DNA of 64,000 nt from Sphingomonas sp. (GCA_965249015.1 CBDFLB010000002.1:45802-109801); one strand, 5' to 3'. Counted from the stretch's first letter, positions 1 through 64,000 are shown. The notes: generated by a model not told the origin, from the letters alone. Made by a program: numbers and translations.

Positions 1-759
1 CGGCTGAAGAACATAATCGTCAGCATGATTATGTTCAGGCTGATGCGCAAAAACCCGGGTCCGGCAAAGGAACGGCTGATCGGCATGGTGCGCGACGCGC
101 TCGGCCCTAGTTACGATGTCGAGACGCATTTCACGCCCCGCTACAATCCGTGGGACCAGCGACTGTGCGCGGTGCCCGATTCCGACCTGTTCGACGCGAT
201 GAAGGCGGGGAGGGTTTCGATTGCGACCGACACCATTGAGACGTTTACCGACGCGGGTATCGAGCTGACGTCGGGCGCTACACTGGATGCGGATATCATC
301 GTTACTGCCACCGGGCTTGAGATGCAGTTGATGGGCGGGGCTGCGCTGTTCCTTGACGGGGCCAAGGTCGCAATGCCCGATACGATGATCTACAAGGGGA
401 TGATGTTCGGCGGGGTCCCTAATTTCAGCTATGTGATCGGCTACAACAACGCGTCGTGGACTTTGAAGGCGGACCTCAGCAGTGCCCATGCCTGTCGGAT
501 CATCACTTACATGGACCGGCGGAAATTCGTTTCAGTCGTTCCCCGGCTCAATCCGGCCGAGATGTCCGATGGCAATTTCTTCGGGCTGACGTCGGGCTAT
601 CTGACGCGGGCGCAGGACAAGGTTCCCAAACAGGGCATCCGCCATCCGTGGAAAGTTCATCACAACTATGCGCGCGATTATGCGTCGCTAAAGTTCGGCC
701 GCGTCGATGACGGCGTGCTGCACTTCTCCGGAGACCTTAAAGCCAGCCGCGCCGCCTGA
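1..759 (+). CDS. Flavin-dependent (class B / EthA-like) monooxygenase, C-terminal part; 5' end lies outside the window
   Basis: Frame 1 is open from base 1 (RLKNIIVS precedes the listed ATG at 25), so the gene is cut by the window edge. The C-terminal sequence IIVTATGLEMQLMGG...GVPNFSYVIGYNNASWTLKADL is typical of FAD/NADPH monooxygenases. Confidence 0.55.
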   Translation, partial: RLKNIIVSMIMFRLMRKNPGPAKERLIGMVRDALGPSYDVETHFTPRYNPWDQRLCAVPDSDLFDAMKAGRVSIATDTIETFTDAGIELTSGATLDADIIVTATGLEMQLMGGAALFLDGAKVAMPDTMIYKGMMFGGVPNFSYVIGYNNASWTLKADLSSAHACRIITYMDRRKFVSVVPRLNPAEMSDGNFFGLTSGYLTRAQDKVPKQGIRHPWKVHHNYARDYASLKFGRVDDGVLHFSGDLKASRAA

Positions 760-1720
760 AGAAAAGATAGGGCAGTACAGCAGACAACAGCATCACGATC
801 AGCGCCATCGGATAGCCGAACACCCACCTCAATTCAGGCATGTGATCGAAATTCATTCCGTAGATCGCGCCGACCAGCGTCGGCGGCAGCAGGATGACCG
901 AGGCCACTGAAAAAATCTTCAGAATCGCGTTCTGTTCGATGCTGATGAGGCCGAGCGACGCGTCGAGGAGGAAGGTGATATTATTCGACAGGAACGCCGA
1001 ATGATCAATGAGCGAATCGGTGTCGCTGCTGAGGCTGCGGAGATGATCGCGCTGCACGGCGTCGCCGCGAAAGTGCGAGCACGCAGCAACGAAACCGAGC
1101 ACGCGCGCCGTACTCCCCGCAGTCTCGCGTGCCTTGGCGAGCAGGTTCTGCGTGTCGCCGATACGGTTCAGCAACGCTTCGAGCGTCAGCGAAGGAATCC
1201 GTCGGCCGCGCTCCCCCGGAGTCCGGCGAAAGACGCGTCTGGATATTTGGTCGATCTCGGCGGCGACGAGTTCGAGCGCGTCCGCCAGCCGATCGACGAT
1301 GGCCTCAAGGAGACGGCCGAGCGTTTCCATGGCACTGCCCAGCAGTTCGGGCTGCCGCGCGATATGGTCGGCGAACACCCTGAACGGTTTGGGATCGGCA
1401 TAGCGGACCGTCACCAGATGCGATGCGCTGAGCACGAACGAGATCGGCGAGGCAATCGGGTCGCCTTCATCGAGACCTGCCAGCACGGTGGCTGTCATGT
1501 AGACCGCGCCATGTTCCTCATAAAGACGGCTCGACGGTTCGATTTCGGCCATCTCCTCACGCGTGGGTATGCTTAGGCCCAGCGCGCGCTCGACGAGCTG
1601 CTCTTCGGCATGCGTGGGTTCGAGCAAATCGATCCAGATCGTATCCGACGGGAGCTCGGCATTGTCTTCGGCAAGCATGACGCACGCGGCCGGTGAAGAA
1701 GATCGGAAGACACGAAGCAC
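737..1720 (-). CDS. corA: Magnesium/cobalt transporter CorA
   Basis: 327-aa ORF whose C-terminal two-TM region carries the CorA signature YGMNF (GAIYGMNFDHMPEL). The true start may be GTG 1720 or ATG 1678. Confidence 0.85.
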   Translation of the reverse strand: MLRVFRSSSPAACVMLAEDNAELPSDTIWIDLLEPTHAEEQLVERALGLSIPTREEMAEIEPSSRLYEEHGAVYMTATVLAGLDEGDPIASPISFVLSASHLVTVRYADPKPFRVFADHIARQPELLGSAMETLGRLLEAIVDRLADALELVAAEIDQISRRVFRRTPGERGRRIPSLTLEALLNRIGDTQNLLAKARETAGSTARVLGFVAACSHFRGDAVQRDHLRSLSSDTDSLIDHSAFLSNNITFLLDASLGLISIEQNAILKIFSVASVILLPPTLVGAIYGMNFDHMPELRWVFGYPMALIVMLLSAVLPYLFFRRRGWL

Positions 1721-1766
1721 CGAAGGGCGCTAGCGCATCCGGTCGCGCAACGGCAATCCCAGAATA

Positions 1767-1841
1767 TGGCTCCCCGGGCCTGATTCGAACAGGCGACCAT
1801 TCGATTAACAGTCGAACGCTCTACCGCTGAGCTACCGGGGA
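1767..1841 (-). tRNA. tRNA-Asn (anticodon GTT)
   Basis: 75-nt cloverleaf read on the minus strand: acceptor TCCCCGG/CCGGGGA, D-arm GCTC..GAGC, anticodon stem TTCGA/TCGAA with loop CTGTTAA, T-arm GCCTG-TTCGAAT-CAGGC, encoded CCA. Confidence 0.9.
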
Positions 1842-1888
1842 ACATTGGCAGGCGCGGCCCGTAGCATCGCCGCCGCCCGCTTTGCAAG

Positions 1889-2668
1889 TCAGACCGCGAA
1901 TTGTTCCATTGCGATCCGGTCGTCGAGCGCATGTTCAGGGTCGAAGAGAAGCTTCAGTGGCGCAGATCGATCGATCGAAACGGTGACAGTCGCCACATCG
2001 CGAACTTCGCGCTGGTCGGCCACGGCAGACACGGGGCGTTTTATCGCGTCGAGAACCCGAAACCGGATCGTCGCCCGCTCAGGCAGGATCGCGCCACGCC
2101 AGCGGCGCGGCCGGAACGGGCTGATCGGCGTCAAGGCAAGCAAAGCCGACCCGAGCGGAAGGATCGGGCCCTGCGCTGAAAAATTATAGGCGGTCGATCC
2201 CGCCGGCGTGGCGACGAGAACACCGTCGCAGACGAGTTCGGGTATTACGATCCGATCGTTGACGATGACTTCGAGTTTCGCGGTCTGTCGCGTTTCGCGC
2301 AGAAGCGACACTTCGTTGATCGCAGGCAGGACGACGCGTTCACCATCGATCGTTTCAGCCTCCATGCGAAGCGGTGTCACGTCGAATTGCCTGGCACCGA
2401 CGATACGCTGGTCGAGCCCTTTGGGGCGCCACTCGTTCATCAGGAAGCCGACGGTACCGAGATTCATCCCGAAGACGGGAACGATCCGCCGCGCTTCGAG
2501 CATTGTGTGCAGCGTCTGGAGCATGAACCCGTCGCCGCCCAGCGCAACGATCATGTCTGCATCCTTCAAGGGGACCCAGTCGCGCCGCTCCGACAGCGAT
2601 CGTGCCGCTTCCGCCGCGGCATCGGTCGGCGACACCAACAACGCGCGTCGCGGCTCGGCCACGCTCAT
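1889..2668 (-). CDS. nadK: NAD(+) kinase
   Basis: 259 aa with the GGDGFML motif and an ATPAGSTAYNFSAQGPIL region characteristic of NAD kinases. Its start overlaps the moaA stop by 4 nt. Confidence 0.85.
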   Translation of the reverse strand: MSVAEPRRALLVSPTDAAAEAARSLSERRDWVPLKDADMIVALGGDGFMLQTLHTMLEARRIVPVFGMNLGTVGFLMNEWRPKGLDQRIVGARQFDVTPLRMEAETIDGERVVLPAINEVSLLRETRQTAKLEVIVNDRIVIPELVCDGVLVATPAGSTAYNFSAQGPILPLGSALLALTPISPFRPRRWRGAILPERATIRFRVLDAIKRPVSAVADQREVRDVATVTVSIDRSAPLKLLFDPEHALDDRIAMEQFAV

Positions 2669-3642
2669 CCGCCGGTAACGCTCATATGTCGCGTCGTGGC
2701 CGGCGTCCTGAGATCGAATTCGTGTCGACGCGGTTTCAGGCGAAGCGCTGTGTCGACAGCGTCGTCAAGCGCGGATTTGTCGCCCGAGCGAAGCGCGGAC
2801 CGCAGATCGATATTGTCTTCGTGGCCGAGGCACATGAAGAGTTGTCCGGACGCCGATACCCGGATGCGATTGCACGTGTCACAGAAATTGCGCGTCAGCG
2901 GAGAGATGAGACCAAGCGTCGTTCCGAGTTCGGGTATATCCCAATAGCGTGCCGGGCCGCCGGTCTTGCGATCGCTCGGCCGGAGCGTGAAGACGCCTGC
3001 CAACCGCTCGTGTACGACCGATAACGGCACGAACCGGTCGGTACGGTCCTCGTCGATCTGACCCAGCGGCATCGTCTCGATCAGCGACAGGTCGTGGCCC
3101 TCCTGTCCGCACCACCGCAACATCGTCTCGATTTCGTCGTCGTTGATCGCTTTCAACGCCACCATGTTGATTTTGACTGCAAGCCCAGCCGCCTTTGCCG
3201 CCGCGATTCCCGCGAGCACGCGCGCAAGGTCTCCGCGCCGGGTGATAAAGCGGAACCGGTCCGGATCACGCGTGTCCAAACTTACGTTGATGCGCCTTAC
3301 GCCGGCATCGTGCAGCGGTTCGGCAAATTCGGCGAGCCGCGTTCCGTTGGTCGTCAGGGTCAGCTCGTCGAGGCCCCCCGGACCGATCAGCCGGCCGATA
3401 CCCGCCGCGACCTGCAGCGCGCCGCGCCTTGCCAGCGGTTCGCCACCGGTCAGCCGGATGCGCCTGACGCCGCGCGCGACGAAACGTTGCGCAAGTTCGA
3501 CGATTTCTTCGAGGCTAAGAACTTCGCTGCGCGGCAGGAACGTCATGTCTTCGGCCATGCAATAGCGGCAACGCATGTCGCAGCGATCGGTGAGTGACAG
3601 GCGGACATAGTCGATGCGGCGGCCAAAGGCGTCGTTCAGCAT
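2665..3642 (-). CDS. moaA: GTP 3',8-cyclase MoaA (radical SAM)
   Basis: Radical-SAM cluster motif CDMRCRYC follows MLNDAFGRRIDYVRLSLTDRC, and the protein ends in GG. ATG 3642 was chosen because it gives the canonical MoaA N-terminus. The ORF stays open up to 3726, so the start is uncertain. Confidence 0.85.
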   Translation of the reverse strand: MLNDAFGRRIDYVRLSLTDRCDMRCRYCMAEDMTFLPRSEVLSLEEIVELAQRFVARGVRRIRLTGGEPLARRGALQVAAGIGRLIGPGGLDELTLTTNGTRLAEFAEPLHDAGVRRINVSLDTRDPDRFRFITRRGDLARVLAGIAAAKAAGLAVKINMVALKAINDDEIETMLRWCGQEGHDLSLIETMPLGQIDEDRTDRFVPLSVVHERLAGVFTLRPSDRKTGGPARYWDIPELGTTLGLISPLTRNFCDTCNRIRVSASGQLFMCLGHEDNIDLRSALRSGDKSALDDAVDTALRLKPRRHEFDLRTPATTRHMSVTGG

Positions 3643-3754
3643 GGGGGAAGTGCGCGGAACCATCGGCGTTAAACTAGGCGCAACGGAGGAATTGGGCAAA
3701 TGTACAGTTGGCGCGCGCCGATGCACCGGGTAGCAGAGAAGGACGGGGGGCAGA

Positions 3755-5467
3755 TTGACGCGATCAAAGCATCTTGATGTAAAAGCGGCGGCACCTCGAA
3801 TTTTCTTATTGGCGGCCGCGCGTCAAGGCGATCTCGTCGCCAAGCTAAATCGACCGATCATCTTTCACGGAGGCGGCACCGATCCGACGTCCGACTTCGT
3901 CGCCAGCGGCGCTTCGATTTGCATCGTCGACCCTTCGGGCTTGGACGCTCCAAACCTGAACGCAGTCGCGGGCGCAGTAACGCTTGCCCGCGCGGCGATG
4001 ATCGTGATCGCCCGACCCGACGATCGCGCGCTCGACGCGCTGCTAGACAGCGGGGCGACACACTATCTTCCCCGCCCGTTCGACGACGGAGACCTTGCGC
4101 GGGTCCTGCGCCTCGCGGAGCGTTACGTCAGTCGCATCCGCAGACAGGTCGACCGGCGGGCGACGCCCGCGCGGGCCTTCGCGGTCGAAAGTGAAACGCG
4201 CGCGCGCGAACGGATTGCCGTGCGTCTGGCAGCCACCTCTGCATCGCTGGGGCTCTTGCTTATCGCCTTCACGCGCTTCGACATGATCAACACCGCGTTC
4301 GGGCGTGACACCGGAGACGTTCTCATCGATGCCGTGGCGGATCGCATTGACCCGCTGATCCGTGAAATGGGAGGGAAGGGTGCGTTCCTGGCGCGCACAG
4401 GTGGTGCCGAATTCGTCGCGACGATCGAAGAGATCGATGACGCCGCGCGGCTCGTGCTGGCCAGACGCATCGTTGAGCGCGTCGAACGACCATTTCTGGC
4501 GAACGGGCATATGGTCACGCTCGGCTGCCGTATCGGTATCGTGAAAAGTGTCGAGGGCGACGACGTGACGCGATTGCTGCGGCGCGGGGCCGCTGCGCTG
4601 GCCGATGCGAAAGTCGGTGAACGATCCAATGTGAAGATTCTGAGTGCAGAAGATGAGCGCGCTGTGCTGTTCGACAGTGCGCTGCAGGCCGACCTGCGGC
4701 ATGCGCTCGAACGTGACGAGATCGAGATCCTTTACCAGCCTCAGCTGTCGATCGCCGACGGCCGGATGGCGGGCGTCGAAGCGCTGGCGCGGTGGCGTCA
4801 TCCCGATCACGGTGAGCTGGGCGCTGGAACGCTGTTCGCCGTTGCCGAGCGATCGGAGTATCTCGCGACGCTGTCCGCCTACATACAGCGGCGTGCGCTG
4901 ACCGATGCGATGGCTTGGCCCGGCGCGCTTTCTCACCTGCGTCTCGCGATCAACCTGACCGCAGGCGACATCGCACGTGCAGGCTTCGTCGAAGATTTTC
5001 TCGCGATCGTTGCGACGAGCGGCTTTCCGACCGACCGGTTGACGGTTGAGATCACCGAGGGCGGGCTGATGGAAGACCTCAATTCGGCAGCGACCGTGCT
5101 CGCGACGCTGCGCGCCGGCGGATGCCGGGTGGCGATCGACGATTTCGGCACGGGTTATTCGAGCCTCGCCTACCTCAAAGCTCTTCCGCTCGACTATCTC
5201 AAGATCGACAAGCAGATGGCGCAGGACATCGGCGGTTCGACCCGCGACCGGATCGTCGTGCGCGGCGTCATCGACATGGCGCGTTCGCTCGGCCTTGCGG
5301 TCATCGCCGAAGGGGTCGAGACCGACGAGCAACTGGCTTTGCTCGCCGCCGAGGGCTGTAATTTTTATCAGGGCTTTCTGTTCGCCGAAGCGGTGAACAC
5401 CGACATGCTTGTGGACTTGCTGGCCAAAACGGGTCGAAGTCCGCCTGCAAAGCAGGAGCGGGCTTAG
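3755..5467 (+). CDS. GGDEF-EAL signalling protein (degenerate GGAEF cyclase motif, apparently intact EAL phosphodiesterase domain)
   Basis: 570 aa. The GGDEF-type domain reads TGGAEF. The EAL domain has [37 protein letters not shown] and QGF motifs. The N-terminal ~130 aa looks receiver-like. Confidence 0.8.
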
Positions 5468-6237
5468 TCGTTGCCAAAGACGCTTCCCAAGATCCCGCCG
5501 ATGGCAGCCCCGCCGAGTCCCGAGCCGACGACACTGGATACCGTTCCCGAATCGCTGCCGCTGTGGTTTCCGGGCAGGTAGCGTCCGATCTCTTCGGCGA
5601 GGTTCATGATCGGCATCGATTGCAGCCAGACCTTGCCGGGCCCGGTGAGCGTCGCGAGGAACAGGCCTTCACCGCCGAACAGGATGTTGCGGAAACCGCG
5701 CATCATCTGGATGTCGAATTCGACGCTTGGCTCGAACATCCCGACGTGACCGGCGTGGACGATTAGCCGTTCGCCGGGGGCCAGCGTCTTCTCGACGACC
5801 TCGCCCGAAAGGTCGAGGAACGCCGTTCCCGGGCCTTTGACATGCTGCAGAATGAAACCGTCGCCGCCGAACACGCCAGCGCCGAAGCGACGCTGAAACG
5901 CGATGTCGAGTTCGACCGATATCTCGGCACAAAGAAAGGTTTCCTTGCGGCAGATCATCGTCTGGCCGGGGCGCAGAATTTCGGCGACGATCTGTCCGGG
6001 AAAGCGCGGGGCGAACGCGATATGCCCCGGCTGGTCGGCAATGAATTCGGTGATGAACAAGCCTCCACCGCTTACCGCGCGCTTCAGTCCGGCCAGCAAC
6101 CCGCCACCCGTGTGCGTGTCGATGCGGATCGTGTCCGACATCCACGCCATGCTGGCGGTCTGGCTATAGAGCCGCTCGCCCTGAGCGAGGTCGATCGCAA
6201 CGGTCTGCATCGTGGTGCCGGAAATTTCGTAGCGCAT
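5464..6237 (-). CDS. TIGR00266/AIM24-family protein (DUF124)
   Basis: 257 aa. The N-terminus [34 protein letters not shown] and a Gly-rich C-terminal tail match my memory of the TIGR00266 family. Its stop is interlocked with the GGDEF-EAL stop. Confidence 0.55.
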
Positions 6238-6272
6238 CGGTTGGTTCCCCGCGGGATATCTTTCAGTCTAGC

Positions 6273-9200
6273 TCAGCCGAGCAGCTTCGCCAGTCCTTTC
6301 GACAACTGGAGCGCGCCGTTCAGACGGGCAACGGAATCGGCCCAGTCGCGCGCGATGCTGAGCTTCATGTCGGGGCGCAGCTTGGCCGACCCCTTTAACC
6401 GCTCGACATAGGCAAGCAGCCCATCGACATTCGGAAAGCTGTCGTTCCAGAAACTGACCAGTGCGCCCTTTGCACCCACATCGATTTTAGCGATGTGCGC
6501 GAGCCGGGCGTTCAGCTTGATCGCGATCAGTTTGAGCAGATTGTTCGTGGATTCGGGAAGCGGGCCGAAGCGGTCGATCATTTCGGCTGCGAACGCTTCT
6601 ATCGCCGCGGCGTCGGTCAAATCATTGATGCGGCGGTAAAGACTCATGCGCAGGTCGAGGTCGGGGACATAGTCTTCGGTGATCAGGATCGGCGCGTCGA
6701 TCGTGATTTGTGGCGAAAAGTCGGACGCGCGTTCGGTCGCGATGCCGCCCGCTTTGGCTTCCAGGATCGCTTCCTCGAGCATTGCCTGATAAAGTTCGAA
6801 GCCGACCTCGCGAATGTGTCCCGACTGTTCGTCGCCGAGCAGATTGCCTGCCCCGCGGATATCGAGGTCGTGGCTCGCAAGCTGGAACCCTGCGCCAAGG
6901 CTATCGAGATCGGACAGCACTTTCAGGCGTTTGTCGGCACCTTCGGTCATCTGGCGACCCGAAGCGGTCGTCATGTAGGCGTAAGCGCGCGTCTTCGATC
7001 GTCCGACGCGTCCGCGCAACTGATACAGTTGGGCGAGGCCGAACCGGTCCGCGCGGTGGATGATCATGGTGTTCGCACTCGGGATGTCGAGACCCGATTC
7101 GACGATCGTCGTCGACAGCAGCACGTCGTACCTGCGATCGTAAAACGCCGACATGCGCTCTTCGACCTCGGTCGGCGACATCTGGCCGTGCGCGGTAACC
7201 AGCCGCACTTCGGGCACGTCCTTACGCACGAACGCCTCGACATCGGGCAGGTCGGCGATGCGCGGCACGACAAAAAAGCTCTGGCCGCCGCGATAATGTT
7301 CGCGCAGCAAAGCTTCGCGAAGGACGACCGGATCCCAGGGCATCACATAGGTCCGCACCGCGAGGCGATCGACCGGCGGCGTCTGGATGACCGACAGTTC
7401 GCGCAGGCCCGACATTGCCATCTGCAGCGTGCGCGGGATCGGCGTGGCCGTCAGCGTCAGCATGTGGACGTCGGTCTTGAGCGCCTTCAGTCGCTCCTTG
7501 TGCGTGACGCCGAAGCGCTGCTCCTCGTCGACGATCACGAGGCCGAGACGCTTGAACGCGACCGATTTCGCGAGGATCGCGTGCGTGCCGATGACGATGT
7601 CGATGCGGCCTTCTGCGACGCCGTCACGCGTCGCCTTGGCTTCGGCAACAGGAACGAGGCGTGACAATCGACCGATGTTCAGCGGAAAGCCCTGAAAGCG
7701 CTCGACAAAGGTACGATGGTGCTGGCGCGCGAGCAGGGTGGTCGGACAGACGAGTGCGACCTGATGACCCGCCATCGCCGCGGTAAACGCCGCACGCAGC
7801 GCGACTTCGGTCTTGCCGAAGCCGACGTCGCCGCAGACGAGGCGGTCCATCGGCGTGCCGCTCGACAAATCGCTAAGAACATCCTCGATCGCGCGGTCCT
7901 GATCGTCGGTTTCCTGATAGGGGAAGCGGTCGACGAACTCGTTGTAACTCCCGTCACGTTCGATCACGTCGGCAGGACGTAGCGCGCGTTCGGCGGCGAC
8001 TGCGATCAGGTCACCCGCGATTTCGCGGATGCGCTCCTTCATTTTCGACTTGCGGCGCTGCCAACCTTCGCCGCCGAGGCGGTCGAGCGCAACGCCGTCG
8101 CTTTCGGAACCGTAGCGCGAGATGACGTCGAGATTCTCGACCGGCACGAACAGCTTGTCGCCGCCGGCATAAGTCAGTGCCACGCAATCGTGCGGCGACG
8201 CGCCGACGGGGATCGACGTCAACCCTTCATAGCGACCGATGCCATGATCGCGGTGCACCACGAGGTCGCCGGGGCTCAGCATCGCCAATTCGGACATGAA
8301 GGCGTCGGCAGACTTCTTGCGCTTGTTGCGCCGGACGAGACGATCGCCGAGAAGATCCTGTTCGGTGACGATCGCGACCGCAGGCGCTGCGAAGCCATGT
8401 TCGAGCGGCACGACAGCGAGTGCGACCCTGCCGCTCGCCGCGACGCCCTGCGCTTCTTGCCAGCTGTCGGCAATTGCGGTCCGGTCGAGCCCGTGATCGG
8501 CGAGCAGTCCGGCGATACGCTGACGCGACCCGGCTGAATAACTGGCGAGGATCAGCCCCGTCTGGCCGAGCTTTCGGACATGGTCGGCGAGGGCATCGTA
8601 GACGTTTTCAGAGCGACTGCGTTCGGGGCCGAAGTCGCGCGGTCCGTCGATCCCGAAATCGAGCGTCGTCGCCGACGGCGGCGCGTGGAACGACGTTGCA
8701 GCGTGAACCGGACGATTTGCGTTGAATGCGTCCCAGTCCGCAACCTGCAAGTACAAGGTGTCCGGACCGAGCGGCCGGTAGCTGCCCGGGTCCGAAGAGG
8801 CGGCGCGGACGCGATTGACGTGATAGTCGGTGATCGCCTCGAAGCGGGCGTCGGCAGCACCCGTGCTTCCCGCATCGCGGACGATGATATCGCTATCGGT
8901 CAGATGATCGAACAGCGTGACCAGCCGCTCTTCGAGCAGCGGCAGCCAGTGATCCATTCCGGACAGGCGGCGGCCCTCGCTGATCGCCTGATAAAGCGGA
9001 TCGCCGGTCGCGGTCGCACCGAAGACTTCGCGGTAGCGTGTCCGGAAGCGCTTGATCGTCTCGTCGTCGAGCAGCGATTCGGAGGCGGGGATCAGCGTGA
9101 ACGTCTCGACCCGCGCGATCGTGCGCTGGTCAGCGGGATCGAAAGCGCGAACGCTCTCGATCTCGTCACCGAAAAAATCGAGGCGCAGCGCGTGCGGCAA

Positions 9201-9725
9201 TCCGGCGGGGTAAAGGTCGACAAGGCTGCCGCGCACCGCGAAGTCGCCGGCGTCGGCGACGGTTTCGCTGCGCACATAGCCGTTGGCACTGAGCAGTGCT
9301 GCGAGAGCATCGCGGTCATAGCGCTCGCCCGGCGCAAGACGCGCGGTTAGCGCCCGGAGGCGGAATGGTGTCAACACGCGCTGCGTGACCGCATTGACCG
9401 TGGTGATCAGCAGCTGGGGCCGGGTCGACTTGACCTGAAGCGCGGCGAGCGTCGCCATGCGTTCGGACGTGATTCGCAACGAAGGCGAAGCGCGATCGTA
9501 GGGCAGGCAGTCCCAAGCCGGGAACATCAGTATCTCGACTTCGGGCGCGAACCACGACGCCGCGTCGGCGACCGCGCGCATCGCGGCATCGTCGGCGGCA
9601 ATCAGCACCGCGCGCGTTGCGGCGGCGCGAGCGAGGTCGGTCATCAGCGAAGGCAGGAAGCCGTCGGGCACGCCTGCCAGGGTCAGCGATGCGCGCGCCG
9701 CCTTTATCCGCGAAAGATCTGTCAT
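6273..9725 (-). CDS. mfd: Transcription-repair coupling factor Mfd
   Basis: 1150 aa. Superfamily-2 helicase motifs GDVGFGKTEVA, DEEQRFG and TATPIPRT, plus QLYQLRGRVGRS, with a UvrB-homology N-terminal region. Confidence 0.95.
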   Translation of the reverse strand: MTDLSRIKAARASLTLAGVPDGFLPSLMTDLARAAATRAVLIAADDAAMRAVADAASWFAPEVEILMFPAWDCLPYDRASPSLRITSERMATLAALQVKSTRPQLLITTVNAVTQRVLTPFRLRALTARLAPGERYDRDALAALLSANGYVRSETVADAGDFAVRGSLVDLYPAGLPHALRLDFFGDEIESVRAFDPADQRTIARVETFTLIPASESLLDDETIKRFRTRYREVFGATATGDPLYQAISEGRRLSGMDHWLPLLEERLVTLFDHLTDSDIIVRDAGSTGAADARFEAITDYHVNRVRAASSDPGSYRPLGPDTLYLQVADWDAFNANRPVHAATSFHAPPSATTLDFGIDGPRDFGPERSRSENVYDALADHVRKLGQTGLILASYSAGSRQRIAGLLADHGLDRTAIADSWQEAQGVAASGRVALAVVPLEHGFAAPAVAIVTEQDLLGDRLVRRNKRKKSADAFMSELAMLSPGDLVVHRDHGIGRYEGLTSIPVGASPHDCVALTYAGGDKLFVPVENLDVISRYGSESDGVALDRLGGEGWQRRKSKMKERIREIAGDLIAVAAERALRPADVIERDGSYNEFVDRFPYQETDDQDRAIEDVLSDLSSGTPMDRLVCGDVGFGKTEVALRAAFTAAMAGHQVALVCPTTLLARQHHRTFVERFQGFPLNIGRLSRLVPVAEAKATRDGVAEGRIDIVIGTHAILAKSVAFKRLGLVIVDEEQRFGVTHKERLKALKTDVHMLTLTATPIPRTLQMAMSGLRELSVIQTPPVDRLAVRTYVMPWDPVVLREALLREHYRGGQSFFVVPRIADLPDVEAFVRKDVPEVRLVTAHGQMSPTEVEERMSAFYDRRYDVLLSTTIVESGLDIPSANTMIIHRADRFGLAQLYQLRGRVGRSKTRAYAYMTTASGRQMTEGADKRLKVLSDLDSLGAGFQLASHDLDIRGAGNLLGDEQSGHIREVGFELYQAMLEEAILEAKAGGIATERASDFSPQITIDAPILITEDYVPDLDLRMSLYRRINDLTDAAAIEAFAAEMIDRFGPLPESTNNLLKLIAIKLNARLAHIAKIDVGAKGALVSFWNDSFPNVDGLLAYVERLKGSAKLRPDMKLSIARDWADSVARLNGALQLSKGLAKLLG

Positions 9726-9988
9726 TCAGCGACGGGAATGTAGTCGAGCCGCTGCATCGCGGCGATCAACGGCCCGGCGATATGAGCGGGAACGGGCGCG
9801 GTGCCGATCGCCCAGGCGATGATATCGACATCTTGTTCGTCCATGAGCGCTTCGAACCAGCCGATTTCATCATCGTTCCAACCGCATGAAAAGCGGTCGA
9901 AGAACCCACCGACCATGAAGTCGGCTTCGCGCGTCCCGCGGTGCCAGCTGCGGAAGCGCAGGCGCTTGAGGCGGATTTCGCGGTCCAA
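9722..9988 (-). CDS. sdhE: FAD assembly factor SdhE (succinate dehydrogenase assembly factor 2, DUF339)
   Basis: Conserved core RLRFRSWHRGTREADFMVGGFFDRF...WFEALMDEQDVDIIAWAIG. I propose a TTG start at 9988, preceded by GGAG 7 nt upstream, giving 88 aa. The listed 146-aa ORF is an upstream extension. The stop overlaps the mfd ATG (ATGA). Confidence 0.75.
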   Translation of the reverse strand: MDREIRLKRLRFRSWHRGTREADFMVGGFFDRFSCGWNDDEIGWFEALMDEQDVDIIAWAIGTAPVPAHIAGPLIAAMQRLDYIPVAE

Positions 9989-10055
9989 GGGCAGTCTCCA
10001 ATGCAAAATGCCTCCCCGCGACAAACGCGGGAAGGTTGGTGTAGGACGCCCTAGC

Positions 10056-12110
10056 ATGCGACCCGACCTTCTCAATCCGCTATTCGCCGAAATCGAGGTG
10101 CTGAAGGGGATCGGGACGGTGCTGGCAAAACCGCTGGCGCGGCTGGGCCTGGCCCGCGTCATCGACGTGTTGTTTCATCTTCCAACCGGATCGATCGAGC
10201 GGACCCGCGTGGAGCGACTCGACGATGCGCGACCGGGCACGCAGATTGCCATCATGGTCACGCCGGTGGCGTATAAGCAGGGCGGGATACGCGGGCCGCT
10301 GCGCGTACAGGCGGTTGACGGCGCAGGCGACTACGTCAGCCTGACCTATTTCGGCAGACATAGCGGCTATGCGCGCAAGCTGCTGCCGCTCGGTGAGGCG
10401 AAACTGGTGACCGGCAAACTCGAGATCTACGGCGAGGAACGCCAGATCGTCCATCCCGATCAGATCCTGACGCCCGGAGAGACGGTAATGTTGAAAGAGC
10501 CGATCTACCCGCTGGCGGAAGGCATGACCGCGCGGCGGCTCGGACAGCTGGCCGACCAGGCGATAACGCGCGCACCCGCACTCCCCGAATGGATCGAGCC
10601 GAGTCTTCTCGCCGACCGCGGGTGGCCGTCGTGGCGCGAAGCGGCGGCAGAGGCGCATCACAGCCCGGAAGACGCGAAGGCGCGTGACCGGCTGGCTTAT
10701 GACGAGGTCTTCGCCAACCAGCTCGCGCTGATGCTGGTGCGCGCATCGTCGCGACGGCGGCGGGGAACACCGCTGATCGGCGACGGGCGACTGCGCATGC
10801 AATTGCGGCTCCCTTATGCGCTGACGGGTGCCCAGCGGCGAACGATTGCCGAAATCGAGGGCGACTTGGCGCAGCCCACGCCAATGGTACGCTTGCTGCA
10901 AGGCGATGTCGGGTCGGGGAAGACGCTGGTCGCGCTCTACGCGCTGCTCGTCGCGGTCGAGGCGGGCGCACAGGGCGCTCTGCTCGCGCCGACCGAAATC
11001 CTGGCGCGGCAGCATTTCGACACCTTGTCGCGGCTGCTCAACGGCGTCGACGTGCGCATCGCGATCCTTACGGGACGCGACAAGGGTCGCGTGCGCGAAG
11101 CCGCTTTGATGGGACTTGCCGATGGCAGCATCGATATTCTCATCGGCACGCACGCGATCTTTCAGGAGGCGGTGACGTACAAGCGCCTCGGACTGGCGGT
11201 CATCGACGAGCAACACCGGTTCGGTGTTCCGCAAAGGCTGCTGCTGACGTCGAAGGCTGAGCGGCCACCCCATCTGCTGGCGATGACCGCGACCCCGATC
11301 CCGCGTACGCTGACGCTGACCAATTATGGCGAGATGGACGTCAGCCGTATCGACGAGATGCCGCCGGGGCGCACGCCGGTCGAAACGCGGGTCATCGCCG
11401 GCGATCGGATCGACGAGGTCATCGACGGGCTGTCACGACACATACAATCGGGAAAGCAGGCGTTCTGGGTATGCCCGCTTGTCGAGGAGAACGAACGCGC
11501 CGACCGCGCTGCGGCGGAAGCGCGTGCCGTATCGTTGCGGCTCAGGCTCGACGATACGGTCGGTCTCGTCCATGGGCGCATGAAGGGGCCGGAAAAGGAC
11601 GCCGTCATGGAAGCGTTTGCGGGTGGCGCGCTGAAGGTGCTGGTCGCGACAACGGTGATCGAAGTGGGTGTGGACGTGCCGAACGCCTCGCTGATCATCG
11701 TCGAGGACGCCGATCGTTTCGGCCTTGCCCAATTGCACCAGCTCCGCGGACGGGTGGGGCGGGGGGCCGAGCGGTCGGTCTGTCTGCTCCTGCGTGGCAA
11801 TTCGCTTGGCGAGACGGCACGCGCGCGTCTGGCATTGATGCGCGAGACTAACGACGGTTTTCGTATTGCCGAGGAGGACCTGCGTCTGCGCGGCGGCGGC
11901 GAAGTGCTCGGCACGAAGCAATCGGGCGAGGCGCGCTTTCGCCTGGCGAGCGCCGACCAGGTGCATGCGTTCAGTCCGGTCGCCACCGACGACGCACGGT
12001 TACTCGTCGAGCGTGACGGCGGCCTCGACGGCGCGCGGGGTCAGGCGGCGCGAACGCTGCTTTATCTGTTCGAGCGCGATTCGGCCGTGGCCCTGTTGCG
12101 ATCGGGTTAA
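10056..12110 (+). CDS. recG: ATP-dependent DNA helicase RecG
   Basis: Starts at MRPDLLNPLFAEIEVLKGIG (ATG 10056); the listed ORF from 9801 is an extension into sdhE. Helicase motifs GDVGSGKTLVA, DEQHRFG, TATPIPRT and QLHQLRGRVGRG. Confidence 0.92.
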   Translation: MRPDLLNPLFAEIEVLKGIGTVLAKPLARLGLARVIDVLFHLPTGSIERTRVERLDDARPGTQIAIMVTPVAYKQGGIRGPLRVQAVDGAGDYVSLTYFGRHSGYARKLLPLGEAKLVTGKLEIYGEERQIVHPDQILTPGETVMLKEPIYPLAEGMTARRLGQLADQAITRAPALPEWIEPSLLADRGWPSWREAAAEAHHSPEDAKARDRLAYDEVFANQLALMLVRASSRRRRGTPLIGDGRLRMQLRLPYALTGAQRRTIAEIEGDLAQPTPMVRLLQGDVGSGKTLVALYALLVAVEAGAQGALLAPTEILARQHFDTLSRLLNGVDVRIAILTGRDKGRVREAALMGLADGSIDILIGTHAIFQEAVTYKRLGLAVIDEQHRFGVPQRLLLTSKAERPPHLLAMTATPIPRTLTLTNYGEMDVSRIDEMPPGRTPVETRVIAGDRIDEVIDGLSRHIQSGKQAFWVCPLVEENERADRAAAEARAVSLRLRLDDTVGLVHGRMKGPEKDAVMEAFAGGALKVLVATTVIEVGVDVPNASLIIVEDADRFGLAQLHQLRGRVGRGAERSVCLLLRGNSLGETARARLALMRETNDGFRIAEEDLRLRGGGEVLGTKQSGEARFRLASADQVHAFSPVATDDARLLVERDGGLDGARGQAARTLLYLFERDSAVALLRSG

Positions 12111-12460
12111 CCGAACAGGCGGCAGAAAACAGCCAGTTCGTCGGGATCGATGGGGTCGCGAAACTGCACGCCCACGCGCTCGCCCAGCACCCAGACGACA
12201 GTCGCGCGCACCCAGCCGATCGTCGGCAGATCGACGCGGACCGGATCGCGCTCGCACAACGGCGATTCGGTCGTCGCCATCAGCCCGCCGTTCGAAAGAT
12301 TGAGAATCTGTACACCGAAGGTACGCCCCTCGCGATCGCTCATCAGCGTATCGAGCGCGACCGAAGCGCGCGACCGCTTGCGACGCTCGGTATCGAGCAT
12401 TTGCGTGGTCAGGTCGGGGGCGGTCGTCATCATCGCTCCCGCTATGCGCGTCACATGCAT
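12107..12460 (-). CDS. PilZ domain protein (putative c-di-GMP binding)
   Basis: 117 aa with RRKRSR ... NLSNGG, matching the PilZ RxxxR / (D/N)xSxxG pattern. Its stop is interlocked with the recG stop (TTAA). Confidence 0.65.
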   Translation of the reverse strand: MHVTRIAGAMMTTAPDLTTQMLDTERRKRSRASVALDTLMSDREGRTFGVQILNLSNGGLMATTESPLCERDPVRVDLPTIGWVRATVVWVLGERVGVQFRDPIDPDELAVFCRLFG

Positions 12461-12493
12461 CGCGCGCGTTAACTGGCGTGGTGAAGCATGGAT

Positions 12494-13669
12494 TTACCGG
12501 ATGATGAGTCCGTGAAGTTTCTTTCCCGCCGAGATGCGTATGGGCTCGGCGCCGGGAACGATGAACGCATCCTCTCCCGCCTTCTCGCCGTCGATCCGCG
12601 CACCGCCGCCCGCGATCAGCCGGCGGGCTTCGCCTTTCGACGCAACGAACTCGAGTGCGATCAGCGCATCGACGATGCCGATCGACGATGTCGCGATCGC
12701 GTGAGTTGGAAGGGCGTCCCCCTGCACATCGTCGCCGTGCGCGAGCGCCGTCGCGGCGTCGGCGAGGATGACCTTGGCCTCGTTCTCCTCCTCGCCACGC
12801 AGCGCCTCGAGCCGCGCGATCTCGTCGAGCGGCAAATCGGTGAACAATCTCATGAAACGGCCGATGTCGAGTCCCTGCGTGTTGCGCCAGAACGTCCAGT
12901 AATCATAGGGGCGGAGTGCGTCGCGGTTGAGCCAGACCGCGCCGGCCGCAGTCTTGCCCATCTTTCCGCCGTCCGCGGTGGTGATCAGCGGCGTGGTCAG
13001 ACCAAAGAGCGAGGTGCCGTCGATCCGGCGCGTCAGTTCGATGCCGTTGACAATATTGCCCCACTGATCGCTCCCGCCCATCTGCAATCGGCATCCGGCG
13101 CGGCGCGACAGTTCGAGGAAGTCGTAAGCCTGGAGGATCATGTAATTGAATTCGAGAAAAGTCAGCGGCTGTTCGCGTTCGAGCCGCAGCCGGACGCTGT
13201 CGAACGTCAGCATGCGGTTGATCGTGAAATGCTTTCCCACGTCGCGGAGGAAGGGGACGTACTCCAGCCGGTCGAGCCAATCGGCATTGTCGATCAGGAC
13301 GGCATCGGTGGGGCCGTCGCCGAAGGTCAGGAACCGCTCGAAGATGCGGCGGATGCTGGCGATGTTCGACGCGATGTCGGCGTCGGTCAGCAGCTTGCGG
13401 CTCTCGTCCTTTCCCGATGGATCGCCGACCTTCGTCGTGCCGCCGCCCATGACGACGATCGGCTTGTGCCCGGCGTGCTGCAGCCGGCGCAGCATCATGA
13501 TCTGGACAAGGCTGCCGACGTGAAGCGAAGGCGCGGTCGCGTCGAAACCGATGTAGCCCGGGACAACCTGTGTATCGGCAAGCGCGTCGAGAGCGGTTGC
13601 ATCGGTCATCTGGTGGATATAGCCGCGCGTGGCGAGTTGATTGAGCAGTGCGGATCGGAATTCGGTCAT
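12494..13669 (-). CDS. tyrS: Tyrosine--tRNA ligase
   Basis: HIGH-type motif (SLHVGSL) and KMGKT (KMSKS-type). The N-terminus MTEFRSALLNQLATRGYIHQ matches canonical TyrS, so ATG 13669 is preferred over the listed 13738. Confidence 0.92.
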   Translation of the reverse strand: MTEFRSALLNQLATRGYIHQMTDATALDALADTQVVPGYIGFDATAPSLHVGSLVQIMMLRRLQHAGHKPIVVMGGGTTKVGDPSGKDESRKLLTDADIASNIASIRRIFERFLTFGDGPTDAVLIDNADWLDRLEYVPFLRDVGKHFTINRMLTFDSVRLRLEREQPLTFLEFNYMILQAYDFLELSRRAGCRLQMGGSDQWGNIVNGIELTRRIDGTSLFGLTTPLITTADGGKMGKTAAGAVWLNRDALRPYDYWTFWRNTQGLDIGRFMRLFTDLPLDEIARLEALRGEEENEAKVILADAATALAHGDDVQGDALPTHAIATSSIGIVDALIALEFVASKGEARRLIAGGGARIDGEKAGEDAFIVPGAEPIRISAGKKLHGLIIR

Positions 13670-13719
13670 CGTGCGCGGCCGTCTAGCAGGGGGGATGGCT
13701 GTTGAGTAGGCCGCAAAAG

Positions 13720-14256
13720 ATGCACGCGCTCGTGCCACACCCCGACGCGCCGCATCCGGCCGTCCGGATTTGCGCGAGGCTTGCGATCAGTCGTTCTCAC
13801 ATGTTCAGTATCGAATTCGTCGTAAGCGGTGCAATCGACAGTATTAATCTTCCACGAGGAGGACCGTCGGCAAGGGCAGATGGGCTTTGGGAGCGGACCT
13901 GTTTCGAGGCTTTTGTCGGCGAAAACCATGACTCGGGCTATGTCGAACTGAATTTCGCGCCTTCCCGGCTTTGGGCCGCCTACCGGTTCGACGATTATCG
14001 CCAGGGAATGCAGCAGCTTACGCCGGTCGATACGCCGGATATTCGCATTAAACAGGGGGAAGGAGATGCGTTTTCAATATCGGCCGATTTTGCACTTCCA
14101 GATCCGGGCATGAGCGGCCCGCTGAGGATCGGCCTGTCCGCCGTGATCGAAGCGCACGACGGGACGAAAAGCTATTGGGCGCTGCATCATCCACCGGGCA
14201 AACCCGATTTCCATCATCGCGATTGCTTTGCGATCGTGCTTCAGCCACCTGCCTGA
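13720..14256 (+). CDS. Hypothetical protein, possibly a DOMON/carbohydrate-binding-like domain protein
   Basis: ORF with good GC3, and its stop lies 1 nt before the next gene's ATG, so the two are probably co-transcribed. The family assignment is from memory of similar proteins next to DUF1343 genes and is weak. The start is ATG 13720 or TTG 13702. Confidence 0.45.
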   Translation: MHALVPHPDAPHPAVRICARLAISRSHMFSIEFVVSGAIDSINLPRGGPSARADGLWERTCFEAFVGENHDSGYVELNFAPSRLWAAYRFDDYRQGMQQLTPVDTPDIRIKQGEGDAFSISADFALPDPGMSGPLRIGLSAVIEAHDGTKSYWALHHPPGKPDFHHRDCFAIVLQPPA

Positions 14257-14257
14257 C

Positions 14258-15454
14258 ATGGAATTCGGTATCGACCGGCTGCTCGCCGACCCGGCACTGC
14301 GCCAGCCGCTGGCGGGCAAGCGCGTCGCGCTGCTCGCGCATCCCGCGTCGGTCACCGCAAATCTTACGCACACGCTCGACGCGCTCGTCATGGCGGGCGT
14401 GAACGTCACCGCTGCGTTCGGACCTCAACATGGGCTACGCGGCGACAAGCAGGACAATATGGTCGAAAGCCCGGATTTCACCGACCCGGTCCACGGCATT
14501 CCGGTCTTCAGCCTGTACGGCGAAGTGCGTCGCCCGACCGGACAGTCGATGGGAACGTTCGACACGATCCTGATCGACCTGCAGGATCTCGGTTGCAGGA
14601 TCTACACGTTCATCACCACGCTTCTGTACGTCCTCGAAGCAGCAGCGGCGCACGGCAAGGCGGTCTGGGTGCTCGACCGGCCAAACCCGGCGGGCCGGCC
14701 CGTCGAAGGACTGACGTTGCGCGAAGGCTGGGAGAGTTTCGTCGGGGCGGGGCCGATGCCGATGCGCCACGGGCTGACGCTTGGTGAAATGGGTCGCTGG
14801 TTCATCGCGCAACACGGCCTCGACGTCGATTACCGCGTTATCGAAATGACAGGGTGGGAGCCGAGGGCCGCGCCCGGATTCGGCTGGCCGGCCGATCGTA
14901 TCTGGATCAATCCCAGTCCCAATGCGCCCAACGTCAACATGGCGCGCGCCTTTGCGGGTACGGTGATGGTCGAGGGCACGACATTGAGCGAGGGCAGGGG
15001 GACGACGCGACCGCTCGAGCTATTCGGCGCGCCCGGTATCGATGCGCGCCGCCTGCTCGCCGAAATGCGGCGGATCGCGCCGCACTGGCTCAGCGGGTGC
15101 ACCTTGCGCGACATTGCGTTCGAACCGACGTTCCACAAGCATGTCGGTAAATTGTGCAGCGGCCTTCATATCCACGCCGAGGGCGGGTCGTACGACCCGA
15201 TGATGTTCAAACCGTGGCGCATTCAGGCGCTCGCGTTCAAGGGCATCCGCGCGCTCTATCCGGATTATCCGTTATGGCGTGATTTTGCGTATGAGTATGA
15301 ACATGGGAAGCTTGCGATCGACGTGATCAGCGGCGGTCCTCAATTGCGCGAGTGGGTCGATGACGAAGCGGCGACTGCCGCCGACCTCGACGCGCTAGCC
15401 GGGCCCGACGAGACGGCGTGGGTCACGACGAGCGAGACGTTCACCTTATATTGA
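14258..15454 (+). CDS. DUF1343 family protein (NamZ-like exo-beta-N-acetylmuramidase candidate)
   Basis: Starts at MEFGIDRLLADPALRQPLAGKRVALLAHPASV, which is typical of DUF1343/YzbB proteins. About 398 aa. Confidence 0.7.
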   Translation: MEFGIDRLLADPALRQPLAGKRVALLAHPASVTANLTHTLDALVMAGVNVTAAFGPQHGLRGDKQDNMVESPDFTDPVHGIPVFSLYGEVRRPTGQSMGTFDTILIDLQDLGCRIYTFITTLLYVLEAAAAHGKAVWVLDRPNPAGRPVEGLTLREGWESFVGAGPMPMRHGLTLGEMGRWFIAQHGLDVDYRVIEMTGWEPRAAPGFGWPADRIWINPSPNAPNVNMARAFAGTVMVEGTTLSEGRGTTRPLELFGAPGIDARRLLAEMRRIAPHWLSGCTLRDIAFEPTFHKHVGKLCSGLHIHAEGGSYDPMMFKPWRIQALAFKGIRALYPDYPLWRDFAYEYEHGKLAIDVISGGPQLREWVDDEAATAADLDALAGPDETAWVTTSETFTLY

Positions 15455-15575
15455 AGGCGGCGCAATCCCTGCGTTTGGATTAACGCTTCATACACGCTGT
15501 CTTTACGCGCTTTTGTTAGAGCCTTGGTCGACAAGGGTGCCAGCTTACGCGCTCTTGCGAACACAAAGGATCGGA

Positions 15576-16247
15576 ATGATCGGACACGCCGCCTCGTTAG
15601 GCACCTCACGCGACTCAGCGGACGCATTGCTTGCGCTCGTCGTTGCGGAGGGGAGCGCGTCGCATCGTCATCCGAAGGCCGACGTTCTGGGTCAGGGTCC
15701 GGAGGCGGCGCGCAACGTTGCCGATATTGTCCATCTCCTGTGCCTGCTGCACGGCCGCCACCCGGGCGTTATCGACCATGCCGTCGCGCGCGTTCGAAAT
15801 GCGAGCACGCGCGCATTCCTGAGCGATGCCGCCGACGCATTTGCGGTCGAGCGGATGCTGCTGACCAAGCTTGTCGTTGCCGTGGGACCGTTGCCGAGCA
15901 CACCCGGCCAGGCCGACACCGAGACAGCGGTTCACGCCCAATATCATGCGCTCGACATGCTCGCGAAGTCCGAGCGCGACGGATGCGCACTCGGCGCGGC
16001 GCTGGCGTTGCTGGCGGACTGGGCGGCGGTGCGTCCTGTGCTCGCAACTGCGGCGCGACGCCTTTCACTCGAGGTCGATCCGTCGGCGGTGCCCAATTCC
16101 GACGTCATCGCCTCGGTCATCAGGTCGGCGGAAAACAACGCAGCGGCTGACCGGGCGATGCTGTTCGGCGCGCAACAGATCGTGGCGCAGCACCGCGGGC
16201 TATGGGACTTGCTCGAAGCGCGCGCGATCGCCCGAAGCGTTTATTAA
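15576..16247 (+). CDS. Conserved hypothetical protein
   Basis: ATG 15576 is preceded by AAGGA 6 nt upstream. High GC3. I recognise no motif. Confidence 0.55.
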   Translation: MIGHAASLGTSRDSADALLALVVAEGSASHRHPKADVLGQGPEAARNVADIVHLLCLLHGRHPGVIDHAVARVRNASTRAFLSDAADAFAVERMLLTKLVVAVGPLPSTPGQADTETAVHAQYHALDMLAKSERDGCALGAALALLADWAAVRPVLATAARRLSLEVDPSAVPNSDVIASVIRSAENNAAADRAMLFGAQQIVAQHRGLWDLLEARAIARSVY

Positions 16248-16257
16248 CCGCTTGCCC

Positions 16258-16278
16258 TTTGGCGATGGCCTCGCCAAA
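16258..16278 (+). terminator. Stem-loop downstream of the preceding gene (possible intrinsic terminator without a clear U-tract)
   Basis: TTTGGCG (16258-16264) pairs with CGCCAAA (16272-16278) around a 7-nt loop, starting 11 nt after the TAA at 16245-16247. Confidence 0.35.
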
Positions 16279-16283
16279 CGCTC

Positions 16284-16299
16284 TTGACGTTAACGTCAA
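16284..16299. promoter_or_regulatory. Perfect 16-bp palindrome TTGACGTTAACGTCAA immediately upstream of the MoxR ATPase gene
   Basis: Read directly from the sequence. It lies 14 nt upstream of ATG 16313. It could be an operator or part of a promoter (the TTGACG half resembles a -35 element). Confidence 0.35.
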
Positions 16300-16312
16300 A
16301 GGCGCCGCGCGC

Positions 16313-17164
16313 ATGAAATTTACCGGAACGTCCGATTATGTCGCGACCGATGACCTGAAGGTCGCGGTCAATGCGGCGGTGACGCTCCGACGGCCGCTCC
16401 TCGTGAAGGGCGAGCCCGGCACTGGCAAGACCGTCCTCGCGCACGAAATCGCACGCGCTCTCGGGGCGCCGCTGATCGAATGGCACGTCAAGTCGACCAC
16501 CAAGGCGCATCAGGGGCTTTACGAATATGACGCCGTGGCGCGGCTCCGCGACGGGCAGCTCGGCGATGCGCGCGTCCACGACATTTCGAACTACATCCGC
16601 AAGGGCAAATTGTGGGAAGCGTTCACATCGCCGACGTTGCCGGTGCTCCTGATCGACGAGATCGACAAGGCAGACATCGAATTTCCCAACGACCTTCTTC
16701 AAGAACTCGACCGCATGTCGTTCGACGTTTACGAAACGCACGAAACGATCGCGGCCAAGGAACGGCCGATCGTGATCATCACGTCGAATAACGAAAAGGA
16801 ATTGCCCGACGCGTTTCTGCGCCGCTGTTTCTTTCATTACATCAAGTTTCCCGACAGGGACACGATGCAGGCCATCGTCGATGTCCATTTTCCCGGGATC
16901 CAGAAAATTCTCGTCTCCAAAGCGATGGACATTTTCTACGACGTCCGCGACGTTCCGGGGCTCAAGAAGAAGCCGTCGACGAGCGAGCTTCTCGACTGGC
17001 TGAAACTGCTGCTTGCCGAGGACCTGCCGCTCGACGTGCTGCAGTCGCGCGATCCGCGGCAGGCGATCCCTCCGCTTCACGGCGCGCTCCTGAAAAACGA
17101 GCAGGACGTCATGCTGTTCGAACGGCTTGCCTTCATGGCGCGCCGGCAGGGCGCAAACGCCTAG
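16313..17164 (+). CDS. MoxR-family AAA+ ATPase (AAA_5 type)
   Basis: Starts at MKFTGTSDYVATDDL. Walker A GEPGTGKT and Walker B LLIDEIDKA, and the typical MoxR length of 283 aa. The listed ORF from 16202 is an extension. Confidence 0.85.
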   Translation: MKFTGTSDYVATDDLKVAVNAAVTLRRPLLVKGEPGTGKTVLAHEIARALGAPLIEWHVKSTTKAHQGLYEYDAVARLRDGQLGDARVHDISNYIRKGKLWEAFTSPTLPVLLIDEIDKADIEFPNDLLQELDRMSFDVYETHETIAAKERPIVIITSNNEKELPDAFLRRCFFHYIKFPDRDTMQAIVDVHFPGIQKILVSKAMDIFYDVRDVPGLKKKPSTSELLDWLKLLLAEDLPLDVLQSRDPRQAIPPLHGALLKNEQDVMLFERLAFMARRQGANA

Positions 17165-18078
17165 AGCGCCTCGGGCCGTATGGTCGGCGTCATCGCCGGC
17201 CACGCGTCGGCGAGCCGCTTTGCGATCACGTCGAGCATCGCATAGCGCTGACGGTACATGCTGCGCTTCTTTGCGGGGATGTCGGCGTCGGCGCGACGCT
17301 CTCCCAAAAGCGGCAGCGAGAAGAACCCGTCGCCAAGCGTCTTGCCCCCACGATCGCACCAGATCTCGTCGTAATTCAGCGGCAGCTCGCGGGTGACGTC
17401 CTTGCCGAAATAGGGGTGACGACTCTGGCGGTTCTTGTCGGCGATGGCGCGTATTTCGGTCACGCCGAGCTGAGCACAGACCATCCGGAAGAGCTCGATG
17501 ATCAGGTCGCGCGGGCGAAGTCCCTGCGCGGCCTTGGTCAGGTCACGATAGCGATCGAGCGCATCGGGGAAATTGCGACCCTGGATCCCGCCGATGAGCG
17601 CGCGCGGCCCGGCGCCGTGGGGTTCGATCGCAAAGACGAGCGTGAAGAGCCGCCGGTCACCGTCGAACAGATTGAGCGCGAGGGTGCCTTCGCGGTGGAA
17701 CCAGATCGGCTTGTCGATGACGACGTGAATATGATCGCCGACCTCGGCAAGCGGCATCAGCTCGATCGACTGGGCGACCCGGAAATCGAGCGGTGGCGCG
17801 AGCGCTTCGACATGCGCCGCGAAACGGCGCAACCGCTCGTCGACAGTCCAGTTCGCGCACAGATAGGGTGATCGGATGAAACCAAGAATTTCGGGGCGAT
17901 CGTCGACCAGCCTTCCCATCGTGCTGTCGGGGGTCGCACCGAGGAGCGGGGCGTACGCCGTGGCGTGACGCATCGCCGCGATCCGCCAGCGCGCGCGCTT
18001 GACCCATTGACCGTGACCACCAACGACCCCGGATGCCTTGAGCATCGCCTCGAAGCGGGCTTGCTGCGATGCGTTCAT
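17161..18078 (-). CDS. DUF535 (VirK/YbjX-like) family protein
   Basis: 305 aa. The region LIGGIQGRNFPDALDRYRDLTKAAQGLRPRDLIIELFRMVCAQLGVTEIRAIADKNR matches my recollection of the VirK/YbjX family core. Confidence 0.5.
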   Translation of the reverse strand: MNASQQARFEAMLKASGVVGGHGQWVKRARWRIAAMRHATAYAPLLGATPDSTMGRLVDDRPEILGFIRSPYLCANWTVDERLRRFAAHVEALAPPLDFRVAQSIELMPLAEVGDHIHVVIDKPIWFHREGTLALNLFDGDRRLFTLVFAIEPHGAGPRALIGGIQGRNFPDALDRYRDLTKAAQGLRPRDLIIELFRMVCAQLGVTEIRAIADKNRQSRHPYFGKDVTRELPLNYDEIWCDRGGKTLGDGFFSLPLLGERRADADIPAKKRSMYRQRYAMLDVIAKRLADAWPAMTPTIRPEAL

Positions 18079-18132
18079 CCGGCCTCCTCACGCACCATCC
18101 CGTCCGACGTTGCGCCATTGGCGCACCTGCGA

Positions 18133-19539
18133 TCAATTGTCGATTGCGTAGGCGACCTCGAAATTACCCCAGCGACGACCGCCGAACTCGAGCGGAACGA
18201 AGACGTTCTTGACCGTCCGGTAGCCGTTCGACCCGAGATCCTGGCGATAGGTGCTCAGCATGAAATCGGCGCCCGAGGCGACGGCGCGCGCGGTGGCATC
18301 GTCCATGAAGTTGCTCTTGTTACGGCAGTGAAGCGCATTCCAGGCGGGATCGTCGGGTCGTTGCGGCAGCGACTTGGACGAGAGATGTGTCGGCAGGTAT
18401 CCGTTCAGATCGGTAATCGCCACGCCGACGATGCGCGGGTCCGCAAGCGCGACCCGATCGAGAATCGGCTGAACCAAAGCGTCGGCGATATCGTTGAAAC
18501 GGGTGTCGAATTGTGCAGGGTTCGACCCTGCGACCGGACGATAGGTGACGTCGAAGACGTCGTCGGCGCGCGCTGTGCCGTCGGCCAGCGCGCCGTCGAT
18601 TACCGATCGGACGTCGGCGGTCGCTGCCAGCGCGATGTCGACGAAGCGACGATCCTCGAGCGCGAAACCCGAATGCACGATCAAGTCGAGCATCTCGTTG
18701 GCACCGGTTTCGAGTGAGCTGATGTGAGTCATCGCCCCGGCGAGCCGGTCGTGGTTCGCGCGTGCGGTGTCGGCAAATCCGGCCAGCTCGTCGCCGACCC
18801 GGCAGACGCTGTCGTGGATCAGGCTGGTCGAGCGCGCGATGTCGTCGGTCTGACGGTCGACCTGCCCGACGAGCTCGATGACTTCGGCAACCGTGTCGTT
18901 GATCCGGCCAAATCCGGTCTCCGCATGGCGGCTGCGCGCGATGCCTTTCTGGATTTCGCTAACGAACGCTTCGCCTTCGTCCGAGAGCGAATCCATTGTC
19001 GTTCCGATTTCGTCGATCGCCGCACGCGTGTCCCGCGCAAGCTTCTTCACTTCGGAAGCGACGACGGCAAAGGTGCGGCCCGCTTCGCCAGCTTTTTCGG
19101 CCTCGATCGCGGCGTTGAGGGCGAGCATGTTGGTCGTCCGTGCGATGCCGTCGATGATCTGCGTCGTGCGGCGCACTTGCTCCATCGCGGTCGAAAAGCC
19201 GGTGATCTGCGCGCCGAGCCGGTTGACCATCGCCGTCAGCTGACTGAAGGCGGACACCGAATCAGCGACGATTGCGGCACCGGCGGTCAGGCGGGTACGT
19301 GCGTTGTCGGAGAGCATCCGCGCTTCGTCGGTCGCGTCGGTGACCTGGCGCTGGTCGGTCTCGAGACTTGCCATCACCGCCTGAAGTTCGGCCAACACGC
19401 GCGCCTGTTCGGCAACACTTCCGGCGACCGACCTGATCTGGCCGGCGGCATCGGTACATCCGACCGCGAGCACGCCGCACCGCGCGGCCGCGCGGTCCAT
19501 CAGCCGGGAGTCGGCGGCTTCGATACGCGTGTGATACAT
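18133..19539 (-). CDS. Soluble methyl-accepting chemotaxis protein-like transducer (N-terminal MCP signalling domain, C-terminal Cache/PDC-like domain)
   Basis: MCP hairpin-tip consensus [37 protein letters not shown] sits near residue 130. I see no hydrophobic TM segment. The C-terminal ~200 aa is a separate globular domain. Confidence 0.8.
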
Positions 19540-19641
19540 CGGGCAATCCTGTTGTCTGCGCCGGATTAGCGGTGGCGAGTTGCGATCGCGTTAACCAGCA
19601 CATGCCTTGTCGCGAAGGTGGCGGGGCGGCATAGCGCGGAC

Positions 19642-20820
19642 ATGTTCCTAAATTTTCTCGACGAACTGCGTGCGGCCGGCATCCCCGCGAGCATGAAAGA
19701 GCATCTGGTTCTGCTCGAAGCGCTTGAGGGCGACGTGATCGAGCGCACGCCCGAACAATTCTATTATCTGTCGCGTGCGGTCTACGTGAAGGACGAAGGG
19801 CTGATCGACCGATTCGACCAGGTGTTCGCCAAGGTCTTTCGCGGCATCGCGACGACCTTTGGTGCGCAGGATCCGGAAATCCCGGTCGAATGGCTGCGCG
19901 CAATGGCCGAGAAATTCCTGACCGCCGAAGAGATGGCCGCGATCGAGAAACTCGGTTCGTGGGACGAGATCATGGCGACGCTGAAACAGCGGCTCGAGGA
20001 GCAGAAGGAACGCCATCAGGGCGGCAACAAATGGATCGGAACCGGTGGCACGTCACCGTTCGGCAACGGCGGCTACAACCCCGAAGGGGTGCGCATCGGC
20101 GGTGATGGCAAGCACGGGCGCGCGCTGAAAGTGTGGGACAAGCGCGAGTTCAGGAACCTCGATTCGACCAAGGAGCTGGGAACGCGCAACATCAAGATCG
20201 CGCTCCGCCGGCTGCGCCGTTTTGCGCGTGAAGGCGCGCTCGACGAACTCGACATGGATGCCACGATTGCCGGGACCGCGCGGCAGGGCTGGCTCGACAT
20301 CCGGATGCGCGCCGAACGGCACAACGCCGTAAAGCTGCTGCTTTTCCTCGATGTCGGTGGGTCGATGGATCCCCATATCAAGCTGTGCGAGGAACTGTTC
20401 AGCGCGGCGACCAGCGAGTTCAAGAACCTCGAGTTCTTCTATTTCCACAATTGTCCGTATGAAGGGGTGTGGAAAGACAACAAGCGCCGCTTCACCGAGC
20501 GCACGCCGACGTGGGACGTGCTCCACAAATATGGTCATGACTACAAGCTGATCTTTGTCGGCGATGCATCGATGTCACCCTATGAGATCAGCCACCCGGG
20601 TGGATCGGTCGAGCACTATAACGAGGAATCCGGGACGACATGGATGCAGCGGCTGACCACGACCTATCCTGCAGCGGCCTGGCTCAACCCCGTGCCGGAG
20701 GCGCACTGGGGATATTCGCAATCGATCGCGCTGCTAAAGAGCCTGATGAATGATCGCATGTATCCGCTGACGCTCGGCGGTCTCGACGATGCGATGCGCG
20801 GATTGACGCGAAAGACCTAG
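19642..20820 (+). CDS. VWA domain protein (CoxE/YehP-like partner of MoxR ATPases)
   Basis: Starts at MFLNFLDELRAAGIPASMKEHL (ATG 19642). A C-terminal VWA-like block reads LLLFLDVGGSMDP...FVGDASM. Confidence 0.75.
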   Translation: MFLNFLDELRAAGIPASMKEHLVLLEALEGDVIERTPEQFYYLSRAVYVKDEGLIDRFDQVFAKVFRGIATTFGAQDPEIPVEWLRAMAEKFLTAEEMAAIEKLGSWDEIMATLKQRLEEQKERHQGGNKWIGTGGTSPFGNGGYNPEGVRIGGDGKHGRALKVWDKREFRNLDSTKELGTRNIKIALRRLRRFAREGALDELDMDATIAGTARQGWLDIRMRAERHNAVKLLLFLDVGGSMDPHIKLCEELFSAATSEFKNLEFFYFHNCPYEGVWKDNKRRFTERTPTWDVLHKYGHDYKLIFVGDASMSPYEISHPGGSVEHYNEESGTTWMQRLTTTYPAAAWLNPVPEAHWGYSQSIALLKSLMNDRMYPLTLGGLDDAMRGLTRKT

Positions 20821-20972
20821 GCGCTCGCCTGAAACTGCACCTGTTGCGCTTTTTCCCAGAACTTGTCCGCAAGGCCGCGACGACGCTCCCGGGCCTGATC
20901 GGTCACGGCACGCGCGGCAGCCGAAGTCTCTTCGGCAGCGCGCCGCGAATAGTAACGAAAATCGGATTCCAT
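20817..20972 (-). CDS. Small hypothetical protein (51 aa), not in the supplied ORF track
   Basis: MESDFRYYSRRAAEETSAAARAVTDQARERRRGLADKFWEKAQQVQFQASA. ATG at 20972-20970 with AAAGG upstream. The YYxRRAxEE start resembles small proteins I have seen in alphaproteobacteria. Its stop is interlocked with the VWA stop in CCTAGG. Confidence 0.4.
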   Translation of the reverse strand: MESDFRYYSRRAAEETSAAARAVTDQARERRRGLADKFWEKAQQVQFQASA

Positions 20973-21109
20973 GCCTTTGCGACCCCCGGAACGAATCGAC
21001 GCTCGAACCTTGTGATCAAATGGTTATTAAATGATTAATCGAAGCGCAAGCCGGGGCCAGCGCGTGTGCGATTGACCGACGCCGGGGCAAGCCATATCGC
21101 AAACGCGTC

Positions 21110-21186
21110 GCCCTGGTAGCTCAGCAGGACAGAGCAACGGTTTCCTAAACCGCAGGTCGGGAGTTCGAGTCTCTCCCAGGGCACCA
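21110..21186 (+). tRNA. tRNA-Arg (anticodon CCT)
   Basis: 77-nt cloverleaf: acceptor GCCCTGG/CCAGGGC, D-arm GCTC..GAGC, anticodon loop TTCCTAA, T-arm GGGAG-TTCGAGT-CTCTC, encoded CCA. Confidence 0.9.
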
Positions 21187-21205
21187 GCGGCTGACCGGGC
21201 TCCGA

Positions 21206-24067
21206 CTACATTTTGTACGACAGCCGAACATAACCGAACTGCCCGGGCACATCATAGGTGGTCGGGTCGTAGTTTGGACCGGTGCAGCTAAAGCAGGGCG
21301 GTGGGTCCTGATCGAAGACGTTGTTCACGCCGACCGTCAGTCCCAAGCGTCGCTCGAAGAACGAGTAGCCGATCTGAACGTCACCATAGAGGCGGTTGTT
21401 GAGCTTTCGCCCGTCGGCTTCGCGAACAGCGTCGATGTAGCGGCCCGTGAACGACGCCGTGATACCGCCCAATGCCCAGTCGAGCGTGCCGTTCCCCTTG
21501 AAGCGCGGATACGACTGGTCAGGGAAGCCACGCGTCTTGCCGAGATAGTTGGTGGTCGAAAAGCCGACCGCCGCCGGAAACGTCTCGCTGTATTTCATCA
21601 GGAAATTGCCGTTGAGCTGAAGACCGAAGCGGCCCGCACCCGTTTCTGGCGTGCGATAGTTGGCGGTCACGTCGATGCCACGCGTGCGGATGCTGCCGAT
21701 GTTCTGCAATTGCGCGCCGATCCGGGAGATCAGCCCGGCGGGGGTCCGTGTGATCGAACCGCAGCTGAGCGGATCGCCGCCGAACGCGCAACGGTTCAGC
21801 GTCAGCTGCGCATCGACCGGGGCGATCGCATTGTTGACGCTGATGTCATAGTAATTGACCTCGAGGCTCAGCTGGCTGGCGAAGCCGCCGCTGCGCGCCC
21901 ATTGCGGGGCATAGACGCCGCCGAAAAGCCATGTTCGCGACGTCTCTGGCTTCAGGTTCTGATTGCCGCCGGTCAGCACGCTCAGCTGTCCGCCGTTGGG
22001 CTCCTGGTAGCTGCCGTTCGCCGGCACGCCGTTGGCGATGCAGTTTGCCCGGACATTGCCGGTATTGAGCGCAAACGGCGATCCCGGGACGTTCGTGCAC
22101 GGATCGTCGATGGGTGCGTCCGCGCGCGATGCCGCGCCGAATAGTTCGCCGATCGCCGGCGCACGGAACCCACGCGCGTAGGATGCGCGGAACAGCAAGT
22201 CGCGAACGGGCTTCCACGAGCCGCTGCCGGTGTAGGTCGTGCTGTCGCCACTGCGCGAGAAATTGGACTGGCGGATCGACCCGTCAATTTCCAGCGAATG
22301 GAAAAACGGAACCTCCTTGAGCAGGGGAACGCGCAGTTCGCCATAAAACTCGTCCGAATTATACGATCCGCGCGCCGGTAGCGACGGGATGTCCGAACTC
22401 AGCCCGGCCGCAGTGATCGGATCGGGATCGTAGCTGCCTTTCTGATAGCGGTGTTCGTAACCGACCGCGAAGCCGACGGGCCCTGCCGGAAGTTCGAACA
22501 GGTCACCGCTCAGATTCGCGGTGTAGTCCTGAAGCTCCTGCGCGCTGCGATTGCGTTCAGTATAGGTGATGTAGGCGAGCTGGTCGGCGGTGATCGAGCC
22601 CGCACCGCCGAAGATGTTGACGGGCACACACGGCGCGGTGCACGCGGCGACGGGACCGAGCGCACGCTTCAGGTTGGCGGCGTTGACGTTACCGGTGAAC
22701 GATTGCTTGGCGTCGTTGAACCCGAACACGGCGCTCACGTCCCAATACCATTTGCGCGTTCCGACGTCGAACGAACCGTCGAGCCCGCCGGTGATCGACA
22801 TCGTGTTGACGAACTGCGTGTAGGTCCGCTGCCCCGCCTCGACCAGGCGGCGACGGACGGTCGAATAATTGGCAGGCGGGTCGCCCGGGTTTCCAGCGGA
22901 AAGCGTTCCGAACGGATTGAATGGGTTCGATGCATCGATCGTGATCGTGTCGAGCAGGTTTCCGTTGCCCGCGTCGGGCCCGATGAACAGCGGCAGGAAC
23001 GCGGCCTGATTTTGCGACGTGCGATGCGAATACACCGCCTTGACGCGCAAATTTATGTCCGACGTCAGCTCCTGTTTGATGTTGACGAAGCCGCCATAGC
23101 GTTCGGAAGGCGTCAGGAAGTAGTTGAAAGGCGAGAAGTTGAACCGCGCCGCCGAGGTGAACGGGATGTAGTCGCCCGTGACCAGCTTCGGATCATAAAC
23201 CGGTTTGCGACCGATCACCGGCGCGCGCAGCGTCAAGCTTTGTCCGTTGACGTCGTACCGGCCGAGGAGAGGCGCGCTGCTGCAACCGCCGATCGGATCC
23301 GAACAGCTCGTCTGGCCGGGATTGGGAAACTGCGAAATCGCCCGGTCGCGTGTCCTCACCGCGTCCTGCTTTACGTAGCTCGCGCCAAAGACGATGCTCG
23401 TGCCCTCGTCGTTGATACCATAGCTCGCGTTATAGTCCTGCGTGTGGCCGTCGCCCTGGCGGAACGTCCCGAATTGCGCTGATGCTTGAAGCCCGGTCTG
23501 CGTCGATTTGGTAATTACGTTGACCACACCCGCGAGCGCGTCCGACCCGTAGAGCGGCGACTGACCCGACTGCAGGACTTCGATCCGCTCGATCATGTTC
23601 GCAGGGATCGTGTTCAGATCGACCGTCGAGGGTATGCCGCTCGCGCTCGCGCCGTTGACGAAGCGCAAGCCGTCGACGAGCACCAGCGTTCGCTTTGCCC
23701 CGAGATAACGGAGATCGATCTCGGCCGATCCCGCGCCAACGCCACCACCGTCCGGCGGGTTGCCGATATTGCCGCTGTTGTTGACCTTGGTGTTGAGACC
23801 GCCGGCCGCGCTCGGCAGGCGCTGCAGCACGTCGGCGATCGCCGAAAGCCCGGTCTGCGCGATCGACCCCTGGTCGAGGACAACGACAGGCGAATCCTGG
23901 CTGAGCGGATCGCGGCGGATGCGCGAACCCGTGACGATGATCTCCTCACCGGTACCCGCGCTTGCGGCAGGTGCTGCCGCGACCACCTGCGCCGCCGCCG
24001 GTGCGGCAATGCCGAATATCGCCACGGTCAACGTCGCGCAGGTCGAGAAAAGTGCGGTTTTGGTCAT
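21206..24067 (-). CDS. TonB-dependent outer-membrane receptor
   Basis: Signal peptide MTKTALFSTCATLTVAIFGIAAPAAAQ, with ATG 24067 preferred over the listed 24226. Plug-domain motifs EEIIVTGSRI and IERIEVLQSGQSPLYGSDALAGVVNVITK. C-terminal aromatic residue context (RLSYKM). Confidence 0.9.
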   Translation of the reverse strand: MTKTALFSTCATLTVAIFGIAAPAAAQVVAAAPAASAGTGEEIIVTGSRIRRDPLSQDSPVVVLDQGSIAQTGLSAIADVLQRLPSAAGGLNTKVNNSGNIGNPPDGGGVGAGSAEIDLRYLGAKRTLVLVDGLRFVNGASASGIPSTVDLNTIPANMIERIEVLQSGQSPLYGSDALAGVVNVITKSTQTGLQASAQFGTFRQGDGHTQDYNASYGINDEGTSIVFGASYVKQDAVRTRDRAISQFPNPGQTSCSDPIGGCSSAPLLGRYDVNGQSLTLRAPVIGRKPVYDPKLVTGDYIPFTSAARFNFSPFNYFLTPSERYGGFVNIKQELTSDINLRVKAVYSHRTSQNQAAFLPLFIGPDAGNGNLLDTITIDASNPFNPFGTLSAGNPGDPPANYSTVRRRLVEAGQRTYTQFVNTMSITGGLDGSFDVGTRKWYWDVSAVFGFNDAKQSFTGNVNAANLKRALGPVAACTAPCVPVNIFGGAGSITADQLAYITYTERNRSAQELQDYTANLSGDLFELPAGPVGFAVGYEHRYQKGSYDPDPITAAGLSSDIPSLPARGSYNSDEFYGELRVPLLKEVPFFHSLEIDGSIRQSNFSRSGDSTTYTGSGSWKPVRDLLFRASYARGFRAPAIGELFGAASRADAPIDDPCTNVPGSPFALNTGNVRANCIANGVPANGSYQEPNGGQLSVLTGGNQNLKPETSRTWLFGGVYAPQWARSGGFASQLSLEVNYYDISVNNAIAPVDAQLTLNRCAFGGDPLSCGSITRTPAGLISRIGAQLQNIGSIRTRGIDVTANYRTPETGAGRFGLQLNGNFLMKYSETFPAAVGFSTTNYLGKTRGFPDQSYPRFKGNGTLDWALGGITASFTGRYIDAVREADGRKLNNRLYGDVQIGYSFFERRLGLTVGVNNVFDQDPPPCFSCTGPNYDPTTYDVPGQFGYVRLSYKM

Positions 24068-24267
24068 AACATGTCCCCGGGTGTCGGTCAGCCATGGTTC
24101 GCCCAATCGGCGGAATTGCCAAGCCGAAAACGCCCTCGAGGCACAATTGGCGCGAAACTGTTGTTGCGGCGCAACACTGTGCTGACGCTCGGCCGCTTGA
24201 CAGCCCCAAGATCGACGCGCGAACACCAGCGCGGCAATTACGCCGTTTTGGCCAGGGAGAGTACACG

Positions 24268-25992
24268 ATGCGGCGTACCATCATCGCACTTGCAGCGATC
24301 GCCACGGCAGCGGTGGCGCCGCCGACGATGGCGAAGGTCCGGCCCGCCGACCGGAAAGCCATGCCGATCGCTGCCGACGCGGCCAAGGGGCATGGCGCCC
24401 TGATCGCGTTGTTCGACGACTGGCGCGCTTTTGTTCGACCCGACATCAAGGGCGGACTGCCCGATTATTCCGCCACCGCGATGGCGCGCAAGGCGGAAGG
24501 GCTGCCGCGGCTGCAGGCGCGGTTGAAAGCGATCGACATGCGGGGTTCGCTGCCCGCGGCACAAAATGACCGGCGGCTGATCGAGGCGGAGATGAACGGC
24601 TTCGACTTCTTCCTCCGTGTCCTGAAGCCCTGGGCACGCGATCCTGGATTTTACCAGACCGTATTCGGCGAGGAAAGCGATGTGCCGGCGCACGAGGGGC
24701 CGTCGGCGAACCCGACGATCGACCTGTTCAAGTACAGTTATCCGCTGACGGCGGGCGATGACCGACAACTGACGACAATGCTGGGCGCGTTGCCGGCGAT
24801 GCTGCGGGCCGCGCGGACCAATCTTGCCCAAAGCAATGCCGCCGACCTGTGGCGCTATGGCGACAGGACGTTCCGCGAACAGAGCAAGGTGCTGGCCGCG
24901 CTCGAGCGTGGCGATCTCCGGATGCGCACGCTCGAAGGAGAGCGGACGGCGACCTTGTCGGGCGCAAGCACCGAGCTTCGCGCCGCGGTCGCTGCAGCGA
25001 AGCGGGCGACCGATGACTTTGCCGAGTGGATCAAGGCCGAGGCAGCGAAAAAGACAGGTCCGTCGGGCGTGGGAAAGGCCAATTACGACTGGTATCTGGC
25101 GAACGTGACGTTGACACCATATACATGGGATCAGCAAGTGACGTTGCTTCAACGCGAACTCGACCGCTCGCTGGCCTCGCTCAGGCTCGAAGAATTGCGT
25201 AACCGCAACCTCGCTCAGATCGCGACGATCGACGATCCGGCGGCATATCGGCGAATGGCCGAAGCCAAGACGGCCAAGTTCAACGCGTTTCTGATCGACA
25301 CGGGGCTTGTCGCGGACAAACCCTATTTCCGCGCCGCGCTCGTTGCGCAGACGAGCACCTATACGCCGTCCGATCAGCGGAATTTCTTTTCGCACGTCAC
25401 GGCGCTCGATCCGTTGCCGCTGCTGTCGCACTCGACGCACTGGATCGAACTTGCGCGGCTGAAGCACGAACCGCGGCAAAGCCCGATCCGTCGTACCGCA
25501 CCGCTGTTCAATATCTTTGCCGACCGGTCCGAAGGCTTTGCCACCGCGATGGAAGAGGTCGTCATGCAGGCGGGTCTGTACGACGATATCCCGCATGGTC
25601 GCGAACTGGTGTGGATCATGCTCGCCAATCGCGCAGCGCGCGGGCTTGCCTCGCTTCGGGTGCAGGCAAACGAGATCGACCTCGCGGCCGCCGGCAAGTT
25701 GCATGCCTGGTGGACGCCGCGCCACTGGTCCGATCCGGACAGCCCGCTCGTCGGTTTCGAGCAACTGCTCTATCTGCGGCAGCCCGGCTATGGGCCAAGC
25801 TACATCGTCGGCAAGGCAGAGCTCGATAGGCTGTTCGCGCGCGCGTCGCACGAGGCCGACTGTCGCAGGGTGCCGTTCGAAACGGGGAAGGTCTTCGAAC
25901 GGATCATCGACGCCGGGATCATCCCGCCCGCGTTGATCGAGCGCGAGATGTTCGCCGGGTCGGCCGCGGGGCGCGGCGAGTGCACCCCGTAA
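24268..25992 (+). CDS. Secreted DUF885-like protein
   Basis: ATG 24268 is preceded by GGGAGA and followed by the signal peptide MRRTIIALAAIATAAVAPPTMA. C-terminal blocks SEGFATAMEE, RQPGYGPSYIVGKAEL and FERIIDAGIIPPALIE resemble DUF885 conserved blocks. The usual HExxPGHH block is not evident. Confidence 0.5.
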   Translation: MRRTIIALAAIATAAVAPPTMAKVRPADRKAMPIAADAAKGHGALIALFDDWRAFVRPDIKGGLPDYSATAMARKAEGLPRLQARLKAIDMRGSLPAAQNDRRLIEAEMNGFDFFLRVLKPWARDPGFYQTVFGEESDVPAHEGPSANPTIDLFKYSYPLTAGDDRQLTTMLGALPAMLRAARTNLAQSNAADLWRYGDRTFREQSKVLAALERGDLRMRTLEGERTATLSGASTELRAAVAAAKRATDDFAEWIKAEAAKKTGPSGVGKANYDWYLANVTLTPYTWDQQVTLLQRELDRSLASLRLEELRNRNLAQIATIDDPAAYRRMAEAKTAKFNAFLIDTGLVADKPYFRAALVAQTSTYTPSDQRNFFSHVTALDPLPLLSHSTHWIELARLKHEPRQSPIRRTAPLFNIFADRSEGFATAMEEVVMQAGLYDDIPHGRELVWIMLANRAARGLASLRVQANEIDLAAAGKLHAWWTPRHWSDPDSPLVGFEQLLYLRQPGYGPSYIVGKAELDRLFARASHEADCRRVPFETGKVFERIIDAGIIPPALIEREMFAGSAAGRGECTP

Positions 25993-25999
25993 TGACGCT

Positions 26000-28636
26000 C
26001 TAGAACTGCACGCGCGCCTTCACGCCATAGAAGCGCGGCGCCGACGGGTAGACGCCAAAGCTCGTCCCCTGTTCGGGGATCGGGCTCGAGGTGACGTTGT
26101 AATAGCGGTCGAACAGGTTCTCGACATAGGCTTCGACCGAATAGCGTCCGCCCTCGCCGAAGTTCAGCCCGACACGCGCATTGACGATCGTGAAGGCGTC
26201 GTTGGTCGTAAAGGGCACGCCGACGGGGTCGTTGAGCGTGTTCGAATCGCTCTGCGTGCGCGAATCGACGTGGAAGAGCGCGCCGACGCCGTCGCTGAGC
26301 CGCGGCGTCCATGTCAGCGCGGCGGTGATGACGTTGCGCGGTGAATTGGTGAGCTGCATGTTGTTGTCATTTTCCGACAGCGGATCGCGGACCTTGGCAT
26401 CGAGGAGCGTGTAGCCAAGGTTGATGTTCACTTCGCGGATCGGACGGATCAGCGCCTCGACCTCGATACCCTTCGAGACGACCTTCGCATAGTTCTGGAC
26501 GACGAAGCGCGTGCCGACGAACTGCAGGTTCTGATAGCCGTAGAACGACGAATGGAAGCCTGCGATGTTGAACTGGAACGCGCGGCTGAAGTTGGTTTTG
26601 GCACCGATTTCGTACACGTCGGCGGTTTCGTTCTGGAATTCGAGATCGGTCAGCTGCGCGCCATTGCCACCGAGCAGCGCGCTGTCGAACGAGGCGCGGT
26701 CAAGATTATAGCCGCCCGATTTATAACCGCGGTCATAACCCCCATAAATCAGGATGTCGTCGCTGACCTTGATCGCGAGCTTTGCCGTGCCGGTAAATTC
26801 ATTTTCGCTGCGCGAACTGTTGCGCGTTCCGTTGAATTCCGAATTGATCGTCGGGTTGCAGGAATAAAGATGGGCAAGCGCGAACAACCCTAGCGGGTTC
26901 GAAGCGCTCTGGTTCGTCGATATCAGCGCCTGGCGATACAAAGCGCTGTTGGGATCGAGGAAGAAGCTGCATGCGGGGACTTGCGAGTTCAGGTTCGTAT
27001 CGATCTTCTTGGTCTCATGGTTCCAGCGCAGGCCGAGCGTCAGCGACACTGCGTCGCTGATCTTGATGATGTTGTGGGTGAATGCCGAAAAAGCTTCGGT
27101 CTTGACGCGATAGGCGTCGTCGATCTGTCCCGCGCCGTTGGGCGTGCGCGGAATCGGGTTCGCAAACGTGGCGATCACGGCGGGGCCCGAAGCGAGCGCC
27201 GCATTCCGGATCGCCGCATAAGGGTTGAGCGCGCTCGGGTTGAGTACGACCTGGCCGAAGGTCGGTGCGCCGGGGATCGTTCCGAACAGCGTGAACCCGG
27301 CGGGCAGGCCCGCCGCAGCGTTGGTCGTCAGCGCGGAAAACAGGCCGTCGACGAATTGATCGGCCTGGGTTCCAAAGCGGACCGTGTCGTGAAGCGTGTT
27401 GGTTTCGTTTAGATAGAATCCACCAACGAGCCAGTCGAGACGATCGTCGAATGCCGTGCCCTTGATCCGCACTTCCTGCGTAAAATCGGTAAGGCTGGTA
27501 CGGTAGCCGTCGCGATACGCACGATCGAGGCCCGAAAAGTCGATGTCCTGCGAACGCAGCGCCTTCCAGTGGCGATAGGCGGTGATCGATGTCAGCGTAA
27601 CGTCGCCCAGCGTATAGTCGATCTGGCCCGAAATCCCCCATTCCTCGACCTTCTCGGTCAGGTCGCGGTTGGGCGAGATCGCGATCCGACGGGCGTTGGG
27701 GTCGTACGGGAGGACAATGCCGTCGCGGCCGACGGCGCCGCCGAATGCGGGAATGGCGGAGAAGTTCTCGATGATCGTGCTGGTCGCACGGCCGAGAACG
27801 GCGTTCGTGTTCGTCGGCGCGATCTGAAGTCCCGAGCCTGTATTGACGAGATAGCAGCACAGTTCATCGGTCTTGGCATAGTCGCCGATGATCCGGACTT
27901 TCAGGTCTTCGTTTTCGAATCTTGCCTGACCGCGCACGAACCAGCGATCGAGGTTGTTGATGGCGCGTGGCGAATTGACGTCGCGCAAATATCCGTCGCG
28001 CTTGTGATAGCCGCCATCGACGCGCAGCGCGACGGTCTCGGAAACCGGGCCCGTGATCCCCGCGCGCGCTTCGATTTCGTTATAATTGCCATAGCTAAGC
28101 TCGGCATAGCCGCCGAGGTCAAACGCCGCTCCCTGCGTGATGATGTTGAGCGCGCCGGCGCTGGTGTTGCGGCCGAACAATGTCCCCTGCGGACCGCGCA
28201 GAACCTCGACCCGCTCGAGCGGCGGCAGGTCGGCGAGCGCGACGCCAGCGCGCGCGCGAAGAACGCCGTCGATGAACACGCCGACCGCAGGCTCGAAGCC
28301 GGGATTGTCGCCTGCGGTTCCGATGCCGCGGATACGGAGGACGACGCCGGTTGCCGAGGACTGCCCGGTGGTCGCCTGGAACGACGACGCGATCTGGCGC
28401 AGGCCGCGAATGTCCGACGCGCCCGAATTGGTGAGCTGTTCGCCACCGATTACGGAGAGCGCGATCGGGACGTCCTGAGCGATCTGCGTGCGCCCGGCCG
28501 CGGTGACGATGATCTCATCCGAGTCACCCGTATCGGCTTCGACGGCTTTTGGCGGTGCGATCTGCGCATAGGCAGGGTGGGCGGCCACGACAGCCAGAAG
28601 CGACGAGCCGATGAGATGACATTGACGCATGGACAA
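26000..28636 (-). CDS. TonB-dependent outer-membrane receptor
   Basis: 878 aa. Signal peptide ...AAHPAYAQ. Plug motifs DEIIVTAAGR and LERVEVLRGPQGTLFGRNTSAGALNIIT. C-terminal ...YGVKARVQF. Confidence 0.9.
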   Translation of the reverse strand: MSMRQCHLIGSSLLAVVAAHPAYAQIAPPKAVEADTGDSDEIIVTAAGRTQIAQDVPIALSVIGGEQLTNSGASDIRGLRQIASSFQATTGQSSATGVVLRIRGIGTAGDNPGFEPAVGVFIDGVLRARAGVALADLPPLERVEVLRGPQGTLFGRNTSAGALNIITQGAAFDLGGYAELSYGNYNEIEARAGITGPVSETVALRVDGGYHKRDGYLRDVNSPRAINNLDRWFVRGQARFENEDLKVRIIGDYAKTDELCCYLVNTGSGLQIAPTNTNAVLGRATSTIIENFSAIPAFGGAVGRDGIVLPYDPNARRIAISPNRDLTEKVEEWGISGQIDYTLGDVTLTSITAYRHWKALRSQDIDFSGLDRAYRDGYRTSLTDFTQEVRIKGTAFDDRLDWLVGGFYLNETNTLHDTVRFGTQADQFVDGLFSALTTNAAAGLPAGFTLFGTIPGAPTFGQVVLNPSALNPYAAIRNAALASGPAVIATFANPIPRTPNGAGQIDDAYRVKTEAFSAFTHNIIKISDAVSLTLGLRWNHETKKIDTNLNSQVPACSFFLDPNSALYRQALISTNQSASNPLGLFALAHLYSCNPTINSEFNGTRNSSRSENEFTGTAKLAIKVSDDILIYGGYDRGYKSGGYNLDRASFDSALLGGNGAQLTDLEFQNETADVYEIGAKTNFSRAFQFNIAGFHSSFYGYQNLQFVGTRFVVQNYAKVVSKGIEVEALIRPIREVNINLGYTLLDAKVRDPLSENDNNMQLTNSPRNVITAALTWTPRLSDGVGALFHVDSRTQSDSNTLNDPVGVPFTTNDAFTIVNARVGLNFGEGGRYSVEAYVENLFDRYYNVTSSPIPEQGTSFGVYPSAPRFYGVKARVQF

Positions 28637-28795
28637 GCTCCCCTTTTAACAACGCCGACATTGCGGCGGGCGACGCTTTGGCCACCTCATGCGCTTCTGT
28701 CTGCGTCCGCCTGTCGAAGTCGTCAATCATGAAATATTGCACATGCGGTGCGCGCGCATTAGCGTTGGCGTCGCCCGCGACTTCGGTTTAGGCAG

Positions 28796-29410
28796 ATGGA
28801 CATGGCCGATCATCACAGTACCGACTCATTTACCAAGCCCGAAAAACTCGCGGTTCCCGCCGAAGTGCAGGATGCGGTCCGGACGCTCATCGCCTGGGCG
28901 GGCGACGATCCGAAGCGCGAGGGCCTGGTCGACACGCCCGCGCGCGTCGGCCGCGCCTGGAAGGAATATTGCGAGGGGTATGGCGACGATCCGGCCTATC
29001 ATCTGTCGCGCACGTTTCAGGAAGTCGGCGGCTACGACGAACTCGTCTTGTTGAAGGACATTCCGTTTCAGTCGCATTGCGAACATCACATGGCACCGAT
29101 CGTCGGCAAGGCGTCGATCGCGTACATGCCCAAGGATCGCGTCGTCGGCATTTCGAAACTGGCGCGCGTCCTCAACGGCTTTTCGCGGCGCTTGCAGGTG
29201 CAGGAGCGGCTCACCGCCGAAGTCGCGCAGTGCATCTGGGAGAACCTGCACCCGCAGGGCGTCGCGGTCGTGATCGTGGCGCAGCATGGTTGCATGACCG
29301 GTCGCGGCGTGCGCACACCCGGCGTGGCAATGACGACGTCGCGGCTGCTCGGGTGTTTTCTCGAGGATCACCGCAGCCGGGCGGAAGTGTTGAAGCTGAT
29401 GGGGTATTGA
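28796..29410 (+). CDS. folE: GTP cyclohydrolase I (FolE type 1)
   Basis: 204 aa with FQSHCEHHMAPIVGKASIAYMP and GISKLARVL...RLQVQERLT motifs. Confidence 0.9.
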   Translation: MDMADHHSTDSFTKPEKLAVPAEVQDAVRTLIAWAGDDPKREGLVDTPARVGRAWKEYCEGYGDDPAYHLSRTFQEVGGYDELVLLKDIPFQSHCEHHMAPIVGKASIAYMPKDRVVGISKLARVLNGFSRRLQVQERLTAEVAQCIWENLHPQGVAVVIVAQHGCMTGRGVRTPGVAMTTSRLLGCFLEDHRSRAEVLKLMGY

Positions 29411-29502
29411 GCGACGCTTGGCGAGACGTGCGCTAAACCTAAGCGATTCGTCGATACCGGTAACTTTCTTCGTGTGCCAATCGGGCCTTCGCGGAGACCC
29501 CA

Positions 29503-30015
29503 ATGCCAAACGCACTCTCCGGCTTCGGCCTATTAAACTTCATTCCGGCCCGTGATTTTCCGCTGCCGTTCCCTTCGATGCCGCGGTCGGTCGATGACCT
29601 GCTTGGGCGCGGGCTTTCGGCACTCGAACAAGCCGTAATCTCGCGCACGCTCGATGGGCTGGCGGGGTTGGCCAAAAGCGCAGGCAACGGAATTGCCGAT
29701 CTGGCCGACAAAGTGCGTGATCAGCTTGCAGCCCTGCCAAACAGCGCAGCAAGTGCATTAGCCGATTCTATGCGTGGACCGAACTCGCGCACGTTGACGG
29801 CAGGTGAGACGACTGCGCTACGTAACGCCTTTGCAAACAGTATAGACCTGAACAATGTGCGGATTGTCGATGGGCCCGGCCGCAATCCGGACGCGTGGAT
29901 TGCCTTCAACATCGGCGGCAATCCCGCGATTACCGAAGGCAATACAGTGTATGTTCGGTCCGAAAATTACGTGAAGGACTTGTCCTTGACGCCGCGTGGC
30001 TGCGATGGCTGGTGA
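29503..30015 (+). CDS. Orphan hypothetical protein (no signal peptide)
   Basis: ATG 29503 has GGAG 7 nt upstream. 170 aa, in a region of visibly lower G+C. The segment LTAGETTALRNAFANSIDLNNVRIVDG...AITEGNTVYV is vaguely reminiscent of DUF4157-type domains, but no HExxH follows. Confidence 0.5.
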   Translation: MPNALSGFGLLNFIPARDFPLPFPSMPRSVDDLLGRGLSALEQAVISRTLDGLAGLAKSAGNGIADLADKVRDQLAALPNSAASALADSMRGPNSRTLTAGETTALRNAFANSIDLNNVRIVDGPGRNPDAWIAFNIGGNPAITEGNTVYVRSENYVKDLSLTPRGCDGW

Positions 30016-30137
30016 TTATGCTGGTTATAAGGCGGGCCAAAGCGGCCCGGTGGCGATGACGCCGGCACAACCTTCCAATGTCGAAAGCCGCCTCAGGGGG
30101 ACTGGCCTATTCGGGCTCTAGCGGTAGGTTACCGAAA

Positions 30138-30524
30138 ATGCAGCTCCGAACTTTCTGTATCACGCCTTGCTTTATCGGTCTTCTTGGTCTGCTCGCTTCA
30201 TGCCAGCTGGATGCGACAATCACGATTGTCGGCACCGGAACCAAGCCTGAGTTCATTGTTGATGCAAGCGGCGGCACGACTTGCATAGATCGGCTGCTGG
30301 TTCATCCCGTTAATGCTAAACAGCGGAACCCGCGATCGTCATGGGGGATTGGCCGGATTTTTGGTCGTGGCGATGCAGATTGCCGTAGCCGCGTTACTTA
30401 TGGGCAAATGCTGCCCGGTTATGAAACCGATATGCCACCGCAGGCACTCATAGCAGGGGAACGTTACCGCGTTGAAGCGCATGGCGGTGGCTGGACCGTC
30501 GCGAAAGAATGGACGCCGGAATAA
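30138..30524 (+). CDS. Orphan lipoprotein
   Basis: MQLRTFCITPCFIGLLGLLASC is a signal peptide ending in a lipobox (LASC). 128 aa. G+C is low: I counted 30/60 for 30121-30180. Confidence 0.55.
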   Translation: MQLRTFCITPCFIGLLGLLASCQLDATITIVGTGTKPEFIVDASGGTTCIDRLLVHPVNAKQRNPRSSWGIGRIFGRGDADCRSRVTYGQMLPGYETDMPPQALIAGERYRVEAHGGGWTVAKEWTPE

Positions 30525-30590
30525 CGATTGCAGTCTCTCGCGTATGAAATGATTATCATTTTACGAGATCGGGAAGGCAGGGTGTCTGAT

Positions 30591-30620
30591 CGAAAGAACC
30601 CGGTCGCTTTCGCCACCGGG
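30591..30620. terminator. Bidirectional intrinsic terminator between the lipoprotein gene and rplI
   Basis: CCCGGT (30599-30604) pairs with ACCGGG (30615-30620). It is followed on the plus strand by CCTTTGATTTCTTT and on the minus strand by TTCTTTCG. It lies about 30 nt past the rplI stop. Confidence 0.5.
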
Positions 30621-30649
30621 CCTTTGATTTCTTTACAATCAAAAATAAT

Positions 30650-31249
30650 TCAGCCTTCGGTCGGGGCTTCGGCAGCCACCGGCGCGTCGACCGCGATTTC
30701 GCCCGGTTCCGCATTCGGATTATAGGCTTCGGTAAACCCGGCCTCGTCCTTTTCGAACATCGATGCCATCACGTCGACACCCTGCGACTGAAGGTCGGCT
30801 TCCTCGGGGCTGCGCGCGACGTTGACCTTGACGGTCACCGCGACCTCGGGGTGCAGTTGCACCTTGACGTCGTAAAGGCCAATCGCCTTGATAGGCTTGT
30901 CGAGCACGATCTGGTTCTTGGCGATCCTGGCACCTTCGCTTTCAAGCGCTTCGATGATGTCGCGCGCCGCAACCGAACCATAAAGCTGGCCGGTATTCGA
31001 GGCCTGACGGATCAGAGTCACCGACTTGCCGTCGACATCCTTCGCCGCGGTCTCGGCGTCGCCCTTGCGGTTTTCGTTGTCGGCAACGATCTTTGCCTTG
31101 TTCGCTTCGAACAGCTTGAGGTTCGCCGCGTTCGAACGAAGCGCCTTCTTATTCGGCAACAGGAAATTGCGCGCAAAGCCGTTCTTCACGGTGACGACGT
31201 CGCCGATGTGGCCGAGCTTTTCGACGCGTTCGAGCAGGATCACTTCCAT
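30650..31249 (-). CDS. rplI: 50S ribosomal protein L9
   Basis: MEVILLERVEKLGHIGDVVTVKNGFARNFLLP is the canonical L9 N-terminus. It has an extended acidic C-terminal tail. Confidence 0.95.
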   Translation of the reverse strand: MEVILLERVEKLGHIGDVVTVKNGFARNFLLPNKKALRSNAANLKLFEANKAKIVADNENRKGDAETAAKDVDGKSVTLIRQASNTGQLYGSVAARDIIEALESEGARIAKNQIVLDKPIKAIGLYDVKVQLHPEVAVTVKVNVARSPEEADLQSQGVDVMASMFEKDEAGFTEAYNPNAEPGEIAVDAPVAAEAPTEG

Positions 31250-31261
31250 GTCAGTCGATCC

Positions 31262-31486
31262 TTATTTCACGATATAGGGGAGGAGGCCGATGTGCCGCGC
31301 GCGCTTGATCGCCTGGGCGAGTTCGCGCTGCTTGGGGGCACTGACGGCGGTGATGCGGCTGGGCACGATCTTGCCGCGTTCCGAGACGAAGCCCTGGAGC
31401 AGGCGGACATCCTTGTAATCGATCGTCGGCGCGTCCTTCGTGGCGAAGGGGCAGCTTTTGCGGCGGCGGAAAAATGGGCGGGCCAT
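31262..31486 (-). CDS. rpsR: 30S ribosomal protein S18
   Basis: 74 aa. [14 protein letters not shown]...[25 protein letters not shown]. Confidence 0.95.
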
Positions 31487-31498
31487 ATCAGATTATCC

Positions 31499-31885
31499 TT
31501 AGAATTCGCGGTCGTCGCGGCGCGGGCGCTCGCCACGCTCCGAACGTTCGCGGTCGCGGGTCTCGTTACGGCGCATCATCGCCGAGGGGCCGGCTTCGTG
31601 CGCATCGACGCGCAGGCTCATGTAGCGGATCACGTCTTCGTTGATCTGCGTCTGGCGCTCGAGCTCCATGACCACGTCGGTCGGCGCGTCGAACTCGAGC
31701 ATCACATAATGCGCCTTGCGGTTCTTGGCGATGCGATAGGCGAGGCTGCGAAGGCCCCAGGTTTCGGTCTTGACGACCTTGCCGCCGCCCGCTTCGATGA
31801 TCTTGGTTGCGGTTTCTGCAAGGGCATCGACCTGGGCCTGGGCCAGATCCTGACGCGCGAGAAATACATGCTCGTACAGAGCCAT
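31499..31885 (-). CDS. rpsF: 30S ribosomal protein S6
   Basis: [14 protein letters not shown]... is the canonical S6 start (ATG 31885). The listed ORF starts 18 nt upstream. Confidence 0.93.
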
Positions 31886-31994
31886 GCCTTGTCTTCCTTC
31901 CATGCCGATCGCTGACGTGGCACCGTGCCAACGCCCCTCCGGCTTTCTGCGAAGGCGGGCCTATGGCGGATCGGCCCGTAAATAGCAAGCGCGC

Positions 31995-32732
31995 TCAGGG
32001 CTTGCGACCGAATCCCGGGATCAGCATGCCGACGCGGCGGCTATAGTCATGATATTGATCGCCGAACAGGCCGATCAGATCGCGTTCCTCATATCCGATG
32101 GCGACGACGATATACGCGGTCATGCCGATGGCGAGAACGAGGTGCCCGACGGTCATCACCGGCGTCGCCCAGAAGGCGAGGACGAAGCCGAGGTAAAGCG
32201 GGTGCCTGACCATGCGGTAGAGCATCGGCGTATGGAATTTGGGGGCGGCGGGTTCGTGCCCGCGCAGGTTGTGCCACGCCTGCTGAAGCCCGAACAGTTC
32301 GAAATGGTTGATGAGGAACGTGCTCAGCAGCACGACACCCCAGCCGAGTGCGAAGACTGCCCACAGGATGAACGCGATGGGCGGGCCGACCGACCACAAG
32401 ACCGCCGGTACCGGCGCCCAGAGCATCACGAAAACAATCAATGTCACACTCGACGCAAGGACATAGACGCTGCGCTCGGCGGTTGCGGGCACGATGCGCG
32501 TCCACGCGCGCTTGAACCCCTGCCGCGCCATCACGCTGTGCTGCACGCCGAACATCGCGATCAGCGCAAGATCGACGGCGACAGCGGCCCCCGTCGCCAG
32601 TGCGGGGCCACCGCGGTCCACCGTCGTCCCGACGAACGGAAAATCGCCGACAAACCCGACCAGGTAAAGAAACGTCGCGAAGAAGATCGCGTAGGCGACA
32701 AGAGCGAAAAGAATATGGACGATACGGCTCAT
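31995..32732 (-). CDS. Membrane methyltransferase of the ICMT/PEMT superfamily, MddA-like (methanethiol S-methyltransferase candidate)
   Basis: Starts at MSRIVHILFALVAYAIFFATFLYLVGFVGDF (ATG 32732). It has multiple TM helices. The C-terminal RHPLYLGFVLAFW...GYEERDL...FGDQYHDYSRRVGMLIP is typical of this superfamily. The listed ORF from 32948 is an extension. Confidence 0.6.
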   Translation of the reverse strand: MSRIVHILFALVAYAIFFATFLYLVGFVGDFPFVGTTVDRGGPALATGAAVAVDLALIAMFGVQHSVMARQGFKRAWTRIVPATAERSVYVLASSVTLIVFVMLWAPVPAVLWSVGPPIAFILWAVFALGWGVVLLSTFLINHFELFGLQQAWHNLRGHEPAAPKFHTPMLYRMVRHPLYLGFVLAFWATPVMTVGHLVLAIGMTAYIVVAIGYEERDLIGLFGDQYHDYSRRVGMLIPGFGRKP

Positions 32733-32932
32733 TGCCGGTCTCCCGTTGCAAAAATAACCACGCACAACGCCGACGTTTCGCCGCCGGCGGCATTTTAACC
32801 TTGCGGCGCGCGCTCGACCGGCGACCCGGGAGCTTCGGCGCGGCATAGACCGGCGAATGGCCGTTGTACAGACACGGTGGCTTGCACGCGCGGCGATCTG
32901 TGCCGTAGGTGCGTCGCTTTCCGAACGAGGAC

Positions 32933-33874
32933 ATGCCGTTGCGCGCATTTATTTTTCCGGGACAGGGCAGTCAGGCGGTCGGCATGGGTGCTGCGCTTGG
33001 CGATGCCAGCCCGGCGGCACGCGAGGTCTTCGGCGAGGTCGACGACGCGCTGGGTCAGGCGCTATTCCGGATTATGCGCGACGGCCCCGAAGACGTGCTG
33101 ACGCTGACCGAAAATGCACAGCCCGCGATCATGGCGAACGCGATTGCGACGCTACGCGTGCTCGAACGCGAAGGCGGCGTTCGCCTGCCCGCGAAAGCCG
33201 CCTTCGTCGCTGGCCATTCGCTTGGCGAATATTCGGCGTTGTGTGCTGCCGGGGCAATCGACCTGACCACGACGGCGCGGCTGCTGAAAACGCGGGGACA
33301 GGCGATGCAGGCCGCCGTGCCGGTGGGCGCGGGGGCGATGGCGGTTATCCTGGGGCTCGACTTCGATGCCGTTGCCGACCTCGCCGCCGAGGCTGCGCAG
33401 GGCGAAGTCTGTACCGCAGCCAACGACAACGGCGGCGGGCAGGTGGTGATTTCAGGCCATGCGGCCGCGGTGGAGCGCGCCATCGCGCTGGCGAAGGATC
33501 GCGGGGCGAAGCGCGCGCTGCCGCTTGCAGTGTCTGCGCCGTTTCACTGCGCGCTGATGGCGCCCGCGGCTGACGTTATGCGTGATGCTCTGGCGGCCGC
33601 GCGCGTCCAGGCACCACTGGTTCCGCTTTTCGCCAACGTCACGGCATCGTCCGTCGCCGATCCCGACATGATCCGCGTGCTGCTGGTCGACCAGGTCACG
33701 GGCATGGTACGCTGGCGCGAAAGCGTGCTCGCGATGGTCGACGCAGGCGTCACGACCTTCGTCGAATTCGGTGGCAAGGTGTTGGGGCCCATGATCAAGC
33801 GGATCGCCCCCGACGCGACGACACGACCCGTGATGAGCATGGACGATGTCGAAGCTTTGCTGAAGGATCTGTGA
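32933..33874 (+). CDS. fabD: Malonyl-CoA:ACP transacylase
   Basis: FIFPGQGSQAVGMG and the GHSLGEYSAL active-site motif. Start at ATG 32933. Confidence 0.93.
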   Translation: MPLRAFIFPGQGSQAVGMGAALGDASPAAREVFGEVDDALGQALFRIMRDGPEDVLTLTENAQPAIMANAIATLRVLEREGGVRLPAKAAFVAGHSLGEYSALCAAGAIDLTTTARLLKTRGQAMQAAVPVGAGAMAVILGLDFDAVADLAAEAAQGEVCTAANDNGGGQVVISGHAAAVERAIALAKDRGAKRALPLAVSAPFHCALMAPAADVMRDALAAARVQAPLVPLFANVTASSVADPDMIRVLLVDQVTGMVRWRESVLAMVDAGVTTFVEFGGKVLGPMIKRIAPDATTRPVMSMDDVEALLKDL

Positions 33875-34611
33875 TGTTCGACCTTACAGGGATGACGGCG
33901 CTCGTGACCGGTGCGTCGGGCGCGATCGGTGCCGCAGTGTCAAAGGCGCTGGCGGCGCAAGGCGCGACGATCGCGCTGTCGGGAACGCGCGAGGATGCGC
34001 TGCGCGCCGTTGCCGATCTTGTCCCGGGCGCGATTGTCGTGCCGTGCGACCTGTCCGACGGAGCGGCAGTCGATCGGCTCGTGCCAGATGCTCTGGCCGC
34101 GCTCGGCGGACGCCTCGATATCCTTGTCAACAATGCGGGCGTCACGCGCGACAACCTCGTCATGCGGATGAAGGACGAGGAGTGGGATCAGGTCATCGGC
34201 GTCAATCTCGAGGCCGCGTTCCGGCTGGTCCGCGCCGCCGCCAAGCCGATGATGAAAGCGCGGTTCGGCCGCATCATATCGGTCACCAGTGTCGTCGCCA
34301 CGACCGGAAATCCGGGGCAGGCGAATTACGCCGCGTCGAAAGGCGGGCTTACGGCGATGTCGAAGGCGCTGGCGCAGGAACTGGCAAGCCGCAACATCAC
34401 GGTGAATTGCATTGCGCCGGGGTTCATCACGTCGGCCATGACCGATGCGTTGCCCGAGGCGCAGAAAGAGGCGCTGATCACGCGGATCCCTGCCGGAAAA
34501 TTAGGCGAGGGTGCCGACGTCGCGGCCGCGGTCGTCTATCTGGCGAGCCGCGAGGCGGCGTATGTCACCGGCCAGACGATCCACGTCAATGGCGGCATGG
34601 CAATGATCTGA
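33871..34611 (+). CDS. fabG: 3-oxoacyl-ACP reductase
   Basis: SDR motifs TGASGAIG, NNAG and YAASKGG, and C-terminal HVNGGMAMI. Its start overlaps the fabD stop by 4 nt. Confidence 0.93.
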   Translation: MMFDLTGMTALVTGASGAIGAAVSKALAAQGATIALSGTREDALRAVADLVPGAIVVPCDLSDGAAVDRLVPDALAALGGRLDILVNNAGVTRDNLVMRMKDEEWDQVIGVNLEAAFRLVRAAAKPMMKARFGRIISVTSVVATTGNPGQANYAASKGGLTAMSKALAQELASRNITVNCIAPGFITSAMTDALPEAQKEALITRIPAGKLGEGADVAAAVVYLASREAAYVTGQTIHVNGGMAMI

Positions 34612-34685
34612 CGTCCCGGAACGGCACGACGGTTAACCCCGATTGCAAATGGTCGAAATGGTCAACGGCGCGTTAACGTCTGGTC

Positions 34686-34856
34686 ATGAAAAGACCGCTC
34701 GTACTGACCGATGAAGCCGCCCGGCATCGCTTCCGCAGCCTGCTTCCGCCCGAAACGCTGACCCCGCTGGTGCAGGAACTGCCGATGGCGGACGGCAAAT
34801 TCTTTCTGCTCAGTTTCACTGCGGCGTTTCTCGCCTTTTATGGCTATCTGTCGTGA
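34686..34856 (+). CDS. Small hypothetical membrane-anchored protein (56 aa), not in the supplied ORF track
   Basis: MKRPLVLTDEAARHRFRSLLPPETLTPLVQELPMADGKFFLLSFTAAFLAFYGYLS, with a C-terminal hydrophobic helix. It sits just upstream of the ECF sigma gene. Confidence 0.35.
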   Translation: MKRPLVLTDEAARHRFRSLLPPETLTPLVQELPMADGKFFLLSFTAAFLAFYGYLS

Positions 34857-34913
34857 CGCGAAGGACTTCGGCGCCCTGAGCGTTTACGAACCGAACGATC
34901 GAGGGGCTCCGGC

Positions 34914-35495
34914 TTGGCAAGTGCAGTGTCTGCGGAGCTCGACGAAGGTGAGTCCGTTGACGACGCGCTGATGACGCGCGTTCAGCGCCGCGATGCCGCA
35001 GCGTTCCGGACGATCGTCGAAGCGCATGCGCTGCGCCTGCACCGGGCCGCGGCGCGGATGATCGGCGACGCGGTCGAGGCCGAGGACCTGGCGCAGGAGG
35101 CGCTGACGAGGCTGTGGCAGCACGCCGCACGTTGGCGCGCCGGTGGTCCCGGCATCGCCGCATGGCTGACGCGCGTCACGATGAACCTTTGCCTCGACCG
35201 GCTGCGGCGGCGACGGTTCACCAGTGACGACAGCGCTCCCGAACGTGTCGACGAACAACCGCTCGCGCCCGCGCTGATCGAAGCTGCGGATGATCGCCGA
35301 CGAGTCGTGGCCGCGGTCGCGGCGTTGTCGGATAACCAGCGGGCGGCGATCGTCCTGACCTACTATGAGGATATGTCCAATGCCGCGGCTGCAGAGACGA
35401 TGGACATGAATATCAAGGCGTTCGAATCGCTGCTGCTGCGTGCCCGCGGCGCATTGAAGCGTGTCTTGGCGATCGACGAAGAGGATGAGACATGA
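34914..35495 (+). CDS. ECF-type RNA polymerase sigma-70 family factor
   Basis: Region 2 (FRTIVEAHALRLHRAAARMIGDAVEAEDLAQEALTRLW) and region 4 (LSDNQRAAIVLTYYEDMSNAAAAETMDMNIKAFESLLLRARGAL). TTG 34914 has GAGGGG upstream; ATG 34971 is an alternative start. Confidence 0.85.
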   Translation: MASAVSAELDEGESVDDALMTRVQRRDAAAFRTIVEAHALRLHRAAARMIGDAVEAEDLAQEALTRLWQHAARWRAGGPGIAAWLTRVTMNLCLDRLRRRRFTSDDSAPERVDEQPLAPALIEAADDRRRVVAAVAALSDNQRAAIVLTYYEDMSNAAAAETMDMNIKAFESLLLRARGALKRVLAIDEEDET

Positions 35496-36259
35496 GCCGC
35501 AGTACATATTCGCCCGGATTGCGAGCGGCGCTCGACCGGTTCGAAGTCGGCAGTGCGCGCGACGGCTTTGCCGACAGGATCATGCGTGCGGTTGCGCCCG
35601 TACCCCGCCTGAGCGCGCGCGACCGGCGCGGCGGTTGGCGACTGGCACGACGCGCTCTTTTCGCGACGGTCGCCGCAGGTCTTGTCAGCGCAGCGGCAGT
35701 GGCGTCGGGGCTGCTCGGCGCGGCAGGCATCCGCGTCCCTGTTTTGACGGCGATGCTTGCTCCGGCACCCAGTGCGCGCCCGGCAACCGGGTCGCATCCG
35801 GTTACGTTGCGTGCTGCTGCGGCACCCAAAGCACGGCATTCGAAAGCCGCGACCATGCCTGGCGCCGTTGTCGACCCCGCGACCCCCGCGCCTGTCGTGC
35901 CGCTTCGTCCGCCATTCGCCGACGTGACGGCAAGGCGCGCCGAACGCCGCGCCTTCCTCGATGCACACCCCGAGCTACGCCCGGTGCTTCGGCAGGCGAT
36001 ACGACGCGAGCGAGCCTTCGTTCGTGAATATCCTGAGGTGCGCGCGCTACGTCGTCTTCCGCCCGCCGACCGACGCGCATTTCTTGCCGATCGTCCGGAC
36101 CTGCGCGCCGCCATGATCGCGCGTCGCGAAGAGCGGCGGGCGTTCCGCGCGGCGAATCCGGATGCAGCGGCGGCACTGCGCGACCGTTTTTTGTCGCGTC
36201 GTGCGGGGGTTGCACCTGTTGTCTCCGATGCGCCCGAAGCGGCGTCTGCCGATCAATGA
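35492..36259 (+). CDS. Putative anti-sigma factor: single TM helix, then a C-terminal domain of four tandem Arg-rich repeats
   Basis: ATGA overlap with the sigma gene. TM segment ALFATVAAGLVSAAAVASGLLGAAG. The C-terminus contains four copies of RRAF-x3-4-P(E/D)(L/V)R. Confidence 0.6.
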   Translation: MSRSTYSPGLRAALDRFEVGSARDGFADRIMRAVAPVPRLSARDRRGGWRLARRALFATVAAGLVSAAAVASGLLGAAGIRVPVLTAMLAPAPSARPATGSHPVTLRAAAAPKARHSKAATMPGAVVDPATPAPVVPLRPPFADVTARRAERRAFLDAHPELRPVLRQAIRRERAFVREYPEVRALRRLPPADRRAFLADRPDLRAAMIARREERRAFRAANPDAAAALRDRFLSRRAGVAPVVSDAPEAASADQ

Positions 36260-36262
36260 GTG

Positions 36263-37537
36263 TCAGTCGCACGCCTTGTGCAACAGCCAGGCAAGCCACG
36301 CCGAAACCAAACACATCGCCGCGATCAGCAAAAGAAGCGTGACCGAAGTGAAGCCAGCCGCTGTCAGCCCGAAGGCCAGCCCCGAGCCGACGACCATCGC
36401 GCCCGAGTTCACGATGTTGTTTGCCGCCACAGTCCGCGCGGTCTCATCCTTGGGTACAGTCGTCGTCAGAAATGCGTAGAGCGGTACGACAAAGCACCCC
36501 CCCGCGATCGCCACCCCCAGCAGCGCGACGATCATCGGCACCGCCAGCGGGTGCGCGAGGAAGCCGACAAGCGTCGTCAGTTCGGCGACGCCGTGCTTGT
36601 CCCAGCTGCGCGCCACGAAATGCAGCAGGAGCACGAACCCGGCCATGATGATGACCGAAGCGGGAGAGTAGCGTGCGGAAACCTCGCTTTTCAACAGGCG
36701 GTTTATCAGCACCGACCCGATCGCGATGCCGATCGAAAAGATCGCGATGAACATGCTTGCGACCTGTTCATTCGCGCCGAGCACATTCTTTACGAGCGGA
36801 GGAAACACGATGATGATGACCGCGCCGATCGTCCAGAAAAAGCTGATCGAAAGGATCGCGAGGAAGAGGCGGCGGATGTGCATTGTCGCGCTGACCAGCG
36901 CGATCGATGAGCGGATGATATGAAAATCGAGCGCCCGGCCCGCTGTTTCGGGCGGCGCCGGCGGGACCTTCCGGCCCGCGATCAGGCCCAGAACCGCGAA
37001 CGCGACGACGCTGAGCGCAGCGACACGCGCGTCGGTCGCGATGAAGCCTGCCGTAATCGTACCGAGCAGGATGGCGAGATAGGTTCCCGCCTCGACCAGA
37101 CCCGTACCGCCCAGCACTTCGTCGGGCGCGAGATGTTGCGGCAGGATCGCATATTTGATGGGTCCGAAGAACGTCGAATGAACCCCCATTGCGAAGATGC
37201 CGGCCAGCATCAGCGGGATGTTGGCGAGGATCAGGCCGATCCCGCCGACGACCATGATGGCGACTTCGGCGGTTTTCACGATACGGATGAGCTTGGCCTT
37301 GTCACGGTGATCGGCGAGCTGGCCGGCAAGCGCCGACAACAGGAAGAACGGCAGGATGAACAGCGCCTGCGCGATCGCGCTGAACTGCGCTTCCTTGGCG
37401 GCGTCCGAATAGACCTGATAAGTCGCAAACAGCACCACCGCCTGCTTGAACAGGTTGTCGTTGAAAGCACCGAGTGCCTGCGTGACGAAGAGCGGCAAGA
37501 ACCGGCGCGCCTTGAGCAAATGGGTCGTGTTCTGCAT
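36263..37537 (-). CDS. MFS transporter (LplT-like lysophospholipid transporter family)
   Basis: Starts at MQNTTHLLKARRFLPLFVTQALGAFNDNLFKQAVV (ATG 37537), with about 12 TM helices. The listed ORF from 37639 is an extension. Confidence 0.7.
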   Translation of the reverse strand: MQNTTHLLKARRFLPLFVTQALGAFNDNLFKQAVVLFATYQVYSDAAKEAQFSAIAQALFILPFFLLSALAGQLADHRDKAKLIRIVKTAEVAIMVVGGIGLILANIPLMLAGIFAMGVHSTFFGPIKYAILPQHLAPDEVLGGTGLVEAGTYLAILLGTITAGFIATDARVAALSVVAFAVLGLIAGRKVPPAPPETAGRALDFHIIRSSIALVSATMHIRRLFLAILSISFFWTIGAVIIIVFPPLVKNVLGANEQVASMFIAIFSIGIAIGSVLINRLLKSEVSARYSPASVIIMAGFVLLLHFVARSWDKHGVAELTTLVGFLAHPLAVPMIVALLGVAIAGGCFVVPLYAFLTTTVPKDETARTVAANNIVNSGAMVVGSGLAFGLTAAGFTSVTLLLLIAAMCLVSAWLAWLLHKACD

Positions 37538-37622
37538 CAAGGGCAGGGGGTGTCCGGCGGTTGCGTGTCGCCGGCGACATAGCCAGCTTTGCCTGCCGCG
37601 CCAAACGCTATAACGGGTGCCG

Positions 37623-38195
37623 ATGCTGAGCTTGCCCAATCTCCTGACGATTTCGCGGATCGTGACCGTGCCATTGCTGGTGGCGCTGCTCTGGTTCCCG
37701 GGCTGGGAGCTCGGCTATGCGCTCGGTTTTGCGCTCTACTGCCTCATGGGAATTACCGACTATTTCGACGGTTACCTTGCGCGGGCACAAGGCCAAGTGT
37801 CCAAGCTTGGCATTTTTCTCGACCCGATCGCCGACAAAATCATGGTTGCGGCCGTCATCATGATGCTGGTCGGCACGCGGCACGAGGCGGCGTCGATTTC
37901 GGGCTATCACCTGATCCCGGCGCTGATCATCCTGCTGCGCGAGATCGCCGTATCGGGCCTGCGCGAATTTCTCGCCGGACTCCAGGTGTCGATGCCGGTG
38001 TCGCAGCTTGCGAAATGGAAGACGGCGCTTCAAATCGTCGCATTGGGGGCGCTGATCCTTGCCGGGGCGTTACCTCTGTTATCCTGGGTGAAGACGATCG
38101 GGCTGGGTTCGTTATGGGCAGCCGCCGCGCTGACGCTCGTTACCGGCTGGGATTATCTGCGCGTCGGCATCAGGCACATGGACTGCACGCGGTGA
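37623..38195 (+). CDS. pgsA: CDP-diacylglycerol--glycerol-3-phosphate 3-phosphatidyltransferase
   Basis: MLSLPNLLTISRI..., with the CDP-alcohol phosphatidyltransferase motif DYFDGYLARAQGQVSKLGIFLDPIADK. Confidence 0.88.
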   Translation: MLSLPNLLTISRIVTVPLLVALLWFPGWELGYALGFALYCLMGITDYFDGYLARAQGQVSKLGIFLDPIADKIMVAAVIMMLVGTRHEAASISGYHLIPALIILLREIAVSGLREFLAGLQVSMPVSQLAKWKTALQIVALGALILAGALPLLSWVKTIGLGSLWAAAALTLVTGWDYLRVGIRHMDCTR

Positions 38196-38446
38196 CGACG
38201 ATCCTCTATTTCGCCACAGTGCGCGAGGCTGTCGGCGTCGGCGAGGAGCGGCTGGATCTGCCGGTCGAGGTCGTGACCGTTGCCCAGCTTGTCGATCATC
38301 TGTCGCGCCGCACTTCGGGGCATGCGGCCGCCTTTGCCGACACGGCGCGGCTGCGCGTCGCGGTCGATCACGTCATGGCGGATTTCTCGGCGACCATCGT
38401 CGATGCAAACGAGATCGCCTTTTTTCCGCCGGTGACAGGGGGATGA
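38192..38446 (+). CDS. moaD: Molybdopterin synthase sulfur-carrier subunit MoaD
   Basis: GTG 38192 overlaps the pgsA TGA (GTGA). The 84-aa protein TTILYFATVREAVG...EIAFFPPVTGG ends in the diagnostic GG. It is hidden inside the listed ORF 37589..38446. Confidence 0.8.
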   Translation: MTTILYFATVREAVGVGEERLDLPVEVVTVAQLVDHLSRRTSGHAAAFADTARLRVAVDHVMADFSATIVDANEIAFFPPVTGG

Positions 38447-38898
38447 TCGAAATCCGCGTCGCTTCGGCACCGTTCGACGTGGCAAGCGAGCTCGACCGGC
38501 TATCAGCGGCCGGGGTCGGCGGCATCGCATCGTTCATCGGCATCGTGCGCGGCGACGGTGACTTGCGGTCGCTGACGCTCGAACATTATCCGGTGATGAC
38601 TGAAACGGCGTTACGGGCACTTGCCGGCGAGGCGTGCATGCGGTGGAACCTTCTGAACGTCGTCATCGTCCACCGCGTCGGGACGCTCGTGCCGGGCGAG
38701 CGGATCGTCTTTGTCGGAACGGCCGCGCCACATCGTGCGGCGGCGCTCGAAGGGTGCGCATTCCTCATCGACAGGCTAAAGACCGACGCACCGTTCTGGA
38801 AGTGCGAAACCTTTGCCGATGGTCGCGCCAGATGGGTAGAGGCGAAGGTGTCCGACACCGCGGCAGCCGCGATCTGGGATCAGGCGAGCGGGTCGTAG
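38443..38898 (+). CDS. moaE: Molybdopterin synthase catalytic subunit MoaE
   Basis: 151 aa. 4-nt overlap with moaD. FIGIVRGD...LTLEHYPVMTE...APHRAAALEGCAFLIDRLKTDAPFWK. Confidence 0.88.
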   Translation: MIEIRVASAPFDVASELDRLSAAGVGGIASFIGIVRGDGDLRSLTLEHYPVMTETALRALAGEACMRWNLLNVVIVHRVGTLVPGERIVFVGTAAPHRAAALEGCAFLIDRLKTDAPFWKCETFADGRARWVEAKVSDTAAAAIWDQASGS

Positions 38899-39656
38899 CC
38901 AAGCGCTTTGGCAAGGCTGTAGACGCTCGTGATCAGCAGGACCGTGCCGACCTGACGCATCAGCATCGGCGCCTGCACCCGTTTGGCAAGCACCGCGCCG
39001 AAGGGGGCAGCGCCGATCCCGCCGATCAACAGCCCGACGGTCACCGTCGTGAACGCCTGCCACCCGAGCCCGATGATGAACGTGATCGAGATCGTGACGG
39101 TCAGAAAGAACTCCGCGGCGTTGACCGAACCGATCGTCGTGCGCGGGGCAGTGCCTTGAATGAGAAGGTTCGACGTGACGACCGGGCCCCACCCGCCGCC
39201 GCCGCCGATCGCATCGAGAAACCCGCCGGCGAAGCCCAGTGGCGCGATGACGCGCGGCTTCTTCGATGTCGCAGGGTGAAACGATTTCCAGAGGATGTAG
39301 CCACCGACCAGGCTCAGATACGCCATGACGAAGGGTCTGGTTACGTCGCTGTCGATGTTGATGAGTATATAGGCGCCCAGCACGCCGCCGACGACTCCGG
39401 GGCCGACGAGACGCGCGAACAGTCGCCAGTCGACGTTGCCTTGAAGCGCATGACTAATCCCGCTGGCAGCGGTGGTGAAGACCTCGACGAAATGAACGCT
39501 CGCCGAGGCCCGGGCAGGCACGACGCCCATCACGCTGACCATCAGCGTGGATGAAATGACGCCAAACGCCATGCCCATCGCACCGTCCACAAGCTGCGCG
39601 GTGAAGCCGATCAGGATGAACGGAAGCAGCGCTTGCAAGGTGAAGATGTCGCCCAT
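38880..39656 (-). CDS. TauE/SafE family sulfite/anion exporter
   Basis: 258 aa with 7-8 TM helices and Gly-rich repeats (GGGGGWGPV) typical of TauE/SafE. It converges on moaE with a 19-nt overlap. Confidence 0.75.
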   Translation of the reverse strand: MGDIFTLQALLPFILIGFTAQLVDGAMGMAFGVISSTLMVSVMGVVPARASASVHFVEVFTTAASGISHALQGNVDWRLFARLVGPGVVGGVLGAYILINIDSDVTRPFVMAYLSLVGGYILWKSFHPATSKKPRVIAPLGFAGGFLDAIGGGGGWGPVVTSNLLIQGTAPRTTIGSVNAAEFFLTVTISITFIIGLGWQAFTTVTVGLLIGGIGAAPFGAVLAKRVQAPMLMRQVGTVLLITSVYSLAKALGYDPLA

Positions 39657-39794
39657 GGCCGAGACTTCGCAGGCGCGATGGCGGGGCGCAACTGTCTTTG
39701 GCTAGGGGAAACGAAAGTCCAGCTTTGCACTTGGGATTGCTCATCGGGGCCGCAAATGCTTAGACGCGGGCTTTAACGACGGAACGCCTCTCAT

Positions 39795-40460
39795 ATGTTC
39801 GATCGTCTTGTCGCCTATCTCGATTCGATCAAAGCGCGCGATCCCGCTGCGCGGTCGCGTTGGGAAATCATCACCTATCCCGGGGTCTGGGCGGTCATGT
39901 TTCACCGTGCGGCGCACTGGCTTTATCGCGGCGAGCTTTACTTCGTCGCGCGCCTTGTCAACCATATCGGTCGCCTGCTGACAGCCATCGACATCCATCC
40001 CGGTGCGACGATCGGGCGTAACCTGTTTATCGACCATGGCTTTTCAGTCATCGGCGAGACCGCAGAGATCGGTGACGACGTCACGATCTATCAGAATGTG
40101 ACGCTTGGCGGGACGAACCCCGCCAACGGCATTGCGGGTAAACGCCACCCGCGGCTCTGCGACGGCGTGATCGTCGGGTCGGGCGCGCAGGTTCTCGGCC
40201 CGATCACCGTCGGGGAACGCGCGCGGATCGGCGCAAATTCGGTCGTGACCAAGAATGTGCCCGACGGCGCGACGATGGTCGGCATTCCGGCGCGCTCCAC
40301 GCTGATCGAGGCGCAATCGGGATTCGTGCCATATGGAACGCCGTGCAGCGAACGCTATGACCCGGCGACGCAACAGCTCGAAATTCTGAGATGCGAGGTC
40401 GAGGCGCTTCGTGCAAAACTCGCGGCGTACGTCGACAATGATCGCGCGCAATCGGCCTGA
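39795..40460 (+). CDS. cysE: Serine O-acetyltransferase
   Basis: N-terminal SATase helix region (IKARDPAARSRWEIITYPGVWAVMFHRAAHWLY), followed by hexapeptide repeats. Confidence 0.9.
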   Translation: MFDRLVAYLDSIKARDPAARSRWEIITYPGVWAVMFHRAAHWLYRGELYFVARLVNHIGRLLTAIDIHPGATIGRNLFIDHGFSVIGETAEIGDDVTIYQNVTLGGTNPANGIAGKRHPRLCDGVIVGSGAQVLGPITVGERARIGANSVVTKNVPDGATMVGIPARSTLIEAQSGFVPYGTPCSERYDPATQQLEILRCEVEALRAKLAAYVDNDRAQSA

Positions 40461-40795
40461 TGGGGATCGTTGCGCCGTTTCCGCGAGCGGGACTGCAGGT
40501 CGGCTTCGACCGAGCCGAGCTCACCCGGATCCTCGACCTGTACGGCCGGATGGTGTCTGCGGGCCACTGGCGCGACTATGCGATCGACCTCGGTCGCGAG
40601 GCGGCGGTGTTCAGCGCGTTCCGCCGCACCGCCGAGCGCCCCGAAGTGCGAATCGAGAAGCGCCCGGCGCTCCGCCATCGCCAGGGGCAATGGGCGCTTA
40701 TCGGGGAAGGCAGCGCGGTACTCAAACGCAGTCACGAGCTTGCTCCCGTACTCGCGCCGGTCGAGCGACGGCTTATGAAACTCGTGGCGGGCTGA
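40460..40795 (+). CDS. DUF2794 family protein
   Basis: 111 aa. FDRAELTRILDLYGRMVSAGHWRDYAID matches my memory of the DUF2794 core. Confidence 0.6.
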   Translation: MGIVAPFPRAGLQVGFDRAELTRILDLYGRMVSAGHWRDYAIDLGREAAVFSAFRRTAERPEVRIEKRPALRHRQGQWALIGEGSAVLKRSHELAPVLAPVERRLMKLVAG

Positions 40796-40868
40796 ACCGC
40801 GGCCTCACCACAGGCCATTTTTGGGCACCGGAGAATTGCGATCGCCGGCGCCCAAAAGATCGCTCAGA

Positions 40869-41216
40869 TCAACGGGTGCGACGTTTGCGGTGCGCCGGAG
40901 CGCCCCCTTTGACATCGGCCTCGCGCGCCGAGCTCTGGACGCACTGGTCTGTCACCGACTTCGAGCAGCGCGGATATTCGGCCTGGGCGGCCGGAGCCGG
41001 TGACGCCGTCATCGGTGCCATTGTCGGGGCGGCAGGTGCCGGCATCGTCTCCATCGGAGTCTGCATCGGAGGCTGCGCAGCTTCGGGCGTCGTCGGCGGC
41101 ATCGGAGCGTCGCCGGTCGGCGCCGGCGCAGGCATTGCGGGCTCGGCAGGGGGCGTAGTCTGGGCGGTTGCGGCCCCGCTCAACAGCAGGGCAAAAGTGA
41201 AAGCCAGTGTCTTCAT
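40869..41216 (-). CDS. Secreted Pro/Ala/Met-rich low-complexity protein
   Basis: Signal peptide MKTLAFTFALLLSGAATAQ (ATG 41216). Then a PAxP/PM-rich region and a basic C-terminus containing two Cys. Confidence 0.5.
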   Translation of the reverse strand: MKTLAFTFALLLSGAATAQTTPPAEPAMPAPAPTGDAPMPPTTPEAAQPPMQTPMETMPAPAAPTMAPMTASPAPAAQAEYPRCSKSVTDQCVQSSAREADVKGGAPAHRKRRTR

Positions 41217-41307
41217 GGCGCGACTCCTCAATCATTAGCGCAAATGCGCAGCGACTGACGAACGCGTTAATGTCTCGTCTGTTCCCGAAGTCGCGGCAGG
41301 ACGCCGC

Positions 41308-42006
41308 TCAGAGCCGACCGTCTGCGTCGAGGGCGTAGCCGGCCGAGCGGACCGTACGGATGATATCGGGACGTCCGCCTTCGTTGATCGCCTTGCGCAA
41401 ACGCCGAATGTGGACGTCCACAGTCCGCGGCTCGATGTCGCTGTCGTGCCCCCAGACGCTGTCGAGTAGCCGCTCGCGCGAGAACACATGGCTCGGATGT
41501 TCGAGGAAATGGCGAAGCAGGCGGAATTCGGTTGGGCCGAGCGGGATCATCGTTCCGTTCCGCCTGACTTTGTGCGCGACGGTATCCATCTCGAGGTCGG
41601 CATAGCTCATCGTCTCACCGGCGAGCGCCGGCCGGACCCGGCGGAGAACCGCCCCTACCCGGGCAACGAGTTCGCGCGGGCTGAACGGCTTCGTGACATA
41701 GTCGTCGGCGCCGGTCTCGAGGCCACGGACGCGATCCTCCTCTTCGCCGCGCGCGGTGAGCATGATGATCGGGACGTTCGCCGTCTCGGGCATGCGGCGC
41801 AGGCGGCGACACACCTCCAGCCCCGAAAGCGTCTCGAGCATCCAGTCGAGCAGGATGATGTCGGGCGGCGTTTCGGTCGCCATCAACAGCGCTTCCTCGC
41901 CATCGGGGGTCTGGCGGACGTCGAAGTTCTCGCGCTTGAAATGATAGACGAGCAGTTCGGCGAGCGCCGCGTCATCCTCGACCAGCAACATGTTTATCCG
42001 GCTCAT
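41308..42006 (-). CDS. phoB: Phosphate regulon response regulator PhoB
   Basis: Receiver domain (LLVEDD...ILLDWML) plus an OmpR-type winged helix (VWGHDSDIEPRTVDVHIRRLRK). It lies at the end of the pst-phoU cluster. Confidence 0.9.
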   Translation of the reverse strand: MSRINMLLVEDDAALAELLVYHFKRENFDVRQTPDGEEALLMATETPPDIILLDWMLETLSGLEVCRRLRRMPETANVPIIMLTARGEEEDRVRGLETGADDYVTKPFSPRELVARVGAVLRRVRPALAGETMSYADLEMDTVAHKVRRNGTMIPLGPTEFRLLRHFLEHPSHVFSRERLLDSVWGHDSDIEPRTVDVHIRRLRKAINEGGRPDIIRTVRSAGYALDADGRL

Positions 42007-42707
42007 AAGACGTCGTCCCGTGTTTCGCCAAAGGGATCGCCGCGCTCGCGCTCGGCCATATATTCGCCGGTTGCCGCAAAATAGACCATCTCGGCGACGT
42101 TGGTCGCGTGGTCGCCGACGCGCTCGAGGTTTTTGGCGACAAACAGAAGGTGCGCCGCGTCGCCGATGCTCTGCGGATTTTCGTACATGTAGGTCACGAG
42201 CGTGCGAAAGATCGAGTTGTAGAAATCGTCGACGATCCGGTCGCGTTCGTTGACCGCGACCGCAGCATGGATATCACGCGCGGCAAAGGCGTCGAGGACG
42301 TCGCGCACCATCTCGGTCGCAACTTGCGCCATCGTCGGCAGGAGCGAAATCGGCTCGATCTTGCGCCGCCCCTCGATCGCGCCGACTCGTTTTGCAATGT
42401 TCTTTGCGTAGTCGCCGATCCGTTCGATCACGGCAGCGATCTTCAGCGCGGCGACCACCTCGCGAAGGTCATCGGCCATCGGTGCGCGCAGGGCGATAAT
42501 GCGCACGGCGAGCTTTTCGACCTCGGTCTCGAGGCGGTCGATCGCCTTGTCGTCCTCGATCACCTTGCGCGCGAGGTCGAGATCACGCCGGATCAGCGCC
42601 TGCATCGCCGCGGTGATCGCAAGTTCGGCGCGGCCGCCCATATCGGCGATGTGCCCGCGCAATTCGCCAATTTCATTATCGAAAATCTTGACGGTGTGAT
42701 CGGTCAT
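42003..42707 (-). CDS. phoU: Phosphate signalling complex protein PhoU
   Basis: Starts at MTDHTVKIFDNEIGELRG (ATG 42707), 234 aa, with duplicated ERIGDYAKNIA / ERVGDHATNVAE motifs. The listed ORF up to 43076 is an extension into pstB. Confidence 0.9.
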   Translation of the reverse strand: MTDHTVKIFDNEIGELRGHIADMGGRAELAITAAMQALIRRDLDLARKVIEDDKAIDRLETEVEKLAVRIIALRAPMADDLREVVAALKIAAVIERIGDYAKNIAKRVGAIEGRRKIEPISLLPTMAQVATEMVRDVLDAFAARDIHAAVAVNERDRIVDDFYNSIFRTLVTYMYENPQSIGDAAHLLFVAKNLERVGDHATNVAEMVYFAATGEYMAERERGDPFGETRDDVL

Positions 42708-42718
42708 CGTTGCTGTCC

Positions 42719-43477
42719 TTAGCCGTAGCGGCCGGTGATATAGTCCTTCGTTCGTTCCTGCTTCGGATTGGTGAAGATGTCCGACGTCACGCCATATTCG
42801 ACGAGTGTTCCCAGATGAAAAAACGCCGTGCGCTGCGAAACGCGCGCCGCCTGCTGCATGTTGTGTGTCACGATGACGATGGCATAGCGGCCGCGCAGTG
42901 CGTGGATCAGTTCCTCGATCTTTGCGGTCGCGATCGGGTCTAGTGCCGAGCAGGGTTCGTCCATCAGGATCACCTCGGGATCGACCGCGATCGCGCGTGC
43001 GATGCACAGCCGCTGCTGCTGGCCGCCCGACAGCGCGGTTCCGCTTTCGGCCAGCCGGTCCTTGACCTCTTCCCATAGCCCCGCGCGTTTCAGAGACTCT
43101 TCGACAATCCCGTCCATGTCGGCCTTTGCCGAAGCGAGCCCGTGTATGCGCGGGCCGTATGCCACGTTCTCGTAAATCGATTTGGGGAACGGATTGGGTT
43201 TCTGGAAAACCATGCCGACGCGCGCGCGAAGCTGAACGACGTCCATTGATGGCGCGTAGATATTCTCGCCGTCGAGCGTGATGTCACCTTCGACACGCGC
43301 CGATGCCACCGTGTCGTTCATCCGATTGAGCGTGCGCAGGAACGTCGACTTGCCGCAGCCCGACGGGCCGATGAAGGCCGTCACATTTTCCATGTCGACG
43401 TCGATCGACACGTCGTTGATCGCCTGCTTCTGGCCGTACCAGACCGAAACGTCGCGCGCCGTCATCTTGGAAGTCAT
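42719..43477 (-). CDS. pstB: Phosphate ABC transporter ATP-binding protein PstB
   Basis: Walker [13 protein letters not shown] signature [14 protein letters not shown], Walker B ILMDEP. Confidence 0.95.
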
Positions 43478-43481
43478 TGGA

Positions 43482-44714
43482 TCACCACCGGGTTTCGAAG
43501 CGGTTGCGCAGATAGATCGCGACGGCGTTCATCGCGAGCAAAAAGACCAGGAGCACGATAATCGCCGCGCTGGTCTTTTCGATGAACCCCTTGCTGACTT
43601 CGTCCGACCAGAGGAAAATCTGGACCGGAAGGACGGTTGCCGGATCGCGGATGCCATCGGGCGGTGTGGCGACGAATGCACGCATGCCGATCATCAGCAG
43701 CGGAGCCGTTTCACCCAGCGCGCGCGCCATGCCGATGATCGTGCCCGTGAGGATGCCGGGAAGCGCGAGCGGCAGGACATGATGAAAGACGACCTGGATG
43801 CGTGAGGCACCGATGCCGAGTGCTGCGTCACGGATCGAAGGGGGCACCGCCTTGATCGCGTTGCGACCGGCGATGACAATGACCGGCATCGTCATCAGGG
43901 CGAGCGTCATTCCGCCGACGATCGGCGCGGACCGCGGCAACCCCCACATGCTGAGAAAGACGGCAAGTCCGAGCAGCCCGAAAATGATCGACGGGACGGC
44001 GGCGAGGTTGTTGATCGAGACCTCGATCAGGTCGGTCCACCGATTGCGCGGCGCATATTCCTCGAGATAGAGCGCCGACAGCACGCCGATCGGGAACGCC
44101 AGCAACAACGTTACCGCCATCGTCAGCAGCGATCCCTTCAGCGCGCCCCAGATTCCCGCCTGCGTCGGGTCAGTCGCGTCGCTGCGCGACAGGAACTGGC
44201 TGTTGAACCCTGTGCTGATCACGCCGCGATCGGCAAGCCTGGCATAGAGGGCACGATCCTCGGCCGAGCCTTCGCCGCGGTCGGCAAAGGCGATCGCCGA
44301 CGACGTCGGTATCTTGATCGTCGTCGTGCGCGTCAGGACCGAGGGGTCGCGCGCTATCGCGTCGCGCAAAGTCAGCCAGCCATTCTGCGACACGGCCTGG
44401 CCCGCGCCGCGGCCGAATGCCGCGTCCGCGGCGATTGCTGGCACCTCGACGAGACCCACCCCCGCGCGGGCCGCGTTCGCGTCGATGCCGAGCGCTTTCA
44501 GATCAAACGGGATCGCGATCTCAGTCCGGGTGAAGCCGCGTGCACCGTTGTTCAGCATCGTAAACAGCAGGAAGGCAAGGAAACCCACGGAAAGAAGAAC
44601 GGCGGCGAGCCCGAAAAGGCGGAACATCCGCTCGCCGCGGTAACGCCGTGCGATGCGTCCATTCATCGCCTGTGACGTCCAGTCGGTCGGGAGGCGGACG
44701 GCTGGATCAGTCAT
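43482..44714 (-). CDS. pstA: Phosphate ABC transporter permease PstA (long form)
   Basis: 410 aa, with the EAA-type loop [23 protein letters not shown]. Its position in the operon also fits. Confidence 0.9.
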
Positions 44715-46077
44715 AGGCTTCGCGATACTTTTTCACGACGCGCAAGGCGACGATGTTCAGGAGGAGGGTAACGATGAACAGGACGAGCCCGAGCGCGAAG
44801 GCCGCAAGCGTCTTGGCGCTGTCGAATTCGCTATCGCCGGTCAAGAGTTGAACGATCTGGGTCGTTACCGTGGTGACGCTGGCAAACGGATTGGCGGTAA
44901 GATTTGCGGCGAGTCCCGCAGCCATCACGACGATCATCGTTTCGCCGATCGCGCGGCTTACGGCCAGAAGGACACCGCCGACAATGCCGGGGAGTGCCGC
45001 GGGAACGATCACCTTGCGGATCGTTTCGGATGTCGTCGCACCCATCGCCAGGCTCCCGTCTCGCATCGATTGCGGGACCGCGGCAATCGAATCGTCGGCC
45101 ATCGACGATACGAACGGGATGATCATGATGCCCATCACAAGCCCGGCCGCGAGCGCGCTTTCCGAACTTGCACCGGGGATGCCGAGCATGACCGCGAAAT
45201 CGCGCACTGCGGGCGCAACGGTCAGCGCCGCGAAATAACCGTAGACCACAGTTGGCACCCCGGCGAGGATCTCGAGCGTCGGCTTGACCCACTTGCGGAT
45301 GCGGGGTCGGGCGTACTGCGTCAGATAAATCGCGCTCATGAGCCCGATGGGAATCGCGACGATCATGGCGATGATGGCACCGATGAAGATCGTTCCCCAG
45401 AACAGCGGGACGGCACCGAGCGCCTTGGTATCGCCGCCCGCTGCCGCCTGAAGGCTCCAGCGCGTGTTGAAAAGAAAATCGACCGGATTGACGAGCGAGA
45501 AGAACCGGAAGCTCTCGAACATCAGGGAAATCACGATCCCCGCTGTGGTCAGGATTGCGATCAGCGACGCGAGCAGAAGCGTGATCATGACGACGCGCTC
45601 GACATTCGTCCGCGCGCGAAAATCGGGTTTCAGCCGAAGGAACGCAAACGCGCCGAACGCGACCCCCAATGCAAGCGTCAGACCAAGCCCGAGCATGGCA
45701 AGGAAATTTCGAGCGCCACGAAATTCGGGCGACAGCGCCTCGGCCTTCGGGTTGAACGCGTTCTCGATCTGGCCGTGCGCAAGGTCCCGCGCTTCGGCGA
45801 GGATGGCGGCGCGTTCCATGGGCTCGGCCGGCAAGGCACGCGCCGCCTCGCTCGCGTTGACGCGTTGCATGACAAGCGACGGCGTGACGCCGGACCACAT
45901 TATTGCAAAGAGCAACGCCGGCAGGATCGCCGCGATCGCGACGAACCAGCCGTGGTAGCCCGGCAGCGAATGAAGCCGCGACGCGCGATCGCCGCTCGTG
46001 GCGAAGCCGGCTGCTCTGGTCCGCCCCACGAACCAGGCGATAACGCCGAGCGCGAGGATCAGGAGAAACGCTATCAT
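44707..46077 (-). CDS. pstC: Phosphate ABC transporter permease PstC (long form)
   Basis: 456 aa, with the EAA-type loop GATTSETIRKVIVPAALPGIVGG. It overlaps pstA by 8 nt. Confidence 0.9.
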   Translation of the reverse strand: MIAFLLILALGVIAWFVGRTRAAGFATSGDRASRLHSLPGYHGWFVAIAAILPALLFAIMWSGVTPSLVMQRVNASEAARALPAEPMERAAILAEARDLAHGQIENAFNPKAEALSPEFRGARNFLAMLGLGLTLALGVAFGAFAFLRLKPDFRARTNVERVVMITLLLASLIAILTTAGIVISLMFESFRFFSLVNPVDFLFNTRWSLQAAAGGDTKALGAVPLFWGTIFIGAIIAMIVAIPIGLMSAIYLTQYARPRIRKWVKPTLEILAGVPTVVYGYFAALTVAPAVRDFAVMLGIPGASSESALAAGLVMGIMIIPFVSSMADDSIAAVPQSMRDGSLAMGATTSETIRKVIVPAALPGIVGGVLLAVSRAIGETMIVVMAAGLAANLTANPFASVTTVTTQIVQLLTGDSEFDSAKTLAAFALGLVLFIVTLLLNIVALRVVKKYREAYD

Positions 46078-46108
46078 CGACGCCGCACCGGCTTGGGCAT
46101 GGCCGTCG

Positions 46109-47155
46109 CTACTTCAGAGTCGCGGGGTCGAGCGGCTTCATGTCCTTTAGCTGCTGCGCCGATGCAGTCCGGACGTCAGCCGGCGCGATCACCATGCCGC
46201 GTTGCTTGAGATAACCCTCGGGGCCCCATGCGTTGCCGAACTCGGCCACGAACGCCTGCAAGCCCTTGATCGCTCTCAGATGCGCGCTCTTCACATAGAT
46301 GAAAAGCGGTCGTGCGCCGGGATAGCTGTAATCCGCGATCGTCGCATACGTTGGGATCACGCCGTCGATTGCGCTGCCGACGAGTTTGTCGCCGTTCTCT
46401 TCGAGCGACGAGAAGCCGAAAATGCCGACCGCTTTGGGATTGGAAACGAGTTTCTGAACGATCAGATTATCGTTCTCGCCAGCGTCGACGAATGCACCAT
46501 CCTCGCGGATCGTCGTGCAGGTCTTCTTGTGCGCTTCGGCGTCCTTTTCCTTCAACGCTTTCATCGTCGCATCGGTGTCGCAACCCTTGGTCAGGATGAG
46601 CTCGGCGAGAGCGTCGCGCGTTCCGCTGGTCGATGGCGGACCATAAACGGCGATATCGATTGCGGGCAGCGCTGGGTTGACGTCGTGCCAGGTCCTGGCC
46701 GTCTGATCTTTGCCGAAGGGCTTGGCCGCGAGCGCGACATAGATGTCACGCGCGGTCAATGTCAGTTTCGGCCCCGATTTCGCCTCGGCAAAAGCGATAC
46801 CGTCGAGGCCGATCTGCACCTCGACGATATCGGTCACCTTGTTTTTCGCGCAGCCATCATATTCCGATTTCTTCATCTTGCGCGAAGCGTTCACGATGTC
46901 GGGAAAACTTGCGCCAACGCCTTCGCAAAACAGCTTCATACCGGCCCCCGTGCCGGTCGATTCGATGATCGGCGACTTCGTGCCGGCGTTCTTGTTGACG
47001 AACTGTTCTGCAACCGCGGTCGCGAACGGATAGACCGTCGACGAGCCGACGGCGCGAATTTGATCGCGGACGCCGGAAGCGCCGCCAGCGCCGCCGTTGT
47101 CGCACCCCGCGAGGGCGACCAGCGCAAGGGCGATCCCGGCCGTGATGCGGATCAT
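46109..47155 (-). CDS. pstS: Phosphate ABC transporter substrate-binding protein (PstS family)
   Basis: Lipoprotein-type signal MIRITAGIALALVALAGC (ATG 47155). Contains the IRAVGSSTVYPF motif of the PBP-like-2 family. Confidence 0.85.
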   Translation of the reverse strand: MIRITAGIALALVALAGCDNGGAGGASGVRDQIRAVGSSTVYPFATAVAEQFVNKNAGTKSPIIESTGTGAGMKLFCEGVGASFPDIVNASRKMKKSEYDGCAKNKVTDIVEVQIGLDGIAFAEAKSGPKLTLTARDIYVALAAKPFGKDQTARTWHDVNPALPAIDIAVYGPPSTSGTRDALAELILTKGCDTDATMKALKEKDAEAHKKTCTTIREDGAFVDAGENDNLIVQKLVSNPKAVGIFGFSSLEENGDKLVGSAIDGVIPTYATIADYSYPGARPLFIYVKSAHLRAIKGLQAFVAEFGNAWGPEGYLKQRGMVIAPADVRTASAQQLKDMKPLDPATLK

Positions 47156-47210
47156 TGTCGTGCTCCCCCCAAGTGCCGCAGCGCTAGCGGCGATTCGCAT
47201 CCTCTGTGTG

Positions 47211-48413
47211 TCAGTTCAGTGACGTTTCCGTGACAGCGGCAACCGGCGCAGTGGGGAAGATCGCCGCTGCAGTCGTACCGACACCGATCTTGCTGGTGAT
47301 TTCAAGCCGTCCACGGTGACGTTCGACGATATGCTTGACGATCGCAAGGCCAAGGCCGGTTCCGCCGACCGTGCGGCTTCGCCCGGCATCAACGCGGTAG
47401 AAACGCTCTGTCAGCCGCGGAAGATGTTCCGAGGCGATGCCTTCACCCTGGTCGGTCACCGTCAGACGCACCCAGGTGCCGTCGGCTCTTACGCTGATCC
47501 TGACCGGCGACCCTGCGCGCCCGTACTTGATCGCGTTGCCGAGCAGGTTGTGCGTGAGCTGCGACAGTTGCGCGCGATCGCCGACGACATCGCCGCTGTG
47601 CACGTCGAGTTCGATCCGCGACGCGGCGTTCCCCAACTCGTCGGCGACTTCACTGACAAGCGCCGGCAGCGAAATGATCTCGTCGGGCAAAAGATGCTTT
47701 TCGGCTTCGATACGGCTAAGCGAGATAAGGTCGTCGATCAGGCGCTGCATCCGCTGCGCTTCCTTCAGCATGATGCCGAGAAAGCGCGTGCGCACCTCGC
47801 GGTCGTCGCCGGTTTTTTCGTCGGCAAGCGTTTCGACGAAGCCCAGGATCGCCGATAGAGGCGTGCGAAGCTCGTGACTTGCATTCGCCACGAAGTCAGT
47901 ACGCGCCTGATCGACGGCGTGGCGTTCGGCGCGATCGACGAGGTGGACGATCCGTTTGCCCGGCGCGATCGTGGTCACGTACATCTCGACGCGCTGGTCG
48001 GCGGTCCCGATCCCGGCAAGTTCGACGCTCCCGTCGGGCGCGCCAGGTGCAAAGCGTGCGGACGACGCCGGGTGACGGATCGCCAGCCTGATGTCTTCGC
48101 CGATAATATGTTCGCCAAGCAGCGCGGTCGCAGACGGATTTGCGGCGCGAACGCGGTTGTCGAGAAGCATCAGCACCGGCTCGGCGATCGCCTTGATCAC
48201 TCCGAGGTCCATGTCATCCCCCGCGCCGGTTTGCGTCGTGGTGCGAACCGATTCGCGCTCGGTGAACAGCAAGAACACAGCAACCGTCAGCAGGCCGCAC
48301 GCGGCGACGATGACGGCACCATAGCCATAGGAATCGCGCTGCAGCGCGACGAGGACCAGCGCCGCCGTAAAAAGCAGGGCAACGGCGATACGCAGGGCAC
48401 TCGGTCGAGTCAC
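47211..48413 (-). CDS. phoR: Phosphate regulon sensor histidine kinase PhoR
   Basis: Two N-terminal TM helices, H-box FVANASHELRTPLSAILGF, and N/G boxes (LLGNAIKY, GTGLGLAIVKHIV). Confidence 0.88.
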   Translation of the reverse strand: MTRPSALRIAVALLFTAALVLVALQRDSYGYGAVIVAACGLLTVAVFLLFTERESVRTTTQTGAGDDMDLGVIKAIAEPVLMLLDNRVRAANPSATALLGEHIIGEDIRLAIRHPASSARFAPGAPDGSVELAGIGTADQRVEMYVTTIAPGKRIVHLVDRAERHAVDQARTDFVANASHELRTPLSAILGFVETLADEKTGDDREVRTRFLGIMLKEAQRMQRLIDDLISLSRIEAEKHLLPDEIISLPALVSEVADELGNAASRIELDVHSGDVVGDRAQLSQLTHNLLGNAIKYGRAGSPVRISVRADGTWVRLTVTDQGEGIASEHLPRLTERFYRVDAGRSRTVGGTGLGLAIVKHIVERHRGRLEITSKIGVGTTAAAIFPTAPVAAVTETSLN

Positions 48414-48503
48414 GCGGCCGACATTAGCCGTTGAACCGGCGGTCAGTAAGGAAGATTAACCATCCGCAATCGCCACGCGCGATTATTTTTATTATGGGGG
48501 CGT

Positions 48504-48908
48504 ATGCGTAGAGGGGCCAAGCCGATGACTGAGACGACCGGGGGGAACAACCGACGGCGGGTTTTGCAGCTGGGAACAATGGGCGCTTCGGCGATCCTGA
48601 CGGTCCGGCCTGCGCTTGCGTCGACGATGGCGTCGGTCATCAATTGCCAGATTCCGGTTCCCGACCCTGCGCGCGCCGGCAATCATATCGCCGCCGACGG
48701 GTCTTTGGTTGCGCCCGATACCGCGGGATCGTTCCCGGGGCCGGTTTCGCCGCTGAAAGGTCAGGACGTGAAGACCGCACTCGCCGGCGGTTCGCTGCCC
48801 GGACAGGACCCCGCCGCGAGCCAAGCCTACATGAACTACGTCCGTCGCCTGCAATATGGCCAGAGCGGTTTCACATGCTACGCCTCGCTCCAGGTTCCCG
48901 GCCGCTGA
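48504..48908 (+). CDS. Small exported protein with a twin-arginine (Tat) signal; function unknown
   Basis: NNRRRVLQLGTMGASAILTVRPALA|S is an RR motif, then a hydrophobic stretch, then an AxA cleavage site. The mature part is about 95 aa and Pro/Gly/Ala-rich with two Cys. Good GC3. It leads the PqqD/kinase/NTase cassette and diverges from phoR. Confidence 0.6.
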   Translation: MRRGAKPMTETTGGNNRRRVLQLGTMGASAILTVRPALASTMASVINCQIPVPDPARAGNHIAADGSLVAPDTAGSFPGPVSPLKGQDVKTALAGGSLPGQDPAASQAYMNYVRRLQYGQSGFTCYASLQVPGR

Positions 48909-49177
48909 GCAATGCGCCGAGGTTCCGCTGTGCCCCATCGGGCACGCTGCGTATCGTCCCGCTCGACGACCTGACCGCGATCTATCATCGCGCGAGTGGG
49001 CAAACGCATGTTGTGGCCGAACCGGTTCCGCAAATTCTGGACGCGTTGGGAGACGAAGCACGGACATTCGACGATTTGATCGGGCGGCTGCGCCTGCCGG
49101 ACGACAACGCAAGCCGCGAACTTCTGAGCGAACGGCTTGGCGAGCTGTGCCTCTCGGGGCTCGTCGAGCACGCATGA
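48875..49177 (+). CDS. PqqD-family (RiPP recognition element-like) protein
   Basis: About 100 aa. LRIVPLDDLTAIYHRASGQTHVVAEPVPQILDALGDEARTFDDLIGRL...LSERLGELCLSGLVEH follows the PqqD pattern (beta strands, then tH.l, then helices). ATG 48875 overlaps the upstream ORF by 34 nt, so the start is uncertain. Confidence 0.65.
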   Translation: MLRLAPGSRPLSNAPRFRCAPSGTLRIVPLDDLTAIYHRASGQTHVVAEPVPQILDALGDEARTFDDLIGRLRLPDDNASRELLSERLGELCLSGLVEHA

Positions 49178-50019
49178 GATATCGTTTCGACGTCCGCGTG
49201 GGCCCGATATCGTTTCGGGTCGGCTCCGCCTGGCGCGGGCCGGTCGTCGCGCTTCGAGAGCTCTACCGTGACTATCCGCGCGCGCCGCTGGTTCCGGACT
49301 ATACCGTGCGGCTCGAACCGGGGAGCTCATTCCGACGGCTGATCCGTCCGTCGGTCGCGATCCGCGGCGACCATATGCTGCCCGACGCCTTGCCGCTGCC
49401 GCTGGCTCAGGGGCTGCTCGCTGCTGAAATGGGCATGAACCTTCAGGTCGCGCTCGGCGAGCGAAGATTTCTCCTTCTTCATGCCGCAAGTGTCGAGAAG
49501 GGGGGGAAAGCGTTGATCCTGACCGGCGAATCGGGGTCGGGAAAGTCGACGCTGGCGGCGCTCCTGGGCGCAAAAGGCTGGCGGTTCATGAGCGACGAAT
49601 TCGTCCTGATCGATCCCGAAACGCATCTGATGCGACCATTCCCGCGACCGACAAGCCTGAAGAACGAAGCGATCGCGGCAATGGAAGCAGTCATCGCTGC
49701 CGATCGCTTCGGGCCGCGATTGGTCGGCACGCCGAAGGGAACTATCCGCCATCTCATCCCCGCCGAAAACGCGCTTGCGATGATGGACACTCCCGCCGAG
49801 CCGGCGGCTATCCTTTTCCCGCGCTTCGGCTTTGATAGCGCCGTGCGCGAGATTCCGCCGGCCGAATGTTTCGTGCGGCTCACGCAGGCGTCGACCAATT
49901 ATACGACGCTTGCGGAGCGTGGTTTCGACGCGCTGACACAGCTCGTCCAACGCGTACCGGCGATCGCGATCGACTATCCCGATGCCGACACTGCGCTGCG
50001 CTTGGTCGCGTCGCTTTGA
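49174..50019 (+). CDS. HprK-related P-loop kinase (HprK C-terminal-domain-like)
   Basis: ATG 49174 overlaps the PqqD-like stop (ATGA). 281 aa. LLHAASVEKGGKALILTGESGSGKSTLAALL is the HPr kinase-type P-loop context. The listed ORF from 48856 is an extension. Confidence 0.7.
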   Translation: MRYRFDVRVGPISFRVGSAWRGPVVALRELYRDYPRAPLVPDYTVRLEPGSSFRRLIRPSVAIRGDHMLPDALPLPLAQGLLAAEMGMNLQVALGERRFLLLHAASVEKGGKALILTGESGSGKSTLAALLGAKGWRFMSDEFVLIDPETHLMRPFPRPTSLKNEAIAAMEAVIAADRFGPRLVGTPKGTIRHLIPAENALAMMDTPAEPAAILFPRFGFDSAVREIPPAECFVRLTQASTNYTTLAERGFDALTQLVQRVPAIAIDYPDADTALRLVASL

Positions 50020-50984
50020 TCCTGGCGCGTGCGCTCGCAGAGCCGGAGACGGTGCTCGCGCTCGACGGCGACGGTTGGACAGGGCTGCTGTGTGCAGCGC
50101 ACGCCGAACGGCTGACGGCGACACTGGCACACCGCGTCGACGGGCTCCCGATCCCGCATGACGTCGCGTCGGTTTTCCGCAACGCGCAGCAGAATGCCGA
50201 GGCCGGCCGCACGCGCGCGCTATGGGAGGTCGAAATGGCGCGCCGTGCGCTTTCTTCGCTTGGCATATCGGTGTTGCTTCTGAAGGGGAGTGCTTTCGTC
50301 GCGGCAGGCCTCGAGGCTGGGCAGGGGCGCCTGATCGGCGATCTCGACATTCTCGTGCCGCGTGATGCGCTCGGCCGGGTCGAGCAAGCGTTGCTCGACG
50401 CGGACTGGGAATGGCTCAAAACCGACGCCTATGACGATCATTACTACCGGACATGGATGCACGAGCTTCCCCCCATGATCCACCGCGAGCGTGATTCGAT
50501 GATCGACGTTCACCACACGATCCTGCCGCTGACCGCGAGGCCGAAGCCCGACGCCGCAGCGTTGATCGCGCAGAGTGTGGAGGTTGCAAGCGGGCTTCGC
50601 ATGCTTTGTGCCGAAGACATGATCGTGCACGCCGCCGCACACTTGCTTGCCGACGGTGACTTGAGCGGCGGGTTGCGCAACTTGTGGGACATCCGCTGCC
50701 TGCTCGACGGTGTCGACCTTCACCGGCTGCGCGCCCACGCCGATCGCCACGGACTGGGTCGCGAAGTCGATCGTGCACTGCGATTGTCCGATGCCTTGTT
50801 CGGATCGCGAGGTGCTTCGGGCATCGTCGACCGGCTCTTCATCGCCCGGCTGACCGCGCGCGACGGCTGGGGCCGCGAGACACGGAAGATTTTGCGGCTC
50901 GCGTTCTACGTCCGCTCGCACTTTATCCGCATGCCGTTTCACTTGCTGGTCCGACATCTGTGGACCAAATGGCGGCGGCGCTAG
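50016..50984 (+). CDS. Nucleotidyltransferase family protein (NTP_transf_5 / PF14907-like)
   Basis: TTG 50016 overlaps the kinase TGA (TTGA). LILARALAEPETVLALDGDGWTGLL..., then VLLLKGSAF...GDLDILVPRD...IDVHHTI is the pattern of this uncharacterised NTase family. Confidence 0.65.
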   Translation: MILARALAEPETVLALDGDGWTGLLCAAHAERLTATLAHRVDGLPIPHDVASVFRNAQQNAEAGRTRALWEVEMARRALSSLGISVLLLKGSAFVAAGLEAGQGRLIGDLDILVPRDALGRVEQALLDADWEWLKTDAYDDHYYRTWMHELPPMIHRERDSMIDVHHTILPLTARPKPDAAALIAQSVEVASGLRMLCAEDMIVHAAAHLLADGDLSGGLRNLWDIRCLLDGVDLHRLRAHADRHGLGREVDRALRLSDALFGSRGASGIVDRLFIARLTARDGWGRETRKILRLAFYVRSHFIRMPFHLLVRHLWTKWRRR

Positions 50985-51096
50985 GAACGGGCGCGAAGCA
51001 AGAAAATCGCCGGCGGGCACTCATGCGACGGACAAGGTCGTCTCTCGCACTCGTCGATATGGCACCCGCGAGAATTAGGTGGCATGGGTGCCCGGC

Positions 51097-52458
51097 ATGA
51101 GCGCCTCCTCCTCCCCACCGCCCGTTGCCGCAATCATTCTTGCCGCGGGGCAGGGGACGCGGATGAAGTCGGACCTGCACAAGGTCCTGCACCCGATCGC
51201 TGGGCGGCCGATGCTGATGCACCTGATCGCGAGCGTCGATGCGCTTGCTCCCGCGCGCAAGATCGTCGTCGTCGGCAACGGCCGGGATCAACTCGAAGGC
51301 GCGCTCGCAGGCTCGGCCGAACTTGTCGTCCAGTCGCCCCAGCATGGCACCGGCCACGCCGTTCTGCAGGCGGAGCACGCGCTGATCGACTTCGACGGCG
51401 ACGTGTTGATTTTATACGGTGATGTCCCGTTCGTTCGAGCGACGACGATGCAGGCGATGATCGACCGTTTGAACGCGCCCGATTCACCGGCGGTCGTCGT
51501 ACTCGCCTTCGAGCCCGACGACACGCAAGCCTATGGCCGGGTCATCGTCGACGGCGGTCGCATCGTCAAAATGGTCGAGCACAAGGATGCGACTGCAGAC
51601 GAACGCGCGTGCCGCCTGTGCAACTCGGGGCTGATGGCGGTGAAGGCGCGCGATCTTTTCGCGCTTCTCGCCCGCGTGACGAACGCCAATGCGGCCGGCG
51701 AATATTATCTCGTCGACATCGTCAATATCGCGGGTGCCGACGGCCGGTTGTGCGTTGCCTTGACGACCGACGCCTTCGAAGTCGCAGGGATCAACAGCCG
51801 CGCCGAACTCGCGGCGATGGAAGCGCAGTGGCAGATGCGACGCCGGACGCAGGCGATGGCCGACGGCGCGACGCTGGTCGCGCCCGATACCGTCTGGTTC
51901 GCCTATGACACGATCCTGGGTCGCAACGTGCATATCGAACCGAATGTCTTTTTCGGGCCCGGCGTGACCGTCGCCGACGGCGTTGCGATCCGGGCGTTCA
52001 GCCATCTCGAAGGTGCGGTGATCGGCACCGGGGCCGAGGTCGGCCCCTTTGCCCGGCTCCGTCCCGGCGCGGTGCTCGAGGAAAACGCCAAGGTCGGTAA
52101 TTTCGTCGAGGTCAAAAAATCACGTCTCGGCAAGGGCGCGAAGGCCAATCACCTGAGCTACATCGGCGACGCCGACGTCGGCGCGCGCGCGAATATCGGC
52201 GCGGGCACGATTACCTGCAATTATGACGGATTCTTCAAGTACCGAACAATGATCGGCGAGGGCGCGTTCGTCGGATCGAACAGCGCTCTCGTCGCGCCGG
52301 TGACGATCGGTGCCGGGGCGATCATCGGCGCGGGGAGCGTGGTAACGTCGGACGTGTCGGCCGATGCCCTGACGTTGGTCCGCCCCGAACAGCGCGAGAA
52401 GGCGGGCTGGGCGAAGCGGTTTCGCGAGTTGATGTCGAAAAAGAAAGAAGGGACGTGA
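51097..52458 (+). CDS. glmU: Bifunctional UDP-N-acetylglucosamine pyrophosphorylase / glucosamine-1-phosphate N-acetyltransferase
   Basis: ILAAGQGTRMKS nucleotide-binding motif, a C-terminal left-handed beta-helix of hexapeptide repeats, and NYDG. ATG 51097 preferred. Confidence 0.93.
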   Translation: MSASSSPPPVAAIILAAGQGTRMKSDLHKVLHPIAGRPMLMHLIASVDALAPARKIVVVGNGRDQLEGALAGSAELVVQSPQHGTGHAVLQAEHALIDFDGDVLILYGDVPFVRATTMQAMIDRLNAPDSPAVVVLAFEPDDTQAYGRVIVDGGRIVKMVEHKDATADERACRLCNSGLMAVKARDLFALLARVTNANAAGEYYLVDIVNIAGADGRLCVALTTDAFEVAGINSRAELAAMEAQWQMRRRTQAMADGATLVAPDTVWFAYDTILGRNVHIEPNVFFGPGVTVADGVAIRAFSHLEGAVIGTGAEVGPFARLRPGAVLEENAKVGNFVEVKKSRLGKGAKANHLSYIGDADVGARANIGAGTITCNYDGFFKYRTMIGEGAFVGSNSALVAPVTIGAGAIIGAGSVVTSDVSADALTLVRPEQREKAGWAKRFRELMSKKKEGT

Positions 52459-52559
52459 GCGATACGTTCGAAATAGGCTGTGTCGTTTTCTGGATTGCTG
52501 TTGTGATCGCGGCGGTTCTTCTCGTTATTGTTTATCTTACCTACTGATCGATGTCGCGC

Positions 52560-52596
52560 TTGACATGATATCATGATATGATATCGGTATATCATT
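52560..52596 (+). promoter_or_regulatory. AT-rich putative promoter/operator of the vapBC-like operon
   Basis: TTGACA at 52560-52565. Tandem CATGATAT copies at 52564-52571 and 52572-52579. Palindrome TGATATCA at 52566-52573, with related copies TGATATCG at 52579-52586 and GTATATCA at 52587-52594. I found no convincing -10 element at canonical spacing. Confidence 0.4.
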
Positions 52597-52620
52597 CCTC
52601 GAGCGGCGCGAAGGTTGCGA

Positions 52621-52866
52621 ATGAGAATCCTAACCGAAATACCCGACGACGACGTTAAGGAACTGGACGCTTTGGCGAACAGGAAAAAGAGTTCACGCGC
52701 TGCGGCGATCCGCGATGCGGTGAAACTCTATCTGGTTCACAATGCTGACAATAATGACTGGATTCAGCGCGGGCGCGGTTTCTGGAAAGACCGCACTGAT
52801 ATCGGCAACGGACTGGAATATCAGTTAGCAATCCGTGAGGATCGCACACCCTACGACGAACTGTGA
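52621..52866 (+). CDS. vapB: Ribbon-helix-helix (CopG/VapB-type) antitoxin
   Basis: MRILTEIPDDDVKELDALANRKKSSRAAAIRDAVKLYL is a typical RHH fold signature. AAGG lies 6 nt upstream of ATG 52621. Low G+C: 30/60 for 52621-52680. Confidence 0.75.
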   Translation: MRILTEIPDDDVKELDALANRKKSSRAAAIRDAVKLYLVHNADNNDWIQRGRGFWKDRTDIGNGLEYQLAIREDRTPYDEL

Positions 52867-52869
52867 TCC

Positions 52870-53238
52870 GTGTCGGACCCATTTTTTGATTCCAACATTG
52901 TTATCGACTGGCTGAAGGGCTCTCAGGCAGCGACGAACGAACTCGCGCGTTATCCTCGTCACCGGATCAGCCGGATTGTCTGGACCGAAGTTTTAGCCGG
53001 AGAGCCGCTAGAACGACGCGATCAAATTCAGCAGATTATCGCACCTTTCGAAATAGTCGAACTCGATACCCGCATTGCATTGGCTGCGGCAGACATTCGC
53101 TACCGAATGCGCATAAAGCTGCTTGATGCCTATATCTTTGCGACAGCACAGGTAAACGGCTCAATTCTCGTAACAAGAAATACCAGAGATTTTCCAGCCC
53201 AGATGCCGGGTATCCGGGTCCCTTATACCACTCCTTAG
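52870..53238 (+). CDS. vapC: PIN-domain toxin (VapC family ribonuclease)
   Basis: GTG 52870 lies 3 nt after the antitoxin stop. It has an FFDSNIVIDWL N-terminal acidic residue, then further conserved D/E (WTEVLAG, LDAYIFATA, TRNTRDF) in PIN-like spacing. Confidence 0.75.
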   Translation: MSDPFFDSNIVIDWLKGSQAATNELARYPRHRISRIVWTEVLAGEPLERRDQIQQIIAPFEIVELDTRIALAAADIRYRMRIKLLDAYIFATAQVNGSILVTRNTRDFPAQMPGIRVPYTTP

Positions 53239-53253
53239 AAAGCAGAAAACCCC

Positions 53254-55077
<1,824 letters not shown>

Positions 55078-55209
55078 CCCATGGCTTGCCGAATGCGACC
55101 GCAGATGCGGCTGCGTCAATCGATTTTGGCCCGGTGACCGAAATCAAGCGATCCAGCGCGCAAATCACCGAGCGCTAGGACGTCGCCAACGGCAGCCGGA
55201 TGTTTTGAC

Positions 55210-55488
55210 CTAGACGTTCAAGCGGGCGCGCATGTCCTTGCCGGGCTTGAAATGCGGCACGCGCTTGGCGTCGATCTCGACCGCTGCGCCCGTCCGCGGG
55301 TTGCGCCCCGTGCGTGCGTCACGGTCACGCGTGGAAAAGGTCCCGAACCCGCGCAGTTCGACGCGCCCGCCTCGCGAAAGCTGACTCAAAATCTCTTCGA
55401 AGAAACTGTCGACAATCCCTTCGACATCGCGGGACGCAAGACCGGGGTTTCGCGCAACGAGACGGTCGATCAGCTCAGAACGAATCAT
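55210..55488 (-). CDS. ihfB: Integration host factor subunit beta
   Basis: 92 aa. [10 protein letters not shown]...[42 protein letters not shown]. Confidence 0.93.
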
Positions 55489-55604
55489 GACGCTCTCCGT
55501 TTCATGCTGTCGGGGCGGCCGCTATGCCACCCCGACATATCACTGGTGATACGCGCACTCAACTCGCGCCGATCGAACCTGCCGTACGCGACGACCGGCG
55601 ACGC

Positions 55605-57314
55605 CTACTTCTTGTCGTTGCGCGCTTTCAAGGCCTCGCCCAGGATATCGCCCAGCGATGCGCCCGAATCGGACGAACCATATTGCTGAACGGCCTGTTT
55701 TTCTTCGGCGACCTGCATGGCCTTGACCGAGAAATTGGGCTTTTTCGAACGGTCGAATCCGATCACCATCGCATCGAACTTTTGTCCGACCTGATACCGT
55801 TCGGGGCGCTGCTCGTCGCGGTCGCGACCCAGATCGGCACGCTTGACGAAACCCGTCGCGCCGTCTTCGCCCGCTTGTACCTCGAGACCACCGTCGCGAA
55901 CCTCGAGAACCGTGACCGTGATCACCGCGTTCTTCTGAAGCCCCGAGCCGGCACCCGTCGAACCGACAACCGGCGCACCCTTTTCCATCTGCTTCAAACC
56001 GAGCGAGATGCGCTCCTTTTCGACATCGATGTCGAGAACGACCGCGGTGACGGTCTCTCCCTTGCGATGAAGGTTGAGCGCGTCTTCGCCCGAAATCCCC
56101 CACGCGATGTCCGACATGTGGACCATGCCGTCGACGTCGCCGTCGAGGCCGATGAACAGACCGAATTCGGTCGCGTTCTTCACTTCACCCTCGACCTGCG
56201 AGCCGACCGGATGATCGGCGGCGAACTGCTCCCAAGGGTTGGAGATCGCCTGCTTGAGGCCGAGCGAAACGCGACGCTTCTCGTTGTCGACTTCGAGGAC
56301 GATGACATCGACTTCCTGGCTGGTCGAAACGATCTTGCCGGGGTGGACGTTCTTCTTGGTCCAGCTCATTTCGCTGACGTGGACCAGGCCCTCGATACCC
56401 GGCTCGAGTTCCACGAAGGCACCATATTCGGTGATGTTGGTGACACGACCCGACAGCTTTGCGCCGATCGGATATTTGGCTTCGGCGCCATCCCACGGAT
56501 CGCTCTCGAGCTGCTTCATGCCGAGCGAGATGCGCTGCGTGTCCTTGTTGATGCGGATGATCTGGACCTTGACCGTATCGCCAATCGCGATCGCCTCAGA
56601 GGGATGATTGATCCGCTTGTAGCTCATGTCGGTCACGTGGAGCAGACCGTCGATGCCGCCCAGATCGACGAACGCGCCGTAGTCGGTGATGTTCTTGACG
56701 ACGCCGTCGATGATCTGACCCTCGGCAAGCGTCGAGATCAGGCCGGTGCGCGCTTCGGCACGGCTTTCCTCGAGGATGGCGCGGCGCGACACGACGATAT
56801 TGCCGCGCTTACGATCCATCTTGAGGATCTGGAACGGCTGGACGATGTCCATCAGCGGGGTCACGTCGCGGACCGGGCGGATGTCGACCTGGCTGCCGGG
56901 CAGGAAGGCGACGGCTCCCGAAAGATCGACGGTGAAACCGCCTTTTACGCGGCCGAAAATCACGCCGTCGACGCGCGCAGATTTGGCGAATTCGGTTTCG
57001 AGCGTGTCCCAGGCGGCTTCGCGGCGCGCGCGGTCGCGGCTCAGCATCGCTTCGCCATGCATGTTCTCGACGCGGTCGACGAAGACCTCGACGATGTCGC
57101 CGACATTGAGTTCGGCTTTCTGGCCCGGTGCAGCGAATTCGCGGAGCGAGACCCGGCCTTCGGACTTCAGGCCGACGTCGATGACCGCCATGTCGTTTTC
57201 GATTCCGGTGACGGTCCCTTTGACCACCTTGCCTTCAAAGCCGCCATCGGCTCCGATCGTCTGTTCGAGAAGGGCGGCGAAATCGTCGCGCGTCGGATGT
57301 GCCATCGTGGCCAT
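55605..57314 (-). CDS. rpsA: 30S ribosomal protein S1
   Basis: Starts at MATMAHPTRDDFAALLEQ (ATG 57314), with six S1 repeats (GxVxxxxxxGAFVDLGG type). The listed 833-aa ORF is a read-through extension across cmk in another reading context. Confidence 0.95.
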   Translation of the reverse strand: MATMAHPTRDDFAALLEQTIGADGGFEGKVVKGTVTGIENDMAVIDVGLKSEGRVSLREFAAPGQKAELNVGDIVEVFVDRVENMHGEAMLSRDRARREAAWDTLETEFAKSARVDGVIFGRVKGGFTVDLSGAVAFLPGSQVDIRPVRDVTPLMDIVQPFQILKMDRKRGNIVVSRRAILEESRAEARTGLISTLAEGQIIDGVVKNITDYGAFVDLGGIDGLLHVTDMSYKRINHPSEAIAIGDTVKVQIIRINKDTQRISLGMKQLESDPWDGAEAKYPIGAKLSGRVTNITEYGAFVELEPGIEGLVHVSEMSWTKKNVHPGKIVSTSQEVDVIVLEVDNEKRRVSLGLKQAISNPWEQFAADHPVGSQVEGEVKNATEFGLFIGLDGDVDGMVHMSDIAWGISGEDALNLHRKGETVTAVVLDIDVEKERISLGLKQMEKGAPVVGSTGAGSGLQKNAVITVTVLEVRDGGLEVQAGEDGATGFVKRADLGRDRDEQRPERYQVGQKFDAMVIGFDRSKKPNFSVKAMQVAEEKQAVQQYGSSDSGASLGDILGEALKARNDKK

Positions 57315-57472
57315 AAAGGTCGAATTCCCAATTGCTGATTTCCGGCCAGCCGGTTGTTTCCGGCGGTCTTTGACCGAAGCTGCCGCGCGGACCCCATGTC
57401 CGAGCGGCATCCGCGTGAACGATCGAAGGACAGAAACGGGGCACCCGCAGGAGAACGATCTTATCGTCGCGC

Positions 57473-58096
57473 CTACGCTGTGACGCGCGCTTCTACCAGG
57501 GCGATCGCCCGGCGGACGGCGGCGTTTATAGTCATGTCGCCGGTGTCTAGCAAGTCGGCATCGGCAGCGCGCGCCAGCGGTGCCGTCTCGCGGCCTGAAT
57601 CGCGGTCGTCGCGTGTCTGGATGTCGGCGAGGACATGATCGTAGGCGACGCGCGATCCTTCGCCGACCAGCTGGGCAAAACGCCGCCGGGCGCGAGTCTC
57701 GATCGGCGCGGTCACGAACAGCTTGGCGCGCGCCGCCGGGACGATGACGGTGCCGATGTCGCGTCCGTCGAGCACCGCGCCGCCTGGCTGCGCCGCGAAC
57801 GCGCGCTGCCGTTCGAGCAGGCGCGTTCGCACCGCTGGATGCGCCGAGACGATCGAAGCCGCGCGCGACGCCGCTTCGCTCCTGATTTCGGGATCGTGCA
57901 GCATCGCGTCGCTGAAATCGGTGGCGCGCAGCGCGTCGATCGCGTGCGAAGGATCGCCGCCGTGACGCAGCGTCGCGATACCCACCGCCCGATACAGCAA
58001 TCCGGTGTCGAGATGCGGCAACGCGAAATGCGCCGCCAGCGAGCGCGCGATCGTGCCCTTGCCCGACGCCGCCGGACCGTCGACCGCGATGATCAC
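57473..58096 (-). CDS. cmk: (d)CMP kinase
   Basis: MIIAVDGPAASGKGTIARSLA P-loop, 207 aa, in the conserved position upstream of rpsA. Confidence 0.92.
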   Translation of the reverse strand: MIIAVDGPAASGKGTIARSLAAHFALPHLDTGLLYRAVGIATLRHGGDPSHAIDALRATDFSDAMLHDPEIRSEAASRAASIVSAHPAVRTRLLERQRAFAAQPGGAVLDGRDIGTVIVPAARAKLFVTAPIETRARRRFAQLVGEGSRVAYDHVLADIQTRDDRDSGRETAPLARAADADLLDTGDMTINAAVRRAIALVEARVTA

Positions 58097-58344
58097 GAGC
58101 GTTCATTCCTCAGCGCTGACACAAGGCCGAACAAAGCGATCATCGCCCACGCGGCTTCGAGAACGACCGCTGCCAGGTTGAAGTGAACGGAAAGCGAAAT
58201 CAAAAGAAGTATTGCCCCTATAAGATTGACAGAATTGAACATAATCTTGTTCATGATGGATGCGTGGTTGGCATAGAGAAACGCCGCGATGAACAATATG
58301 CTGCCGAAAATGCCGATGACGTCGGCGGCGACGGGACCGATCAT
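58093..58344 (-). CDS. Small three-TM membrane protein (83 aa)
   Basis: Three hydrophobic helices. 4-nt overlaps with both the aroA stop and the cmk start. Markedly AT-rich: 20/60 G+C for 58201-58260. Confidence 0.6.
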   Translation of the reverse strand: MIGPVAADVIGIFGSILFIAAFLYANHASIMNKIMFNSVNLIGAILLLISLSVHFNLAAVVLEAAWAMIALFGLVSALRNERS

Positions 58345-59642
58345 GTCGCGAGGTCTGCAAGCAGAGTTTCGAATGTCGGAAAACTGGTCGCGACCGGGCT
58401 GATATCGTCGATCGTGATAGCGCGCGCACTGGCGAGTCCGGCGATGGCGAAGCTCATCGCGATCCGGTGATCGAGGCAGGTCGCGATCGGTCCGTCGCCG
58501 GAAAACGGTGCGCCATCGCGACCTTCGACGATCAGGCCGTCGGGCAGTTCCTCGACGTTGACGTCGATCGCCCGCAAACCGGCGGCCATCACGGCAATGC
58601 GGTCCGATTCCTTGACGCGCAGTTCGTCGAGCCCGCGAAACACGCTGCGCCCGGTCGCCATCGCGGCGGCAACGAAGAGGATGGGAAATTCATCGACCAT
58701 GCTCGGGACGATCGCCGCGTCGGTTTCGATCGCGGTCAATCGTGAATGGCGAACTCGCAGATCGGCGACGGGTTCAGCACCCACGGTCCGCAGATTGTCG
58801 ATCGCGATGTCGGCGCCCATCGCCTTCAGGATGATGTAAAGTCCGTTGCGCGTCGGGTTCATGCCGACGTTTTCGATTCGCACGTCCGAGCCTGGCACCA
58901 GCAACGCGGCGACGGTGAGGAAGGCGGCCGACGACGGATCGCCAGGGACGATCACATCCTGCGCCCTCAATTCCGCTTCGCCGCGGATCGAGATGATTTC
59001 GCCGTCGCGGACGACGTCGGCTCCGAATGCGGCAAGCATACGTTCGCTGTGGTCGCGTGTCGGAACCGGCTCGATCACGCGCGTGATCCCCGGCGTGTTC
59101 AGCCCGGCCAGAAGAATTGCCGACTTGACCTGCGCCGAGGCGACGGGAAGACGATATTCGATCGCAAGCGCAGGGCAGATGCCGCGAACCAGGAGCGGCA
59201 GGCGCTGACCGGGACCGGCTTCGAACGATGCGCCCATGGCAGCGAGCGGATCGATCACCCGTCGCATCGGGCGCGCGCTGAGCGATGCGTCGCCGGTAAA
59301 GATTGCCGTGATCGGGTGGCTTGCGACGAGACCCATCAGCAGACGCGCAGAGGTGCCCGAATTGCCCATGTCCAGCACGGTTCGCGGTTGCAGCAGCCCG
59401 CCCACGCCGACACCACGGACATGCCAGCGCGTGTCATGTTTCTGGATTGTCGCGCCCATCGCGCGAAGCGCGGACGCGGTCGCCAGCACGTCTTCGCCTT
59501 CGAGCAGCCCGGCGATGACCGATTCGCCGACTGTCAGCGCCGCAAGCATCAGCGCGCGGTGCGATATCGATTTGTCGCCGGGGACGGCGATCGTGCCGGT
59601 CAGCGGGCCGGACGCGACGAAGGTGCGCGGGGAAGGCGGCAT
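58341..59642 (-). CDS. aroA: 3-phosphoshikimate 1-carboxyvinyltransferase (EPSP synthase)
   Basis: Starts at MPPSPRTFVASGPLTGTIAVPGDKSISHRALM (ATG 59642), 433 aa. The listed ORF up to 60077 is an extension. Confidence 0.93.
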   Translation of the reverse strand: MPPSPRTFVASGPLTGTIAVPGDKSISHRALMLAALTVGESVIAGLLEGEDVLATASALRAMGATIQKHDTRWHVRGVGVGGLLQPRTVLDMGNSGTSARLLMGLVASHPITAIFTGDASLSARPMRRVIDPLAAMGASFEAGPGQRLPLLVRGICPALAIEYRLPVASAQVKSAILLAGLNTPGITRVIEPVPTRDHSERMLAAFGADVVRDGEIISIRGEAELRAQDVIVPGDPSSAAFLTVAALLVPGSDVRIENVGMNPTRNGLYIILKAMGADIAIDNLRTVGAEPVADLRVRHSRLTAIETDAAIVPSMVDEFPILFVAAAMATGRSVFRGLDELRVKESDRIAVMAAGLRAIDVNVEELPDGLIVEGRDGAPFSGDGPIATCLDHRIAMSFAIAGLASARAITIDDISPVATSFPTFETLLADLAT

Positions 59643-59744
59643 GTCGCGCGGCTTTGACAGCGGCGATTCGCTATGGCAAGGGCGCTCGACTTCGCGAGCC
59701 ACGCGCCCGCGATACCCCTGATTTTGCTGGAGCTGAACGAGCCC

Positions 59745-60059
59745 ATGGTTAAGCCTGAATGGGGCACGAAGCGGACTTGTCCGAAATGTGCGACCCGCTT
59801 TTACGACCTGACGAAAGACGATCCCGTTACCTGCATCAACTGCGGGAATATCTGGGTTCCCGAATCGATTTTGAAATCGAAACAGCCGCTGCCGTTCGAC
59901 GAGCCGAAGAAAGAAGCGGTTGTGGCCGACGCCGATCTCAGCGACGATCTTGACATCGATGTCGACGAGGATGCCGAAAAGTCGCCCGACGACGAGGTCG
60001 ATTTGGGCGACGACGACGACCTGGGCGTCGATACGGGTCCCGAGGAGCAGGAAGTCTGA
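59745..60059 (+). CDS. TIGR02300 (FYDLN_acid) family zinc-ribbon protein with an acidic tail
   Basis: MVKPEWGTKRTCPKCATRFYDLTKDDPVTCINCGNIW, then a poly-acidic C-terminus. ATG 59745. Confidence 0.75.
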   Translation: MVKPEWGTKRTCPKCATRFYDLTKDDPVTCINCGNIWVPESILKSKQPLPFDEPKKEAVVADADLSDDLDIDVDEDAEKSPDDEVDLGDDDDLGVDTGPEEQEV

Positions 60060-60127
60060 CCAGGCCCCTGATTTCAAGACAACGTTGCAACCGACCGCTC
60101 GCTGCCATATGGCGACCGTCTCGGAAA

Positions 60128-60203
60128 GGGGCCTTAGCTCAGTTGGTAGAGCGCAACACTGGCAGTGTTGAGGTCAGCGGTTCGACCCCGCTAGGCTCCA
60201 CCA
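60128..60203 (+). tRNA. tRNA-Ala (anticodon GGC)
   Basis: 76-nt cloverleaf: acceptor GGGGCCT/AGGCTCC including the G3:U70 identity pair, anticodon stem CAACA/TGTTG with loop CTGGCAG, T-arm AGCGG-TTCGACC-CCGCT, encoded CCA. Confidence 0.92.
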
Positions 60204-60448
60204 ATTCTTTCTCGTAACTCACTCATTTGGCACGTTTTTTGTTGGGAAGTTTGAATTCGTTACCACACTTGTTCCCTCACATTTGGATGGCTCTGAGCGA
60301 ACTGCGGCGAACATCTCCGGACCATCTGAGTTCGACAAGAGATTCCCAGGGTGGGATTTAGCCTCTCGCGTCACTTTGTTTTTTACGCTCAGCATTGGCT
60401 CATTGAGCCGTTCGGCACCCTGATTCTGCCTGTGTCGAGGAACTGGAC

Positions 60449-60470
60449 TAAAAGCTGATTGGCAAATCAG
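60449..60470 (-). terminator. Intrinsic terminator of the HTH gene
   Basis: On the minus strand, CTGATT-TGCC-AATCAG is followed by CTTTTAG. The stem includes the TGA stop at 60467-60469. Confidence 0.45.
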
Positions 60471-60835
60471 GCCTTCAACGGTGCCTCACTAATCCCGAGG
60501 AGCTCTTCGATGCTCGAAAAAAGGATCACGCGGCGCGCCCCAATTTTCTGCCAAGCCAGCTTTTCCCGCTCCATTAACGCGTAGACCGTGGTCCTTCCGA
60601 CCCCGAGATGCGCACAAGCATCCTTGATCGTGACGGCCAGCGGTCGGGACGTGGAAACACGAGTGGGAGTGTCCGATCTCTTCGGCCTATTGGACGCGCG
60701 CTTTGGCAAATGCATTGTTGCAATTGGCACGGCGGAAGGCTTTGTTGGCTCGTGCGCTCCGTCGAACGAGAGCGCGAATTGCCTGTCGGTCGTTGCAGGC
60801 AGCGTCGCTTCCCTCGACACTTTTTGCTTGGTCAT
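60467..60835 (-). CDS. Helix-turn-helix DNA-binding protein (excisionase/AlpA/MerR-like HTH_17)
   Basis: C-terminal LAVTIKDACAHLGVGRTTVYALMEREKLAWQKIGARRVILFSSIEELL is the excisionase-type HTH pattern. The N-terminal ~60 aa is basic and probably disordered. Confidence 0.6.
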   Translation of the reverse strand: MTKQKVSREATLPATTDRQFALSFDGAHEPTKPSAVPIATMHLPKRASNRPKRSDTPTRVSTSRPLAVTIKDACAHLGVGRTTVYALMEREKLAWQKIGARRVILFSSIEELLGISEAPLKA

Positions 60836-60880
60836 CGATTAACTCCACCAGCCCGGGATTAGGCACTTAGCGAAGTCATC

Positions 60881-62332
60881 CTACATTTCGTCCACAGTCT
60901 TATCGACCGGCGTACCTAATTTACTTGGCAGCGCTTTCGGTGGCGGAAATTGGATAGGGAAATCGAGTATTTCGCTAAACGGCGGGGGTTCCGAAGGCCG
61001 ACGCATGCCATCAAGCAGCCAATCCGGCGGAGTTTTGAGCATCGCGGCAAGCCATGCGGCACTGGCTGCTTTATCCCGCTTACCAACCGTCTTAAAGGTT
61101 TTCTCGAGTGACCTTTCGGCGGCAGCTAGCGCATCGGCAAGTGAGGACTGCGGATGAATGATTAAATGCGGTAGCGCCGCAGAGAGGCCAGCGCGTGTTA
61201 TAGACGGATTGAGAAGTTCAGCCGGAAACACAAGTGCCCTGACCCTAGCGGTCGTCTCTAACGCCCCGATATCCAACGAGCGCACCCAATCATATTTGTA
61301 CTTTTGAACAAGCGGCGGTGCTTCCTCCGGTGCTGGCTCGACCACTAAGGCCAACAGATCCGTTTCATCTGTTGCCGGCGGTATGATCGGATCGAATGGC
61401 ACGTTATCAATTCTGACAGCACGCGTTTCTTCAATCGGTGCGTCCGAGGACGGATAGCCGCACGCTTCATCGCCTTTTGAACCTAGTGGAGCCGGCTCCA
61501 CGATAACGGTCAGCACGCTATGCCACCGCTGGTTGCTTTTCCCGCGGACCAGCGACCGGACATGCTCGTTGTTGGAGCACAAAAGGACCGCGAATGCACT
61601 GTCCAAGAGAGAAGCGTCCGCACGAAGGGATGATGTCGGTGAATAGCCGTCTCCCGTCCGCAGCCCGCGTAACAAATCGTCTACCGACTTTGGTAAAGAC
61701 GGGCAAAAGTTTGCAATCCAGGCGCGACCAAGATCGCTATGCTGAAACTTTACCCAGCCTACGATGCTGAACGCGAGAAGGCTGGTCGATGCGATCAGCA
61801 GTGCGATGCCGATCGGGTTTGCACCAGTGACGAACAAGCCGCCGCCGACGAGAAGGCCAACCCAGCCAATCGACGCGAACAATATACGTGCGCTACTCAA
61901 GCAGTTCGTTCTCGCGGTCACGATCAACAAGTGCTTATGAAATGACGCTGTTTCGTCTCCCTGCGCCGCGAACCGCTCAGCCGCCAGGGGCAAAGCAAGC
62001 GCAAGACGGGCAGGTGTCGTGCCGTTTGTCAGCCCATCTAGAGTTGCCAACCTGATCCTTTTCGACGGCCCTAATTCCGGGTGTGCCATGTCGTCACTTT
62101 CGAGACATTGTGCGTGCACGGCAAGGCTTTCGTTATTTTTTTCAATCGTCAAGATTGTGGACCGCGGCGGATGTTTACGGACTTTGACGGACCTTGATCC
62201 GTAGCGAGCGAAGCAATTCTCGATTTCTCGGACCGTGAGGCGCGTCAGGACGTCGGCGTTGAAGATGCGCTGATCACCATCGACTGGCGGCGTCGCCGCG
62301 ATGTCGACTAGACGCGACCGGCGAGCTGGCAC
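60881..62332 (-). CDS. Orphan 483-aa protein with two central TM helices
   Basis: The long ORF begins at GTG directly after an in-frame stop. Central hydrophobic pair ILFASIGWVGLLVGGGLFV / IGIALLIASTSLLAFSIVGWV. I recognise no catalytic motif. It lies 45 nt upstream of the HTH gene on the same strand. Confidence 0.55.
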   Translation of the reverse strand: MPARRSRLVDIAATPPVDGDQRIFNADVLTRLTVREIENCFARYGSRSVKVRKHPPRSTILTIEKNNESLAVHAQCLESDDMAHPELGPSKRIRLATLDGLTNGTTPARLALALPLAAERFAAQGDETASFHKHLLIVTARTNCLSSARILFASIGWVGLLVGGGLFVTGANPIGIALLIASTSLLAFSIVGWVKFQHSDLGRAWIANFCPSLPKSVDDLLRGLRTGDGYSPTSSLRADASLLDSAFAVLLCSNNEHVRSLVRGKSNQRWHSVLTVIVEPAPLGSKGDEACGYPSSDAPIEETRAVRIDNVPFDPIIPPATDETDLLALVVEPAPEEAPPLVQKYKYDWVRSLDIGALETTARVRALVFPAELLNPSITRAGLSAALPHLIIHPQSSLADALAAAERSLEKTFKTVGKRDKAASAAWLAAMLKTPPDWLLDGMRRPSEPPPFSEILDFPIQFPPPKALPSKLGTPVDKTVDEM

Positions 62333-62672
62333 CTAGCTGATGCGGCGATCGCGGCGGGATACGACGGGCTACGCGTGCCGTCGACACAGACGCGAGGGCT
62401 CAATTAGGTGCTGTGGCGCTGGGGCGGAGAAGGAGCTGGCGGGTCCCTCGTCCCACCGGTTTGCTTGGCTTAATCTAGGTGCCACGCGTGACACTTTGCC
62501 GCTTGTGCGCATCATAGTATCACGGCCGATCACTTTCCTTGGGAAATTGAAGAGATCACGCCGGAACGCATTTGTGCTTTATTCACGCTGATCGCGAGCC
62601 TAGCCCCCCGCCCGCATCAGCGACATCTTCTAGACGCTGGCGAGCGTTTTGGCACGACCGCGCGATGGGCTC

Positions 62673-62990
62673 ATGGTGCCTAACCTGATCGGCGAGGCAG
62701 CAATTGCGAAGGGCGGGGCGGGGCCGTGGGTAAGCGAGAGCGAGGGGATCACATTCATCTGCGACTGGCTGACGATGCAACTGATGCTTTTTAGCACGCG
62801 AGAGGGGCGGCGCAGCGAATTGCGCGCAAGCGTTGCTACTGGGCTACGGCACCGGCTCACGGGCGATGCAGAGCACGATGCCGCGCTGATCGACGTTGCA
62901 GCCGAGGGGGCGGCGCTTACGACCGGCAAGGCGAACGTTAGCCGGGCAGCCATCATTCTGGCCAAGACGGTTAGTTCATGGCTCCTATGA
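62673..62990 (+). CDS. Hypothetical protein
   Basis: GC3 is higher in this frame than in the overlapping minus-strand ORF 62630..62965. The start is uncertain (TTG 62649 or ATG 62673). No motif recognised. Confidence 0.3.
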   Translation: MVPNLIGEAAIAKGGAGPWVSESEGITFICDWLTMQLMLFSTREGRRSELRASVATGLRHRLTGDAEHDAALIDVAAEGAALTTGKANVSRAAIILAKTVSSWLL

Positions 62991-63429
62991 GGGCCGCGTC
63001 ACCGATCGCGTGAAACGCGGTGGCGGGTGGCGTACCGCGTCGAACTCGAGGTATTGGCCGCGATAAAGATGCGTTCGACGCTGTTGAAGTCGCGTCCGCC
63101 ACCTTAGCGCGCGATCGTTGGCGGCCCTCACCAATCACTCGCGAGCGTGAGTCCATAGTCCAGGCTTTGATCGCGCAGCGTCGTCGGCCGCGGCGAGTTC
63201 TCTACTTGCGCATCGCCCAGATCAAGGCCAATCTTGCTTCGCAGCCCGGCAAATTCCGGCTGTGAGGCGTAGTAACCTCAAACCGTCACCGCCGGTCGAA
63301 CTCGTTTCGGCCGGGTGGCCGTCGCGTATGTCCAAGGCTCGCCTAAAGGTGGCGGCGCCTTGTGGTGACGCAGGGTTACTAACACCCGGCTTCGGGCTGC
63401 CTCGTCGATAATGAGCGAGGGCGGGCGTG

Positions 63430-64000
63430 ATGAAGCAGTTCCTGATCGCACTGTTATTGGGCATTGGCATGCCGATGATGGCGTTTGCCGATACAAGTCT
63501 TCCAAGCGACCTTCAGCAATTCCTCGCCAACCGTTTCAAGCAAGGGCGGGGCGTGTTCGGCGCGATCGCCAACGTCATTCCCGGCAAGCTCGATCCAAAT
63601 TCGATCGCCGGCATGGAAGGGCGCAAAGCCGACGGCAGCTATTGGACGAGCGCGTTTTTCAACACGGGCAACGTCAGGATGTTCGACGATCCGCGCAATG
63701 CGCTCGCCAAGTTCTGTGCGACCTCCGGCGGCGTCCTCGAGCGTGTTCAACCCTTTGCATTGTCGGCGCGTCATGAGTTCGCGTTCGGGTCGACCGAGCT
63801 GCGCGATGCGATGGGAAGTTTTCGCGTGCCCAGTGCGGTGCTCGGTCATTGGATCGCGTCCGGCATCGACGGACACGCTGAGATACAGACAGACACCTAT
63901 GGACCCTTCACGAACGACCGCGCGGCGCAGGTCGATGGCAAAGGGTCGCTCGGGTTGTTTGGCTGTAAATCAGGTGGCATTGCAAAGTGGCACATCGCGA
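63430..64000 (+). CDS. Secreted hypothetical protein, 3' end outside the window (absent from the ORF track because no stop is reached)
   Basis: ATG 63430 opens a frame that runs to the window end. It begins MKQFLIALLLGIGMPMMAFA|DTSL, a clear Sec signal peptide, and has good GC3. It overrides the listed ORFs 63411..63776(+) and 63454..63876(-). Confidence 0.6.
   Translation, partial: MKQFLIALLLGIGMPMMAFADTSLPSDLQQFLANRFKQGRGVFGAIANVIPGKLDPNSIAGMEGRKADGSYWTSAFFNTGNVRMFDDPRNALAKFCATSGGVLERVQPFALSARHEFAFGSTELRDAMGSFRVPSAVLGHWIASGIDGHAEIQTDTYGPFTNDRAAQVDGKGSLGLFGCKSGGIAKWHIA

Follow-up and report, generated by a model that had tools for sequence, protein, structure and literature searches.

A conserved four-gene cassette of Sphingomonas encodes a small twin-arginine (Tat) signal protein together with a PqqD-like protein, an HprK-related kinase and a nucleotidyltransferase. 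We suggest, at about an even chance, that it is a protein-modification operon in which the Tat-signal protein would be modified by the other three gene products and then exported. The cassette lies at positions 48504-50984 of the window, i.e., the 64,000-nucleotide stretch of Sphingomonas sp. DNA analysed here (GCA_965249015.1 CBDFLB010000002.1:45802-109801). Judging from sequence, the upstream Tat-signal protein is probably the target of the three enzymes. In the original prediction, the PqqD-like subunit recruits a peptide or protein, which is then modified by a stand-alone system; such a system fits all the evidence discussed below, and we likewise infer it. Cassettes of this kind span the alpha-, beta- and gammaproteobacteria and have so far been little more than an annotation label; with a candidate substrate encoded beside the enzymes, their function becomes testable.

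Organization of the cassette

ORF calling in the window gives four co-directional, overlapping ORFs on the + strand, at the positions where they had been predicted. The features of the cassette are:

48504-48908, + strand: small Tat-signal protein of 134 aa and fourth conserved cassette member, put forward as substrate or precursor (ORF, orthologues)
48552-48620, + strand: twin-arginine signal region, with RRR at aa 17-19, h-region LGTMGASAILTV and RPALA with an A-x-A ending at aa 39 (sequence)
48858-48899, + strand: near-invariant C-terminal tail GQSGFTC(Y/F)ASLQ(V/M)P, aa 119-132, candidate modification or recognition segment (alignment)
48875-49177, + strand: PqqD-like protein, putatively for peptide recognition (RRE-type), 100 aa (TIGR04353)
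49174-49177, + strand: ATGA start/stop overlap of the PqqD-like and kinase genes (sequence)
49174-50019, + strand: HprK-related kinase A, 281 aa (TIGR04352)
49525-49551, + strand: kinase P-loop GESGSGKST, aa 118-126 (sequence)
50016-50019, + strand: TTGA start/stop overlap of the kinase and nucleotidyltransferase genes (sequence)
50016-50984, + strand: PF14907 (NTP_transf_5) nucleotidyltransferase, 322 aa (PF14907)
50337-50357, + strand: GDLDILV metal-binding motif, aa 108-114 (sequence)

The ATGA and TTGA overlaps noted in the original prediction are present in the sequence, as is the overlap at the start of the PqqD-like ORF, which shares 34 nt with the upstream Tat-protein ORF. The cassette is flanked by phoR/pstSCA upstream on the - strand and by glmU downstream, in keeping with its earlier placement between phoR and glmU. 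Its GC3 (0.70-0.78) is close to that of phoR, pstS, glmU and glmS (0.75-0.80), and hence there is no sign of recent import, as had been claimed from overall composition. Around the cassette, no noteworthy promoter, terminator or RNA family was found, and no signal peptides were seen in the three enzymes. A search with PADLOC for a defence system gave weak P-loop noise alone, and this reading was rejected.

The three enzymes belong to the HPr-rel-A system

By profile score, the trio genuinely belongs to the "HPr-rel-A system" of NCBIfam/TIGRFAM, which is catalogued but uncharacterised. This assignment had been made from the sequence and holds for each protein, with 228.9 bits for TIGR04352, 41.3 bits for TIGR04353 and 161.5 bits for PF14907, all above the cut-offs. 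An orthologous Sphingomonas locus in RefSeq bears exactly the HPr-rel-A names. Moreover, gene order and overlaps are as in the RefSeq-annotated orthologues, from which the trio shows no difference; the Tat-signal protein has no family model there and is annotated as hypothetical. In the catalogue entry for the system, we found neither a substrate or product nor a publication. None of the papers within reach of a literature search describes what the trio does, and the one that cites PF14907 was of no help, consistent with the earlier description of a neighbourhood of unknown function with no known substrate or product.

The kinase matches TIGR04352 over residues 7-281 (cut-off 200 bits, E = 6.1e-68), and the HPr-kinase-style P-loop that had been noticed in it is the GESGSGKST listed above. 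Four residues, H103, K124, D141 and E142, do not vary across two alignments, one of 30 and one of 40 diverse homologues. The AlphaFold2 model (pLDDT 93.5) finds its best Foldseek matches among ATP-dependent PEP carboxykinases (E = 2e-7, TMq 0.55-0.61), followed by the HprK/P chains 1kkl, 1ko7 and 3tqf (E = 5e-5 to 1e-3). The predicted fold is thus the PEPCK/HprK fold; similarity to PEP carboxykinases reflects the known common fold of the HprK/P catalytic domain. The kinase has the P-loop and catalytic-core fold of HprK/P (TIGR00679, PF07475) as well as its layout of His...GxSGxGKS...acidic pair. However, it misses the cut-offs of both HprK/P models (22.2 vs 240 bits for TIGR00679, 21 vs 33.3 for PF07475), its N-terminal domain differs, and there is no HPr or carbon-catabolite-control context. 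Even when clustered at 50% identity, the kinase family is large, with 12,100 representatives at E <= 1e-3, and an exact-sequence look-up of the window kinase found no record.

The PqqD-like protein aligns with all 74 positions (1-74) of TIGR04353, the model for the PqqD family peptide chaperone (cut-off 35 bits, E = 2.2e-10), and ATG 48875 is the sole in-frame ATG/GTG/TTG start upstream of its conserved region. A check against the PqqD family PF05402, suggested in the original prediction, gave a divided answer: 4 of 18 orthologues match (best E = 1.3e-15), while the window protein itself has no match at E <= 0.01. A profile built from these 18 orthologues has the lasso RRE TfuB1 as its best PDB sequence match (6jx3_B, E = 0.029, 74 columns), with other PqqD chaperones also among the matches. 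The nucleotidyltransferase had been described as carrying GDLDILV, and its PF14907 match (cut-off 31.2 bits, E = 3.6e-47) agrees with that reading. Matches to orthologous nucleotidyltransferases start at, or a few bases from, the kinase stop.

The upstream protein carries a Tat-like signal and a near-invariant tail

The Tat-signal protein has NRRRVLQLG as its twin-arginine motif, a stretch of weak hydrophobicity and, for cleavage, an ALA motif. An alternative start at 48525 corresponds to Met8 and gives 127 aa, as in the public record P0121. The protein is 61% identical to the product of the same-position gene in Sphingomonas sp. SUN039. None of the 1201 clusters in its family matches a Pfam or NCBIfam model, and the source names seen are all "hypothetical". 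Tat signals were assigned by motif, together with a simple regular expression to which 83 of 2442 raw ORFs also conform. By eye and by this expression only, the window protein (N-R-R-R-V-L-Q-L-G...TVRPALA) fits the Tat layout of an S/T-R-R-x-F-L-K-like motif, a mildly hydrophobic h-region, a basic c-region and an A-x-A site, and the beta- and gammaproteobacterial upstream proteins carry S-R-R-x-F-A-K or S-R-R-R-F-I-R.

Among 89 orthologues of the Tat protein, the mean column identity is 0.76 in the signal region vs 0.66 in the central mature part, and signal regions rank among the most conserved segments in both upstream families (Sphingomonadales and betaproteobacterial). The most conserved block of the Tat family is the C-terminal tail (0.84), in which G119, G122, F123, T124, C125, A127, S128, L129, Q130 and P132 are invariant and S121, T124 and S128 are candidate hydroxyls. 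The window protein ends in PGR, and the inspected orthologues end in ...LQ(V/M)P followed by GR, R, RP, RG, RH, RA or GRS. The AlphaFold2 model of the whole protein is weak (pLDDT 56.8); in it the tail has pLDDT <50 and lies outside any confident fold. Foldseek found no match to this model at E <= 0.001, and PDB profile searches with both upstream families gave nothing meaningful.

Conservation and genomic neighbourhoods

The conserved unit is four genes, the Tat-signal protein included. The genome scan gave Sphingomonadales only, and in the resulting sample of 81 loci the kinase and nucleotidyltransferase are present in all, with the PqqD-like gene found in 80 of them and the Tat protein in 79. 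Where present, the Tat-protein gene immediately precedes the PqqD-like gene, and the two loci without it are both cut at a contig edge. The original prediction of a co-occurring trio therefore stands as to co-occurrence and falls short as to the unit, which has a fourth member. Its co-occurrence outside this genome extends from related loci to the beta- and gammaproteobacteria and to gene fusions. In a small sample of the broader family, the trio was found in eight betaproteobacterial loci and on a Vibrio alfacsensis plasmid. In all eight of the former, a protein of 181-284 aa with an S-R-R-x-F-A-K type motif and no Pfam match is encoded directly upstream, and on the plasmid a Tat-signal protein lies beside the enzymes in the same arrangement. 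PqqD-kinase fusions occur in other lineages (P0290, P0336 and P0393), and the kinase is fused to PF14907 in 5 of the best 150 family representatives.

The Sphingomonadales and betaproteobacterial upstream families align by hhalign in their signal regions alone (probability 3.7%). Homology between them was accordingly rejected, nothing being found beyond that region. A common "SGF" motif is missing from most distant members, and so it is not relied on. More distant relatives were taken among the matches listed in a metagenome scan with a generic P-loop pattern. There, Tat-like ORFs adjoin kinases of 25-30% identity (L104, L105, L106, L107, L120 and L122). The Tat-like proteins of L107 and L105 are Ser/Thr/Pro-rich, and that of L084 has a Ser-rich insert. 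Adjacency to a Tat protein is not universal, since an alphaproteobacterial clade (L093, L097) has the trio beside glmU with a MarR gene upstream instead, and L100 and L102 also have no Tat protein.

Seven of the eight betaproteobacterial cassettes lie inside PEP-CTERM/exosortase exopolysaccharide loci. From this placement, the product probably acts in the cell envelope or extracellular matrix. The same polysaccharide setting also speaks for another reading, in which the enzymes would activate a sugar or other small molecule for the synthesis of envelope or exopolysaccharide, with the kinase acting on a sugar or lipid-linked intermediate, the nucleotidyltransferase forming an NDP-linked donor, and the Tat protein being an unrelated or downstream neighbour. 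The glycosyltransferases that flank L100, the glmU gene that adjoins the cassette in 62 of the 81 Sphingomonadales loci, and the small-molecule kinases, the ATP-dependent PEP carboxykinases, at the top of the structural matches are all consistent with this. Nevertheless, we consider it unlikely. The carboxykinase similarity is the known common HprK/P fold, the putative peptide binder of PqqD/RRE type is an obligate partner that is even fused to the kinase, and a sugar pathway would leave unexplained why a Tat-signal neighbour recurs while its mature domains are unrelated. In addition, where the activity of relatives has been characterised, in HprK/P and the lasso kinases, the phosphate goes to a protein or peptide (PMC9266682).

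Comparison with lasso-peptide tailoring

A close likeness, by description, is to the lasso tailoring pair of a kinase (PadeK, ThcoK, SyanK or PsmK) and PsmN, known from paeninodin and pseudomycoidin. Common to this pair and the cassette are an HprK-like P-loop kinase and, as its partner, an "uncharacterised nucleotidyltransferase". By motif layout, the His-Lys-acidic-acidic set of the kinases also corresponds, and the PqqD-like protein would be the counterpart of the PqqD-type RRE of the lasso clusters. The lasso kinases need a His-Lys-Asp-Asp motif and act on the linear precursor (PMC9266682), i.e., modification of the substrate precedes the rest of its processing (PMC9266682, PMC6993621). 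Addition of a hexose onto phospho-Ser requires PsmN, the exact chemistry having been left open (PMC6993621). In contrast to the lasso systems, the window cassette has no cyclase, B2 protease or ABC exporter, and its candidate substrate is a Tat-signal protein of ~95 mature residues that is not Ser-terminated. Matched by motif layout, the catalytic Asp-Asp of the lasso kinases is Asp-Glu in the HprK-related kinase A family. The kinases beside lasso-type cyclases are only remote relatives of the window kinase.

These relationships raise the possibility of an orphan tailoring module for a RiPP encoded elsewhere, e.g., a lasso peptide ending in Ser, with the Tat protein not being the substrate. 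The only characterised relatives are indeed lasso-associated kinases and nucleotidyltransferases (PMC8498205, PMC6993621), one of the kinases, SyanK, is from Sphingobium (PMC9266682), and the L093/L097 clade has the trio with no adjacent Tat gene. Moreover, the most distant kinases recovered (L116, L119, L124 and L129) adjoin Asn-synthase-type cyclase genes. However, these lasso-linked kinases form the most remote branch (E = 1e-7 to 1e-10 vs the window kinase). No lasso cyclase was found among the window ORFs, as had been reported, or within 10 kb at the 81 Sphingomonadales loci, and the first five betaproteobacterial loci likewise contain no Asn-synthase-type cyclase ORF. Around all eight betaproteobacterial cassettes, the genes with Pfam annotation include no lasso cyclase, lasso protease or radical-SAM gene, and the listed neighbours of the Vibrio plasmid cassette include no lasso cyclase. 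The tight four-gene linkage and overlapping frames favour a local substrate, and we regard an orphan module as quite unlikely.

Phosphate genes and a possible regulatory role

The genes next to the cassette vary. The link to phoR seen in the window is local synteny, present in 53 of the 81 Sphingomonadales loci. In 12 loci, the region upstream of the cassette was searched for a Pho box of the E. coli type, and the scores did not exceed those of shuffled sequences. Phosphate regulation was therefore dropped as evidence, and the synteny is kept as a lead. A regulatory or export quality-control role, in which the PqqD-like protein would be a Tat-signal chaperone only and the kinase and nucleotidyltransferase a reversible switch like HprK/P or GlnE/GlnD that times export or activity with no permanent decoration, could draw on the regulatory kinase/phosphorylase HprK/P with its common fold and P-loop, on the unusually conserved signal regions and on the phosphate or phosphonate genes close to the cassette in three lineages, but it is very improbable given the Pho box result, the lack of phoR adjacency in 28 of the 81 loci, the Ser/Thr-rich mucin-like substrates such as that of L107, which resemble decoration targets rather than switches, and the stable hexose modification that is the closest functional precedent of PF14907 type (PMC6993621).

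Proposed mechanism

In the model that we prefer, the Tat-signal protein (48504-48908) is the substrate. The PqqD-like protein would hold it in the cytoplasm, probably by the signal region, which is unusually conserved, or by the invariant tail at the C terminus, and hand it to the HprK-like kinase. With ATP, the kinase would phosphorylate a Ser/Thr hydroxyl, the candidates being S121, T124 and S128 in the GQSGFTCYASLQ tail. The PF14907 nucleotidyltransferase may then cap the phosphate with a hexose or nucleotide through a phosphodiester, a step that would have its parallel in pseudomycoidin, the lasso peptide on which PsmK and PsmN act. The finished protein would be exported by Tat, a pathway that takes cytoplasm-completed cargo, and its signal cut after ALA.

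Several observations count in favour of this model: Tat neighbours recur across lineages with unrelated mature domains that are often Ser/Thr-rich, the PqqD-kinase and kinase-PF14907 fusions represent physical coupling, and the invariant H103, K124, D141 and E142 together with the predicted PEPCK/HprK fold suggest kinase competence. Counting against it, the C-terminal Ser on which known lasso kinases act is missing from the window protein with its PGR end, Glu takes the place of the second catalytic Asp in this kinase family, and L093/L097, L100 and L102 have no adjacent Tat protein.

More tentatively, and at somewhat less than even odds, the cassette may exemplify a widespread, unrecognised class of small Tat-exported proteins that receive, while still in the cytoplasm, an O-phosphate and then a phosphodiester cap (by phosphoglycosylation or nucleotidylation) from an RRE-guided HprK-like kinase and a PF14907 enzyme. 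Their exported parts would be unrelated between lineages and often Ser/Thr-rich, the PqqD-like protein would also be a proofreading chaperone that binds the Tat signal, and the betaproteobacterial system would be integral to PEP-CTERM/exosortase matrix production. If the preferred model of the cassette is right, protein phospho-capping would join the known bacterial envelope modifications, RiPP recognition logic would be used on Tat-exported proteins, PF14907 enzymes would gain a defined acceptor, and a missing function would be supplied for PEP-CTERM/exosortase biofilm and floc loci.

The Tat proofreading chaperones TorD, DmsD and NapD are small cytoplasmic proteins encoded beside their Tat substrate and may bind the signal peptide until maturation. 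The PqqD-like protein differs from them in fold and family, and its signal binding is suggested by conservation. In this context, a similar overall logic is seen in the bufferins (MNIO/DUF2063), RiPP precursors that are small proteins with a signal peptide and an RRE-like partner, modified in the cytoplasm, exported by a general pathway and active in the periplasm (PMC11626156). The bufferin and proposed cassette routes differ in chemistry (thiooxazoles vs phosphorylation) and signal (Sec vs Tat), and their families are unrelated.

Genes of the cassette

The conserved unit consists of four genes, one of which encodes a small protein with a twin-arginine (Tat) signal. All four open reading frames of the original prediction are borne out at these coordinates:

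Features of the cassette in the window
48504-48908, + strand: Tat-signal protein, 134 aa; twin-arginine motif NRRRVLQLG, weakly hydrophobic stretch and ...TVRPALA|S site
48875-49177, + strand: PqqD-like protein, 100 aa; TIGR04353 41.3 bits (cut-off 35)
49174-50019, + strand: "HprK-related kinase A", 281 aa; TIGR04352 228.9 bits (cut-off 200)
50016-50984, + strand: nucleotidyltransferase, 322 aa; PF14907 161.5 bits (cut-off 31.2)

The ATGA and TTGA start/stop overlaps claimed earlier are present in the sequence, and the PqqD-like gene, for which ATG 48875 is the sole usable start, shares 34 nt with the gene before it. The G+C content is host-like, as had been proposed, with a GC3 of 0.70-0.78 in the cassette and 0.75-0.80 in adjoining core genes. 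The cassette is flanked by pstSCA-phoR on the opposite strand and, downstream, by glmU, a VapBC-like pair and glmS. The Tat-signal gene itself has an ambiguous start, with two candidate ATGs that are each located 5′ of the RRR motif and after a G-rich stretch: the one at 48504 yields 134 aa, the one at 48525 the 127 aa of public record P0121.

The last three genes (the trio) had been named as the catalogued "HPr-rel-A system", and this is confirmed, TIGR04352, TIGR04353 and PF14907 all scoring above cut-off. Judged by these family models, the trio belongs to a system already known to the databases. A literature search on the trio and the HPr-rel-A system found no paper.

Conservation in Sphingomonadales

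Conservation was assessed in 81 loci, 80 Sphingomonadales loci from a genome scan and that of Sphingomonas sp. SUN039. Kinase and nucleotidyltransferase are present in 81/81, the PqqD-like gene in 80/81 and a Tat-signal protein homologue in 79/81, both misses being contig ends, and the gene order is invariable. The unit thus comprises four genes, the Tat-signal protein included. glmU is adjacent in 62 of the 81 loci and phoR in 53.

The Tat-signal protein family numbers 1,201 clusters; Pfam and NCBIfam hold no model for it, and its members are named "hypothetical" throughout, RefSeq included. Three blocks stand out as the most conserved: the signal region RRR.L.LGA.GASAVVTIRPALAQ, SV.NCQIPVPDP, and the C-terminal tail GQSGFTC(Y/F)ASLQMP. 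The structure model is weak (pLDDT 56.8), with a moderately confident core at aa 60-120 and an unstructured tail, and searches of the PDB by fold and by sequence returned no relative.

Kinase, nucleotidyltransferase and PqqD-like protein

The kinase belongs to a large family, with 4,937 relatives at E <= 1e-5 (90% clusters); a search of 50% clusters gave 12,100 at E <= 1e-3, of which 212 reach E <= 1e-30. In alignments of 30 and of 40 diverse homologues, H103, G121, G123, K124, S125, T126, D141, E142, R158, K163 and N242 are invariant. Judged by motif layout, the His / P-loop Lys / acidic pair arrangement is that of HprK/P and of the lasso-peptide kinases, which require His-Lys-Asp-Asp (PMC9266682). 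The fourth catalytic residue, Asp in lasso tailoring kinases, is Glu here, so that an Asp-Glu pair stands in place of Asp-Asp. The AlphaFold2 model (pLDDT 93.5, pTM 0.90) retrieved ATP-dependent PEP carboxykinases first in Foldseek (E = 2e-7) and HprK/P next (E = 5e-5). The predicted fold is accordingly that of PEPCK and HprK, two enzymes with a fold in common. The kinase scores below the cut-offs of the HprK/P families.

The nucleotidyltransferase motif GDLDILV is of the G-x-D-x-D type, and a PDB sequence search with this protein returned no relative. Kinase-PF14907 fusions account for 5 of the top 150 family representatives; the kinase is also fused to a PqqD domain (records P0290, P0336 and P0393). 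In a check against PF05402 the PqqD-like protein of the window falls below the Pfam threshold, and orthologues match in 4/18 cases (best E 1.3e-15). The best PDB match of the family profile is the lasso-peptide recognition element (RRE) TfuB1 (E = 0.029, whole domain covered).

On the 47-kb Methylobacterium tardum plasmid pMt-1 (L137 4553-7576), a PqqD-kinase fusion annotated "PqqD family peptide modification chaperone" is divergent from a nucleotidyltransferase-family gene. Its neighbour is a 183-aa, membrane-protein-like hypothetical protein with no twin-arginine motif.

The arrangement in distant lineages

Outside Sphingomonadales the sample was small and non-systematic, and Tat signals in all lineages were assigned by motif alone. 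Eight betaproteobacterial loci were compared (Noviherbaspirillum, a Methylophilaceae member, Gallionella and five further genomic/metagenomic contigs). In 8/8 the order is Tat-signal protein (181-284 aa, no family), PqqD-like, kinase, PF14907. Common to these upstream proteins are SRR.FAK.GL..SGVLLTL.S, followed by C.SPSGFLSGNAS.HG....C.G.SPGYW, and a C-terminal domain that is conserved. The same upstream family, in the same gene order, is found on a Vibrio alfacsensis plasmid. The exported parts of the sphingomonad and betaproteobacterial families are not detectably related, since hhalign aligns their signal regions alone.

Kinases at 25-30% identity also adjoin a Tat-like small ORF, upstream in L104, L105, L106 and L107 and downstream in L120 and L122, with mature regions that are Ser/Thr/Pro-rich or Cys-rich. 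Some cassette-linked proteins (L107 3754-4176, L105 5030-5593, L084 8899-9663) resemble a signal followed by mucin-like Ser/Thr/Pro-rich repeats, TPT/STS in L107; in the Gallionella protein a long insert is rich in Ser. A third kind, placed 3′ of the kinase rather than 5′ (L120 2594-3181, L122 523-1059), has the signal (S/T)RREL(I/V)(G/S)ALARW(S/T)VPTV and a Cys-rich mature start, ASCPPC..K...(G/K)(Q/K)C(K/R)AC.VSQMLNC.CEPCLGPPYC.

Proposed function

Catalogued families, intact catalytic residues, four-gene linkage, fusions and a recurrent Tat-signal neighbour form the observed basis of a model in which the Tat-signal protein would be the substrate. The PqqD-like protein would recruit it in the cytoplasm, the kinase would phosphorylate a Ser/Thr, the PF14907 enzyme would cap this phosphate, and the finished protein would be exported by Tat. 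We give this model as a whole about an even chance of being correct. The capping chemistry is taken over by analogy from pseudomycoidin, in which PsmK phosphorylates a Ser and PsmN, an "uncharacterised nucleotidyltransferase", is needed for hexose addition onto the PsmK-made phosphate (PMC6993621). Bufferins provide a precedent for pairing an RRE-like protein with a small-protein precursor that bears a signal (PMC11626156).

Lasso tailoring enzymes are the sole characterised relatives of the trio. In contrast to those systems (PsmK, PsmN and SyanK, compared by description), the cassette has no cyclase, protease or exporter, and its candidate substrate is a Tat-signal protein with no Ser at its end. 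As far as could be checked, the Tat-signal substrate link and the embedding in PEP-CTERM loci have not been described previously.

Glycosyltransferases flank L100 and L102, which are exceptions to the Tat neighbour. That the trio is a sugar or small-molecule activation module seems unlikely. One alphaproteobacterial clade (L093 5200-5989, L097 5272-5992) keeps the trio, still beside glmU in L097, but upstream of it genes for a TonB-dependent receptor and a MarR-family regulator take the place of the Tat-signal gene; here the substrate gene may lie elsewhere in the genome or have been lost. Kinases beside Asn-synthase-type (lasso-cyclase-like) genes form the most remote branch, and no Tat ORF was found adjoining them. 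An orphan tailoring module acting on a peptide encoded elsewhere is a slightly less likely reading than a sugar or small-molecule module. A regulatory or export switch is improbable.

Genomic surroundings

Seven of the eight betaproteobacterial cassettes (L082, L084, L131-L135) lie within PEP-CTERM/exosortase exopolysaccharide loci, as seen in about 10 kb around the kinase. Their neighbours include Exosortase_EpsH/EpsI, Poly_export, GNVR, AAA_31 and Bac_transf, together with PrsK/PrsR-like regulators, a PrsT-like TPR protein, PEP-CTERM proteins and FeeM.

A Pho box search gave no match above shuffled background. Phosphate-starvation-type genes are found near the cassette in three separate lineages: phoR-pstSCA (window 47211-48413) in the 53 Sphingomonadales loci, phoB/phoR/pstS-like genes 7 kb away in a Methylophilaceae genome (L083 17089-20265), and phnR with a 2-aminoethylphosphonate transporter adjoining it on Vibrio alfacsensis plasmids (L136 11941-16990).

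The VapBC-like antitoxin/PIN-toxin pair between glmU and glmS (window 52615-53238; 83 and 122 aa) consists of overlapping genes. An RHH_1 and PIN Pfam pair occupies the matching position in Sphingomonas sp. SUN039 (L001 13969-14600), and a similar pair lies downstream of glmU at L097 12026-12765.
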